A stretch of 64,000 nt of DNA from contig OZ025799.1 of NCBI GenBank assembly GCA_964019425.1, positions 248,001-312,000 of the forward strand, given 5' to 3'. Under the pieces are notes generated by a model. That model had not been told where the DNA came from. It worked only from the letters and a program-made list of their open reading frames with translations, and searched no databases. Every line of letters begins with the position of its first letter. The stretch's first letter is position 1. The stretch comes from Flectonema sp. DT1601. Taxonomy: Eukaryota. Positions 1-64,000 of this stretch are shown piece by piece. A program made the position numbers and the translations under genes.

Positions 1-721
1 CAGAATTAAGTAAGAAACAAGCCGGATCCATTTTGGACAAGTCACTTGGGATCTCCCTACAAGCAGGGTGATTGCTTTGATAAACAAAATCATATTGCAA
101 TGCGTTCTTAAAGAATGGTAACGGATCTTGCTTAAAAACACAGTCAGCATCGATAATAATAACGTCAGCACCTGCTTCTAGAAATGCTATGAGGGCATCA
201 ACTTTTTGACATCCCATAATGTTAAATCTGTTGCTGTTAAGCTTTATTTGCTCTGTAGTTTCAATACCAGGAAGTTGTATTGATTTAGCGGGTCCCATAA
301 ACTGAGTTGCATTGTAGTCGAATGCGAGAACCATGAAATCCAATCCATGTTTTTGAGCATGGCATTTCCAATTATCAAACATTTCTTCATAAGCATTATT
401 CACCATTGTGACTAATATAATGTTCTTCAATTCTGGATGAAGGGTCTTGTCTTTGTATAGCCCTGCACTGTTTTTCCACTTCTCCCTCACCTCATCTTCG
501 AAGCTCATTTTCGTTTCTGTTTTCATACGCGGGACAGCAACACTCGTCGTATTTGTATTTTGATATTTTTTCAGCTCTGCTTCATACTTATCGTCCTCTC
601 TTTTTGCAATAGCGTTTAATAAGTCTCGTCGTTGTTGGTGGCAGTCGTCTTTGTGAATTAAAATCATCACTAAAATGGTGACGACGATGACATACAACAC
701 CTTTGGAGTAGTGGAGATCAT
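1..721 (-). CDS. Nucleotide-diphospho-sugar transferase (GT77-like) type II membrane glycosyltransferase, 3'-partial
   Basis: Manual translation from ATG at 721 is open to the window edge: MISTTPKVLYVIVVTILVMILIH (TM anchor)...LVTMVNNAYEEMFDNW...VIIIDADCVFKQDPLPFF (DxD motif)...CFLLNS(G). Upstream TTTTCCTTAACAG acceptor-like site. Confidence 0.8.
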   Translation of the reverse strand, partial: MISTTPKVLYVIVVTILVMILIHKDDCHQQRRDLLNAIAKREDDKYEAELKKYQNTNTTSVAVPRMKTETKMSFEDEVREKWKNSAGLYKDKTLHPELKNIILVTMVNNAYEEMFDNWKCHAQKHGLDFMVLAFDYNATQFMGPAKSIQLPGIETTEQIKLNSNRFNIMGCQKVDALIAFLEAGADVIIIDADCVFKQDPLPFFKNALQYDFVYQSNHPACREIPSDLSKMDPACFLLNS

Positions 722-3665
722 TTGTACTCCTTCACCTGTTAAGGAAAACTAAATAAGTGTTCTAACGGTAATTGCACACGATGCCTTTCAATACCCTCCT
801 CCTAGTTGTTACATAACTCCAAGACAAATCCTGTTTAAAAATAAAACAATGACACTTCTAAATAAGGATGACACAAACTGAGAGAAGAGTGTTCTTATTG
901 GGATATGCTTACCAACGTACATACCCATACCCCAGGGTTGGGGTTGGGTTATTCGTGTTTTTCTAGGTGCTATATTTCTGTTCCTTCTTTTTTTTTTTAA
1001 ATGTTCCTACTTCTGTGGCTTCGAAAAGGCTAAAACCCCACCACATATGAATGTTTGATGTATTCTCGCTGTGCGTCTATGGCGACGTGGTGAGTGTACG
1101 CTTTTGCAAGATTGTGATGGCAGTTTGGGTTTTCTCTACCTAAAAGGGTTAGTTCACATTTGAAAGTTCCATTGCTTTTTATTTTGTTTTCTTTCTTGAA
1201 TGATCACTTTTAATTTATTATAAAGTAGACAATCAAAAAGTGGACAGCAAACATATGTTCTGCTACTCGTTAGCGATTGCTATAAACATCGGTAAACTGT
1301 AGTTTGAACGCTGAACACATGCTATATATTTCTCTCAATTATCAGAGAAAAAAAAGGTTCAGAAGCTAAGCTTGATTTATCCTTTCAAGATATAAGTTTG
1401 CTTGGTCGCTTTTTTTTTTTAATTTGATGAAAAAAAAAAAGAGAAGAAAAAAAATATCTTTCGGAATCAGTTTCGTATCTGACTTGCGTAGTTGTGTTTG
1501 CAAAAAAAAAAAAAAAAAAAAGGGAAAATGGAAGAAAATCGGATTTCATAGAGAGACTTTTTTTTTTTTGTTTTTTTTTGTTTTTTTTTCCCCGAACAGA
1601 TCTTTTTTTGTACTGCAGCTGGAATTAATCAGCGAGAACTTTGTTGGCATCATGGCTGAGAGAGAATGCATCAATCACAGTTTGACATAAATAAGACTGA
1701 GCCAAGTATTCAATAACATACGGTATTCCATCAGTCAAACTGCGAGCATAAATAATAAAAATAGCTGCTAGGAAAGTCTCACAGGGGTTACGAAATGAGG
1801 AATGAAATCGTTTTTAGCGATTGAGATGTTGTTAAAGGAGCACTGCGTGAATTTTTAAGAGAGGGGTTGTACTAATTATTACCGGTTTGAGAAAGTTTCC
1901 ACCGTGTTCCGGCAAGACGTACAGAATAATTTACAATTTATTATAAGAATTCGAGTCGTTGTTTTTAAAAAAAAAAAAAAAAAAAAAAAAGGAACATTCG
2001 CTACGTAATAAACAATAGGGAGAATGCTTGGACAAACATCACAAAAAACGGATTATTAACTTTTGGAGTGTTTCCTGAGGTGTCTACCTCGGAAAGTGCG
2101 AGTATGGACCATCACACCAATATGTAAGAATGAATAATAATAAAAAAGGGACTTCTCAGGCCCAACCACATTTCCGCCGTTGGCCTTTATTTACAGAACA
2201 TGCACATAGCGATTGGCTATAACTCTTTCATATTAACAAGTTGTAACTTTTTTTTTCGATTGCATGTCAGAAGGAAGTATTTAACTCCAATCATTTCTAC
2301 TGACAAAAAAAGGACGTTGAAATAATGGACTGAGACCATCATATCCACTGTTGGTTTTTCTGAAATAAAAAAAAAGTGAAAATTTTCCACTTCCACTTAG
2401 TTGTTACTTTAAAAAACAAAAACAAAAAAAAAAAAAAATCCACCGCTTGCGCGGCATATCTAGTGTACCACCAGATTACAAAAAACAAAACAACTGAATT
2501 ACATCATTTTTTTTTTCTGAATTTCTATTTGTCTGAAGGTTGTAAAAAACGAACTTTTTTCAACCGAAATATAATTGAAATTTTCTGTAGCATTCATGAC
2601 CTACTGAAAACAACCATTTTCTACTAAGTATTATATTATATTGCTATAACCTTACGATTCGTTGCTAGCAATCTATTGGTTTAGTCTTTATTTTTTTATT
2701 GAGGGAGAAAGAGGGTGAAATAACAATATAGATACAGGTAACACAAAGACCAATAAATGCGTATCGAAGTCAATCTTAAAAGAGAGCTGCTTGGATTTTT
2801 CAGGAGAGAAGCAAAGAAAAGAAAGAAGAAAAAAAAAGATGATTTTGTCACACCAAGATTCAGCACTGCTTCAAAAATGTCATTCAATCCATGAATGATC
2901 TTCATTTCTTCCTTTTTTTTTTGTTTTGGATGGGGAGGAGAAACGAGAGAGCGAAAAAAAAGAATTCGAGAGCTTCAAAGAAGAGAAATCCTCAAATTGA
3001 ATAGCGCGAATGTCGCTACCAATAATCTGATACAATGAACTGATACTGATCAGTCTACAAGCTGATGAATGAGAAAATCTGTTTACAACACTACATCCCC
3101 TGTCGTCAATAGTCAGAAAGGGGCATAGTTTGATAAAAAGGCAGTGTAAGGGAATTGAACTTGCAAGAACAACGCTGATTACTAAGCTGGATGTGATTTC
3201 CTTTGTTTATTTTTTATAAACTTTTAAGCTTCACGGGAGTATTTATTTATCTATGTAGACTAACCTAGGAAGCCAAAAATCATTTCGATCGATACCAGCC
3301 AACGCGTGAGACTCACAGACGTACTACGCTTGATTCAGTCGCTTAAAAAATAAAAAAAAACTGCAATTTTAAAAAAAGAAAAATACAGAAACAATTACAA
3401 TGCGAAGGAGTGCTCAATTTTCGACCAGCCCTTAATTGAAAAAATATGAATCATTATTAGAGAGCAAATCTACACCGCTAGACTTCCTCGGAAAAGAAAA
3501 GATAACCGAGTCAAGGCTGACGCATATGAAAGCAGTGGTAGTATGAATTTATTGTTTTTAAGAAAAAAAAAAAAAGAAATGTATTTAAGGAAATAAGTGA
3601 ATGATTTAAAAAATATTCAATATCAAAAGCAGTGTTAGTTAGAAACAATAAAAGAGGAGTACTAT

Positions 3666-3702
<37 letters not shown>

Positions 3703-5737
3703 GTTTTTCAGTAACTTATTTGTCAGGAAATAAAAGAAAATGTGACATTAATTACAGTAGCTAGATCAGGTTAATATGCGGGATGAACATCCCTCTTGCC
3801 GTCAATTACAGCAATGTGTTGCCTAGAAAGAAAAGTGGCAACAGTCATAAGCTCCCACGAACGTAAACAAAAGGCAAGCATTATAGTAACCCGTACTAAT
3901 AAAAAAAAAAAAAAAATTAAAAAAAAATGAGGGAAAATACATCAAAAAAAAAAAAAAAAAAGGAAATAAAAAAGAAGAAATATTTCGATATGCTATGAAA
4001 CTGCGATTGCATCGCGCGTTCGTGCACAAAAAAGTTTTTTTTTTTGTTATTTCTTTTTTTGATTCTCTTATTGCTTTGATATGCAAGAATTGTTTGCTAA
4101 TAAAAGTCATGAGACAGAAGTTCACTTGATGATGGTTGCGTTAAGTGTTTTGACACACTTTTTTTTTTTTTCTTTTTCTTGTTTTTTCGAGAATACATTC
4201 TCTACTAGATCCAATAACGTCCCCTGTAAGGATGGAAGACGTATCGTATCCCGAATAACAGCAAGATGCTGATTTTGATTTCCTACTACTTTTTATGTCA
4301 ACAAAATGATTGAAAGGAGAGGGAGAAGAATTGACAATATAATTTTTTTATACCTATTTTTTCCTAATTTAATGATTACGTACTTTTCTCGTGTCAAGAC
4401 ACTTTTACATATGAAGCCGCAAGCTTTGCGAAAAAAAAATAGAAACGACCGGGGGGTGAAACTTTGACAATGTAAAAACAGTAACAACTTTAGGTATTAA
4501 AAATAACATTAATATCAAGTACTTGACTGAAAAAATATTTGTAGTTGTTCATTAAAAGAAAAAGGTACGTTTAGAAAAAAAAAGAAAACATAAAAAAAAG
4601 GGAATTTTTTTTTTTTTTTCTTGTCTTGGTGACCAGAAGACGTTGTCTAACCTGGTAATTCGAGGAAACGACGGGGGGAAAAGAGCTAAAAGCTGCATGC
4701 TGAAAAGTTTTCATTATATGACGATGAAAAAAAGGTATTCACTGTTGCTTACGTTATTTTTGTAAGTGAAAAACATCGCTTGAAAGAATGAAACGATGCA
4801 GAAATAATTCTTTCCATCCCCCCTCACAACCTACAAAGCACGAAAAAAACCAAACAGCGAAATACATGCACGAAAGCACACAGTGCTATTGAATAGTATA
4901 CGTGTTTTTTTATTTTCTTGACTTAAAAAATGACCGGTCAATGCTTTTAAGAATTGACGGTCATTTATTATTGAGGTATGAAAATAGCGCAAAGATACAG
5001 CCGAAAAAGAGCCTAAAAAAAATTAACAATTAATATCGACAATGAAAAGAGTGAAAGGTGTTGCCCGTCCGTAGGAATTCTGTAGATTCGAACCATCTGA
5101 ATATTAAAAAAAAAAAAAAAAAAACTTGGAAGAAGAAGAAAAATAACACCTAAATTTGTGGTAGTGATGATGATGATGATATTTTTTTGTTTTTTTTTTT
5201 TTTTTTTGCATTTAACAAGTATTGTAAGAACGAAAAAGAATGTTGGCAGCACACGTAAACCTCCTTTAGCTTTATCAGTTTAAGTCGGTTCACGGTTTCG
5301 TGCACAAACAAATTTTTGTCAACGAAAAAAGCAGAGTATCCAATATAGTGAAAAAACAGTGAGGCTCTCAGTAACAACAGACATCACAAGCAAAAAAGAC
5401 ATCTCTTTCCAATCAGAACAATATTTAAAAAAATGGTTAGTATAAAAGAAGTACACTACTAATTACAAGTGTCCAGTCTGTGATGTAGGATTCATTTAAT
5501 AGTTTTTAAAAAAATATATACCAGAAAAAAAAAGAAAAAAAAACATAAATCAGTTTCTAAAGTTTAAAAAAATACAAAAAAAAAATCTTATGTTTTTTTG
5601 CAACAAAAACCGTAATAAGGACTAAAACGGATGAAGAGGAGGAGGAAAAAAAAAAAAAAAAAAATGCCGAGACGACGACAATCAGTCAACAGTCCTTTTT
5701 TTTTTTTTTTCCAGCAGAAAGTTTAATAATTGTATAA

Positions 5738-5961
5738 GTTAGTTAGTTAGTTAGCGAGTCCGACATACCATCGAGTACCGGTTAGATAGACACGACAGGG
5801 TGGAACGGTTAACCACCTGTGAGTCCCCAATACTACGACATTATGTCAAACCTAATCCCTGAGAGGATCACTTTTTTAGCTCCAGCGAGGAATTCTAATG
5901 TTCGAGAGACCCGAATTCCTCAATGCTTCGGCCTTGACCGGTTCGCTAGCAAATTAACAGA
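5738..5961 (-). mobile_element. Putative 3' fragment of a non-LTR retroposon/SINE with a (CTAA)n tail
   Basis: (GTTA)4G run at 5738-5754 abuts a GC-richer, hairpin-forming ~200-bp island. GTATAA flanks both sides (5732-5737 and 5962-5967), a possible TSD. Same layout as the LINE 3' end at 31181. Confidence 0.45.
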
Positions 5962-8189
5962 GTATAATTATTAGTAACTTTTTCCCCCGTTTTTTTTTTT
6001 TTTTTTTTTTTTTTTGAAGAACAAGTTTTTTTGACAAGAAGGAAAAGAGAGAAGAATGAATTTCAATTATGGATGAAAGGGAAAAAAAAAAAAAAAAAAA
6101 AAGCACTAAATCTAATCAAAAGGTATCATTTTAATTCTTTTATTATTATTTTTTTTTTTTGCAGAGGGTTTGTAAACGACAAAACTGCTTAAAGGTACTT
6201 TTTTTTTTTATTCCCTTGCAGAAAGAGGTAGCCACAGAACACGAACTATGACGGACACTCTGGAGAAAACCTTTCCGATGTTACTATTTAAAAAGCAACA
6301 CAGTAAGTAAGTAAATTGCGTTATTTTATGTATGTTTTTTTTTTTTCTTTTTTTTCTTTCTTTTAAAATTTTTTTTAGACTGCATGATGTCTCTTCGAGA
6401 CAAACTGACCAAGCAAATGTCCGCTTGGTTTTTAGAGCCAGAGAAACAAGAGGAGAAAAAACAAATTATAACCGGTTTACCAAATTAGAATCTCGTGAAT
6501 TGATTTATTCTTTTTTCTTGTTTTTGATAATAATTCTTGGTTGTGGGGAAGGGATGAAAAAAAAACCCTTTTTTTTGGGGCAAAAACTCCTAATTCCACG
6601 CAAATGTTACTGAAATGTCAGATCTCAACACAAAGGTTTTTGAAAAATATTCCGCTACTGCTCAAGTGGAAGCTGCTTCACAATATCACAACGCAGGTGC
6701 GGCATGAGGACAAAGCGCAAATTTTGTGATGACATCAGTTGAGGCTGAACGAGAATTCTCCGTCCTGAAGTTCCCTACTGCTCCAGTCTGACGATATGGT
6801 GGACAGGAGTTCAGCACTCTCTCGGTCGCGTCAGCCAAGCGGGTGGATATCTTATCAGAATTCTGGCAGCAAACTTGTAGCCTGTAAACCATGTAAACCG
6901 TAGATATATCCTGACAAGATTACAGAGGAAACTTTCGTGTTAAGATCCAAAATTTCACAAACTTTTTATGTGGAATTATAGTTTTTTCTCAATTTTGTTG
7001 TTTTTGATTGCTATTGTTGTTTTGATCAAAAAAAATAAAAATAAAAATAAAAATTCGGACCACCTCAACGCTGATTCAGATCAAAATAAAAGTAGAGATG
7101 AAAAGAAAGTTTTCGTTTTTTTTTTTTTTTTTTTTTTTTTTTTTCTAACCACTGAAAACCTCAGCAGCGAATAATAAAAAAGACTATGTGCCCGCAGATG
7201 TGTAACACCTCACATGAAGAAGCGATAAATACTTCTGCATAGAGAAAAAAAAAAACAAGTAACACACAACTAGATTCCAAACAGAGCCATAATTTGTAGG
7301 CGATAACATTGTTTATATACCCTCCTTTTGAATTCCACATATATGTTTGCATATTATCGATATCGTGATATAAATAAATTAAAAAAAAAAATAAAACATA
7401 ACACTAAGTGAGAAAAAACTAATAAGTACAAGCTCCTGCTTAAGATTGCTCACGGCAACTGTAGAATAGTAATAATTAAAAAAAGAAAGAAAAAAACAGC
7501 TGTTGATCACTACGGCTGTGGTATAAAGACCTTTAATCGACTAACAACACAATGTCACCCACAAGGGAATTGTAATCCCAAAAGAAATAAATAAACACTA
7601 CAGTCACTCTTTCAGTTACAATGAAAACTGGTAAATTAATCCCCAAACAATAACGACACACTTGTTTTAGAACAATAGTTGAGGAAAGTTTTTTTGATAT
7701 TGACAATTACAATTCATAACACAGATTCCCACTATTTCTTTTTTGTAGGGTACAATAAAAGTTTGTAAGTAGCAGTTACACACATCAAGCTATACCACTT
7801 AAGGTCTTGATAAAACATGTCCTTCAGTCTGTAACAACACACTGTCTCATAATTGTCTTGAGGATAACACTAGTCGGTCTTTACACTTTTTTCATTAAGC
7901 AGTTCAGTAGTAACACAGTAAGAGGTATAGGTAATGCACACTAAGGAAAAAAAAAAGCTCACGGCTTGTCAAAAAAAACAACCACAAGACTCTCACTCAC
8001 ACCCAAAAAAAAAAAAAAAAAAAAAAAAAGTTATACACAACGATAACATTAAAATAGAGAGGTTACTGCGCGCATCGTTGGTAAATTAAAAATAACACAA
8101 AATGCTCACTTTTAGAAAAGGAAGCCGTTTTAACGGATCCAGGGGTTGAAAGAAAGAACTAGAGAATACAGTACAGTGTTAATTGTCTC

Positions 8190-8227
<38 letters not shown>

Positions 8228-8805
8228 ACATCTAGACGCATGTAGTTGTACCATCATTTACTAGCAGAGAAGAGTCGTTCATCTTCCAAAACGAACATTA
8301 GTTTCAACACAAATACTTTCAGTTAGACAAAAAAAAAAACTATAAAAACGTTCACCAAACGCCAGGTGCTCAGAGCTGAAAGCTGCTAGTTACTACCGCA
8401 GGGTACTTCTCTTTAAGAAATGGCAGCTTGAAAAATCCAAATTATGCAGTCAACAATATATATTTTTTTAAATTCATTCATTAATAAGGTGCTAAAGAAC
8501 AACACTAACTATATTAGATTACAGAACTGTTGTTGGGCTGTCCTGTAGCGGCAACTCGCAAGGTAAAATGCTACTCGCTGGTATCAGTCGGTTGCGATAC
8601 AGAAGTATTTTTCAGAGGCAATTTAAGCGAGGGTTTTATATAACAAAACCATTCTCGACTACTGTAAATCATGATATAATAAAAAAAAAAAAAAAAAAGG
8701 GAAAAAAAACTTCTGAATATGCTCGCAGTATATCGATGTATTAATGGTTGCTCTGCTCAAAGAATAATAAAAGCAGGCAATTCAAAAAAAAAAACGAGGG
8801 TTCGT

Positions 8806-8843
<38 letters not shown>

Positions 8844-8952
8844 TAAACTTTCCTTTTGCAATTTTTATAATATTAAAATAAGACTTCTCACAAAAAGAAT
8901 TGAAACTTTCGCATTTATTTATTTTTTTTTAGATACAAAATTTACAGAAGTC

Positions 8953-9279
8953 GAGCCTGAGAAAAAACTCAGTTCTCACTATATTTAAGTTGGTGCGACC
9001 AGACGTATTCGATCGTGCCATAGCATAATGCACCACTGGAGGAGGCTATATTACAGAACAGATAGAGCCTGAGAAAAAACTCAGTTCTCGCAATGTACAT
9101 ATTTAAGTTGGTACGGTATGATGTTCAAAGCTACATCAATTAACGTACGGCACCTGTCTGTAACTATTGGGGAAAACGAAGAAAGGGGAAAAAAAAAAAA
9201 AAAGGGAAGAAAAAAAAAACACCAGCAATAAAGATACAATGATGTCGAACTGAAGAGCCTGAGAAAAAACTCAGTTCTC
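8953..9279. repeat. Three copies of a 25-bp hairpin-forming repeat GAGCCTGAGAAAAAACTCAGTTCTC
   Basis: Exact copies at 8953-8977, 9065-9089 and 9255-9279, each with an internal CTGAG/CTCAG stem and an A6 loop. ATATTTAAGTTGGT follows copies 1 and 2. Confidence 0.9.
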
Positions 9280-10833
9280 GCGCTAGTCCATTAATTATAA
9301 AGATCTGTTGGATGTTTGTTTTTTCTTTTTTCCCCCCTTTTTTTTTTTTTTTCTTTTTTTTTTTTCTTCGCTACTCGATTCGGGAAAAAACAAAAATAAT
9401 TTTAAAAAATTAAAAAATTTATAAAAAAAAAAAAACCATGGAAGCTAAAATAACGAATTCTCACTAACGTCAAACACGGTTGATAGACCCAGTTCTGATC
9501 TTGTCTTTAAGCTGACAGGTCCATGTTAAAAAGGGTTCCTCGTATAAACATTTAATAACCATTATCGCATTGAAAACAACCTTAGTATGAAAATACTGTA
9601 TTCTTCTTTGTTTTTTTTTTGTTTTTTTTTTTTTGGGAGAATTCTAAGGGAAATAGAGATAATTAACAATTTTTTTTTAGGGAACTCGCACTTGAAATTG
9701 AAATTTCGAGGTCGTCAATTTTTTTTTTTTATTTTTTTTTTTTCGGTTACGACACCAGAATTGAGAAAAGTTCTTCTGCTGGCGTACTAATAACGCTTTC
9801 CCAGAGAACGTCTTTCCTTTTTTTTCTTTTATTATTAAGTGCTGTTGACTGTATGGTTACTACATTCTTATTTGAATTGGGAGAACGAAAAAAATCTTCT
9901 CCACATGTAAGTAACTAGATTTCTTTTTTTTTAAATAACAGTAATGCTTTTTTTTTTTTTTTTTTTTTTTTCCTTTTTCCTTTTTCCTTTTTTTTTCTTT
10001 TCTTCTTGATCAAATGAGCTGGTATAGCGAAAGGGGGTGCATCCGTCAACAATTTTTTTGTTTTGTTTTTGTTTTTAAACGCGTAAAAAAATTCCCCTTT
10101 CCCCAAAATAAAAAAAAAATAAAAAGAGAATGAAAACACACCACGTACAACAACATGGGTAGCAACACGATATACACGTTAGAAAAAACTAATAAACCTT
10201 AACAACAAAAGAACAAAAATTAACAAAATTGGTAATAAATATGTATAAGAAAAAAGTAGAAAAAAAAATGAGCAGGTAAAAGATAGTGTTGCCTTGGTAT
10301 ACAAGGTTATAGACAACAAAAAAAAAAAAAAAAAAAAAAAATCCATATTACCGTGTCTTGTAGCCTTAAAATGATCATAGCCGACACGTATTGGAACAAC
10401 ACTTCTTATCACTGGTTGATTTATTATTTTCATTATTTTTCTTCAAAATCCTCACCTATGCCACAGTGACGTGAATAAAGAATGTCAGTATTCAAAATAG
10501 AAAATAATAATAAAAATTGAGAATACGTATGTAATTGATGAATTGCAGTAAAACACTTAACCACATCAATGTTTCTTTGAGCGTAGCTTTGTTAATAATA
10601 TTATTTAGAAAATAATACAAAAAAGTCCTAATCTCATCAAACTAATCATCGCAGAAGTCACTACGTAACTACAACAGAGAGAATGATGAATTGCACGTCA
10701 AACTACAAAAATTTATAGTGGAAAGAAAAGTGACAGCTGAAGTGCTGGGAAAGGTATCTTTCGGATTTCCTCTTTTTTTTTTTTTTTTTGAAGTGAATTT
10801 AGTTAAGAGATTGCAAAGTGTGTTTTTCAGTTA

Positions 10834-11199
10834 TTATTCTTCGTCGCTATCGCTGTCAGAATCGTCAGAGAATTCATCGTCACTCATATTGTGTTGAAGT
10901 CTCTCAATTAGAATCCTTTGTTGTTCAATAACTTTATCCTTACCGGCATAGAACTGTCTCATTGCCGCAGCTTCCATGTTGAGTCTTGCGATCTTCTGTG
11001 CCATTACAGCTACCTCATTCTCAAGACCTTTTGTATAGTTTTCATTTTGTGAACTGGCGTCGCTAACAAAGTCAGAAGAACAGACGCTCACATTTCCAAC
11101 AGAGTCTCTGCTTCCTACAGATACTGCTGCCTGTCCGAAATGCGATTCAATACCTTGTTCAGCTGCGAGCTGCTTCTTTCTGTTAAGAAGTCCCCACAT
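10834..11199 (-). CDS. Hypothetical protein, 121 aa, coiled coil with acidic C-terminal tail
   Basis: Protein-like composition without homopolymer-derived runs; heptad-like LENEVAVMAQKIARLNME; DDEFSDDSDSDSDEE tail; same strand as all other genes. Confidence 0.7.
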   Translation of the reverse strand: MWGLLNRKKQLAAEQGIESHFGQAAVSVGSRDSVGNVSVCSSDFVSDASSQNENYTKGLENEVAVMAQKIARLNMEAAAMRQFYAGKDKVIEQQRILIERLQHNMSDDEFSDDSDSDSDEE

Positions 11200-11635
11200 T
11201 GTTTTTAAAGGTTTGTAATTTCCTTTTCTATTTACGTGGAAAGAAATAAATTAATACTCAAAACTACTTATTTCATGAAAAAAAAAATACGTTCTTTTGT
11301 ACTGAGAAAAGACAATAAAGTATAAATTATGTGTCAATAATAAATATTATTTTTAGTTGCTAATTAATCAAAATTCCAGAATATTAACGATGGGGGAAGT
11401 GGAAAAGGGGAAGGTCTGGTATTTTCAACCAGAATTTCTTCTTTGTGTTGGTATCCCAAACAGTAGGAAGAGAACGATACTTTTTTTTATTTATGTACAC
11501 GTTTCAGGAGGTAGAAACGATTCGCTCTTCAGGTAATAGAGATTTACCCATGTTAGGTTAGCAAGAACTATGTCTTATTGCTTTATTCTAATTTTTTCTT
11601 TTTTTTTTCAGCAAACATTACGCTGCCGCTAATAT

Positions 11636-12573
11636 CTATTTTACTTTGTCAATGAAGTCGGCTGGGTTACCGTGCTCTAAAAATGGTAAAAGCATCTTCT
11701 TAGCGAGTTCTGCATACTCGACAGTACCTCCGTTGTCGAACCTGTTTTGTAGTTTTATTTTGTATAGAGCTCCGCGACAATTTTACGGGACGTGAAGGTC
11801 TCTGACGAGGGTAATACATGTTTGATAATATAACAAAGTAAACATACCCTTGAACCAATTCTCTAAATTCGTCATCGGTATACTTTTCTCCCATTGATGT
11901 CATTATGTGACGAAATTCATTAGTGCTAACAGTACCATTCAAATTCTTATCAAACACTCGAAAGGCTTCAAGTACAGACTCAAGGGTATCCACTTGATCA
12001 TCCATTTCTGATACTAATTTCTTGTATCCATTTTTATCGAGGGCTTGAGATCCTTTACCACCATCCTTCTGTAGATCTCTGATTACTTCCTCACTTGGAT
12101 TGAGACCAGCAGCACGGAGGGCTGTTGGAATACTCTCTGGGGGGATAACTCCATCTGTTTTTTTTGTTTTTTTTAGATAGTATCATTAATTTTAGAACAG
12201 AAAAGTGAGAATAAGAAAAGCAGAGGTTAGTAAAAGAAAAAGTATTCATTTCTGCAGTTTCCTAACATCTAGGGCACCGCATTGAGTTATTTAGTTACAG
12301 TCAGGTAATAGAATATGTATTTTCAATATTTTCAATCTTTTAGATAGACAGATACATAAGGAAGTCCAATACATTGCGTACTGTGCATCGCTGATACTGC
12401 AAACTAAAGAGCATCGGGTTAACTCCCCAGAGAGCAACGAGGCAACAGGCAACGTAATTAGACTCAATCTTATTAAGATTGTTTTATTGAGGTGAACATA
12501 AAAATCATAAAAAAAACATACTCTTTTGCAACAGCGAAAACGCCTCCTCCATTAGTGTTTCTTGAGAAGTCAT
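11636..12573 (-). CDS. EF-hand protein, calmodulin/myosin-light-chain-like, 154 aa, 3 exons (12573-12522, 12154-11848, 11741-11636)
   Basis: Spliced translation [40 protein letters not shown]...[59 protein letters not shown]...K*. Both introns are GTATGT...ACAG with compatible phases, giving 465 nt in total. Confidence 0.88.
11742..11847 (-). other. Spliceosomal GT-AG intron 2 of the EF-hand gene (106 nt)
   Basis: GTATGT donor and AAATAAAACTACAAAACAG acceptor; removal restores the fourth EF-hand-like segment. Confidence 0.85.
12155..12521 (-). other. Spliceosomal GT-AG intron 1 of the EF-hand gene (367 nt)
   Basis: GTATGT donor and CTAAAAAAAACAAAAAAAAACAG acceptor; the phase-1 join keeps the reading frame. 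Confidence 0.82.
12341..12488 (-). mobile_element. Severely 5'-truncated copy (3' end only) of the LINE at 31181-33877, inside intron 1
   Basis: Aligns by eye with ~31198-31341 (ATAAGGAAGTCCAATACATTGCGTACTGTGCATCGCTGATAC...GATTGTTTTATT) with scattered substitutions and a degenerate TAGA tail. Confidence 0.9.
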
Positions 12574-13576
12574 TTTTTTTTTTTTTTTTTTTTTTTTTTT
12601 CCCTTCTTCTTGGTTTAGATTTCCCTGAGGTAACAATATTTTTAAAACACTTAAAATAACAGTTTTATAATAAATTTATCAGGTTACGTTATGATAGTAC
12701 CCTCGTACTCATCTTTTATTGCATTAAAAGTAAATTTAATATGTAAGAAAAGTATTTTAAAATCCAATGCCGGGGAAAGGGGAGGAAGCTGTCTGAGAAT
12801 TCCTTCCAAGTTATTTTAGAGTTCCTCACAACAGCTTCTTGCCTTTTGCAATGAAAAAAAAAAATTAAAATAAAAAACAGATTCAAAAAAAAAAAAAAGA
12901 GCATTTGCGTTCATGGCGATAATCGCTGCTACCCGGAAGGGTACAATAATCATCGTTAAAGGGAAAGAGAAGACCCAGAAAATGATAGGTTTTTTTCCAT
13001 AGTTCGATGGTGTAGTGCCAAATTGACTAAATTTCGCACCTTCGCTAAGCTTCTTTATTCATACCTTCTGCAAAAGGGTTTGCTGAAACCTTTCACAGAG
13101 AACTGAAGGACGCAGATTACAGAAATTCAAAAAAAAAAAAAAAAAAAAAAAGGGAATTCACACCTTGCAAAGTTATACTGTAATTTCGGTTGTCTAACGC
13201 GATTACAAAAATATGGTTACACAAAAAAAGAAAACATGCTGTGCACCACCAAAATGCAAAAATTGATTTCATGTTCACTTCCATGACAGTATTTCTCATA
13301 GATTTTGAGTATCACTATTCAGCGATTCATTATTGATACAGGTTGGCTGAATTAAACAGAACTAAGAAAAAATAAAAGATGTAAATAAAAAACAAGATAA
13401 GTCGGACTGCATGATGTAAGAAAAGAAATCTCTTCTCTACTACAGACGAATCAACTTGTAAAATAGTTTTTCCAACACTAGAGGCCACACCTAATAAAAC
13501 AACACAGAGCATACTACTTCAACTGATATAACTCACAGACCGCCAAAGCCCTAAAGAGCAGTCACACGGGTCTGGA

Positions 13577-13885
13577 TTATGAGTTTTTCTTCTTTCTTGC
13601 AAGCGCTTGATCTCTGACGAGGTACTCAACGTATTCCGTGTGTCTGTCTCGTACTCTGAAGTTTTCCTTGCTTTGCTTGTAGTCAGTAAGATCGTATTCT
13701 TGCATTACTTTATTCATAGTACATGGTTCTTCAGGCATGTAACCAGGGTTTAGTCGACGCCACATCTCACAAGAACGATCCTGTTGAGATTGCTTTCCAT
13801 TCTGTGAAACTTCATTTTGCTTTTGAGCGATTCGGTTTGCATTGTAGTTCGCTGACCGGAACTTCACATCAAGCATGTCGCACAT
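13577..13885 (-). CDS. Hypothetical protein, ~100 aa
   Basis: Clean ORF of protein-like composition on the coding strand with an A-rich context before the ATG; no family recognised. Confidence 0.65.
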   Translation of the reverse strand: MCDMLDVKFRSANYNANRIAQKQNEVSQNGKQSQQDRSCEMWRRLNPGYMPEEPCTMNKVMQEYDLTDYKQSKENFRVRDRHTEYVEYLVRDQALARKKKNS

Positions 13886-14368
13886 TTTATTTCCTTTTTT
13901 TGTTTAGTGTTGTCTGTTTGGTAGTTGGATACTGTGTATGGTCTGCTTATTGTTTATTAAAGTTATTCAGGTGTTTATCTGCGACTATTCACCACCACAA
14001 CATCAACTTCTATTGATTCCTTAACGAGGCTGTTAAGAAGTATATTTAATATCCGGGATATGAATGAACTTTTAATTTTTAAAAAAAAAAAAAAAAAAAC
14101 TAAAAAAAAAAACTTAACAACTGATTGAGGAATGCGAGTCGGACACACTCGCCGTAAAAATTACAAAACTACTGATTGCGAAGGATTGCTGAATACTGAT
14201 TATGTCCCTGACCTGAAAGTAATGTTTTTCCGTTTGAATGGCGTTTCTGAAAGGAAATCATGATTGATTTCATAACCGTTTCGAGCGCTAGGCTTATTGA
14301 AGCCTGAGATTGCCGAAAACAAGCGAATGTTAATACGAAACAGAAATATAAGATGAAGTACGAGATGA

Positions 14369-15163
14369 TTACGACCTTCCCTTTTTAGCTTTGCGTGGCT
14401 TGCGTCCAGCTTGTTTTTGAACTTTCTTAAGTTTCTTTGCCTTTGAACGATTCCTTTGAACAGGGAGTGAAGCAAAAGGATCTTCAGAGTCAGAGTCAGC
14501 ATTAGCCTCTTCCTCAGACTTTGAGTTATCACTTTCACAGTCAGATTCCGCTGGTTCGCTGCCGCTAGCAACAGAGAAGTCTATTTCTGCATCGTCGTCA
14601 GAACTGTAGTCACGTTGGCAGATGGATGCGCCGTCCTTTGCGTTTATTGAAACCCATCCTTCCAATGGTTGTACTATCTTACCTCTTCTTCCATTCTGTT
14701 GTACGATATCAAGTATTGTGTTGTGATCTAATCTTCCAACTGATGAACTTTCTAAGTCTTCAGATTGTCGGACTACTACCCCAGGGCTTACTACAATCCA
14801 TCTCTCACCCTGAAAGTTTTTTATTTTTGGTCGTTTTATTTGATTTTCTTCTGTTTCTGGGGCTGGTGTTGATTTCTTTTCTGGTTCGGTCTCTGGTTCA
14901 TTGTCAGCTACCTCGTCCCTCTTGCGCTTTTCTTTAATTGGTGCTCCACCATTTTCGGCTCTTATCTTAGCCCTCAAGTGTTGGACTCTAGCCATCATGA
15001 TCGCCTTGTTGTGAGGGATTACCTGTTGTTGCATTCTGTGTTCCTTCATCTTTGTTTCTCCTGACACCTTTGAACGCAACTTCTTACAGAGTCGCATGTT
15101 TAGATTCTTCTTTCTCTCCTTATTCTCCTTCCTTGATAAGTATGGGTTTGAACCACGTCCCAT
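14369..15163 (-). CDS. Basic/acidic low-complexity protein with a central SH3b-like domain, 264 aa
   Basis: K/R-rich termini; WIVVSPGVVVRQSEDLESSSVGRLD...GRRGKIVQPLEGWVS resembles an SH3b-type pattern; upstream CCTTTCCACAG acceptor-like site. Confidence 0.75.
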   Translation of the reverse strand: MGRGSNPYLSRKENKERKKNLNMRLCKKLRSKVSGETKMKEHRMQQQVIPHNKAIMMARVQHLRAKIRAENGGAPIKEKRKRDEVADNEPETEPEKKSTPAPETEENQIKRPKIKNFQGERWIVVSPGVVVRQSEDLESSSVGRLDHNTILDIVQQNGRRGKIVQPLEGWVSINAKDGASICQRDYSSDDDAEIDFSVASGSEPAESDCESDNSKSEEEANADSDSEDPFASLPVQRNRSKAKKLKKVQKQAGRKPRKAKKGRS

Positions 15164-15761
15164 TTTTCTTGTTTACTATATTCTTGATATTCGCCTGTGG
15201 AAAGGTGATGTGATAAAGATAAGGAACACAAGCTCATAACACATGCCCCCCTCATCGAGTCTCATTTGATATTAGAAAACCTGCAGAAGAAACTACTAAG
15301 TCAGTATCAAAAGTCACAATGTTAACAAGTTCGATTCCGAGTGACGATGATTTATTTCAACACTCGCATAAAGAGAGAGGAACACAAAGAGTCTAAACAA
15401 CTAGCTGGCACACACTAACCAGAACTTAATTGAAACAAGACCTGGCCTATTGCTTCTGAAATTGAAGCAATAAGACAAATAGAAAAAAGAGAGAGAGTGG
15501 AGTGTAATAAAGAAACAAACTCCCTTACTGAGAGCTGTTTTATTAAAATATGAAATCTAATTGTCTTCATAATAAAAATGAGACTTTTAGCTAACGATGT
15601 AGATTCTTCAAGTAGACTATATAGATACCATAGTTAAGAATATGCTGTTCTGTGTGTTGATAACACATCGTCTTGTTGTTCTTCATTAAAGCAAATCTCT
15701 TAATTAATGAGAGATTGGCCTGTTGTTGTTCAACAGGTTGCTGTAGTCTGTTTCTTTTGTT

Positions 15762-16820
15762 TTAGTCTTTCGCGTCAGTTATTCCTTCAGAACTGATTTG
15801 GTAAACAGCTTCAGACTCCGGAAGACAAGGGGAATCATGAATTTTACAAATTCTTTGATCACCACGACCCTTTCTAAGATACAATCTAGTAGTCGACGCG
15901 TGAGCCATAACATGACCTCCGACTGGTTTCTTTGGATCAGCTGTGAACATTTGACCACCCGGATCAGATACAACTTGATTAGTGATGTAGACTGCGATAT
16001 TAAATTCTTCCGCAAGTTTGACGAGATGTGAAAGCATTCTTCCAAGTTTCTGTTGTCTATCTGCAAGCTGTCCTCTTCCAATAAAGTCAACTCGGAATAA
16101 CGCGGTGATACTGTCAATAATTAATAACCTAAATTGATCATCAACCATTTTCGCTCCTAACATCCCTAATAAAGATGCTTGATGTTCGTGAGTGTAGGCT
16201 CTCGCTACGATTATGTTTTCAAGAGCTGCTTCAGCTTCTAATCCGAAGCGTTCAGCAATTGGTCTGATTCTCTCCGGTCTGAAAGTACCTTCAGTATCAA
16301 TGTAGGCAATCTTTCCATTACCTCCGTTCATTGAACGGGGTAACTGTGTTGTAACACAAAGAGTGTGAGCAAGTTGTGTTTTTCCAGTTCGAAACTCTCC
16401 AAAGGCTTCTGTGATTGACATTGTTTCGATACCTCCTCCAAGAAGTTCATCGAAGGCTTTACAGCCAGTTGTTATCTTTACAACGTCTGACCGTTTTTGA
16501 AGCGCTTCTACTCCAGAGTGGAATCCGGCAAAACTAACAAACTTCTTAGCAGCGTCGAGTATCTTATCGATCTTTGCATCGCTGAGTCCCTTTATGTCAG
16601 CCAGATCTTTCTTTACGATCATTAATAATCCTCCAACAGTGTTAACACCACCTGCCTTTAGCTTTGCAACATCAGCAGCGCCAATACCAACTTCAGTTAG
16701 TCGTTCGATGTCAGTCCAGCCTTCTTCTGCTTCTTCTTCTTCGGCTTCAGGAGTTTGTTCTACAGGAGCCTTTTCTTGTTCGATCTTGCGCTTTTTCTCA
16801 GCCTGTGGTGCTGTTGGCAT
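15762..16820 (-). CDS. DMC1: Meiotic recombinase DMC1
   Basis: Walker A in [36 protein letters not shown], Walker [33 protein letters not shown]. The EAFGEF, LFRVDF and RQQKL residues are DMC1-type rather than RAD51-type. Confidence 0.93.
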
Positions 16821-17283
16821 TTTGTTTGGTTGTATTTGAAGCTGTTAAGGATAAATGAATAAAAGCTTTGCGTACACTGAGACACTTCATGGCATTGGTT
16901 TAATAGAAAAATGAAAGATGTCTGTGACTGGGATCATCAATTCAAGTCAATGTAGACTTTGAAAAAAAAACCGTCTGCAGAATTAATTAATACTCTCGCG
17001 GACTAATTATTTTCATTTCTAATTTATCGATCGCTTTTTTTTTTTTTTTTACGTTGAGATAATCATTTTTTTTTTTTTAGCGGACTTGTTTCAGACTTAG
17101 CTTATTGTGCTGACGAGCACTATTCAGAAAGGTTAGGGCACCATAAAAAATGACACGAAATCACACCAGCCTTTTTGCTACAAAGTAGCTCATAATGGAT
17201 TGTGTGAGAGGGGGGAAAAAAAAAAATTTTTCAATAAAGAAAAAAAAGCTATTTCCTTTGCAATCATTATTCACGAAAGGGGA

Positions 17284-18177
17284 TCAGCTTAGGTATTTGT
17301 CAGGGTTTTGACTAATATCAGAAAGCGCTTTTTGAACGAAAGCAGCTAAAGGTGATGGAAGGTTATCAAGAGAGAACCACTGAAGGTCATCGTGCTTGTG
17401 AGGTTCCTTATTAGTGGCTTTAAGAGGATCGCCAACCGCAGTTGCGATGTAACCAAGTGCGACCCAATTAGCTCCTGGAGGTGTTTGTGTAGTGACATCC
17501 AGTATTTTGGGGTTTTTAATCTCCAAACCAACTTCTTCAATCATTTCTCTCGATAACGCTTCTTCAACAGTTTCACCCAACTCAACAGCTCCTCCTGGTC
17601 GAGCCCATGTCCCAGGTTCAGATTTAGCATCCGCACTTCTCTTTATTAACAACACGTTCCTTTCATTATCGAATATAAAAGCTCCACAGCCGACTCCAAC
17701 GCAATGTTTTCCGGGTTGAATTGGCGGTTTTGGAGACACCTTTGATGAAGAAAGAATCTTTTTAATTAAGTCGTCTTCATTATCACAAATGCTACTCGAA
17801 GGTATTCCTAAAACACGAAGCCTTGAGAGGATGTCTTTACCACTTGGGTGTTCAGGATTAATCATAACCAAACAATCATGACGCCTTCCAACAATAAATC
17901 CTAATTCAAATAATGAAATAGTACTCGAGACTTCTCCAAACCAGAATACTGGTTTTACCTGTTTCCAATCATCAAGGCAGTCAAGTTCCCATTTACATTG
18001 TTGGATGTGTTCTTCTTCATTTAGCTCGTCGTAGCGTTCATTAATTGGATTTATAATACTGACGCCTAATCCGGTTACAAGTTTTCCTATTCTTTCACGC
18101 CATTGCTCTGTTGCACTTCCAGCAAGGAAGACTGCTCTTTCAGTGACTCGTTCTCCAGGATGATATATGGTACCCAT
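17284..18177 (-). CDS. Nucleoside 2-deoxyribosyltransferase-like domain fused to a Nudix hydrolase, 297 aa
   Basis: N-terminal VFLAGS..WR..IINP..QCKWELDCL..VFWF..ISLFELG pattern; C-terminal VGVGCGAFI plus a complete Nudix box GGAVELGETVEEALSREMIEEVGL. Confidence 0.85.
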   Translation of the reverse strand: MGTIYHPGERVTERAVFLAGSATEQWRERIGKLVTGLGVSIINPINERYDELNEEEHIQQCKWELDCLDDWKQVKPVFWFGEVSSTISLFELGFIVGRRHDCLVMINPEHPSGKDILSRLRVLGIPSSSICDNEDDLIKKILSSSKVSPKPPIQPGKHCVGVGCGAFIFDNERNVLLIKRSADAKSEPGTWARPGGAVELGETVEEALSREMIEEVGLEIKNPKILDVTTQTPPGANWVALGYIATAVGDPLKATNKEPHKHDDLQWFSLDNLPSPLAAFVQKALSDISQNPDKYLS

Positions 18178-18734
18178 AATAAGTGTTTGAAGTTTCTGTT
18201 AAAAATCATCAGAAACAAAAAAGAACAGCAAAGCTAATCAGAGAACCATAAAATGGTATCAAAAGAACAACACTAAAAACTTAATCAACGAGGGGATTTT
18301 TAAAATCCAAATTTAAAAAAAAAAAAAATTACTACTAATAATAACATCAAATTAATTTCTACTTTATAATAGCGGACTGTATTCGCCAGAGTGGGAACCC
18401 CGCGATGCCGCGAAGATTGTTTTTTTTTTTTTTTTTTTTTCATTTTTTTTTCCTGACATAAAGCAACAAACAAATATTGATTAATTCTGGACTGTGATCA
18501 TAGCAATGCGGAGCACCTAATTATGCTAAGATTATTGTTTTTTTTTTCCAGAAAAAAAAAACGCTGAAAAACGCACCAAGATCGAACAGAGAAGTAAGTT
18601 AAAAGGTAAGAAAGGAAATACTATTCACAATTGAGAGAGAAGTGTATTAGAAAATAAATAACAGAGGAGTTTCGAAGTAACTAATAACGAGCAACGGATG
18701 AAAAAAAAAAAAAAAGGAAAAAGCAAAAATATTG

Positions 18735-21700
18735 TTACGGAGCTGTGGTTCGTTTTGTTATTGATGCGAGTTTATTCGCTGCAATCATTAACTCTTCTTG
18801 AATCTTTTTGAACTCTGCAAGAGAAGGTATTCTTTCTAAGTGTGAAAAAGTTGTGATTCGCCTGACAACATTATCAGATGCAGCACTCACTGCATTTAAA
18901 TCTGACTCAGACACAGTCGCAACGGAACAGGACGATGATGATCTGAGAGTCTTCACAGCATTACTTCCATTACCTCTAACTGAAGCCTGCTTAGTAATAT
19001 TAACAGGTTTTCGTATACTCGATCCGCGACGTGGTGGTTGTGGACCGTTGACAGGAGTGCTGCTTTTCTTTTTAATTTGATCAATCTGTTCTTGTTTCTG
19101 TTCAAGTTGTGCTTGAAATGATTTTCTCTCTAAATCTCTTGAGTTGTCCGCCTCAAGTAATGCTTTCTTAGTAGATTCAAGTTCTTCTTTGAGATTATTA
19201 TTTTTATTAGTATCAGTTCCGATTTCACAGTCAGAGTCATCTCCAGCAAGAGAACTATTTTCAGAATCAGAACACAACGACATTGAATCACCAACACGTT
19301 CAACACCGTATCCTACTAAGTTTGGATCGGCATTAAGTCTGTCAGTCAAGGGTGGTTTTGCAAACTTATGAGGCGATGTACACTTTACCCCAATATCATC
19401 AGCATACACGGCTAAATGAAATTCCCCATTCGTAGCCGGAAGTTGTTCTCCATCCTTCGTTGTGATCCCTTGTAATGTTACCCAATAACTGTTCTTCGTC
19501 GCCTGTAAAGTCGTTTCCAAAACGCACTCGTTTGCCCAGAAGGCGTCGCATGCGGCGACTTTTTTTGTTTTAACATGTTCTGAAATTTTTTTATCAGTTT
19601 TTTTCCAATTATCATCAATGATTTCGTAAACCGACAACAACAAATAGACGTCTTTCGAATAACCTAAAATTGTAACTTTTCCAGAACCCGTAATTAAGAT
19701 CATCGGACTTTTTGCTGGAGTGCTATCATAAGAAGAATCCCAAGCACCAGAATATTGAAAAGCGTACCACTCAGAACGAGGTTCTAAAGGTGTGATGTCA
19801 ATGTCTGCTTGATCTGAATAAAAAGCCAAACGATATTCATCTTCAATTGGATTCTCAGTAAAAGGAACATAGACATACGGAATACCAGGTTGTAATGTTG
19901 CGTGAGTTTTTACAGTACAAGAAGACAGATATTCATTGCAAGCAACAAAACTAACATTCTGAGGTGATGGAACGTTGCTTCGAATGTATCTTTTTTGAGG
20001 TGCAAACATAGCATTAAATATTCGACCGTGGAGGTGGGGACGTTCTTTTGCTTCTTCGTTGGTAACATCGTCTTCAGGTATTTCTTCATCATCAGCTGCG
20101 AGAGATTGTTTAACTCTGAAATCATCTATTCTTTTATAAGAAAGAATCACAGTTACAAGTGTTGGTTCTGATACTGTAATACGATACTGATCGGAGTTTC
20201 GCCAATCAAAGTTGTCAACCCCTCTGCCTGTCATCTTTGACCAGAATCCTTCAAAGATTCTTCGAATCCAACCTCCTTCTTCTGGTACATGTGTGACTTC
20301 AATTTGCTCATCTGCAAAGACTCCCAAAACGTAATTCGTATGTTGTTTAGCATGAGCAGTAAATGGTATTATAATATAAGGATCAGGTGATCCTTTCAGT
20401 GTTAGCGATAGAGTGTTCTCCCTGTTTCGATTGTATCTACCAGACGTTATAAATCTTCCATTAAAATCCAATTGTTTTAAACATTTATCAACCAGTAGAT
20501 TCTTATCACCTTTGAACACCGCAATTCCCATGTAAATCGTCTTTCTCTTTAATCGTTTAAACGACTGAGAAACCACTCCTTGATGACCTGCAGCTGCTCC
20601 ATTATCGCAACTGGTGTCACTGAGTACGATGCTTATGTTACAGTCTTTGGGAACTTGTAACATAAATTGAGGATTATCAATAAAAGTGCTGTACGTTGGT
20701 CTTCCACCAGCTGTGAACGTCCCCCACTCACTTTTATACGTGACTCCAAAATAACTAAATAGTACGTTGTTGTTGTTATCACGGATGGTGTGAGATGCTG
20801 TGCTGGATGATCTGTTTTCTGATGTGATGGAATCGCTAAAAACTCTTCCAAGACCTTCAAGTAGTTTAAAATTAATATCAGAGTAGTTTGGATGTTTCTG
20901 AAGGACTGTCATGTTATTTTTATTATTACAACAAACATTAACCAAAGCATAAGCCGTAAGAACCGGTAGTTGTGGATCTCTCTCACCAACAGGTGAGAAT
21001 AACGTTTTAACCAGAATCTGTATCCCGTCAAGCTTTGCTATTTCAGCTTGGCAGCTGGTATGTTGCTGAGCAAGCCTTCCAATAACAGTCACACCAACCT
21101 TAATTAAATCAGCTACTTCAGGAGGAGTGTCTCTGATGAGGTTTATCATTTTATTTAAGAGCCCTCGTTTCAAAAGTTTATCCTTTATTTGAGGTTGGCC
21201 ATCAGCTATCTCTGCCAAAGCACTACAAGCAGACTCCTGAACTTGTTGATGAGGATGAGTTCCTACCATGTCACCTAATTGATAGAGGACATCATCACTA
21301 ACACATTGTTTATTTGAAGAACAACCTCTGACAAGAGATTCTAAAGCTCGACATGCAAATTGCTTACTATGTTCGTCTGATCTCTTTAACACTTCCGACA
21401 CAATTGGAATTCCATCCAGTTCTCTTGCTTCATCCCTTCCCTTCTCATCAACAGCGATAGACAGAGCATATGCTGCATGGGCAATGTAAGATTCTCTTCC
21501 TTTGTTTGCTTTGCAATCAATTAGACATAATAACTTTTTCAGTCCTCCCAATTCTCTAAATTTAGATTTCGAATCAGGAAATAGAATGCAGTGAGAAGTT
21601 AACTCGTGTAGAGATTCAGGTAACATTTTGTATATCCTGCTGAGCTCTTGATTTGTTTTCTGAAGAATGGCTGAAGTTTTCTTTGATAAACGTCTCTCAT

Positions 21701-23195
21701 CAGATAAAGAAGTAGTAGTGGAGCGTCTTTTATGATGTTTTCGTTCAGCATCGTTGAGAATTTGTTGCTGACGTGCGACGTTAGAGCGAAGAGTTCTGAG
21801 CTCGTCATCCATTCGTTTTTTATCTTCTTCAAAGTTCTTTTGAAAATTTGTTTTTTCTCGTGCAGTTCTTCCATCGAGTTGGTTTAACTCCGATTGTCGT
21901 TGTTGGAGTCTATCTTCAATGGCTTGTTGTTGACTTTCGAGGTCAGAAATTGTATTTCTGATTTCCTTTTTATGTCTACTCGCCGCACTGTCATCTTCTG
22001 GAGTTGGGTCGTCGATATTCTTAATAACATCCATCTGAAGAAATTGAGAATCTTCTTGTTTGCTACTGTTTGAAAATTGTTTTGGTTCATCAACAGAACG
22101 TTGAGATAATTTTCCTTCCAATTCAGAGATGTGAGCCCTCATAAGTTCAATCATGCGTTCCATTTCCTCAAGTCGTTTATAATCAATCGGGTTTTTAACA
22201 GGTTTTAACACTACTTTTAATGCTCTCTTACCGAATTCAACTGTTGAACAGCCCTCATTACGATACAATACCGATGCCGACAAACAAAGTATAAAATGTA
22301 TTAAATTATTTCCTCCTAACGATGATTGTAGTAAGTAGGTAAGTTTCGAATCTTTGTAGGGAATGTGAACCTTTTTGTGAGAGTCACGAGCTTGGTTTAC
22401 CAGAGCTTTCACTACATTTGACAACGCAGAGAGAGATTTGTTTATTGCGATTGCTTCTTTAAGTGTTTCTCCAGATGCTCCAGATAAAGCAACTTTTTCA
22501 CTTCCAGCTAAATCAATTAGATTGAGCTTAGCATTCGATCCAGGAGCTACAGTCTCATCCCATTCCAAATGAAACTGTAAAAGCGCGTGACTGCGACTTG
22601 ATAACTGATTCATATCAGTTGCTTGTGTTGATCTATTTTTTGTCGCTTCTGCATAAACTTGAATAGCGTGTTTAGTGCTTTCTATTTCTTTCCAAGTCGC
22701 TCCCTGCGCAATATAATGACCTGATCTGTCTAGTTTAATATCAAGTAACTTTTTATTATGTAAAAGGTCTTGGATTTGATCTTGGTATATCTGAACGTAG
22801 CTCACTTTGATTGATGTTTTTGTCATGTCTTCACGTGCTTCGAATTGACGGAAAATTTCACCAATTAGACGGGGTATTAACCCTGGTGATGAGTCACTGC
22901 CTTCCATGGTGTGAGTCTTTCCACTTCCAGTCTGACCGTAAGCAAATACGGTAGCATTGTATCCCGTAAATAACGACGAAATAACTTCATTATTCAACAG
23001 TGAATAAACTTCTTCCTGAGTAGTAGTCGGTCCGAGAACAGAATCAAATTTACTTCTCACGCATTCGCTGTTTTCTTTTTTATATTCAAGTGCGTTTGAT
23101 CCATTTGCGTAGAAACATTCTTTTTGACCGTCAACACCCTTTTCTTTATCATTTAAAGGACGGATTCTGCAGTACACACGAGGACGGGAGCTCAT
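18735..23195 (-). CDS. Kinesin motor with coiled coil, armadillo-like repeats and calpain domain III-like modules, 1486 aa
   Basis: RVYCRIRP, P-loop AYGQTGSGKT, switch I SSRSH, switch II LIDLAGSE, HIPYKDSKLT; helical repeats such as QVQESACSALAEIA; WGTFTAGG..TFIDNPQF calpain-III signature. Confidence 0.92.
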   Translation of the reverse strand: MSSRPRVYCRIRPLNDKEKGVDGQKECFYANGSNALEYKKENSECVRSKFDSVLGPTTTQEEVYSLLNNEVISSLFTGYNATVFAYGQTGSGKTHTMEGSDSSPGLIPRLIGEIFRQFEAREDMTKTSIKVSYVQIYQDQIQDLLHNKKLLDIKLDRSGHYIAQGATWKEIESTKHAIQVYAEATKNRSTQATDMNQLSSRSHALLQFHLEWDETVAPGSNAKLNLIDLAGSEKVALSGASGETLKEAIAINKSLSALSNVVKALVNQARDSHKKVHIPYKDSKLTYLLQSSLGGNNLIHFILCLSASVLYRNEGCSTVEFGKRALKVVLKPVKNPIDYKRLEEMERMIELMRAHISELEGKLSQRSVDEPKQFSNSSKQEDSQFLQMDVIKNIDDPTPEDDSAASRHKKEIRNTISDLESQQQAIEDRLQQRQSELNQLDGRTAREKTNFQKNFEEDKKRMDDELRTLRSNVARQQQILNDAERKHHKRRSTTTSLSDERRLSKKTSAILQKTNQELSRIYKMLPESLHELTSHCILFPDSKSKFRELGGLKKLLCLIDCKANKGRESYIAHAAYALSIAVDEKGRDEARELDGIPIVSEVLKRSDEHSKQFACRALESLVRGCSSNKQCVSDDVLYQLGDMVGTHPHQQVQESACSALAEIADGQPQIKDKLLKRGLLNKMINLIRDTPPEVADLIKVGVTVIGRLAQQHTSCQAEIAKLDGIQILVKTLFSPVGERDPQLPVLTAYALVNVCCNNKNNMTVLQKHPNYSDINFKLLEGLGRVFSDSITSENRSSSTASHTIRDNNNNVLFSYFGVTYKSEWGTFTAGGRPTYSTFIDNPQFMLQVPKDCNISIVLSDTSCDNGAAAGHQGVVSQSFKRLKRKTIYMGIAVFKGDKNLLVDKCLKQLDFNGRFITSGRYNRNRENTLSLTLKGSPDPYIIIPFTAHAKQHTNYVLGVFADEQIEVTHVPEEGGWIRRIFEGFWSKMTGRGVDNFDWRNSDQYRITVSEPTLVTVILSYKRIDDFRVKQSLAADDEEIPEDDVTNEEAKERPHLHGRIFNAMFAPQKRYIRSNVPSPQNVSFVACNEYLSSCTVKTHATLQPGIPYVYVPFTENPIEDEYRLAFYSDQADIDITPLEPRSEWYAFQYSGAWDSSYDSTPAKSPMILITGSGKVTILGYSKDVYLLLSVYEIIDDNWKKTDKKISEHVKTKKVAACDAFWANECVLETTLQATKNSYWVTLQGITTKDGEQLPATNGEFHLAVYADDIGVKCTSPHKFAKPPLTDRLNADPNLVGYGVERVGDSMSLCSDSENSSLAGDDSDCEIGTDTNKNNNLKEELESTKKALLEADNSRDLERKSFQAQLEQKQEQIDQIKKKSSTPVNGPQPPRRGSSIRKPVNITKQASVRGNGSNAVKTLRSSSSCSVATVSESDLNAVSAASDNVVRRITTFSHLERIPSLAEFKKIQEELMIAANKLASITKRTTAP

Positions 23196-26100
23196 TTTTT
23201 AGATATACTCCTCCTGTGTACTGGCAAGAATAAAAATAACTCTTTAATGAAAATATAAATTCTCGAATCCATAAAACGATATCAGTTAGTCAATAGGTAA
23301 CCTTAATCCAATGCTTCTGTGTCTGGAAAAAAAAGGGGAGGAGGGGGTGAAAAAAAAAAAAGAATATAAAAAAACAACAGTTAAGGTGATGCATTACAAT
23401 AGCTCAACCACTCAGTGCTTTACCGCAACATAATTCTTTTTGAGGGAAAAATAAAAAAAGATGAAGAGACAACAAAAGAAAAAAAAAAGGGGGGAAAAGA
23501 CAGATTGATAAAACCGCAGCTGAAGGTACAAAAATCGACCAAACAATTGACATAATCAGTCACCTGTTGCTGCTGTAAGGGTTTCTTCTTTATATTTATT
23601 TTTACCGGGAAGAAAACACATGCTAATACATTTCTTTCACTTCTTTTTTTCAAATTTTGTGATAAAGGCAATTCTATGCTGAACGCGGGTAATACCGTTG
23701 CATAATTTTTTTTTATTTTCTCGTTTTTTTACATTTCATTTTTTTTGCTACTAGCTTTTTTTAATTTTTCTACGCACAAACACGCCACGTTGAAAAATAA
23801 CACGGGTCACGCGCAGGACTTGTATTGTACCTATTAGTTTATAATGACTAGTATAACATCCTTAAGGTGATGTCATTTTCATTTAGTAGCTTCCTCTTTA
23901 GCTGTAGTGATACAAAACCGGACCTACTCGGTATTATTCAGAACGAAAAAAAAAAATAAAAAAAAATAATAATAATAATAAAAACAGTATTAATCGGGCA
24001 GAGTGTCAGATTATCTGGATACGCTTGACGACAATATAGAAAACGAAAAAAAAAAAATTAACATTTTACCGAACAAAAGTAGTCGGGAAGCCCCCCCCTA
24101 GAAAAGCAGATTGGCTTTATTAAACCCAAATAGCAGGCGGGTCACTCATGCTAAAAGTCAAAAAAAAGAAATAAAATAACAGAATCAGCTACTTTCCAAC
24201 AACAAAAAAAGAACAACGCTTGTAAGTTTTCATTTTTTGCGCAAAAAAAAGAAAAGAAAAAAACGTTGCTGCTTGATGCGAAGTAAAGTAATAAATACGC
24301 TGCCACGATGCTAATCATGGTTTGTAATAGCGGGAGTTATCACAAATAAATAAATAATAATAAATTGTAGGACATCACGCCGCGATGCGTTAGTTAGAAT
24401 TAGAGCTTTCTAGTCAGTTATTTAATTCAACGTTGGTTGTATATTTATGGGGGTACTAGGTAACTACAGATTCGCTACTTCAACTTTAGGAACAGCGAAG
24501 AAAAATAAGAATTACTTTCACAGTCTTAACAACGTAAATAAAAGAATGGGAGGGGAAGAAGAAAAAAAGAAAAACTCAAGCGGCTTTGCTATTCACAAAT
24601 TAGAAGCAGCAGCAAAAGGGAAAACATTATTTCAGTGAAGGCAGGGTCGATATTTTCCGACACCTAGGACACATTCGATTCCAAGAAGGAATGTTCCCGA
24701 AGCTTGTCACACGGCATAGCGTCAATCCTACTCACAGTGTAACAATAATCAAGTACAACGATAACTCGCTAAACAATAGAAAAAAACGAACCTTGAAGCG
24801 AGTTGGGTAACGAACACATGTTAGTGCATGGACAACCTGTGAATGTCCTCGGAGGCTGACACCTAAATTTAGTATCAGAATCGCTAAAAAAGTTTAAAAC
24901 TTCCTCACAGGGTATGTAGTCTCAAGCAAATTAACTGAGTTCAGTGAAACACCAGAACGCCACAGCAGTCACTAACGAGCAGTAACCTCCGCAGCAATGT
25001 TCTGAATGAAAACGTTTTGGATTGGCTTGACACCTGGGTTTGGCGTCAAATGCAATAGAAAAAAAAAGAATAAATATTTTACAGCTTACTGTCCAACAGA
25101 TAAATAGAGTTCAGCAGATGTCCTAACTACTTAAGTTACTCTATGACTCAGAAAAGCTTACGGAGAACTATTAACAGCAAAAAAGCACTGTAACATTCCA
25201 CACAAAAAAAAAACCAAAAAAAAAAAAAACGGAGGAAAAAAAAGATTTCGAGTATTTTATTTTTTTGGGGGGGTGGCAGAGGGAAGAATCTTATAGTACT
25301 ACCAAGCAGTCGTGTAATAAAACACAATCCGCCAGTGTACCAAAAAATACTACGAAACTACTACACACAAGTACTATAAAGACAGCAATGAACGAATTCA
25401 TAACAAAATGTGCGTAGTGATTTGTAAGAAAAAAACGCTAAGAAGAAGAAGAAGAAGAAGAAACTAAAACTGATGGGTGGCCAACAAGAATTCCGAGATT
25501 ATTCTTTGTTTTTTTGATTTTTTTTTTTTTTTGATTTTTTCTTGCGAAAAGGTATCCTTCGCCTTAAGGGAGGACTTTAGTGTTTGGGGGACGAAAAAAC
25601 GAAAGAAACATCAAAAGAAAAAAAACACTTAATAAAAAAAAAACTAGAAGCAACGTTAGTATTTCACAGTTAACTTAGATTTCTGCATAGTACCCTGTGA
25701 GACTTTCTATTACCGAAACCCCTTCTTTTCTGGTTACACTACAAGGAACAACTGTGCTTCTTCGATTTTTTAAACCAAAGGCACAAGCTGAATTCAACTA
25801 TGTCAGACAAAGGTTTTCAAAAGGATAGTATCCAAGAAACATTTACTGTCGAGGTTTAAAAAATTAAATTGAGAATTGATCATAATTCTCAGTCTCACGT
25901 TACAATATAAAAATATTTTTATTATTTTTTTTTTTCCCGGTTTTTTAACAAACATCCACAGCAGCTTCGCTAAGCAGCTTCCCTGCTGACTACTAGCGAT
26001 AGCATTTGTTGGCGTTTGATTTAGTTTTTGTATTGATTGCTTGTTTGTAGCAAGTCAAGAATTTAGATGAGTTGGCTAAGCCTCCCCAGGTGTTGCCGTA

Positions 26101-29100
26101 AATTAATAATAAACTCCTTAGAACCTTAACAGTAAATTAGAAAAGCAAAGCAAAAGGAAAAAAAATGAAACAAAACTCGAAAACCAGTAAGAAGCAGCTA
26201 CTGGAAAACCATATGAGTTTTTCATAGACTATAGAATACTCACCAGAAAACAACGAAAGCGCGGATGCCGCTAGATGCCTAATCTGGTTGCTCAGAACAA
26301 TCAACAACAGGAACAGAGGACGATGGTGTCTTTTGTCTTTTTTTATTTTTCCCAAAGGATTTAGCTAGCCACTTAATGCTGTACTCGCCTTCATTGATGA
26401 TAGACAGAAGGTGCATAAGATCCCCAACAGAAACAAAAAAAGGACAACAATACAATTATCACATCAATAATAAAACTTGGTACAAAAGGCTATGCGACTA
26501 TCTGTATTCCAAAAGGACGGCTGTGGGTTTTTAAAAAAAAAAAAAAAAAAAAGTCAATATCCGTCAGAGATGAAATTATTTAGTTTTCTCACGTCTCACA
26601 AACAGAGATAATAGAGTCAAAATAGTAGTGGGAAAGATACCAAAAAATAGATGTCAGTTAGTCAAAAGCAACAGAAGACCTAATCTACAACGCTCGTAGC
26701 ATTCAAATAGCGGGTATGAGTAATTAAGTGGCGAATGATCTACACAATTACAAGACCGAGATCGTTCTGCATTATTGAATCAAACCATCAAACAGTCTTT
26801 ACATAAATCAGCAGAACGATTTCCCAAAAAACAAGGGGTTTCAGAGAAATGATATTATTATAAAAAAAAATAGAGGATTTAGAAAATTAATTTTTATGGT
26901 GCAAAAAATAACTTCAGTAGTGACACGTCCAGCAGCAAGCATGCGTGCAGATACGAACAGATAGGGCTCCTTCTGCGCAGTCTGACGCTGGGCTTGATTC
27001 CATTCATATAGGCAGTTTTTGAATCCTACTAAACAGGCTGTCACTGTAGAAGGGTCGGCTATGAAAAGAAAATATTATAGGTATAAAAAAAAAAAACAGA
27101 TTATCAGAATATTAAATAAAGACAAGCGCGTGAATCTTATATTCTCGACTTTTTTATCCTTTCCCAAACAGGTGAATGATCACGGGCTGCTGATATTTTT
27201 TACGTCAATCGATCGCAGTGTACCCAGTCGGTATGTTTTGACTGTGAGACACACTAATCGTTCTCTTGTTATCTGACAGCACGCTGTTTAGGTCCGTTTA
27301 AAAGCGAAACATGGAAAAAGTTAATAATCCGCAACACCAAACTAGTCCAATAAAGAAAAAATAGGAAAGATGGGGGCTACGCAAGACAACCCGTAACCAC
27401 TGTACAAGATTTCAGAAAGAAAAAAGAATCAGTCACTAAACCCAACTCTAGTGGTCGGGTTATAGTGTAACATCTTTCTGACTGCATCCTTGCTGGGTTT
27501 GTGAAGAAAATAATTTTTTTCTAAAGGTCTCGCCAGCTTCCCCAGTTCTTTTTGATCGATCCAAAAAGCGTCAGTCATTAATCACTTAGATTCTAGAAGA
27601 CGTTGACTTGACTCACCTACAGTTGGAATGAGTAGTCATTTTAAAATAAACAGAAATAATACTCCCGAGATACGAGATAGGCTAGCATAGTTGAGAAAAT
27701 CATATTAGAGATTACTAAAATAATTCATCAGGTTTTTGAAGATCAACTTTTTCCACAAAACCAGTCTACAATCATAAAAAAAAATATATAAATAATCAGC
27801 AATCATCACGACTGTAGCTCCCATCACAGTGGATGCGAAGGCTACGCGTCATTTTCATTGTCTAAGATAACATTAAGCACTCTGGCTACAAAAGAAAGTA
27901 GGAAGGGTACGATCTACCCTCTATTTAGAAGTAAAAACGTGAATTCTCACAAGAAGGTATCGCATCCATAAGGGCGCAATAGGCATATTTTTGATAGAGA
28001 GAAATCGAAAAAAAAATACCTGCTTGAATAGAAGGAAACCTTCCAGATTTCACCACGGTCATTTTAGTACCAAGCTTAAAAAGTGTTTGGGAGCGGTTCG
28101 TTTGTGTGTTTCGACAACCAGAAGTCAAAAGCCACACTAAAAGAATGCAAGAATGGAAAGAAATGGGAAGCTGAAATTAAATTAAATTCAACTAAAGGGG
28201 TACTAGCTAGGAAAAGACACAGCAACATGCAAGACACCCCCACAACTGTTCGTTATAATGTGTCAAGAATATAGCAACGTACTTGTCCAAGCAGCAGCTG
28301 ACTAACCAAATACATGTCACTACTGGAACGCAGGAAATTATACTCTGCTCACAGAGATCAAAAAAACTTAAAAAAATGGAGAAAGGAAAGGAAAGGAAAT
28401 TAGTTTGCGAAATTGCTACATTTCACACGTCGTTTATTATCATCAGAAGTAATTAAAGAAAACAAACCGCGATGAGTGTAAACCGCTTCCAAGAGGACTT
28501 CAAACTACTCAGTGCCAACCTTCTCTTGATATTTCTTATGGTCATGACTTATCTCCCGTGCGACAGGATTCTGTATGCGTTCAACGAAATATAAGGCTAA
28601 TCTAAATGGGATTTTTTTTTTTTTTTTTTTTGGGACTATGTTTTGAAAGGGAAAATTCGCCTGAGAGAGAGAAAATGAAGAAAGAAAAAAAAAAAAACAT
28701 AACAGGAAAGTGGATCAGCACTTTCTTATTATTATTCTTAATTCCTCAACGAATGACAGATAACAATTGCTTTCAGAATTCAGTGTCAGCAGGGTAGTAG
28801 TCACACACATCCCCGTTGGTCCACGTGGGTAACAGCAGAAGATGGCTGAAATACAATTAGTTCGGGGAGAGGAGGCTCGACGATAAAGTAGGATAGAATC
28901 TTTATTTCTAATTACGTAACATTTTACTCATTAGTGGACAGACGAAAAAATTTTGTCTAGACGGAATTCATGCGTGTTAAGCAAGTCCGGAACATGTAAT
29001 GCCGAAGAGTTTAAAGTAACAGCATGCGGTAGTGCCAGCCGTGATGAAAACAAAGACGAGTGAACGGCACGCGGAAGATATCAACAACTGAAAAATTTTC

Positions 29101-30163
29101 AAAAGAATAAAATAAACAGATGGGAACCAACAATAATGATATTTTTTTTTTTTTTTTTTTTTAAATAAAAAAAACCTATTCGTAAAACCAATCAAACAAA
29201 CTAAACAATAATAATAAGTGATTGATTGATAAGAAACAAATAATAACTCACTAATCAAGAACGAAACAGACTGCTCCAAACAATTGAAAAGAAATAACTT
29301 TAAGATGGTTTTTTTTTATTGCATTGAACTTTAAGATTAAAAAACTTTTTTTAATTTTGTTTACTAAATTCTTTTCAAATCTTTTTGTACTACTCACACA
29401 AATAGGATTAGACGCTAAATGCCAAAATCATCTGTAAAATTATAATCAACATTGATGTGGAGAGAGCAATAAAACTATGAAAAAATAAAAAAAAATAGAC
29501 TTTCTCACTCAAAGGCAGAACACAATTAAAACACGCAGAACATAGTTCACGGTTAGTTCGCTTACTTTACTTGTGACAAAACTGTTTTTTTTTTTGTTTT
29601 TTTATTAAATATTTATCTTATTTATTTTATTTTATTTTATTTCACTTTTTTTTTTAATATTTTTTTTTTTTTTTTGCGTAGTAACTACCAGTTTGATAAA
29701 AAGAATAACAGCATTGCTACTACAAAAATAAAATTAAAGAATAAGGCTACTTCGAAGAAGACTTAGAGCTGAGGGAAAGAAAAGAGATGCCGATTGCAAA
29801 AGAGGCGAGGAAGCGAGTTCGAAAGTGAAAACTGTGCCGCATGAAGACTACATTCTACACTGACACTGCTGAAAGAAGGTCGATTGGTTTTATAACAAAA
29901 AAAAAACAAAAAAAACCACGAGAAAGAAACCTAAACGCCTCAACAGCAAGGGCGGAAAGTAGGAGAGAAATAAAAAAATGATGTAGTAAGCCCTTCAGTC
30001 ACCAGTAGGCAGCGCTGCTAGAATCAGCAGAATTGCGACAGAGAACAGAAACAGGATAAGTTCTTAACTAAAATACGATTATCAAGTATGGAAATGAAGA
30101 CCAACTTAATTAAAAAAAAGCCATCCATTTTAGAACATGTTTGGTTAAACGTTACACAAGTCC

Positions 30164-30207
<44 letters not shown>

Positions 30208-31180
30208 GAGAGAGAAATTCAAAATAGAAAAAAACTCTTCAGCTTTGCCGAGTAATTCGTTATTTCAACAGAGGAAAACGTTTATCCTTATTGCTGATGA
30301 TGACCCACTAATTTGTACTGTGGGGGAAAAAAAAAAAAGCTTAGATATAGATAAGCTTACCCAGGTTGCACTAAAAGCCTCCTTTACTTCACCCACAAAC
30401 TGTCAAAAAGACAGAAATCGCGCAATCCACTAGCGCATTGATTTCGGTGGCTAGAGAGCTTTTTCGGACTACCCTCTATGAATCCAAAAAAATGAAAAAA
30501 AAAAAAAAAAAAAAGGAGGAAAAAAAAAACGGCGCGCGAAACCGTACCAAATGCATCACAGCAACAATCTTTATAAACGTTAACGTGAAGTAATTGTTAA
30601 TCGACATGCAAATAGAAGCCGGACATACATAGCAGATCATCGATACGATTTCGCTTTACAATGAATACGAAAATACGATTGGTTAAACCTTTTTCTCAAG
30701 ACAGTGAAAAAAAAAAAAACAACAACAAGTACACTAAATGATGTAAAATGACAAACAAAAATTAGTGGTCAAACATCGCGTGCTAACACTCTTTTTTTTG
30801 CCTTAACACAAAAAGATACAAACGAAATAGAAGGTTGCACAAACCACATAAACGATAGGATTATTTATTTTGAACCATCAGAGTATTTTTTAGGGGGAGA
30901 AAAGAAAAAAAAAGAACAAAATGAGATTGAAGATTATAGCAATACCAATCAGGCTCAGACATGACTGCAAAACCGCCTTTTTTTCAGCAATAAAACAGTT
31001 GCGGGATGTAAAAACACACAAATCTATTGGGGTGGAGGGAACGGGGAAAAAGAAACGTGGTTTTTAGCCTAATTATTTTGGCATCCCAATGTGCAAAAAA
31101 CTAATTTCTTTTTTGTTTTTTTTTAAAAAAAATAAACAAAAAAAAAAAAAACTAAGTATTGCTTAATTTTTTAAAAGAGT

Positions 31181-31215
<35 letters not shown>

Positions 31216-33877
31216 GGAAGTCCAATACATTGCGTACTGTGCATCGCTGATACAGCGAACTAGGGAGCATCGGGTTAACTCCCTAGAGCTACGAGGCAAC
31301 AGCAACGTAATTAGACCCAATCTTATTAGGATTGTTTTATTATAGCTTCGGCTGACGGGGCATAATGAACACAGTATGCCTATTGTCAGCTTTCCACCTT
31401 GTCCGATTGTTGTCAGGAAGTGATATGAGGATAACTAAAGAGAAAAGAAAACAAATAAATGAATATATAAAATTAAAAAGAAAATAAAATAAAATATATA
31501 AAAACAAAGACTCTGGGGGCGGGGCGTTTAGATTCTGTAAGGGATAGAATTTTTCTTTATTTTATTTTTTTTGATAATGTTGTATATAACTAAAGGAGAG
31601 TTATCGAACTTGTCTGTTAAACCACGCCGCATCGATACGGCTGTATTGGGAGTCCTGGATTTTGTCGAGGAGCTTTTTCATGCTTGTATCGTTGTTAAGA
31701 TAGTCAGGATAGCAGTACATCCATACCCAATCAAGATTGGTATGTATTTCCTCTATGTCGGTGAGAGTGTAGGCTTCTTTAATGTACGCAACGACTGTTT
31801 TTCGTGTTGCTGTGTTGAAGGTCGGAAAGCTAGTCCACTTATACAAATGTTCCATAAGGTGCTGTTGAGGTATTGCCTGCCATAATGGGAGTTCATGTAA
31901 TTTCATTATCAACTTCATAAGCTCTGGTTGGTGTTCTGTCGAGAAGAATTTGTGGAGGTTTTGACCGACATCCATTTCTCCTTGTTCAAGAGTTGCTGTT
32001 GGTGGGAAGTATTGTTGCACAATTGGGCGTAATGCGAGACAATTGAATAATAAGTGATGCGTGCTTGTTAACGGCTCGTTACAGAAGTTGCAATTCGTGA
32101 GACCCTGAGAGGGGATCTTGATCAAATGGTGGTGACCCGTGCGGAGGCGTGAAATGTGTACTTCATCAGACCGCTTCAGGTTTGGATGGAAGCGTTGAAT
32201 TCTTCCCCCGAGGGTTGACCAATAGTGAACGTGGTTAGAGTCTCTTTCCCTTAACCATATCTTGTTAACTTGATTCGTGATAGAGCACTGAACCATTCGG
32301 TAGTCGAAAGCTACCTCTGTAATTTGGAGAGTATCAGAAGACGCTGCTTTACTTGCTTGCGAATCGGCCAGCTCGTTACCAATTATTCCACAATGGGAGG
32401 GCACAAATTGGAAGGTGATCGGGCGACGGAGCAGCATTATGCGTTTTAAAATTTCCATGTTCGTGGTGGATCTCTGGCGGAGATATCCCTTTGCCAGGCT
32501 GCTTACCGAGGACTGACTGTCGGTGATGATATGGACTCTCCCTCTGGGGAGCCAGGAGGAGTGTTCTTCCAACAGTTCAACTGCTGATAGGAGAGCTTGT
32601 TGCTCCGCATTGTATATCATCAGTGCAGGTGTATAGCGCTTCCTCTTAGAGAAGCATTTGTTTCCTATGATCAGACAGGCTGCATTGCCACATCGATAAT
32701 TCTGTTCTTTGTCTTGGAAATAGGACGCGTCAGTGTATAGTCGGGCGATTGCCGGCGGGAGATTCTTCATTGTTGACAGAGCAGCTTCTAAGTTCTGAAC
32801 AGGTTCCAAGGATTTACGGAACTCTCTCCAGGGGTTAAAAGTTACATCTGGCGGAGGCTCCCATGGTGCTTGGTGATGCGGAAGGCAGTGGTATGAACGC
32901 AACGATGGAGTAGGATATCTGTTGGAGTGGATGGAAGCAAATGTTTTCCACATGCTCGATGTTTTCTCAGGGTCTAAGATGGACCACGAGGGGCTGTTCT
33001 TGTTATTACGCAAGAATCGTTCATTCATCAACGCAGTAGATTTCGAAAGGTGTAGTTTGAATGGTAATATGCCGGATTCTACTGAAAGGGCCGGTGTAGC
33101 TGTTGAGTTAAGGCAGCCGGTAAGTTTCCGTTGGAGAACACGTTGTGTCAGGTCAATCTCCTCCTGCGCCTTTTTGGAGAGGAGGGGAGCAAATGCTGCT
33201 AGACCATAATATGCTCTAGAGAGGATTAGACCGAAAATGACTTGTCGTAGCACCTCAGTCTTTACTTGGTACGATGAGACCATCGATAGGAGAGCAATCC
33301 CACGTTTCAGAGTGTTCAGGATTTTTGTTTTCTGTGATTCAAAGGTAAGATTATCATCAATTATAACACCCAGGTACCGAGTTTGTTTCACCTGACGAAG
33401 TGGGATGGCGGCTGTCAAAGAAAATTCACCCTTCGGAATGGTGTTTATGAATTGCGATCGATTGTTCACGCTACGTCCATTTATACCTAAGGGAAAGATG
33501 GGACCGTTTTCAAAGTTAAGTAAAGCAGCAGCCCCATCATCTATATGATCATAAAAGAATTGATAAGACCCACGTGGAATTGGGACATCATCAACTGTCG
33601 AGGGGAAATAAAGACGCGGACGCCGACAGATGCGTTTGTCTTCCGTAAAACGTTTGCCTATGGACATGTATTCTGTTTTTGAATGGGATAATGACATTCT
33701 GGAGTTATCCAGCCAGCATTCTACTTGACCTATTGCTTTGTTGGCTCTCGCTTCCAAATCGTCGATTGTCGAGCTACTTACATATACCGCAAGATCATCG
33801 GCGTATAGTAGTGAGGTGTCAGATACCGTAATGGACTCTGGTAAGGAGTCAACGTACATTCGAAAAAGTAATGGGCC
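31181..33877 (-). mobile_element. 5'-truncated non-LTR retrotransposon (RNase H-containing, Ingi/I-group-like) with a (TCTA)n tail
   Basis: Starts abruptly inside the RT at GPLLFRMYVD; ORF runs to 31601, followed by a ~390-nt 3'UTR and ~8.5 TAGA units at 31181-31214. A second copy of the 3' end lies at 12341. Confidence 0.92.
31601..33877 (-). pseudogene. Truncated LINE polyprotein: RT C-terminal half, RNase H and zinc-knuckle motif
   Basis: YADD, KTEYM and YLGVIID; RNase H residues LYTDAS, NAEQQAL, IITDSQS, FVPSHCGIIGNELAD; RLRTGH..CNFC..HHLLFNC. The endonuclease and N-terminal RT are absent, and the remaining frame is uninterrupted. Confidence 0.9.
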
Positions 33878-36856
33878 GTTATAACTACGTGATTTTCAAG
33901 AAGGAAACAAAAACAAAAACAAAAAAAGAAGGGGAAAAAAAGGAACGGAAAAAGCGACGTTTCCGCATACGTTTACCCGAAGAACAACACTTTTGCCGAT
34001 AAAAAGAAATATCCGGCGTGTTACAAAAATACAGTAAGCTACAAAAAAGATCACAACTACATAAAACAACGCAGTAATGTGATTCACTTTAGATGTGCTT
34101 AAGTTTGCTGGTGTGAAGCAGCACAATCCTATTAAAGAATTATATTGAAAAAAGTGTTTTTAACATAAACAAGAACAGAGCAAAAAAAGAGGGGCAGGGG
34201 AAAAAAAAAAAAAAAAAAAGATAATAACAACGCACAAAAACCTTTTTCTTTGATAGGATGGCAAATAACACTAAGCAAAATGCTTGTCAGAATATAACTC
34301 CGATTAATTGGCGGTATAGGCTAAACTATAATTAAAGGTTAATTGCTACAATATGAAATCATACACTGTTTTGACTAGTGTATTGATACGGAGTAGTACT
34401 TTGCTATACTTTTTTGTCGCGAAATAATTACAAGCCTACTCCAAACACACAAGACATTCATACGTATATTGTGTAGGAGTAAGTGGTGGGAATGGAAGCA
34501 AGAAGAACAAAAAACAAAACAGAGGAAGGCCCACCAACGTGGAGCATTTCAACCGCTAGATTAGATACTAATCAGGGCAGTACAAGACGAATTGAAAAAG
34601 TAAACCATACCTCCCATCGTGAATGCTTTTTTCAGACTGTACTATGTAATCACGTATGGGGTTTCCTCATGTGCGCTTTCAACCACGCGGTTGGACCACA
34701 GCAGGGAAACCAAGAAACGCGAAAGAGTGTGTGCCTATGTATAAGCTTTTTTATAAGGCTTACGAAACAAAGCAAAAGGGGAAAGGGGTGGAATTCATAA
34801 TTGCGAAAATAAGGACGTTTGCAGAATTTAGTGGTTGTGAACAATGAGTTGGGTTTTTTTTTTTTTTTTTTACTTATTATATTGTAAACTATGAGAAGTT
34901 AGTATGCTACAGGCTAACAGCCTATGCACTCGCGGACCTAGAAAGTCCAAGGAGCACTAGCAAGCAACATTCATACACTCCTAACGAATAGTAGATTAGG
35001 AACTCATATTTTGTACACCATCTCAGCCACGCAAGGAAGGGGGAAGATGCAATAAATTGAATACCCCAATTGTTGGCTACAGCCTGCGTTTTGGGGGAAA
35101 AAGCAGCGAAAAACCGTTTTTTTTAATTGAGTGGACGTTGGTTAGTTAATATTAATAATAATTATCAGTCAATCAAAAAAAAACAAAAATTGCAGGACAA
35201 CAAACAAGTTGGTTTCGGGCTAAGATTAAAGGACGTAAGTTAGTTAATTAGCAAAATACAGAACTGATGACCACGAGGGGTCTGGGTAGCCCACATCAGT
35301 AAGGACCCAATCGCGAAGATTGTAGTTTTATAGTTTCGGCTAGAAGTGATCGGCTTCCAGCTCCCACCTTGCACAGAGGCTAACAGGTTGAAAACAACTA
35401 AAGAAAATAAAATAGAAATGATCTGGGAGTGGGAGGGGGAAGGTGAAAAAAAAATAAAAAATCTTTTTTATTCCATATACAACATCTTTCATTATAACAC
35501 GATCATATGTGCCACATGCCCGCATACCACGAAAGAAAAATAGAAATCCACGGAACAGTACCGAGGATCGTTCACCCCCAGTTATCCAAAGCATTATAAT
35601 TGGACTGTGGGCTTACCGAAAAGCTTTAGAAAACCACAAAAATGGAGCAGCACATAGCCATGTCACTCAGCAAGAAATGAAAACAAAAGGATCAGGCAAG
35701 ATGACAGTCAGTTTAAGGTCATAACTGCGCCGGACCCAAGGGGATGACTTTGAATTTGCATCAAACGGCAGAATAGTGCGCAGTTTGTAAAAGGATTGAA
35801 AACAGGAGATTAAAAGGAGAGGGAGAACGACATTCACACAAGCTAACTTTGTAACTAATGGCAACCATACTCGAGAAAGTTGCCTCAAGAAAGACTTGTC
35901 ACGTGGAAAGAGTCGGAGAACACTGGAGTTTGAGATTGCTCTCTCTCCCAGCCATCAGACCGCTACTCTTGCCGCATTTATTGCGCTTTCCTGTTCAAAT
36001 ACGTATTTTCATACTTTTGACTCTTAAACATGCGGCAAAACGATTTTGGATATCTACTAGTTATTGGGCTTAATTAGATAGTTGACGGGAGGTCAAGGCA
36101 AGAAAGGGAAATACAACGAAACAGAATTTTTAACGAGGTGGCACTGACATCCTCAAGCAGAACCCTGAATTCGTGTTTTTTTCAACCAGAGAGGTTGGAT
36201 CACAGAAGGACAACCCCAAAGGATAGGCAGTGAAGGGTAAAGGGCAAACAGAATTTAGACAACTAGTTATGTTCTTAACAGGTATCTTAGCAACGCCTGA
36301 ATAGAATGCCCCCGGGAAACGGGAGGAGAGAAAAGCTTAACACAAATACCTTTCTGAGTATAAGCTGGTATAGCGAATGACTCTCAAAGAAACAATCAAC
36401 TAGAGAAGCAGAACTGCTCATTCGGTGTCTCAGAGCGTAGGAATAGATGCTCCTCCACAATAGTTAGTAAGTTAGTTATTGTTCAAAAGTCTGAGAAGTA
36501 TTATATTTCTCCTTTCTCAGAGAAATCCAGAGTTGGTAGCGTGTTTTTGTTATTTTAAATCATTATTATTATTATTATTTTTTTTTTTTGAATTTTTTGG
36601 TAGTCAAATATGTTTCTGTTTCTGTTATTTTATTTTTTTTTTTTTTTTTTTGTTTGTTTTTGTACTTGTCTTTAATTCAAGTGTCAGGAAAGAGAAAACG
36701 ATCATTCTAAGAAAACCAGAAGAAAAATATGTCAGCAAGTCAGCCGGCCGATTGGCAACTACGAGGAGTTACCCTATCCACGGAATCATAAGTCATAGGG
36801 ACTCACATAACTGAAGAGCAGTTAATTAAATAAGCCTGAACTGGACTCGAACTTGA

Positions 36857-38203
36857 TCAGGCTGCTCGCATACTTGATATGCGCCGTCGTCGCCATCCAA
36901 AAGGTGTGTCAGTGATCTCTACGAAGACACCCTTAGCGTTAAGAAGAACATATGGGTGTAAGTCACAATCAAAAGTCATGCTTGCTGACCACACAAGAGT
37001 ACCTTCAATACGAAACATAACATGTTGTGAAGGATAGTCAATTAGAATCTCTAGGATATTTCCTGCTCGGAGAGGTGGTAGGTTTGTTGCTACTGGTGCT
37101 CGGTCTGCAGAAGTTATTATCTGACCACATAATTCCATTGCACCCTGAGCATCAACTGAGTGGGGTATTGCTGGCGTTGTTGAGTAGACAACACCAATCT
37201 CACCTTGAAGAGCGCTGTACCCAGAGAAGTGAGAAAATAATACCTCACTCATTCCCCTTGGTACAATTCCAATTAATACTCCAACAGGTAAGTCACATGA
37301 GACTTTGAAGGCAAATCTTCCAGCGATGTCTTTAATTCGGACTTCAGGGACTCCCATTACACCACCCCAGCCGTAATCATTCGATCGTGAGACCATATGT
37401 TCAACACCTCTTGGTGTTGTACATGAAGAACCGAAAATCGACCATTTGTGTAGTTGTTGAGGGGCCGCTCCTCCGAATCTCGTATACTTGACCATGAAGT
37501 CCATGAGCCTTGATGGAGGTTCAGATTTATAGAAAGCAATTACTTGACAATTAGAGTCAACCCTCGTTGTTAATAATTTATCCAACGCAATGTGACCCTG
37601 CAAGTTATCCGAACGCAGAATCACGATGTATTTCACAGTTGCTAAGTTTGTATGTTTCTCTATCCCTCTCACAGTATCAAATGACACAACCGAAGCTAAC
37701 TGTTGAGACGTTAAAGCCGGACTGTAGTCAGCTCCTATAGCTTCTACTAACTGTATGAATCCATCCTTTAATTGTTGTACACTGCTTTCTTTATTAGTGA
37801 TAACTAGTAATTGTCTTTCCGGGATATGCCAATGAATCTTATTCATAACAAGTGCTATTGTTGGATGTAAATCGATCTCTTCTAAGCAGCAGTCCTCACC
37901 GTCGATGACTTGCTGTACGAATCCACGATTTGGACCTTCAATCTGTTGGATTGATAGATATTCCATCAAAGGTTTCATTAGGAACACCTCCGAAGGAGAT
38001 GAAGTGTCTTTCATAAATAACAAACAAATATCAATCAGATTCCTCTCAACACCAGAAAGTTTCAGTGCTAATACGGTTGTTACAACTTCTCGATGCCTTC
38101 CCATTCCTTTAAAGTCGTCAGAACGTGCCGGGATGATCTCAGCACTATCATCGAAATATTGATGACGAACAGAACGTCTGTACCCCTTCGAGACACATTG
38201 CAT
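36857..38203 (-). CDS. Degenerate eIF4A-like DEAD-box N-terminal domain fused to a SPRY/B30.2-like domain, 448 aa
   Basis: QLLVITNKESSVQQL, VKYIVILRSDNL and NCQVIAFYKSEPP align by eye with eIF4A motifs Ia, II and III. C-terminal VLIGIV..LRAGNILEILIDYPSQHVMFRIEG..LHPYVLL is SPRY-like. Confidence 0.7.
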   Translation of the reverse strand: MQCVSKGYRRSVRHQYFDDSAEIIPARSDDFKGMGRHREVVTTVLALKLSGVERNLIDICLLFMKDTSSPSEVFLMKPLMEYLSIQQIEGPNRGFVQQVIDGEDCCLEEIDLHPTIALVMNKIHWHIPERQLLVITNKESSVQQLKDGFIQLVEAIGADYSPALTSQQLASVVSFDTVRGIEKHTNLATVKYIVILRSDNLQGHIALDKLLTTRVDSNCQVIAFYKSEPPSRLMDFMVKYTRFGGAAPQQLHKWSIFGSSCTTPRGVEHMVSRSNDYGWGGVMGVPEVRIKDIAGRFAFKVSCDLPVGVLIGIVPRGMSEVLFSHFSGYSALQGEIGVVYSTTPAIPHSVDAQGAMELCGQIITSADRAPVATNLPPLRAGNILEILIDYPSQHVMFRIEGTLVWSASMTFDCDLHPYVLLNAKGVFVEITDTPFGWRRRRISSMRAA

Positions 38204-41152
38204 AAAGGGACAAGTCCTGAAAGGAAAAGAACTCTATACGTACAAACAATAACTATTCAACAGTGTAAAATAACATAAACACTTATCAACTCGTCGTTAT
38301 TTAGTGTAACTACCTGTATAAGAATAAAGACTGAAGAAGCTCAAAGAGAACAAAAAAAAAAAAACCAATCAGGTGAATGACAAGAGAGAATAATCACAGA
38401 GCCAGTCCTGTTCTCATACTTTGTCGAAAATTGAGCGCTTTGCTCTGATGTCGAGACACACGAACTCGACTTTAAATATTACCCAACCGAACTATCGATG
38501 GTTGGGTGCGATCGCAACGAAACTGAATACGGATTCCAATACAAAAATAAAAAAAAAGAAAGGAAAAAAAAAAATACTTAAAAAAAAGAAACAACTGGGG
38601 TACTTTTGCGAAAACAGCAAAGCCAAAAACATCAACGAGCGATCTCGTGATTAAAAGATTCTGTGAGTCGCAGAGGCCTTGATGTCACAGCTCTGTGTGA
38701 AGTCCAAACTAAGAACAGAATTCTGAAGTCACAAAAAACCTTCTCCAGGAAGGTTAAAGTGACAACATCTTAATAATCACATAGCTGCTTTAGTTGTGAA
38801 TAAATATTATATTTCATTCTTTCTGCTCTGTACATTACCAAAGTCGAGCACTTTGTAGAAAAAAAAAAAAAAAAAAACTAAACTTACCAAAAAAAAAAAA
38901 AAAAAAAAAAATTGTAGAAAATATTTTATTTTGTTTAGAAAACAACTTTATTTATGATTGATTGATAAAAAAAGAATTCCTACAATAAAATAGGAATACT
39001 TTTTCTCTTTCTTCAAGTCGGGGAATGGATTTTTTCTCGCACTAAAGGGAAGATACCTTGGCTTGCTTGAATACAAGTCGCACCAATGACGCAAAAGATA
39101 GAACAACAGAGTTGGCTTTTAAGACTCTCGTTGTCTAATCATAAATTGATAAAACCATTTGGTTTGTTGTTGTGTTTCTTAACACAATCATTAGCAATCA
39201 ACTAGAAAAATAAAACGCACCAAAGAAGAACCAGTATTCGGCCGACTTGCCAACGTAGGCGACAGCAATGAACCAAAATAATTAACATTCGGCTGGTTTT
39301 TTTTCTTTTTTTGATTATTTGACAGATTTAAAAAATCAGCAAAGTAAAATAGTTAGGCAAACACGAGTTTTTTTTTTTTTTTTTTCTTTTGTTAAAAATG
39401 GAAAATCCTGCAATTTGATGATATTACAGAACGTTATTTTACTTAACAAAAATCCTAGAGAAAATCACCAAAGTTGATAAAAGAAAACTTCCTATTTGTA
39501 AAATCAACAGATTACAACGATATAACCAAATGGGTTTTGTTTGTTTGATTGTTGAGTAACCCAGAAGAGATTCAGCTGATCAAGTGCAGATTAAATCAAA
39601 TCAAAGGTCATCCTTAATAGTGGCACAACTAGTAATGTCACACAGTAAATAATCTTTTCCTCTCTTACCCCTTCACTAAGTGTGAAGTTGGCAATAATGA
39701 TATTTGTGCGTGCAGATTAATTGCAGAAAAGAAAAATCAGCACAGTCAAGAATTATAAAATTAGTGAGAAAATATAGGGGTTAGGTAATCAAAAGAGTCG
39801 TGTTGGGAAGGGGTACTCACATAATTTATTTCTTCTGCCATACAACAGAAAATAAAATACTTTACCGATACTATCTACATCCTCGTCATGTTTTTTTTTT
39901 ATTATTATTTTTAATAGGAGAAAAGCAATGCGAGTGATCTTGCTTAAGGATCGTAACTACGCTTAGAAAACTACTATTTTAATTATGTTGCTCGGAGTAC
40001 CGTCCTAATAACTGTCGTTAACAATACAGGAGACTTTGATAGCAACAAGAGTATGGGAAAGAGACATGAGCAATATTACTAAAGTCGAACCTCCATTTGG
40101 TATCAATAGAAGAGTATCGCATATGAAATCAACGAGAAGCTCACCCCGTCTGAGACGTGAAAACAATTCAAAGAACGAATCCTTGTCACAGAATTTACGA
40201 AACAGAGAGAAGCAAGAAATTCGATCCAACAAGGAACAGCAGAAAGGGAAGACAGTCCCGCGACGAATGTTTCAGAAGCAATAAATTAACCAACAGGCGT
40301 AAATGACACGCCTTGTTTCTCTTACAATAATAATTGCTCCACACAGATGACGAGAAACCGTACAATGACGGGAAGGTAATACCTTTGTGAGTGCCTCCCA
40401 CACATGCAAGGACTCAATCTACGAACACGTACCGAGAATAGGAATTGCAGAACAACCCACCTGATTGACAAAAACTAAAAAAAAAATGAAAACAGATCAG
40501 GGGGATGAATTCCGGCAAACACGAGAAAATAATTTATAAAAAGTAAATGGTTTCAACAAGAGAACCTTCGCTGACAAAACAGAATATGCTCAGATCTAGT
40601 AAGAAAGTCTTACTTTTTCCTTTGTCCTTTTAGTGGGTCACTGCCGAAGAACTCTGTCTCACGGCTATCTCACCGAGATGCTTGAGATTCGCAAGGGTCC
40701 AACTGAGGAAAGAAAGAACAAAAAAGAAGGGAATCGATATGGACATGAAACAAACAAAATCAGCGATACTTTTAACCTGCAAGAAACCAATACTTCATAG
40801 GGGTGTAGCTACAGTATAGAAGGAGTCAAGGAAGGATGTCGATCAGATGATCTACAGTTAAGTAAACCCTTGTGATGCATATTAATAAACAAAATTAAAT
40901 ATAAAAAAAGTAAAATAAAAGTATTCATTTCAATTCCCAAGTTTAGCCGCATACCTCGTCAATGATGGCGGGAGAGTGAACTAAATCAAAAAAAAAAAAA
41001 AAAAAAAAAAAGGAAAGGAAAGGAAAGGAAAGAATGGAGAACAAACTAAGATCGTTTCAGACAGTTGATCCTAAAATGATTCTAAAACTGATTATGAGGT
41101 CTGGATATCACTTTCAATTTATCTGAAGGAAGGATGAAGACCGTAGGAGTTT

Positions 41153-42358
41153 TTACCTGACTTTCTTCTCAGGTTTATCCGGCTTTGATGATTTTGCTCT
41201 TTCGTTCCTTGCACGTAATTTATCTTCGCGTCTCATTGGGGCAAGAGTTCGTGACGACTTGGCTTTGCTAATAATCTTATCAGTTCCAGACGTTCCGAGA
41301 AACTCTTTCACATCAAAGGCATCCCAAGGATCTGACGAGTCAAAAGGAGTGATAGCGTCATCATGATACGTCACTCCAGGTACTACTTGTCCCCCAAGAC
41401 TCTTTCTTCTTGCAATTGGAATGTTAGCTGTCGGGTTTATATTAAAATTAGTTGTCAGAGTTTTAGAGAAGGCAACAAAAGATTGGTTTCTTAACAAAGC
41501 AGAACACAGATCCCATTCAACACCTCCGTTGAGATAGTGTTGGTCTTCTTTGATGTGACGTTTTCGACTTTCGATAGCCATTTGGCGTTGGTCGAGTGAG
41601 CTCTTGTGAGCAGCTTCTGCCTCTCTTCGAGTAGAATCGCGGTGCTGAATGCGAGAGCTTTGCACACGAAGCTCCGCGATTGACGGTGCGAAGGTAAACT
41701 TACTCAGCTTCTCTAAGTCAGGTGGCTGTAGCTCAGGCTGTTTCTTAGACCTCGATGAGAGAGGAGCTATTCCACGAGCCTGCAAGACGCTATCATGAAA
41801 CTGAGTTTGCTCAGACATAACCGTCCGCGAAGGTTTCTTTGTAACTTCCTGCTTCTGCGCAACTGCGCTCTGCCTTCGGCGTCTCTGTGAAATCCTTTCC
41901 AAAATATATAATTCTTTTATTGCCTGAATCATTAGCTTTACTCTTATCTGGGCGAATTGTAGTTGTGCCCAAAGTCCTTCTTCATATTGAATATTTTGTG
42001 GGTTTGGTACTTTGACATATTCTTTGAGCGTTCTTCGTATCTCAGAAGCTTTTTTATCGTCGCTGGTCTTCCACCTCAGGAAGAGGGCTTCGAACATAGC
42101 AGTCCTGCGTGCTAACCACTTTCTAACGTGTCTTTGAATTGTTCGTATTGCTGTTGTATATTCTTTTACTTTCAACATAAGAATCATTTTTTTATCAACT
42201 AATTTTAACATATTTTTTATAACCTGACTGTGCTCTGCTAAACCATCCTTTTGATCTTTAGTTGCGGCATGCTTTGCTCTCCAGGCAGAGATTCTTTTTC
42301 TCTTTTCTGTTTGTTGGTCTCGAAGTTCAGATGACAAGGCGCCAATGCGAAGTCTCAT
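41153..42358 (-). CDS. Hypothetical coiled-coil protein with an IQ-like calmodulin-binding motif
   Basis: Long ORF with AIRTIQRHVRKWLARR. The likely start is ATG 42358 (MRLRIG), because a TTCTTATTAG acceptor-like site lies between it and the ORF-track start at 42454. Confidence 0.75.
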   Translation of the reverse strand: MRLRIGALSSELRDQQTEKRKRISAWRAKHAATKDQKDGLAEHSQVIKNMLKLVDKKMILMLKVKEYTTAIRTIQRHVRKWLARRTAMFEALFLRWKTSDDKKASEIRRTLKEYVKVPNPQNIQYEEGLWAQLQFAQIRVKLMIQAIKELYILERISQRRRRQSAVAQKQEVTKKPSRTVMSEQTQFHDSVLQARGIAPLSSRSKKQPELQPPDLEKLSKFTFAPSIAELRVQSSRIQHRDSTRREAEAAHKSSLDQRQMAIESRKRHIKEDQHYLNGGVEWDLCSALLRNQSFVAFSKTLTTNFNINPTANIPIARRKSLGGQVVPGVTYHDDAITPFDSSDPWDAFDVKEFLGTSGTDKIISKAKSSRTLAPMRREDKLRARNERAKSSKPDKPEKKVR

Positions 42359-43112
42359 TTTTACTGGAGCGAGTGTCCAGGGGGGGGTGGGAGGGACCCC
42401 TAATAAGAATGAACTATTAAACTCTGCGTAATAATAGAACATTAAAAACCACATAATACTATCTATTGCTAGTCACGCGTCTAAACCATTTCAAATAATT
42501 GCAATAAAAAAGAAATTTCATCACTATACTTTACAACAGACACAATAATTTATGCGAAGCGTGTGATGGCTGAACATATGGCAACAGAAATAGTAAAGTA
42601 AAGTCAACAAAAAAAAAAAGAAGGGATAGATAGGGGAAACAAAAAAAGATTCTTATTCAGAAATTGTATACCAACACGACGACGAAAAGGTTAGAGAAAA
42701 TACCTCGTTTTCGATACTAATTTAGACCAAGAGTACAACATACGTAGAACAAGAACAAGAAACAAAAATTACTCGAATGTTGAGTAAGCGAGGTGTTCTC
42801 TACACAATTCCTCATTGATATAGATATCCTACAGAAGGTTTCAGTTAATAAGAAGGTATCACCAGCAGACAGTAGAGAAGTACATTATAAAAAACATCAG
42901 AAAAGGTTTGTAAAAAACCTCACAACAGGTACTAAGAGACTCTAATTGTTGACGTCGTTGTTTTATTAAAATTGAGTGTTGACACATCATAATAATAAGA
43001 GAGATGATTTCGTTCGAGAAACGCAACGAACCCAACCTAAAGTTACAGACAGAGAAGTTTATCACAATTGTGATATCTTTTAATCCAACTACAGGTGTGT
43101 AGATGACAGGTC

Positions 43113-44270
43113 TTAATTAAAGTCACCAACGTGATAATTATTATCCCAGTATCCGTGAGTCGCTGGTGTGCATTTACACTTAGCATCTGGTGTGAGGCAC
43201 TGGTAGCAGAATTTGTACCCGCAGCGACATTTCATTTTATCACAGCCGTCGGATTTTACTACTCCTGCACCGCATTTCTTACACATTCGGATATTAGACT
43301 TTAGAAAGTACTCTCTTGTTCGAATCTCTTCCTCTGATGTTCGAACAGAGAGTCGGTGTTCCTCGCATGATTTGTGAAAGTGATAAGGTGATGTTCCACA
43401 GGCAAGGCAGCTACACCTTCTGCACATGCTGCAGTCAAATAGAGCTATCTTATTATCATCTGGTGCCCAAGAAATTACATTGACACAGTCAGGAGTTGGA
43501 CAATTAAACAAAGACGGATCTATTGAAACAGCGTGGTCAATTCCTCTTTTACTCACCGTGTCTAACATATCTGTTCCACATGAACAGGAGATTTCTTTGT
43601 GAGTGAAGAAACCATCACATGTGTCGCCGAGGCATTTGATTCGGACTTGACCAGTTTCAAGAATTGCTTTGGCATGATGATTAATACAGGTAACACAGAA
43701 CGTTGAACCACAACACTGTGTTTGTAGTGTCTCACTTGGTTTGACATCAGAATAACATATCGGGCATTCAGTTATCGCAATCGTTTCAGACAAGTCTTTA
43801 ATTACAGTATTTGGTTGTTCGGAGTTATCTAATAATTCTAAAGCACTTCTCCAATCATTACCTCCTGTTAATGATATTATTTCTCTTACTGCTGTTTGGA
43901 CAGCTGAATGCTCTCGGTTCCATTTATCAGCAATTTTGGCTACACTTTTACTAAAAGTTGATTCGGTTGAATTCTGAAGACACATTTCACATTTTATAAG
44001 CTCAGAAGGATTACAAAAAGTACATTTTTCACAATTCCAAATTTCATTTATCCCATCTTCTCTGTCAGTGCTTTGTGTTGAAATGCCATTTATATTCGGT
44101 TCTCGCAGCTGTTGACACACATCACACTTTAACTCTTCAGGTTCATTTTTATACGTACATAATTCACAACGCCAATATCCTCTTAGCGTACTGGGATGTT
44201 CACACACGTGACAAATATCTTCGATCGATGGATTGGTAAACGTACACTGTAGACACGTCCACTCTGTCAT
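43113..44270 (-). CDS. RBR-type E3 ubiquitin ligase with three N-terminal RanBP2/NZF zinc fingers, 385 aa
   Basis: WTCLQCTFTN..C..C, WRCELCTYKN and WNCEKCTFCN fingers; RING1 CPICY..FCVTC; IBR CPTPDC..CSMC..CLAC..H; RING2 CKKC..KSDGCDKMKCRCGYKFCYQC. Confidence 0.9.
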   Translation of the reverse strand: MTEWTCLQCTFTNPSIEDICHVCEHPSTLRGYWRCELCTYKNEPEELKCDVCQQLREPNINGISTQSTDREDGINEIWNCEKCTFCNPSELIKCEMCLQNSTESTFSKSVAKIADKWNREHSAVQTAVREIISLTGGNDWRSALELLDNSEQPNTVIKDLSETIAITECPICYSDVKPSETLQTQCCGSTFCVTCINHHAKAILETGQVRIKCLGDTCDGFFTHKEISCSCGTDMLDTVSKRGIDHAVSIDPSLFNCPTPDCVNVISWAPDDNKIALFDCSMCRRCSCLACGTSPYHFHKSCEEHRLSVRTSEEEIRTREYFLKSNIRMCKKCGAGVVKSDGCDKMKCRCGYKFCYQCLTPDAKCKCTPATHGYWDNNYHVGDFN

Positions 44271-47200
44271 ACGACTTGTTTTGTCTGTTTTTTGGGTAAA
44301 TAATATGCTAGGAATTTTTAGTCAAGGAAATTATACTTATTCATGGTTGTTGCTGTTTTTTTTTTTTTTTTTTTTTTTTTCCCTGTATTAAGAAGAACAC
44401 ATTTTTTATTCAATAGTTTATTTATAAAATTCAATAATAGTAAATATTAACCTTTGCCTTGTTTTAACTCAATAAAATTATACACGGAATTCCTCTTTTT
44501 TTTTTTTTTTTTTTTTTCCCCACCTTCTCGAAAAGAAAACTGTTTTTCCCATGTGTGGTTACAGTTTTGTGAACTAATATTACTGGCAGCTCGATTACAG
44601 CTTCAACTACGTTTGTGACCTTTTTTTTTGGAGTCAAAGGCTTCTCTTTAAGGACTATTAATACATTGCAATGATGCAACAACTTCATCGGGGGAATTCC
44701 CTCTTTTTTTTTTTTTTGAAATTCACTTTTTTAAAAAAAAAGTCAGATTGCTACATATGTATCATTATCTTAACTGAAGTGATTGATATTGAATGTGTGT
44801 TAGTACATCGCGAGAGCATTAAGTATTTAGTAAGGTGTTATTTTCTTTTTTTTTTTTTTTTTTTTTTCCCCGCTTAGAACGAATGGCGAAAAGTAAAGAA
44901 ATTGTCACAGCACAAAGTAAAAACTTACAAAAAAAAACAAAAATATATAATAAAATAGAATAAAAGCAAGTCAACCTCTTTCCATTAACGTAGAAAAGAG
45001 ACAAGCAGGGTAGATCAGATAATTTGCTACAACCCAAGAGAGCCACACGTACGATATAACTAAACATCAAAGTGTCAGCTACTCAACATAATTTGAGAAG
45101 TTGCTTACGTCGAATGCGGAGAGAACCGAATTAATCTTTCTCTCTTACATCCATTCGCCACTCTATCTCGTTGTACAGATTCATCTGTATTGAATTTAGA
45201 GTAAGGGGCATAAAGGAAAAGATTCAACTCAGAATTAATGGCAATGACAACGGTTTCTTTTTTTTTTTTTTTTTTTTCCCCCTCCATCCTCCCATTCTAA
45301 ATCGACCAAAGTAGTGAACAAAGATCTGGTTGCGAAACCCTCCCTGGGAGAAATACATCGCGTGCTGGATCACATACCAACAACAAGACATCAGTTGTGA
45401 CTTTGTTGATGTTTTTTCCACCGTAGCAATAGTGGAATTTATATTATTATTTTCTCCCAACGGAGTTCGTTTGAAAAAAAAAAAAAAAACGAAACAAAAA
45501 CTGGTCTTAGAAGGTCCTCACTTTTAAATACCGACAATTCGAGTTATCCAGCAAAAAAAAGGAAAAGCCGGTTACAGCGCCATTCTCCAACAAAAAATAA
45601 AAAAACTGACTTAAATTTTACTTGTCAGAGAACAATGCTGTTCTTTTTGAGTAAATTAAAAATCGCTTTCGACTCAGTGATGTCCAAACACTCATAATTT
45701 TCTTTCTTTTTTTCTCCCTTCCGCACATCGTATTTTTATTCCACATATGTCATGAAACTATACTAAACCCACTAACTACTAAAAACAAAGTGACACGAGG
45801 TTAGAAACTACACCGCCAATCGTTACAATTAAACACAAAGAGCCGTCCGAAAAGCGAATAGGACTTTCATCTCAATACAAAGGTTTTTGGATTCGGTATA
45901 AAATTTATTTAAAAAAAAAACTAGAAAGAATGAGCAAAAACGATTCTAGACCAACAAGGGACATGAATGAGAAAATTTCTCTTCCTGCCACGGTCTACTA
46001 ACTGAGACGAACAGTACAAAAAGGCTTGGGGGGAAAACCAAAAAAGAAAAAAGAATATGAGAAAGGGAAAAAAAAAAATGCTTTTGATTCACCCAACACT
46101 ATGAAAAAAGAAAACAAGGGCAAAAAAAAAAAAAAAAAGACGTTGCAAAAGGTTGATGTACATTGATGAATTATATTTTTATCATTCAGCCACAGATAAG
46201 TATGATATGGGAATTCATACGGCAAGTTGACTTAAGTGTTTTTAGGTAACAAGAGTACTGCATTTCCCACACAATCACATCATACGTGTGGAAGACAACA
46301 TGGTAACGACAGGCAACAGTTCCGCCAAGCCTTAATAAATATAACTTTCCAAATCAGCAGGGGACTAAAATCCATATTTCACATTCAACAACTCAATAGC
46401 TGCAAGGAAATGATAGGAAGACGCATCTATGCTAACATTAGTTACAAATATCCGGCTGTGGATCCAGAGAATTGTCGATTTCTTTTTTTCTCAATATGCA
46501 AGATTGCCAAATTAAAACAACAGAAAAAAAGTAATTAAAAAGGAAAAAAAAAAAAAGAATGGAGGAAACAAGAAACAACGACGGCATCAAAACTAAAACA
46601 AGAAATTCCAGTAATTTATCTCTTAGACGAGAATCACGATTGCTATTATTTCTCATAAGAAAATTTGCTGGCGGCGATGTCTCTATCTTTCACCCAAAAA
46701 GAAACAAAAAAAATAAAATCGCAATATTTGCATGTTGAAACAACATCTGACCTGCAAAAGCAAATTTTATAATAAATTAAATGTCGCCTGGGACCAAACA
46801 GCCGACGTACTTTTTTTTTTTTTTTTTACTTTTCTTATTTTTTTTCAAACCAACCATAATATTCTGAACTATTGTTGACAGCAGACACAGCAAAGAACGA
46901 CCCGATCACATCATGGTTTAAAAAACAGAATACAAAAAAAAAGGGAGAGAGACTCATTGGCTCCCTTTATATAAAAGGCTCAACCTGACCAATGGTAAGA
47001 GAGCAAAAGAAACGTTGAGATGCACATTGAAGGACCAACTGCAAAAGTTGTTTCTATTTATGTTGGCAGGTTTTATTTCCTTCAGTAACTACAACACACA
47101 TGTAGTGTTGATTAGTATGGTTAGAAGGAACGCCTTGAGGTAGGGAAAACACGACTACTCTGGATTACAAAATCTACAAAAAGATCCCACTCCCTGAGTC

Positions 47201-47550
47201 AGTTGTGAAAATCCGTTAGAATTGTCAGAAAAGACGAATTTTCTGCGAAAGTATTTCAGCGTATGTCTTTTTATCGAAAGAGAAAAACAGGGGGAAAGAA
47301 AAAAAAAAAAGAAAAAAAAAGGGAAACAACAAATGAAAGCTGTGGAGCTGAAACTGCTGTGGAAGGTAAAAAACATAAGTGTTCAACACTTGATACGGAC
47401 GTATGTCTCTTCTTTACGAAACGACTATCTTTGCAATGCATCAAACAAGATAGGGATAATTGTCGGAAAGCTGCACTTGTGTGCAGCGTGCGAAGGGGTT
47501 TAATGTCGCTACCGTATTTGATGCTTCAAACTATCAATTAGTTATAGAAA

Positions 47551-48324
47551 TCAAGAGTAGGCGTACGGAGTCGACGTTGGTGTGAATGGCTCACACGGAA
47601 TAAACCAAAGTAACATATTATCACCCATGACATCTTTAATATTTTTTATATAAGATTTATGAAAAGGATTGCCATCAATATAAGCTGCTTCCATAGTTGT
47701 TTGGTTCTTAAGCGTCTGAACTGTTGTACTGGCACAAAAGAAACCAGCGAAGAATAAAAGAGCAACAGCAATAACAGTATAAATATTAAATGCCAATAGG
47801 ACTGCAACGTTGCTGAGAGCAGGGGCTTTTATTGTGACAAACTCGACGCTGAGCATCATGCGAATTACCATTGTTAAGTAGTGGATGATTATGGCAGTTA
47901 TATACCACAGAAATAATAGAAATATTTTTGTGTTTCGGACTCCGATGCAATTGTCGATCCAATCGCAATGATGATCATATCGAACTACGCAAGCACAGAA
48001 CTGACAATGATGAGTTCGCAGAGGTTTAAAAGAAACGCATTTTGAACAAAACGTAGCTCCCAAAATCTCTTCCTCCAACTCTGGCGGTAATTTCTCCGGA
48101 TTCCATCCCTGCGGTACTTTTCCGGGACTTTTTAACGTCGCCGCCCAAAGACTATAAATTGCCAAGCTTGCTTCTATCACTGCGAATGTCTTGTCATAAA
48201 TTGCATATTTACCAGCAGCGAGTAAATTGAATACCCAAAATATATACATCAATATCATCATGGTAACGAACCATGGGAGAGTAAGGTTCTGCTCCGGGCG
48301 GCTTCGCACTATATGGAGCCGCAT
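47551..48324 (-). CDS. DHHC palmitoyl acyltransferase, 257 aa
   Basis: FCSKCVSFKPLRTHHCQFCACVVRYDHHCDWIDNCIGVRN, four hydrophobic segments and an NQTTME (TTxE) motif. Confidence 0.93.
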   Translation of the reverse strand: MRLHIVRSRPEQNLTLPWFVTMMILMYIFWVFNLLAAGKYAIYDKTFAVIEASLAIYSLWAATLKSPGKVPQGWNPEKLPPELEEEILGATFCSKCVSFKPLRTHHCQFCACVVRYDHHCDWIDNCIGVRNTKIFLLFLWYITAIIIHYLTMVIRMMLSVEFVTIKAPALSNVAVLLAFNIYTVIAVALLFFAGFFCASTTVQTLKNQTTMEAAYIDGNPFHKSYIKNIKDVMGDNMLLWFIPCEPFTPTSTPYAYS

Positions 48325-48755
48325 TGTAGTGTAGCTGTAATGGAGATTAAAAAGTAATTACTATTTAAGAGTATGTATGTCGAAAGTTAAGTATTAGAGC
48401 AATAAGAGGACGGAATTAATCATTTTTTGGTGATTGTTCTCATTTAAGCTCTCTCTGTAACATTAGCAAAGTATAAACATCCTTCACCAACATAGAGAAA
48501 GCAATATGAGTTCCTCAGTAATCTATGCAGCAACACAGACAAGGAAGGACGAGGTTTAAAAAAAAAAAATATGTGTATCTTTTAAAATAAGATAGTGACT
48601 GCGACGTGGAATACGATGCTGGTTTTTTAAAAAGAAATAAAAAAATGAAAAAAACAATGGAATTGAAGAGTGTGAGTTAGAAAGGATAGTTATTTCCAGC
48701 GTGTCACAGTCACAGTTAACAAGTACAAGAAGAAGGACAAGAAAAAACATTTAAA

Positions 48756-49553
48756 TTAAGTTCTACGAACAAGTGCAGAACTGTATTCTCCAAAAGGAAC
48801 TTCAGGGGGGACAGATACCACCTTCGCAAGGGACTTTTCATTCAGTGAATAGTTCCAGTTTGGATATAATTCTTTTATCATGTTTGGAGTAACATGGTGA
48901 GGTGGACCTCTTTCCAGATTAACTTGGTTTGGGTGGTCGGGGTACAGATCAACATCACCCACGTATTCAGAATTCCTCCACATTCCTTCAATAAACATAT
49001 GACAACTTGTTTTTGATACACGATTCATGATATCAACATACTGCTTACGCATATCAGGGTTTATTGCGACTAAGGATCCTCTGTCGTAAATGAGGTCGAA
49101 TGTGTTGTCAGGCACTTCAGTCATGAGTTTAAAGAAATCACCTCCAAGGATTGTGATTCTTTTTTTAGAATCTTCATCGTTCTTTAAAATGTCAGATATT
49201 CTGATTGCTAAGTCTCTACGACCTGTCTCACTTCCTTCAACCGCTGTTACGTCCATTCCCATTCCAGCGAATATCGGTACTGCTGCAGTGTCTCCACAAA
49301 GGGGAATCAATACTTTCATTTTAGTAGTCTGAGATTCAGATATCCCACAGAATTTAAGGTTGTCTGCAAAAGGCCAAGCATCGTCTTCCACACCTTTCCA
49401 TTTCATGATTCCCTTATTCCAAGTCACATCACACCACCAGTCGACACTTCCTTTAGGCTCTTCAGACATATATAATACTTTTGAGGATCTAAAACGGGTG
49501 CTAACATTTTCAACAACTCGACGAGTTACTTTCACAATCGGAAATCCAATCAT
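48756..49553 (-). CDS. Thiopurine S-methyltransferase (TPMT)-family SAM methyltransferase, 265 aa
   Basis: KVLIPLCGD, VTAVEGSE, GDFF, FDLIYDRGSLVAINPDMRKQY, GPPHHV. The Arg/Ser-rich N-terminus may be a mitochondrial presequence. Confidence 0.88.
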   Translation of the reverse strand: MIGFPIVKVTRRVVENVSTRFRSSKVLYMSEEPKGSVDWWCDVTWNKGIMKWKGVEDDAWPFADNLKFCGISESQTTKMKVLIPLCGDTAAVPIFAGMGMDVTAVEGSETGRRDLAIRISDILKNDEDSKKRITILGGDFFKLMTEVPDNTFDLIYDRGSLVAINPDMRKQYVDIMNRVSKTSCHMFIEGMWRNSEYVGDVDLYPDHPNQVNLERGPPHHVTPNMIKELYPNWNYSLNEKSLAKVVSVPPEVPFGEYSSALVRRT

Positions 49554-50105
49554 CGAATTCTTGGCTGTTTTTATAATATAAATTTCATTTCTTTAATAAT
49601 AAGGTTTATTAATTAAACTGAATCAAACTATTGTGTTGTAATTACAACAGGATCGTAACTAAATACCAAAACAACGTGTCAACAAGTATAACTTAATAGG
49701 CTAGGGTACGTTTGTCTAACTGAGGTCTTCATCGATCTCAGAGCCAAGACATCCATCGATAAGTACTATTGTTGTCACCAGGGTGGGTAGAGCTGGGGGG
49801 ACTTGGATAACTAAATCAAGGGTTGGGGGGGGGATGTATGTTCGATTTTGAAAAAATTACAACTGCGTTGTATCATAAAAACATAAAAATAATTTAACAT
49901 TAGCTGGGGGGAGAGAACTCTCTGCAGGCAACCGCTTAGAGCGTTTCGAATCCCAGCAATATTTCTCAGCTAGAGGAACCAAAAGTCGTCAGTCAGCCTT
50001 GGTTAGCTGGCTAAGAGGACCGATATTATTTTTTCTGGAAAAAAACCCCCCAAGATACCCTCCCACAGCCAATCGGTAGCAACGAAGAGTAAGGAAAAAC
50101 TAAAA

Positions 50106-51452
50106 TTACTGCTCTCTTGTCGATCTAAGAAAGGTTCTTCTTTGTTGTTCATTCAGGGCAGGGCATCCATCAAGAAAACGAAAGTTTTGCGGTCTGCTAT
50201 TACTCAAAGGGGTTAAATCTAAAGTTGATAATCCCTTACAGTTTATTAGAAAACATTGATCAATATTTCTAACATTCGATAAAGGGGATAGATCTAAAGT
50301 AGTAATTGATTGACAATTCGATAAAAAATAATCCGCAATCGATACGACATTGCTCAACGGTGACAAATCAATTTTTAAAATATTTTTACAATCTGCTAAA
50401 AAGTGACCTGATATCGCCGTGACATTAGACAAGGCAGCAAGATCAATTGTTGTAAGTGAACTACAACCACTCATAAAATGATAACCAAACGAACTCAGGT
50501 TACTAAAACAAGAAAGGTCAATACTCAAAATACGACTACAACTAAACAAGAATGATTTCCCTATGAAAATTACATTCAAGAACCCAGATAAATCAATAGA
50601 AATCAAGCCTGTACACCCTGAAAGCATACTATCACCAACATCAGTTACAGAAACCAACGCTGAAAGATCTAAGTGCTGCAATGAGGTGCAACCATGCATG
50701 AAATTCATTTCGATAGTTGTTAATTTACTAAAACAAGACAAGTTTAACCCACATAAACTACTGCAATGGCTTAGAAAAAATCCACCTAAAGTCAAAATAG
50801 ATTCTTCAGGTAGATGTAATGAAGCAAGTCCAATGCATCCAAAAAGAAACCTTTCACCAATAGATGTGAGATTTTTCATCATTGAAAGATCAATGTGCTT
50901 TATTGTTTGACATCCTTCTAAGAAGTTGTCTGAAATAGAGACGATGTTAGTCATTTGTGATAGATCTAAAGTTTGAATACCTCTTGTTGCATGCCATCTA
51001 GCTTTGAAGAATCCACTTCCAACTTTAGTAACTGACTTACAATTAACAACACAAACATGACTTACTGTAGACGGAAGTAATCCTCTCTTTGTTTCCATAC
51101 AGCCAAACTCATCCGAAAATGAATCAGTATCAATATAACAAGTTGTATTTGGATATTTTTCAAACAATTCGCACATTTCAATAAGTTTTTCTAACGATCT
51201 AAAATCATTTTTAGTATATGTGATATGTTGTTTTTTTACAACAGTAAACTCATCGTCTGCACGTAGTCCGAGTGACATAAGGTTAGTCTTCGGGGGAATA
51301 ACTTCTGATGAATACAAAATTTCAATTGTTTCGCCATCAAGATTCCATTCATGTGATGCAGAGTTTATCAGGTCTTCTATGTCTGTCTTTACAGACACAG
51401 TTACTCTCACATCAGTAAAAACAGTCTCTGGAAATGTCAGCGTCACTTCCAT
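50106..51452 (-). CDS. Ubiquitin-like N-terminal domain plus BspA-like leucine-rich repeats, 448 aa
   Basis: About a dozen ~24-aa repeats of the form LxxIDLSxLSNVxxIGxxFLxxC; the N-terminal ~75 aa have a beta-grasp-like pattern (ILYSSEVIPPKTNLMSLGLRADDEFTVV). Confidence 0.88.
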   Translation of the reverse strand: MEVTLTFPETVFTDVRVTVSVKTDIEDLINSASHEWNLDGETIEILYSSEVIPPKTNLMSLGLRADDEFTVVKKQHITYTKNDFRSLEKLIEMCELFEKYPNTTCYIDTDSFSDEFGCMETKRGLLPSTVSHVCVVNCKSVTKVGSGFFKARWHATRGIQTLDLSQMTNIVSISDNFLEGCQTIKHIDLSMMKNLTSIGERFLFGCIGLASLHLPEESILTLGGFFLSHCSSLCGLNLSCFSKLTTIEMNFMHGCTSLQHLDLSALVSVTDVGDSMLSGCTGLISIDLSGFLNVIFIGKSFLFSCSRILSIDLSCFSNLSSFGYHFMSGCSSLTTIDLAALSNVTAISGHFLADCKNILKIDLSPLSNVVSIADYFLSNCQSITTLDLSPLSNVRNIDQCFLINCKGLSTLDLTPLSNSRPQNFRFLDGCPALNEQQRRTFLRSTREQ

Positions 51453-51704
51453 TGTTGTAACTTGTTACAATAAAACAATTCCCCCCCTTCCCTGTTATCA
51501 TAAAAATAGTAATTTGAAATGACTCATACCATCCGAGAATAGTAATGTTGTGATTACTGTGAGATTTGAAGTACTAATTAAATTAGGAACAACATTGAGA
51601 ACAGGAGAGTACTGTGTACGAATTGGTTATTAAGGTTACGACATGTAAATGTCGTGTGTGTTATTTACTAATAAAGAAGAAGATGAGATGCGGGAACAGA
51701 TTAA

Positions 51705-52415
51705 TTATCTACTGAGGGGTGGCAAACAAGCACTTCTCTCAGATCCCTCTCGAGACACTGCAAAGTGTAAACCACCTTTGTGATCCATCGTGAATCCTGA
51801 TCGCGCTGCAGTCGCTCTGTGTAATTGTTTTGATGATGTAGTGCTGGTGTGTGAACCACGTCGTTTGTTTATTGTGTTGCTACCTGCTGCAGGGATTGTC
51901 TCAGATATAATTCCTTTTAATGTTTTCATTACAGTCTCATATTTCTGTGTTGAATCAGCTGCTTGATTTTGCTTTGATGATACCAACGTTCGAAGTGTGA
52001 GTTCTGCAGCCTGACGTGCCTCACGCTCTCTCTCAAGCAACTCCTCCAGTTGGTTTAACATCCCAAGTGCCTGTGTACTGCTAATTGACTTTCCTGTTGA
52101 ACTCACTCGTGAAGAACTTTTTAGGCTTTTAGTACTGGCTGAGTCCTTTCTACTGGAAGGTGGAATTGGTGTTTTTACGGAACCTGCCTTACTGCTTAAC
52201 TTGCTAAGGTTGCTGTTTTTACTGTAGACTGATGCCGATCCGTTTATACTGCAACTGCCGTTCTTTGCACTGCTTAAGCATCTGTTACCTGACTTCAGAC
52301 TTTCAGCACACTCTGGAACACTTCCTCCTCTCACTGATGAGTGAACTGAGACTCCATTAGAGATATGCGATTTAGTTCTGTGTGAACCACTCATAGTACT
52401 TCCTGCTGCAACCAT
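51705..52415 (-). CDS. Hypothetical Ser-rich protein with a short coiled coil, 236 aa
   Basis: Open 236-codon frame on the coding strand; LNQLEELLEREREARQAAE coiled-coil segment. Confidence 0.75.
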   Translation of the reverse strand: MVAAGSTMSGSHRTKSHISNGVSVHSSVRGGSVPECAESLKSGNRCLSSAKNGSCSINGSASVYSKNSNLSKLSSKAGSVKTPIPPSSRKDSASTKSLKSSSRVSSTGKSISSTQALGMLNQLEELLEREREARQAAELTLRTLVSSKQNQAADSTQKYETVMKTLKGIISETIPAAGSNTINKRRGSHTSTTSSKQLHRATAARSGFTMDHKGGLHFAVSREGSERSACLPPLSR

Positions 52416-52741
52416 TATATTAGTGGACTGTATTTGTAATTAAATTTACTAAATGACAATAATACTTATCACAACTGAGTTTGAGTGCCGACAAGGACAA
52501 GGATGTGCACGCTTTCAATTGTGAAGTAATGACTCAGCCGAGAGCAGAATTCATTACTTGGATCGTTAGTATTAATTATGATTTATAATTAATATGTTTG
52601 TCTATGGCTTTATACGTGTAGTACGCTATCTTGGTTTGCTTTTCAATCTCAGGAGTGATTGTGACAAGGTTAGACAGTTCAGTCAAACAATAAAATGAAT
52701 TAAATTCTCAAATTCTTCTATCGAGGATAGTGAATCAGACA

Positions 52742-55411
52742 TTACATGAAATTCCTAACCACTTCATTCTTCTCGTAGATTGCAACAGGACAGTGCCATT
52801 CTTCTGAGGAATTTTCAATTTCTGATATTTTTCTAAACATCAATACACGATAAAGAGGTAATATCGCAGGAGAACTCTCCCCTTGTAAGATGTTATATGT
52901 TGTCTTCGCTAAGTCAAGTGCACGTGTCGAGAGGTCAGTTCCAGAAATAAAATCTGAAAAAGAAGAAAAGTTAGGACTGTAGTCCTTAATGAGTTCAAAC
53001 CCATGATTGCTACAGAGGGTTTCAACTAACTGTGGAGGTACTAAGAATTCATCTCCACAAACTAAGTCGTTTAAGGAAAAGTGATAACGCATTCCGAATT
53101 GTGGATTATTTTCCAAAACACTCTGAACTGTCTCACGAGGTATCGTTAGAACTGCATCCCCGAAACTGATTTTAACTTCTTCGTAACTTTCACCGACAGT
53201 GTTTTCAATTGCTTTTTTAATCGCATTGTAGTCGGGTGTCGTTGCTACGAAGATTCCATCTTTCCTCAACCTCCCTCCGGCATTGTGAAAAGCTCTGTTA
53301 GCAAGATCAACAGACGAGAAACAGTAATGAATAGCAAACTGACAACTCACTAAATTGAATTTTACATTACACAGAAACTTCTTTTCCGAATCTTCTAAAA
53401 TATTTTCCAGTAAATTCACATCACTCATAGAAGCCACAGAGAATAATGATCTATATTTAAACCCTGTCGTTCTGTAGCGTGAAGCACAGCATTCTATGCT
53501 GCTGGAACTAGTGTCAATTCCGATATATAATCCAGTCTTTGCTGTTGGTGAGAGCATTGAGAATTTAAAAAGATCGCCTCCCTTACCACATCCCAAGTCT
53601 AAAACAGAAAGATGATATTTATCAGGACATAATGAAGCGGAGAATAAAATTACAATTGTTTTGATCCAATTGTTGTATCGTTTAAAGAGATCCGTTTCTC
53701 CAGCGTAGGTTCTGTTTTGAGAATTCTTGATTTCCTTTTCTCCGTTTATATCGTACCTAATGCTCGATTGCGATGATTGTGAACTCTGTTGCTCTTCCTT
53801 TACCTGTAGAACTTGTTCTTTGGATGTGTTGGTATCGGCTTCACTTAATTTCCTCTTTCCAAAATAGTTACTCATCATTTCCGCTGTAATTTGATAAACG
53901 TTATCAACGCTTGCTGCTGCAACATTTTCTAAGTTAGGTTGATCTTTATCATTTCTAATTCTTACGTATGTCCAAATACCGTTATTTGATACTTTACATT
54001 CTATAATCCTATTCTGTAAGTGTTCTTGTTGTTGTGTTGTTAAACCAGTAATGTCACTCATGTATACTAAGGCGTATGGTTTGTCTCTAAGGCAATACAG
54101 TTCATTGTTGATGAGTTTGAAATCTGCTGTTAGCAATTCAGGTGGTTTCCATTTAATTAAATTACCGTCAGCTCCTCTGACGTAATAGCGAACAGGTGTG
54201 AATATGATACCGTCTGTTGGGTACGGAATTGATTTTTGATCTTCAAAAAGTAGTTTATCCATCATGTTGAAATCGAAATACTGTTTTACTGAAATCGATA
54301 TGCCATCAGAAACAATGTCACTGGTTGATTCAGCTGGATAGAACTCAAGGCATTTAGTAAGTCTTGTTTGAAGAGGTTTAGCCATAATTCCGACTCCCTT
54401 TGCTTCAGCTAAGATATCAAATATCATAAAGTGAAAACTGTTATCATGAAACTGGACCAGTTCTCCATCAAAAACTAAGAATGAGTCTTTTGATAAATAT
54501 TGATGTGTATTACTTGAAAGACGCATTGTGTATGCGGTATGACAATGTCTTGAAATTAAATAATACTCCTCCTCTTCGATAATTAACAAGTAACGAGTTC
54601 CGTCGATTTTACGAGAGACTAGATGCGTGTCTGCATTTGGTTGCTGAGATTCTTTTTTTGAAGCCTGCTTGTTAACAAGCTGACCAGATGGCGTAACCTG
54701 AAGACAACCAGAGACTTGAGTTCCAGCAAACGATCTTCCTGCAGCAACTCGTTGATGAATGTGCATTATTTTCTTGTATGTGTTAAAATTCGATACTACT
54801 TTTAAGTTTGGTTCACATGGGATACGTATCTCTATTGGAAGTGAGATACTCGAAGAAGACAATTCATTAATAAACTGTTCAGTTTGATCACAAACATCCT
54901 CAGATGATATCTCTGTCGTATTAACAGTCAGAACACTACCAGGTAATTCTTCTACAGCTTCCAGTAGTAAGAGATGACTTCCAGAACGATTATATATCTC
55001 CAAACGTTTTACTGAATCTTGAGAATCACGATTGCGAGAAACAACACGAGTCTTTGCTACATCATTGTTTACAAGAAGATTGACAACTAAATTCATGTTT
55101 AATTGATATTTCCTTAACAAGTCAGATATGTAAAGATACCCCGCAGGATTTGGTTGTTGGACGTCGAGAACAATGGATTTTGGATTGTTCTTTTTCGATC
55201 GTTTTAAAAAATCGTCAAGTAGCTCCATCACTGTTGTCATATTTTCAAGAGGTGTTTTCTCAGCTGCCATAAACAGGTTTGATTTCGCACGCGCTTCTCG
55301 CAGTGCGTTGCCTGATGAAAAACACAATGATCCACGTTTCTCAAGCCCCTCTGCTAGAAGAGATTTCCCACTCCCTGGTTTACCCAAAAGGATAACTACA
55401 GGAATTGCCAT
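52742..55411 (-). CDS. Putative trifunctional mRNA capping enzyme: adenylate-kinase-like P-loop domain, RNA guanylyltransferase and cap guanine-N7 methyltransferase, 889 aa
   Basis: P-loop GKPGSGKS (aa 10-17) with SSGNALR; GTase motifs I KIDG (K268), III FDGE, IIIa FMIFDIL, IV DGIIF, V KWKP and VI RIRNDK; MTase YNNWIK, VLDLGCGKGGDL (from aa 603), SCQFAIHYCF, G.FVATTPD, EFLV and LYRVLMFRK. Confidence 0.92.
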   Translation of the reverse strand: MAIPVVILLGKPGSGKSLLAEGLEKRGSLCFSSGNALREARAKSNLFMAAEKTPLENMTTVMELLDDFLKRSKKNNPKSIVLDVQQPNPAGYLYISDLLRKYQLNMNLVVNLLVNNDVAKTRVVSRNRDSQDSVKRLEIYNRSGSHLLLLEAVEELPGSVLTVNTTEISSEDVCDQTEQFINELSSSSISLPIEIRIPCEPNLKVVSNFNTYKKIMHIHQRVAAGRSFAGTQVSGCLQVTPSGQLVNKQASKKESQQPNADTHLVSRKIDGTRYLLIIEEEEYYLISRHCHTAYTMRLSSNTHQYLSKDSFLVFDGELVQFHDNSFHFMIFDILAEAKGVGIMAKPLQTRLTKCLEFYPAESTSDIVSDGISISVKQYFDFNMMDKLLFEDQKSIPYPTDGIIFTPVRYYVRGADGNLIKWKPPELLTADFKLINNELYCLRDKPYALVYMSDITGLTTQQQEHLQNRIIECKVSNNGIWTYVRIRNDKDQPNLENVAAASVDNVYQITAEMMSNYFGKRKLSEADTNTSKEQVLQVKEEQQSSQSSQSSIRYDINGEKEIKNSQNRTYAGETDLFKRYNNWIKTIVILFSASLCPDKYHLSVLDLGCGKGGDLFKFSMLSPTAKTGLYIGIDTSSSSIECCASRYRTTGFKYRSLFSVASMSDVNLLENILEDSEKKFLCNVKFNLVSCQFAIHYCFSSVDLANRAFHNAGGRLRKDGIFVATTPDYNAIKKAIENTVGESYEEVKISFGDAVLTIPRETVQSVLENNPQFGMRYHFSLNDLVCGDEFLVPPQLVETLCSNHGFELIKDYSPNFSSFSDFISGTDLSTRALDLAKTTYNILQGESSPAILPLYRVLMFRKISEIENSSEEWHCPVAIYEKNEVVRNFM

Positions 55412-55481
55412 TTCAATTTACTTTGATGCTTTAATAACTAATTAACGAGCAACAACTGTATCAGGTAGGAATCCCTTTTGT

Positions 55482-57151
55482 TATATTAGTCATTCCAAAA
55501 ATAACCGTCCATTTTAGGGTTCCAGTATTTCATAGGTGAAAATAGGGAGTAAAACTTAAAACCGAATACCCATTTTAATCGCTTTTGCACCGCTGATTTC
55601 ATTCCCGCTGCGATTCAAAAAAATGCAGCTAAAATTCAAAAAAATTGTGACATTTTTGTGTGGTAAAAATTTTGAATAATGGAACTGTTGATGTCTAATC
55701 GGCTGCCCCGGGTGCTAAAATGAAAGATCGGTATATGGTTCTATATCCGGCCGTACCTGGTCGGATGTTTTACTCTGAAACAGTTACAAAGGCTGCTCGA
55801 AGCAAAACAGTACCTTGTACATCTTACACTACACTTAGCCTATTTTTATTTTTGATTAGGCTTAGCTCTTTTGGCAACTTTTACTGCTGGCTTTCTTCGT
55901 TTTCCTACCGGCAATGAACCGATAATAGAACTAGTTGAACGCAGCGATCTGAAACTGGAACTAGAACTAGATTCAGTGGCCAAAGAAGCAGTTGTAAGAC
56001 GGGTCTCGACATAGTATGAGTGGTAGGTGGTCACTCAAGCGGGTTAGCTGAAATCTTCTCAGGCCCACAAGTCTTATATAAGCAGGAAGGATAAGTGCAA
56101 TTTGCATGTGCCACCTGCAACGGCATCGAGGGTTATTCGGACAAGATTTGACATGAGCAGGCCTTTTGTCACAAAACTGAGGATATGAGATAGCTGTGTG
56201 AGTTCTGCAGAAGGCACTCCACAAGGCAAGGTATGGTTCTCTTACATAGAGGACTGTTTCTTTACTTGTCTCGCCGGTTATGTAGTCTTTGCTGAGGACC
56301 ACGCGGTTTGACTCAGGGCGTGCATTGGAAATCCAGAAGTTCCAGATATCTCTGTCTTGGCTGCGCTGCTTTACTGATTGGGAGGGATCGTGCTGTTCCA
56401 GCCTCTGTAGCTGCTTACGCATTGAAGAATCCCTGACATGGGCATTAATCTGGCTATCAGTGTAGCCTAGCGTGAGACAGAGTCTCAAAAACTGAGAACG
56501 GACAGCAGGAACTGATTCTTTCACGCGTTCAAAAATATCTGAGAGCGGTTCCGGATTGATCGGCTCTGCAGGGATACTGACGGATGCGTAATGCGGATCA
56601 CTAGTCAGCCTTTTTGCTCGCTAGTAGCAAGCGTTGCAGATTGAGCGCAGAGGAGCATACGCCGGGATTTCAAGACTACCGCGAAGTGGCTCAAGAAGCT
56701 TGTTGAACTTCGGATTCCGTCTTTTCGCGTTAGTGTGCGAGGTGCAGTTGTAGTTGTCTGAGGAGCACTCAGCTGGCATCTCGTGGCACGTGTGACACTT
56801 CATTGAGAGAAGTTTAAGCTGGTGCTTAAGGGAATAATAAGTGTAGTTACGAGAAAAAATGCCAATCTCTGATGCATTTCCCTTTTTTTTCCAGAAAAAA
56901 ATTAAATGCAGCAACAGGATTAACTTTTCCATGCCGACAGTGACATTCTCTTAGTACCCATAACGCACCTGTCGGGTTCTAACGGTCAGTAAAAAAAGTG
57001 AAAAAAAAATAATCCCACCGCGTAAAATCAGAGATTGGGGCCGAACCTTTCCACCTCGTAAAAAATCTCGAAAATGGATGCATTTTTGACCAATGGCTGC
57101 TCGAAGCAAAACTGGTTTTCGCGGCCGGTTATTTTTGGAATGACTAATATA
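55482..57151 (-). mobile_element. TIR DNA transposon, non-autonomous or degenerate, ~1.67 kb
   Basis: Perfect 26-bp inverted repeat TATATTAGTCATTCCAAAAATAACCG at 55482-55507 and 57126-57151. Its outer bases may be a palindromic 4-bp TSD (ATAT or TATA). The interior is GC-richer and holds a broken Cys/His-rich ORF. Confidence 0.88.
55973..56803 (-). pseudogene. Disrupted transposase-like N-terminal region
   Basis: The ORF-track ORFs 56621-56932 and 55973-56524 are in the same frame, separated by a single TAG at 56621-56623. Motifs CHTC..CNAC, YPQFCDKRPAHVK..CRCRWH and LILC..CFFGH; no DDE core visible. Confidence 0.6.
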
Positions 57152-57371
57152 TCTTGTTGCTGTGAAGGAGTGAATACGTATTTCATCAAAACAACAAATA
57201 ATATCTTTTCTTTTCTTTTTTTCCCTTCTGCAAAAAAAAAGTCTCAACTACAGGACCAACAATTCTGAAAAGAAAGATGGACGTAAATGTGAGTAATAAC
57301 TTATAGAAATATTGAACCCACGACAGGTATCCCTGTTAGGCTAGTAGATTGCCTCAGTGCACAACCAAACC

Positions 57372-58214
57372 TCAGGTAACTACACAACAAACGGTTTCAC
57401 TCTCTTTTTGTTTTGGTATTTGGTAGGTATATACCGCTTTAGGTGGTAATTTAGAAACGAGGTTCGTTTTCACAAATTTGATAGGCTCCGCTGTAGCCGT
57501 TCGAACTTGTAAAACACCAGCAGGTGGACCCGGATATTTAGTCTGAAGAATTGAGAGAAGGTCGGCAATGGTACTGCTGAAACCAATACCTGGAGTGAAT
57601 GAATGGAAAATACGACGACCTAAATCTCGAATATTTATAGAAGGTGGTGCAAAAGGACATGAAACCATTGATGACGGAGCCTGAGATGTCGGAGCTTTCC
57701 TAAGACTTGACTGCGGTGATGGCGGCTGAGAAACCGTTGCCTTCTGTCCAGGAAAAGATTTACAAACTTTACACATCGATTTTAGTATTCGATGTTTGCA
57801 TTTCCTTTTAGCAACTGAGCTACCTCCAGCACTACTAGCTGGTTTTAGGGCTAAAGGTGCTGTGACATGAAAAGCTGCATCATTCTGGAATGCGAGGATG
57901 TCAAGGTTTCTCTTTGTTATTGGAGAGGACGGCATTTCCTCAAGAAGCTTATCAGCGGCGATTCGCAATGGTGGAAGAGGGTTTAAATCTGTTCCTCTTA
58001 ACCCATCCATTTGAAGTTCAATGTCTGGCGTGCCAACCAACTGCGATGCGTCAGCTGATCCATTCTTGAATGAAACTTCTCGAGCGCATCGTTGGCCCAG
58101 AGATGGCGGAGTTGACGGGGTTTGATTTACTCCAAATATTTCATCTTTCAGAGGCGATTCTGGAGGTGTCCCTGGCGGGGTACCTCCACTACTGTCGCTA
58201 TCAGCTGCCGACAT
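57372..58214 (-). CDS. Hypothetical Pro/Ser-rich protein with a CxH..CxxC motif and a C-terminal CaaX-like CCVVT, 280 aa
   Basis: Open frame with KCKHRILKSMCKVCK; ends ETVCCVVT*; upstream TATATTTAACAG acceptor-like site. Confidence 0.75.
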   Translation of the reverse strand: MSAADSDSSGGTPPGTPPESPLKDEIFGVNQTPSTPPSLGQRCAREVSFKNGSADASQLVGTPDIELQMDGLRGTDLNPLPPLRIAADKLLEEMPSSPITKRNLDILAFQNDAAFHVTAPLALKPASSAGGSSVAKRKCKHRILKSMCKVCKSFPGQKATVSQPPSPQSSLRKAPTSQAPSSMVSCPFAPPSINIRDLGRRIFHSFTPGIGFSSTIADLLSILQTKYPGPPAGVLQVRTATAEPIKFVKTNLVSKLPPKAVYTYQIPKQKESETVCCVVT

Positions 58215-59474
58215 CCATTCCTAAGCTAGTCCATTATTTCCTCCTTTTCTGTTAAATATAAAGTAATAAGTGATTCATCCTTTACATCATGAATTCACCA
58301 CACTTTAGATTGTTTTATTTAAGTAGATACCTTGGTTGAGAAAAATATATATTTATCCAGAATTAACGTGCGTGTGCGACTTGATACCAACACAGTGTGT
58401 GGTTGTATGATCTCAATAAAATAAAAATAAATAAATAAAACGCGAACGGTCACGGTGGTGGAAATGTGGAGAGGAGGGCGAGGGGGGTTGAGAGTCCTAA
58501 TAAAATACAATAGTTCTCTGAATTGTTGACGTACAATAAAAAGAGCTATTTACACACACGCAGGCTTACTGCTGAAGTAACTGGTGGCGAGATGTATTTT
58601 TAGCAAATTAGTTTTATTTTTTAAAGTAACGTCACTCAAGAAGTTACTCAAAAAAAAAAAAAAAAAACAATTTATTTTTTTAACAGAACAACAACAACAA
58701 TAATAATAATGTAAATAATAATAATAATAAAAAATAAAAAAAAAATGAAGTAAAAAAAGATAACTCACAATATATTTAATCTAATTCTTAACGAATATTT
58801 TATAATAAAAAGAGGAGGAGGGGTGATTCAACCAACTTGTAAACACCAACTATGTATTAGCATCAGCATTAAGGATACAGTGAAACTATACTATATTATG
58901 TTATGATTAGTAATCAACAAGCCTCTTTACACATTCTCTCATCATCGGTATATCAGATATAAGTCAACTCAGCTGCTTGACTACACCATACGAAGAATAA
59001 CAAGTTATGTGTAAATACCGCAAAAACATGATTACTCAATCGTTTTATAGTTGGAGACAGCTATTCGTTTGTTTTTTGGATACAAAAAAATAAAAGAGGA
59101 GGAGGGGGGTAACTTGATACTGTAATTAAATATAATATTATAAAACCAACGGGAGGGGGAAGAAAGAAAAGATTAGTGCAAATACACAGCAGGGAGTGAG
59201 TGAGCATGCAACCCACTGACATGCAGTACTTGAAAACTCGGTGTCACAACCTGTACATGCATCTGTCCTTGATAGTTGGGAAATGGATATCACTGAGTAG
59301 CTCTTTCGCAGTAGTCTCTTGCACATCACTAAGAAGGTTGTACAATAGAGTTTACTTATAGAAAGATAGCTGGACAGTGATATGCTATGGTACAGAATTT
59401 CATCTTTTCTTAAGTCTGCAGAAGTACTGATGATGGTGGGAAGGGGTGTGCCGTCCACGACAGGAAGGGTTTTC

Positions 59475-60563
59475 TTATGAAGAGGAAGCCGCTCCAGCTA
59501 AAATTTCATTCCTAATCTCTGATACAGCCAATACCATGTTTTCAAGTTTTTGTTCAGCAACTCTTGTTGGAAGCATCATCATTCCACAATCAGGTGAGAT
59601 CATCAGTCTAGAAGGAGGAATGTCTTCCATAACTGATCTGATTCGGTCCTTAATCTCTGTGACTGTCTCTACTTCGGTTGATGCTATCTTTATAACTCCC
59701 AATACGATACCCTTCTTCTTACAACACTTAAATACCGACTTGTCATTATACCTGTGAGCATCTTCAATACAAATGTAATCTAAATTATCAACTTCATCCA
59801 ATGCCGGCAACAGTCGGTTGTAAGCCTCAGGTGATGCTCTTTTATAATTAGTTTCGTTATTAAGTGAATCGGGATAGCCACAGCAAATATGAACCATCTT
59901 AGTGACATCTGGGTAGGCCTCTAATCCTTTGAAGACATCGTTTAGGTACTTGATGCCAACTGATAAAGCTAGTTCGGGTTGTCTTGCAAAAACAGGTTCA
60001 TCAATTTGAATATATTTAACACCACTCTTAGCCAATGAGATGATTTCAGTGTTTAGAGCTGCTGACATGTCTTTCATGTATGATTCTAGATCGTCTCCAT
60101 AGTGGCTATCTATTATGGTGTCACGGATCGTTACAGGACCTGGTAGCTGAACTTTAACTGGTTTCTTTGTGAACAACTCTGCTGTTAGAATTTCTGATGC
60201 CAAAAATGGTTCCCTTGCTGATACCGGTGCGTTAATGACTGGTGACAGGTAGCTGTAAGCTCCTCCACGGCATTGCTTTTCTTGTAAATTTTTACTATCA
60301 ATGCCTTGTAAGTGACAACAATGATACGAAATATAATCAGCTCTTCTGATCTCACCATCAGTCAAAACATCAACTCCGATTCTGTCGAGTGACTCAATGA
60401 CGTCTTTAGTTGCTTTCAGTTCTGTGTAGTCTCTCATACCATCATTTTTGTTCAGATACTCAACATACAGTTTAACGAAAGAATGAACCTTGTCTTTCCA
60501 CCAGTCAGGAACTTCAAGATAATCAGGCTTTGGATAGGATCCTATTAAGGTTGTTTGCAACAT
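59475..60563 (-). CDS. Cobalamin-independent methionine synthase catalytic domain only (core/half-size MetE-like), ~362 aa
   Basis: MLQTTLIGSYPKP, DVLTDGEIRR, VKVQLPGPVT, YIQIDEP, Zn ligands HICCG and SPDCG, KLENMV. The start is placed at 60563 because a TTAACACAG acceptor-like site lies downstream of the ORF-track ATG. Confidence 0.88.
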   Translation of the reverse strand: MLQTTLIGSYPKPDYLEVPDWWKDKVHSFVKLYVEYLNKNDGMRDYTELKATKDVIESLDRIGVDVLTDGEIRRADYISYHCCHLQGIDSKNLQEKQCRGGAYSYLSPVINAPVSAREPFLASEILTAELFTKKPVKVQLPGPVTIRDTIIDSHYGDDLESYMKDMSAALNTEIISLAKSGVKYIQIDEPVFARQPELALSVGIKYLNDVFKGLEAYPDVTKMVHICCGYPDSLNNETNYKRASPEAYNRLLPALDEVDNLDYICIEDAHRYNDKSVFKCCKKKGIVLGVIKIASTEVETVTEIKDRIRSVMEDIPPSRLMISPDCGMMMLPTRVAEQKLENMVLAVSEIRNEILAGAASSS

Positions 60564-62091
60564 GTTCGGTAGGAATGTAATGGAGAGCTGTGTTAACATA
60601 AGAAGATTAGCTCAAGGAACCAATTAACCAAAACACTACAATGCACGTAACAATAATAACCTGAATTTTGCCTTAACTGATAGCGTTACCTTTACAGGAT
60701 GCAAAAAAAAAAAGAAGAAAAAAAGTAAATAACTATAATTAAATAAAAAAATCAACTTGAAACTGGTTGCCATGTAAAAAAGAATACGTTTAAAAACAGT
60801 AACTACCTACAACGTTGTAACGCATCTGTTTACATGTCTCTTTTTCCTTGTTATCAGTCAGCGGTACGGAATTGAATTATAAATTTGTTTAAATAAGTGT
60901 GAGCCCTGAGAAATTAAAACCAGGGGGGGTACAAATGTAATGCGGTAAAAGTGTAGGTTTCACCCTATTCATTACTTTGTCAAAAAAAAAAAAAAAAAAA
61001 AAAAAAAACATAAAATAATTCTTTTTTTTAATTTCTAGGATGCTTTAGTTTTTTTTTTGCTATAATGGTCGTAGCACACTAAGCCACTCACCTTTAATAA
61101 ATTAAAGGTAGGGTTGTCCCGAATTCAGTAAGAAAACGTGAGGGAGTCTATCGGATGGTTGGGAGATTGGAGCAAAAGCATTCAGCGAGCAAATATCATT
61201 TGTGCCCCCTTCTACGTTCTATGTTCGAACACAGAGTAGATTCTCACAGAAAGGTTTCATGGGGATACGAATATTTTAGTACAGCAGTACTAATTTTTTT
61301 TTTTTTTTTTTCGATAAAAAAAAAAAAACGATAACATTTAAAGTACAATCAATAAAAGTTGTCTTCATTTCAAAGACGAAAGCGTCATCTCTGGCAACTG
61401 TATGCATAGCCATTTTAAATACACATTCGTTCTATTCTTTAATTTTTTTTTGTCACATAAGCCCTATTATGGCTGCCTTATAGTAAAGGTTAGTTCGTTG
61501 AATAAATAATTTTGAGTTCGTCTTCTTGTTGACACGGCATTCAGACTGAACTATAATGTGAGTATTAACACAAACAGCCAGAACTCCGCACAAATTGGCT
61601 GTCGCTCATGCTACAACTTGGGTACTAAGATTAAGCCTATTTATAATGATATAAATTTGCCGTGGGTGGGGGGTGGGGAGTGTGCGGTGATAGAATGACA
61701 ATGTAGAAACAATAATAAAAAAAATAAAACTAAAAAAAAAAAAAGCCTTAAAATACCCAAGTGAAGTAATAAGGTTAAACTGAAAAGCATGGGGATGGGA
61801 GGATTTGTTATATTAAAAAAAAAAAAAACAGAGAAAGAAAGAAAAAAAAAGGAACAGATATTAAATTAAATTGACGGGTCTAATCAGCAAAAAAAAAAAA
61901 AAAAAAAAAATACAAACAAAGAAAATGGGTCGCTCATGCAACAATTATTTTTTTATGCAAAATAAACAATCGGTGTATGAAATAGAACACTAGTTGAAAG
62001 GACCCCAAACAGATCAAAGTATATCAGTCTGGAATCTTCCAGTTAGAGGGAGTGATTTTTTTTTTTTTTTTTTTTTCTTTTTTCTATTCGG

Positions 62092-63306
62092 TCAAACAGA
62101 AAGAATTGTGTCTTCCAAAACCTGTTCTCTTGGGGGTGCTATGAGTGGATTATGTGACTGCACTACACTTGTGTCCTCAGCATTGACAACAGTATCTATC
62201 ACATCTGGTGGCGTCTGCTCATTAGAAAGAGATAGCCGCTTTAGAATAGTAGTCGCAGCACTTTTTGTATTATCTTGCTCTTCGTATGAAAGCGGAAGAG
62301 ATATTTTAAAAGCTGGTCCGAACGTTGCCAATCCCCCTTGTGTTGTTCTAGGGATAAGGGGTGACAAGAAGACTAATACTGAAACTGTCACACAAAGATC
62401 TCCCAACCGAAGATATTTGTTAACCCCGGTTACAATAAATTGTTTTCCAGAGTTCCGTTCTGTAAATTGTAAAGAAGCAGGAGAGTCAAATACAGGTGCT
62501 AATAAGTCCCACGTTGACACAACATGCCTTGCAATAAGCCCCTTTTGAGGATGGTATCTTGCTAAGAGAGACCCAAACTCTTGTGAAGCATCAGTATAAA
62601 CGGTTGGATTCCATCGATGAGAAATTAGTTTAAAAGGGTTTTTAACATAAGCTAACGATAGCAAACTATTAGTACCTTCGGAAAGTTGTTTAATAATCCC
62701 AGGTATTGAGATGTTGTTGTCACTTACTGTTTGTTTTATTACGTCTGAAAAATCAACAAATTGATCTGCAGTTTGTAACTCAAGCGAAGACAACGCCCTC
62801 GACACATCCGCAAGGATACCATCAGATGCTAATCTTTCGTTATCTGTTATTTTAGCTTCTTGTTGTGATTCATGCAGTCTAATTGCTTCAGGGTATTTCA
62901 TTTCAAAAGTGTCCGCCAGCTGTGAAACTAACGGAAGAGTCCAAGTTCTTAAGGATCGACTTCTGTGTAGTAAGTTTGATACTAAAAAAACTGAAGTTCT
63001 ATTTCTGTTTGCGATGACGACATCGATTCCATGTATAGAAACTGTTCCCTGTTCTGGGAATCCAGTTAGTTGTTGGTGAGCCATGACTATCTCAGCAAGC
63101 ATGTTTGAATCGTACTTTAATCCTTCGCCTTCTGTTGAGTGCCAGTTAACCATTACACCACTTCCTACCCTACTCACAATCATTACTATGAACACATCTC
63201 CCAAAGATCCAAAATCAAAGAAATAATCTTTCTTTACATCGACAGTTTGAATTTTGTAGTGCGGGTCGGAGGCCTGTCGACGGTTTGCAAGTTCGTCAAA
63301 AGACAT
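62092..63306 (-). CDS. Hypothetical protein, possible N-terminal longin-like domain, ~404 aa
   Basis: Long open frame with the first ATG at 63306 (MSFDEL). The beta-beta-alpha-beta-beta-beta-alpha pattern is only suggestive of a longin fold. Confidence 0.72.
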   Translation of the reverse strand: MSFDELANRRQASDPHYKIQTVDVKKDYFFDFGSLGDVFIVMIVSRVGSGVMVNWHSTEGEGLKYDSNMLAEIVMAHQQLTGFPEQGTVSIHGIDVVIANRNRTSVFLVSNLLHRSRSLRTWTLPLVSQLADTFEMKYPEAIRLHESQQEAKITDNERLASDGILADVSRALSSLELQTADQFVDFSDVIKQTVSDNNISIPGIIKQLSEGTNSLLSLAYVKNPFKLISHRWNPTVYTDASQEFGSLLARYHPQKGLIARHVVSTWDLLAPVFDSPASLQFTERNSGKQFIVTGVNKYLRLGDLCVTVSVLVFLSPLIPRTTQGGLATFGPAFKISLPLSYEEQDNTKSAATTILKRLSLSNEQTPPDVIDTVVNAEDTSVVQSHNPLIAPPREQVLEDTILSV

Positions 63307-63739
63307 TTTTTGAGTGTCCCTCCCCCCTCGTCCTATCAAGATAAAAGATAATAAACGATCCAGGCTAATGTTACAATATTATTCATAATTGAATTGTCAT
63401 GTACGTGATTAGTATATTTGTTGGAACGCTGTGAAGAAAGACATAGCGCTAACCCTCAAAGAGAAACAGTATTAAGAAAATATAAAAAAACCAAAGATAA
63501 CGTGTCTTAGTTTCCAATGTTCTTTGGCGCATATCGAACGCAACCCCCCGAAAAACAAAAAAAAAAAAAAAACACACACTTGTTTAGCCTAAAATATACA
63601 ACGTACAAATAACTTCTCAAAGATGAAAAGTTACCTTGGGGGGTTTACACTGCTCAGTAAACACTTTGAACGAACCGGAAAATAAAGTACTGCTGAACAG
63701 GTTTTTAACTGTCCAGCATGCTGAAGAGCAATTGTGGAA

Positions 63740-64000
63740 TTAGAATTTAAAAACGTCATCACCTGTGTATGATAAATCACCAAGAAGACCTGATAGAACA
63801 CCTTGTTTTGGAGGACTGCTATCATAGTCTTTATCACCTGATACTGCTTTCATCATTCCAGGGGGTCCACAAACAAATATTTTTCCTTCGCCACTCTTCG
63901 GCATATAACTTTTAATCATGTGAGAGTTTACAAATCCAAGGCATTCTGTCCAGTTGAAGGTGGCAGTCTCTAATACATAAATCACATTTAACCTCTTGTG
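63740..64000 (-). CDS. NADH-cytochrome b5 reductase family, C-terminal part (5'-partial)
   Basis: GFVNSHMIKSYMP..KIFVCGPPGMMKAVSGDK..KQGVLSGLLGDLSYTGDDVFKF* matches the NAD-binding C-terminus of cytochrome b5 reductases. Confidence 0.88.
   Translation of the reverse strand, partial: HKRLNVIYVLETATFNWTECLGFVNSHMIKSYMPKSGEGKIFVCGPPGMMKAVSGDKDYDSSPPKQGVLSGLLGDLSYTGDDVFKF

Follow-up and report, generated by a model that had tools for sequence, protein, structure and literature searches.

The window analysed here, a 64,000-nucleotide stretch of contig OZ025799.1 from Flectonema sp. DT1601, carries on its minus strand an intact, stop-free open reading frame (ORF) of 889 aa in which a kinase-fold domain, an RNA guanylyltransferase and a cap N7-methyltransferase follow one another (Table 1); the window contains 0 N. 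Pfam assigns ADK to aa 8–145 (E = 3 × 10−6, 27.9 bits, cut-off 26.8), mRNA_cap_enzyme to aa 252–422 (E = 1 × 10−17), mRNA_cap_C to aa 459–500 (E = 3 × 10−9) and mRNA_G-N7_MeTrfase (PF03291) to aa 540–811 (E = 2 × 10−46, 159 bits, cut-off 26.6), and all four domains exceed their own cut-offs. These matches bear out the triple-domain arrangement proposed by an initial annotation made from the sequence alone, and pattern searches place K16, K268 and the guanylyltransferase and SAM motifs at the positions that it gave. The minus strand carries all 16 ATG-initiated ORFs of at least 150 aa found in the window and, by eye, the tetranucleotide ACAG occurs shortly upstream of many ORFs; together, these two features would fit polycistronic, trans-spliced euglenozoan genes. 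GC3 is even across the three domains (0.29, 0.29 and 0.32) and similar to that of the neighbouring genes.

Table 1. Features of the capping-protein locus, with positions in the window
Feature	Positions	Strand	Basis
Whole ORF, 889 aa: kinase-fold, guanylyltransferase, OB and cap N7-methyltransferase domains	52742..55411	-	Pfam, relatives
Adenylate/NMP-kinase-fold domain, aa 1–186, short-LID type; predicted RNA 5′-monophosphate kinase	54854..55411	-	Pfam ADK, model, fold match, 1p4s profile
P-loop GKPGSGKS, aa 10–17; K16 invariant 5/5	55361..55384	-	Pattern and family alignment
Guanylyltransferase nucleotidyltransferase domain, ~aa 200–425, motifs I, III, IIIa, IV, V	54137..54814	-	Pfam, 3rtx profile, pattern
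K268, motif I lysine, predicted GMP attachment site; KxDG invariant 5/5	54608..54610	-	Pattern and alignment
Guanylyltransferase OB domain, ~aa 426–516, motif VI RIRNDK	53864..54136	-	Pfam mRNA_cap_C; R484, R486, D488, K489 invariant 5/5
S/Q/E-rich linker, ~aa 517–555, poorly conserved	53747..53863	-	Family alignment
Cap guanine-N7 methyltransferase domain, ~aa 556–865	52817..53746	-	Pfam; RNMT structure profile; invariant residues
SAM motif LDLGCGKGGD, aa 604–613	53573-53602	-	Pattern
ACAG, 44 nt upstream of ATG, candidate trans-splice acceptor	55456..55459	-	Read by eye

Flectonema neradi supplies the closest relative, a transcript ORF that is complete (54% identity, 99% cover); we regard the 889-aa ORF as intronless on the basis of its open frame and its full-length colinearity with this transcript ORF. 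Searching 1.84 billion representatives with HMMER gave 3264 matches at E 0.001, and among the best 150 of these, which were examined, were two further full-length relatives, from Diplonema japonicum (905 aa, 34% identity) and Namystynia karyoxenos (1252 aa, 32%). Trypanosome TbCe1, the kinase of which is adenylate-kinase-like, was not among these best 150 of 3264. The three named relatives, from genera that, like Flectonema itself, we take to be diplonemid, have the same layout on single transcript ORFs (27–55% identical) with all domains found by Pfam, so that the search of transcriptomes recommended in the initial annotation did recover the same triple fusion. A kinase profile built from four members picked one more among 207 stored proteins (P0130, 716 aa, on a 2.5-kb contig), which aligns over 688 columns (probability 100) and the N-terminal domain of which scores 47.4, whereas none of 60 shuffles exceeded 20.9. 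A methyltransferase lies on the same chain in all five members. In a 25-row guanylyltransferase tree the five group as a single clade (97/94), and in a 36-row methyltransferase tree they do so together with the stand-alone protein P0110 (97/91); the rows of both trees are a hand-picked subset of the HMMER matches and include long branches, and in both the family falls outside the viral clades. We conclude that the triple fusion is genuine and of long standing among these diplonemids.

Members differ in their additions. The N. karyoxenos protein is extended by 310 aa that include 8 RGG repeats, which hints weakly at association with RNA granules, and the D. japonicum protein, one member of five, has two CxxC pairs (aa 539 and 561) between guanylyltransferase and methyltransferase. 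The 889-aa protein has no zinc fingers at this place. Simple pattern searches found no conserved nuclear signal among the five. Scans of metagenome and viral contigs for the family pattern gave either no match or ordinary guanylyltransferases only, and the kinase profile matched none of 3567 ORFs from 95 pattern-scan loci at E 1. No significant fused kinase occurred among the matches listed for at least 120 further viral loci, none of 119 viral guanylyltransferase ORFs (about 40 of them short fragments) had a significant kinase match (best E = 0.22), and the phage records searched held no family match. One N-terminal extension that looked kinase-like by eye (locus L001) was dropped, as 20 of 60 shuffles scored as high.

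The motifs of the two capping domains are intact. By pattern, the guanylyltransferase contains SRKIDG (aa 266–271, including K268), FDGE (314–317), IFDIL (330–334), DGIIF (400–404), KWKP (420–423) and RIRNDK (484–489), which correspond to motifs I, III, IIIa, IV, V and VI of the usual nomenclature; KxDG, the four intervening motifs and an OB domain with motif VI are thus all present. By profile, aa 208–516 match 3rtx (E = 2.5 × 10−22). The methyltransferase domain combines the PF03291 match and the SAM motif with conserved cap-pocket residues, aligns with human RNMT structures (E = 3 × 10−21) and keeps D605, G607, G609, D613, D633, Q691, H695, Y696, E788 and Y854 in all five members.

For the N-terminal domain, an AlphaFold2 model of aa 1–190 built from four sequences has a mean pLDDT of 80.7; a full-length model from two sequences was set aside (pLDDT 30.8). 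The best fold matches of the aa 1–190 model are uridylate kinase (Z = 17.0, r.m.s.d. 3.0, 176 aligned) and adenylate kinase (Z = 16.3), Foldseek matches to NMP kinases reach E = 5 × 10−8, and polynucleotide and fungal RNA kinases rank below these (Z = 12–13.5). This proximity to small-molecule NMP kinases is a point against an RNA kinase. The domain profile matches the short-LID adenylate kinase 1p4s (E = 3 × 10−14), and K16, R38, R122, R126 and R128 are present in all five members, D83 and R136 in four (the D83 position is Asn in P0130; the R136 position in P0011 is Gln in one alignment and Arg in another). In the alignment with short-LID adenylate kinase, the kept residues fall on the lysine of the P-loop, the arginine of STGxxxR, the aspartate of LDG and the arginines of ERxxxRxR..R, counterparts that in adenylate kinases bind ATP, magnesium and the phosphate of the acceptor. 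DG[FY]PR, the AMP-selecting part of adenylate kinases, is replaced in every member (DVQQP, DVNQP, DTRSP, DFSPR and NYVPK), so the acceptor site would be the part that has changed; the NMP-binding segment is also shorter than in short-LID adenylate kinase. Retention of the catalytic residues with loss of the AMP-selecting motif fits a kinase with an altered acceptor, not a triphosphatase. The pattern points to a live kinase, the acceptor of which may be a nucleoside monophosphate in a different context, for example at the 5′ end of an RNA. The initial annotation had left the choice between a P-loop 5′-phosphatase and a kinase; the second option gains from the kept phosphotransferase residues and from the description of TbCe1 as an RNA kinase (PMC11417388), and the residue pattern lends no support to the first.

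It had also seen the protein as uniting the Ce1 and Cgm1 architectures, which is doubtful on the Cgm1 side. As references we used P0003 (Phytomonas) and P0057 (Entosiphon, a euglenid), which we take to be Cgm1-like from their layout; both lack a kinase domain. For P0003, the ESM Atlas gave giant-virus clusters. The diplonemid protein has guanylyltransferase and methyltransferase on one chain, as does TbCgm1 (Tb927.7.2080), the nuclear spliced-leader capping enzyme, but it lacks two features of these two reference proteins, namely the long insert between motifs I and III (spacing of 40–62 aa in the five members versus 130 and 143) and the long linker between motif VI and the SAM motif (80–147 versus 269 and 289). 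In the best trees of both domains the family is separate from the pair, which constitutes a distinct guanylyltransferase–methyltransferase lineage joining euglenid and trypanosomatid (96/90 for the guanylyltransferase and 99/89 for the methyltransferase). The span of that lineage suggests that a nuclear enzyme predating the diplonemids exists apart from the fusion family. Approximately unbiased (AU) tests do not reject a clade of the family with both Cgm1-like proteins (P = 0.455 in the first test and P = 0.118 for the methyltransferase), and are borderline for a grouping with the trypanosomatid protein alone (P = 0.04 for the guanylyltransferase, 0.06 for the methyltransferase). A vertically inherited diplonemid Cgm1 would branch with the trypanosomatid protein; given the borderline values and the lacking inserts, the diplonemid protein is unlikely to be the Cgm1 orthologue, but the trees are not decisive on this point.

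In trypanosomes, TbCe1 is described as converting pRNA to ppRNA and then to GpppRNA in the cytoplasm, and TbCmt1, also cytoplasmic, is proposed to finish recapping by methylation (PMC11417388), whereas TbCgm1 and TbCet1 cap the spliced leader in the nucleus (PMC11417388, PMC8311971). For diplonemids, DCP2-like proteins are reported and ALPH1 is reported to be absent; DCP2 leaves 5′-monophosphate RNA (PMC13069679). Because that product is pRNA, a kinase would be needed before capping, and a chain of kinase, guanylyltransferase and methyltransferase combines precisely the activities required to reverse the action of DCP2. On this reasoning we favour, with a probability of about 0.6, a self-contained cytoplasmic recapping enzyme, that is, a one-chain version of TbCe1 plus TbCmt1. 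Its N-terminal domain may phosphorylate decapped 5′-monophosphate RNA with ATP to give ppRNA, as the residue pattern and the trypanosome analogy suggest. The intact motifs of the other two domains argue strongly that K268 would then form enzyme-GMP and hand GMP to ppRNA, yielding GpppRNA, and that the C-terminal domain would use SAM to methylate N7, yielding m7GpppRNA and rendering the cap irreversible. Of the two roles offered at the outset, on spliced-leader RNA or in re-capping, the second is the better supported.

Other explanations have to be weighed against this one. That assembly or gene prediction has artificially joined separate genes can be practically dismissed, because colinear single ORFs occur in three independent diplonemid transcriptomes and in one further record; the two separate genes that the initial annotation had allowed for do not appear. 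We judge it very improbable that the protein is a three-step de novo capping enzyme, with the P-loop domain removing the γ phosphate of pppRNA by hydrolysis or by donor-site transfer to a nucleotide as a third class of triphosphatase. The kinase domain does occupy the place of the triphosphatase in metazoan and giant-virus enzymes, and adenylate-kinase chemistry is, as textbooks have it, reversible phosphotransfer. The changed residues, however, belong to the acceptor site and not to the donor site, and trypanosomes, in which the measured activity of TbCe1 is that of a kinase, remove the triphosphate with a separate Cet1 (PMC11417388, PMC8311971). Improbable, too, is a nuclear spliced-leader capping enzyme, a counterpart of Cgm1 working on ppRNA from a separate triphosphatase and using its kinase to rescue over-trimmed ends. 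The one-chain layout of Cgm1 (PMC11417388) speaks for such a role, as do the sister relation that the AU tests leave standing and a FastTree methyltransferase tree that unites the family with the Cgm1-like pair at 92, a grouping that carries a long-branch warning; moreover, no diplonemid Cgm1 orthologue emerged from the searches run, which were insensitive enough to miss a relative with 34% identity. The differing motif spacings, the borderline result for a grouping with the trypanosomatid protein and the lack of a conserved nuclear signal by simple pattern weigh against it. A genome without its own Cgm1 and Cet1 would mean that the diplonemid protein must cap the spliced leader.

A further alternative comes from trypanosome proteins that mix the same modules in eIF4F-like complexes. 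TbG1-IP (also Tb117.5; Tb927.11.6720) is described as having a guanylyltransferase at residues 409–701, two zinc fingers at 711–780 and a methyltransferase at 774–1039, and it binds EIF4G1 (PMC4105752); it is assigned to a cytoplasmic eIF4F-like complex and found in stress granules (PMC4105752, PMC5750579, PMC4652759, PMC10810786, PMC6597758). TbG5-IP (Tb927.11.14590), with NTPase and guanylyltransferase domains, is likewise placed in a cytoplasmic eIF4F-like complex (PMC4105752, PMC5750579), and a 142.1-kDa protein is described with NTPase, guanylyltransferase and zinc-finger modules (PMC4105752, PMC5750579, PMC10810786). The diplonemid protein might be a cytoplasmic, eIF4F-associated cap-remodelling protein of this kind, the guanylyltransferase and methyltransferase of which act on ppRNA or bind caps while the kinase fold serves as a nucleotide sensor or small-molecule NMP kinase. 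We consider this unlikely: the best fold matches of the N-terminal domain are NMP kinases, and the CxxC pairs of the D. japonicum member sit at the place of the TbG1-IP zinc fingers, yet such pairs occur in only that member, and loss of the AMP-selecting motif in all five members with the catalytic residues kept speaks against an ordinary adenylate kinase as well as against an inactive domain. The cap-remodelling and one-chain recapping readings may each be partly right.

The analysis thus confirms a capping protein of three modules that is conserved in diplonemids, and a one-chain recapping enzyme is its most likely identity. We suggest, tentatively and with less than even confidence, that it is the first natural single polypeptide to turn any 5′-monophosphate RNA into cap-0 RNA, and that it preserves the ancestral form of a clan of cytoplasmic capping proteins in Euglenozoa. 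In the other descendants of that form, namely TbCe1, TbG5-IP, TbG1-IP and the 142-kDa protein, domains would have been lost or have decayed. If this is true, recapping would be an old, dedicated pathway of Euglenozoa. Cytoplasmic recapping is a debated field. The mammalian recapping RNA kinase is described as still unidentified as of 2024, and the teamwork of TbCe1 and TbCmt1 is presented as a hypothesis (PMC11417388); a conserved fusion of the three modules would argue, on evolutionary grounds, that they belong to one pathway, a single protein makes that pathway directly testable, and the fusion offers a lead on trypanosome G1-IP and G5-IP. Since the vaccinia capping enzyme is reported to be unable to phosphorylate pRNA (PMC11417388), an enzyme that caps 5′-phosphate RNAs in one tube would also be a useful tool.

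The initial annotation knew of no described cellular enzyme with this triple architecture, and we found no description of one in the literature on trypanosome and diplonemid capping and recapping that was searched, a coverage that leaves aside some primary TbCe1 and EIF4E6 papers, in which a TbG1-IP kinase domain or diplonemid homologues may be described. Its comparison with Ce1 and Cgm1 overlooked TbG1-IP, TbG5-IP and the 142-kDa protein, and the right functional comparison is with TbCe1 plus TbCmt1. The diplonemid protein is at most a putative member of the Ce1, G1-IP or Cgm1 families. The poxvirus and giant-virus trifunctional enzymes (vaccinia D1, PDB 4ckb) have the same order of 5′-end enzyme, guanylyltransferase and methyltransferase, but they begin with a tunnel triphosphatase (PF02940 on P0026 and P0107), whereas the first domain of the diplonemid protein has an NMP-kinase fold. 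Adenylate and UMP/CMP kinases (PDB 1p4s, 2cdn and 1ukz) share with this domain the fold, the P-loop and the LID arginines; the diplonemid domain differs in its replaced DG[FY]PR and its fusion to capping domains, and scores far under the NCBIfam cut-offs (38.5 bits, with 262 required). TbG1-IP, compared by description, has the order of guanylyltransferase, zinc fingers and methyltransferase seen in the D. japonicum member, and its first 408 residues, to which the published layout assigns no domain (PMC4105752), stand where the diplonemid protein has its 186-aa kinase domain; for these two reasons TbG1-IP may be an orthologue that hides the same three-module layout. As described in the sources cited above, neither TbG1-IP, TbG5-IP nor the 142.1-kDa protein has all three modules. 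The diplonemid protein has the layout of TbCe1, with an NTP-binding or kinase domain N-terminal to the guanylyltransferase (PMC11417388, PMC5750579), and, likened by description, it would have in common with TbCe1 and TbCmt1 together the kinase, guanylyltransferase and N7-methyltransferase activities, and it shares their euglenozoan setting. TbCe1 is without a methyltransferase; trypanosomes likely split recapping between two proteins, whereas the diplonemid family joins all three modules on one chain.

The capping gene shares the window with several other enzymes and fusion proteins, and a segment at the N terminus of the BspA-type protein looks ubiquitin-like by eye. The Rad51-family, RBR-type ligase, DHHC and TPMT-like genes are usual eukaryotic neighbours, unconnected to capping. 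The partial reverse transcriptase ORF has a GC3 of 0.47, compared with approximately 0.3 in adjacent genes, and is likely to be a retroelement fragment.

Window features outside the capping gene, assigned using Pfam
Feature	Length (aa)	Position	Strand
Rad51-family recombinase		15762-16820	-
Nucleoside 2-deoxyribosyltransferase-like (PF15891, E = 2e-12) and NUDIX (E = 1e-20) fusion	297	17284-18177	-
Kinesin with armadillo repeats and calpain domain III	1486	18735-23195	-
Reverse transcriptase and RNase H, partial	752	31601-33859	-
RBR-type ligase with RanBP zinc fingers		43113-44270	-
DHHC palmitoyltransferase		47551-48324	-
TPMT-like methyltransferase		48756-49553	-
BspA-type leucine-rich-repeat protein		50106-51452	-
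Cobalamin-independent methionine synthase, catalytic domain only	374	59475-60599	-

Among the proteins compared with the diplonemid family, P0110, a stand-alone cap methyltransferase of 402 aa, groups with the family in the methyltransferase tree of hand-picked sequences; it has a long branch and an odd composition, and its N terminus appears WW-like by eye. Three others, P0016, P0030 and P0033, carry Pfam-supported fusions of a cap N7-methyltransferase to an FtsJ 2'-O-methyltransferase, a TIR domain and the activator RAM.

At locus L001, a 520-aa guanylyltransferase (1402-2964 of that locus, +) adjoins a permuted papain-like gene. Its 240-aa N-terminal extension resembles a decayed kinase by eye, a likeness that was not significant when scored against shuffles. 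A 745-aa guanylyltransferase from Epipyxis (P0193) has a long N-terminal domain with no Pfam match, within which Glu-x-Glu motifs look, by eye, like those of a tunnel triphosphatase.
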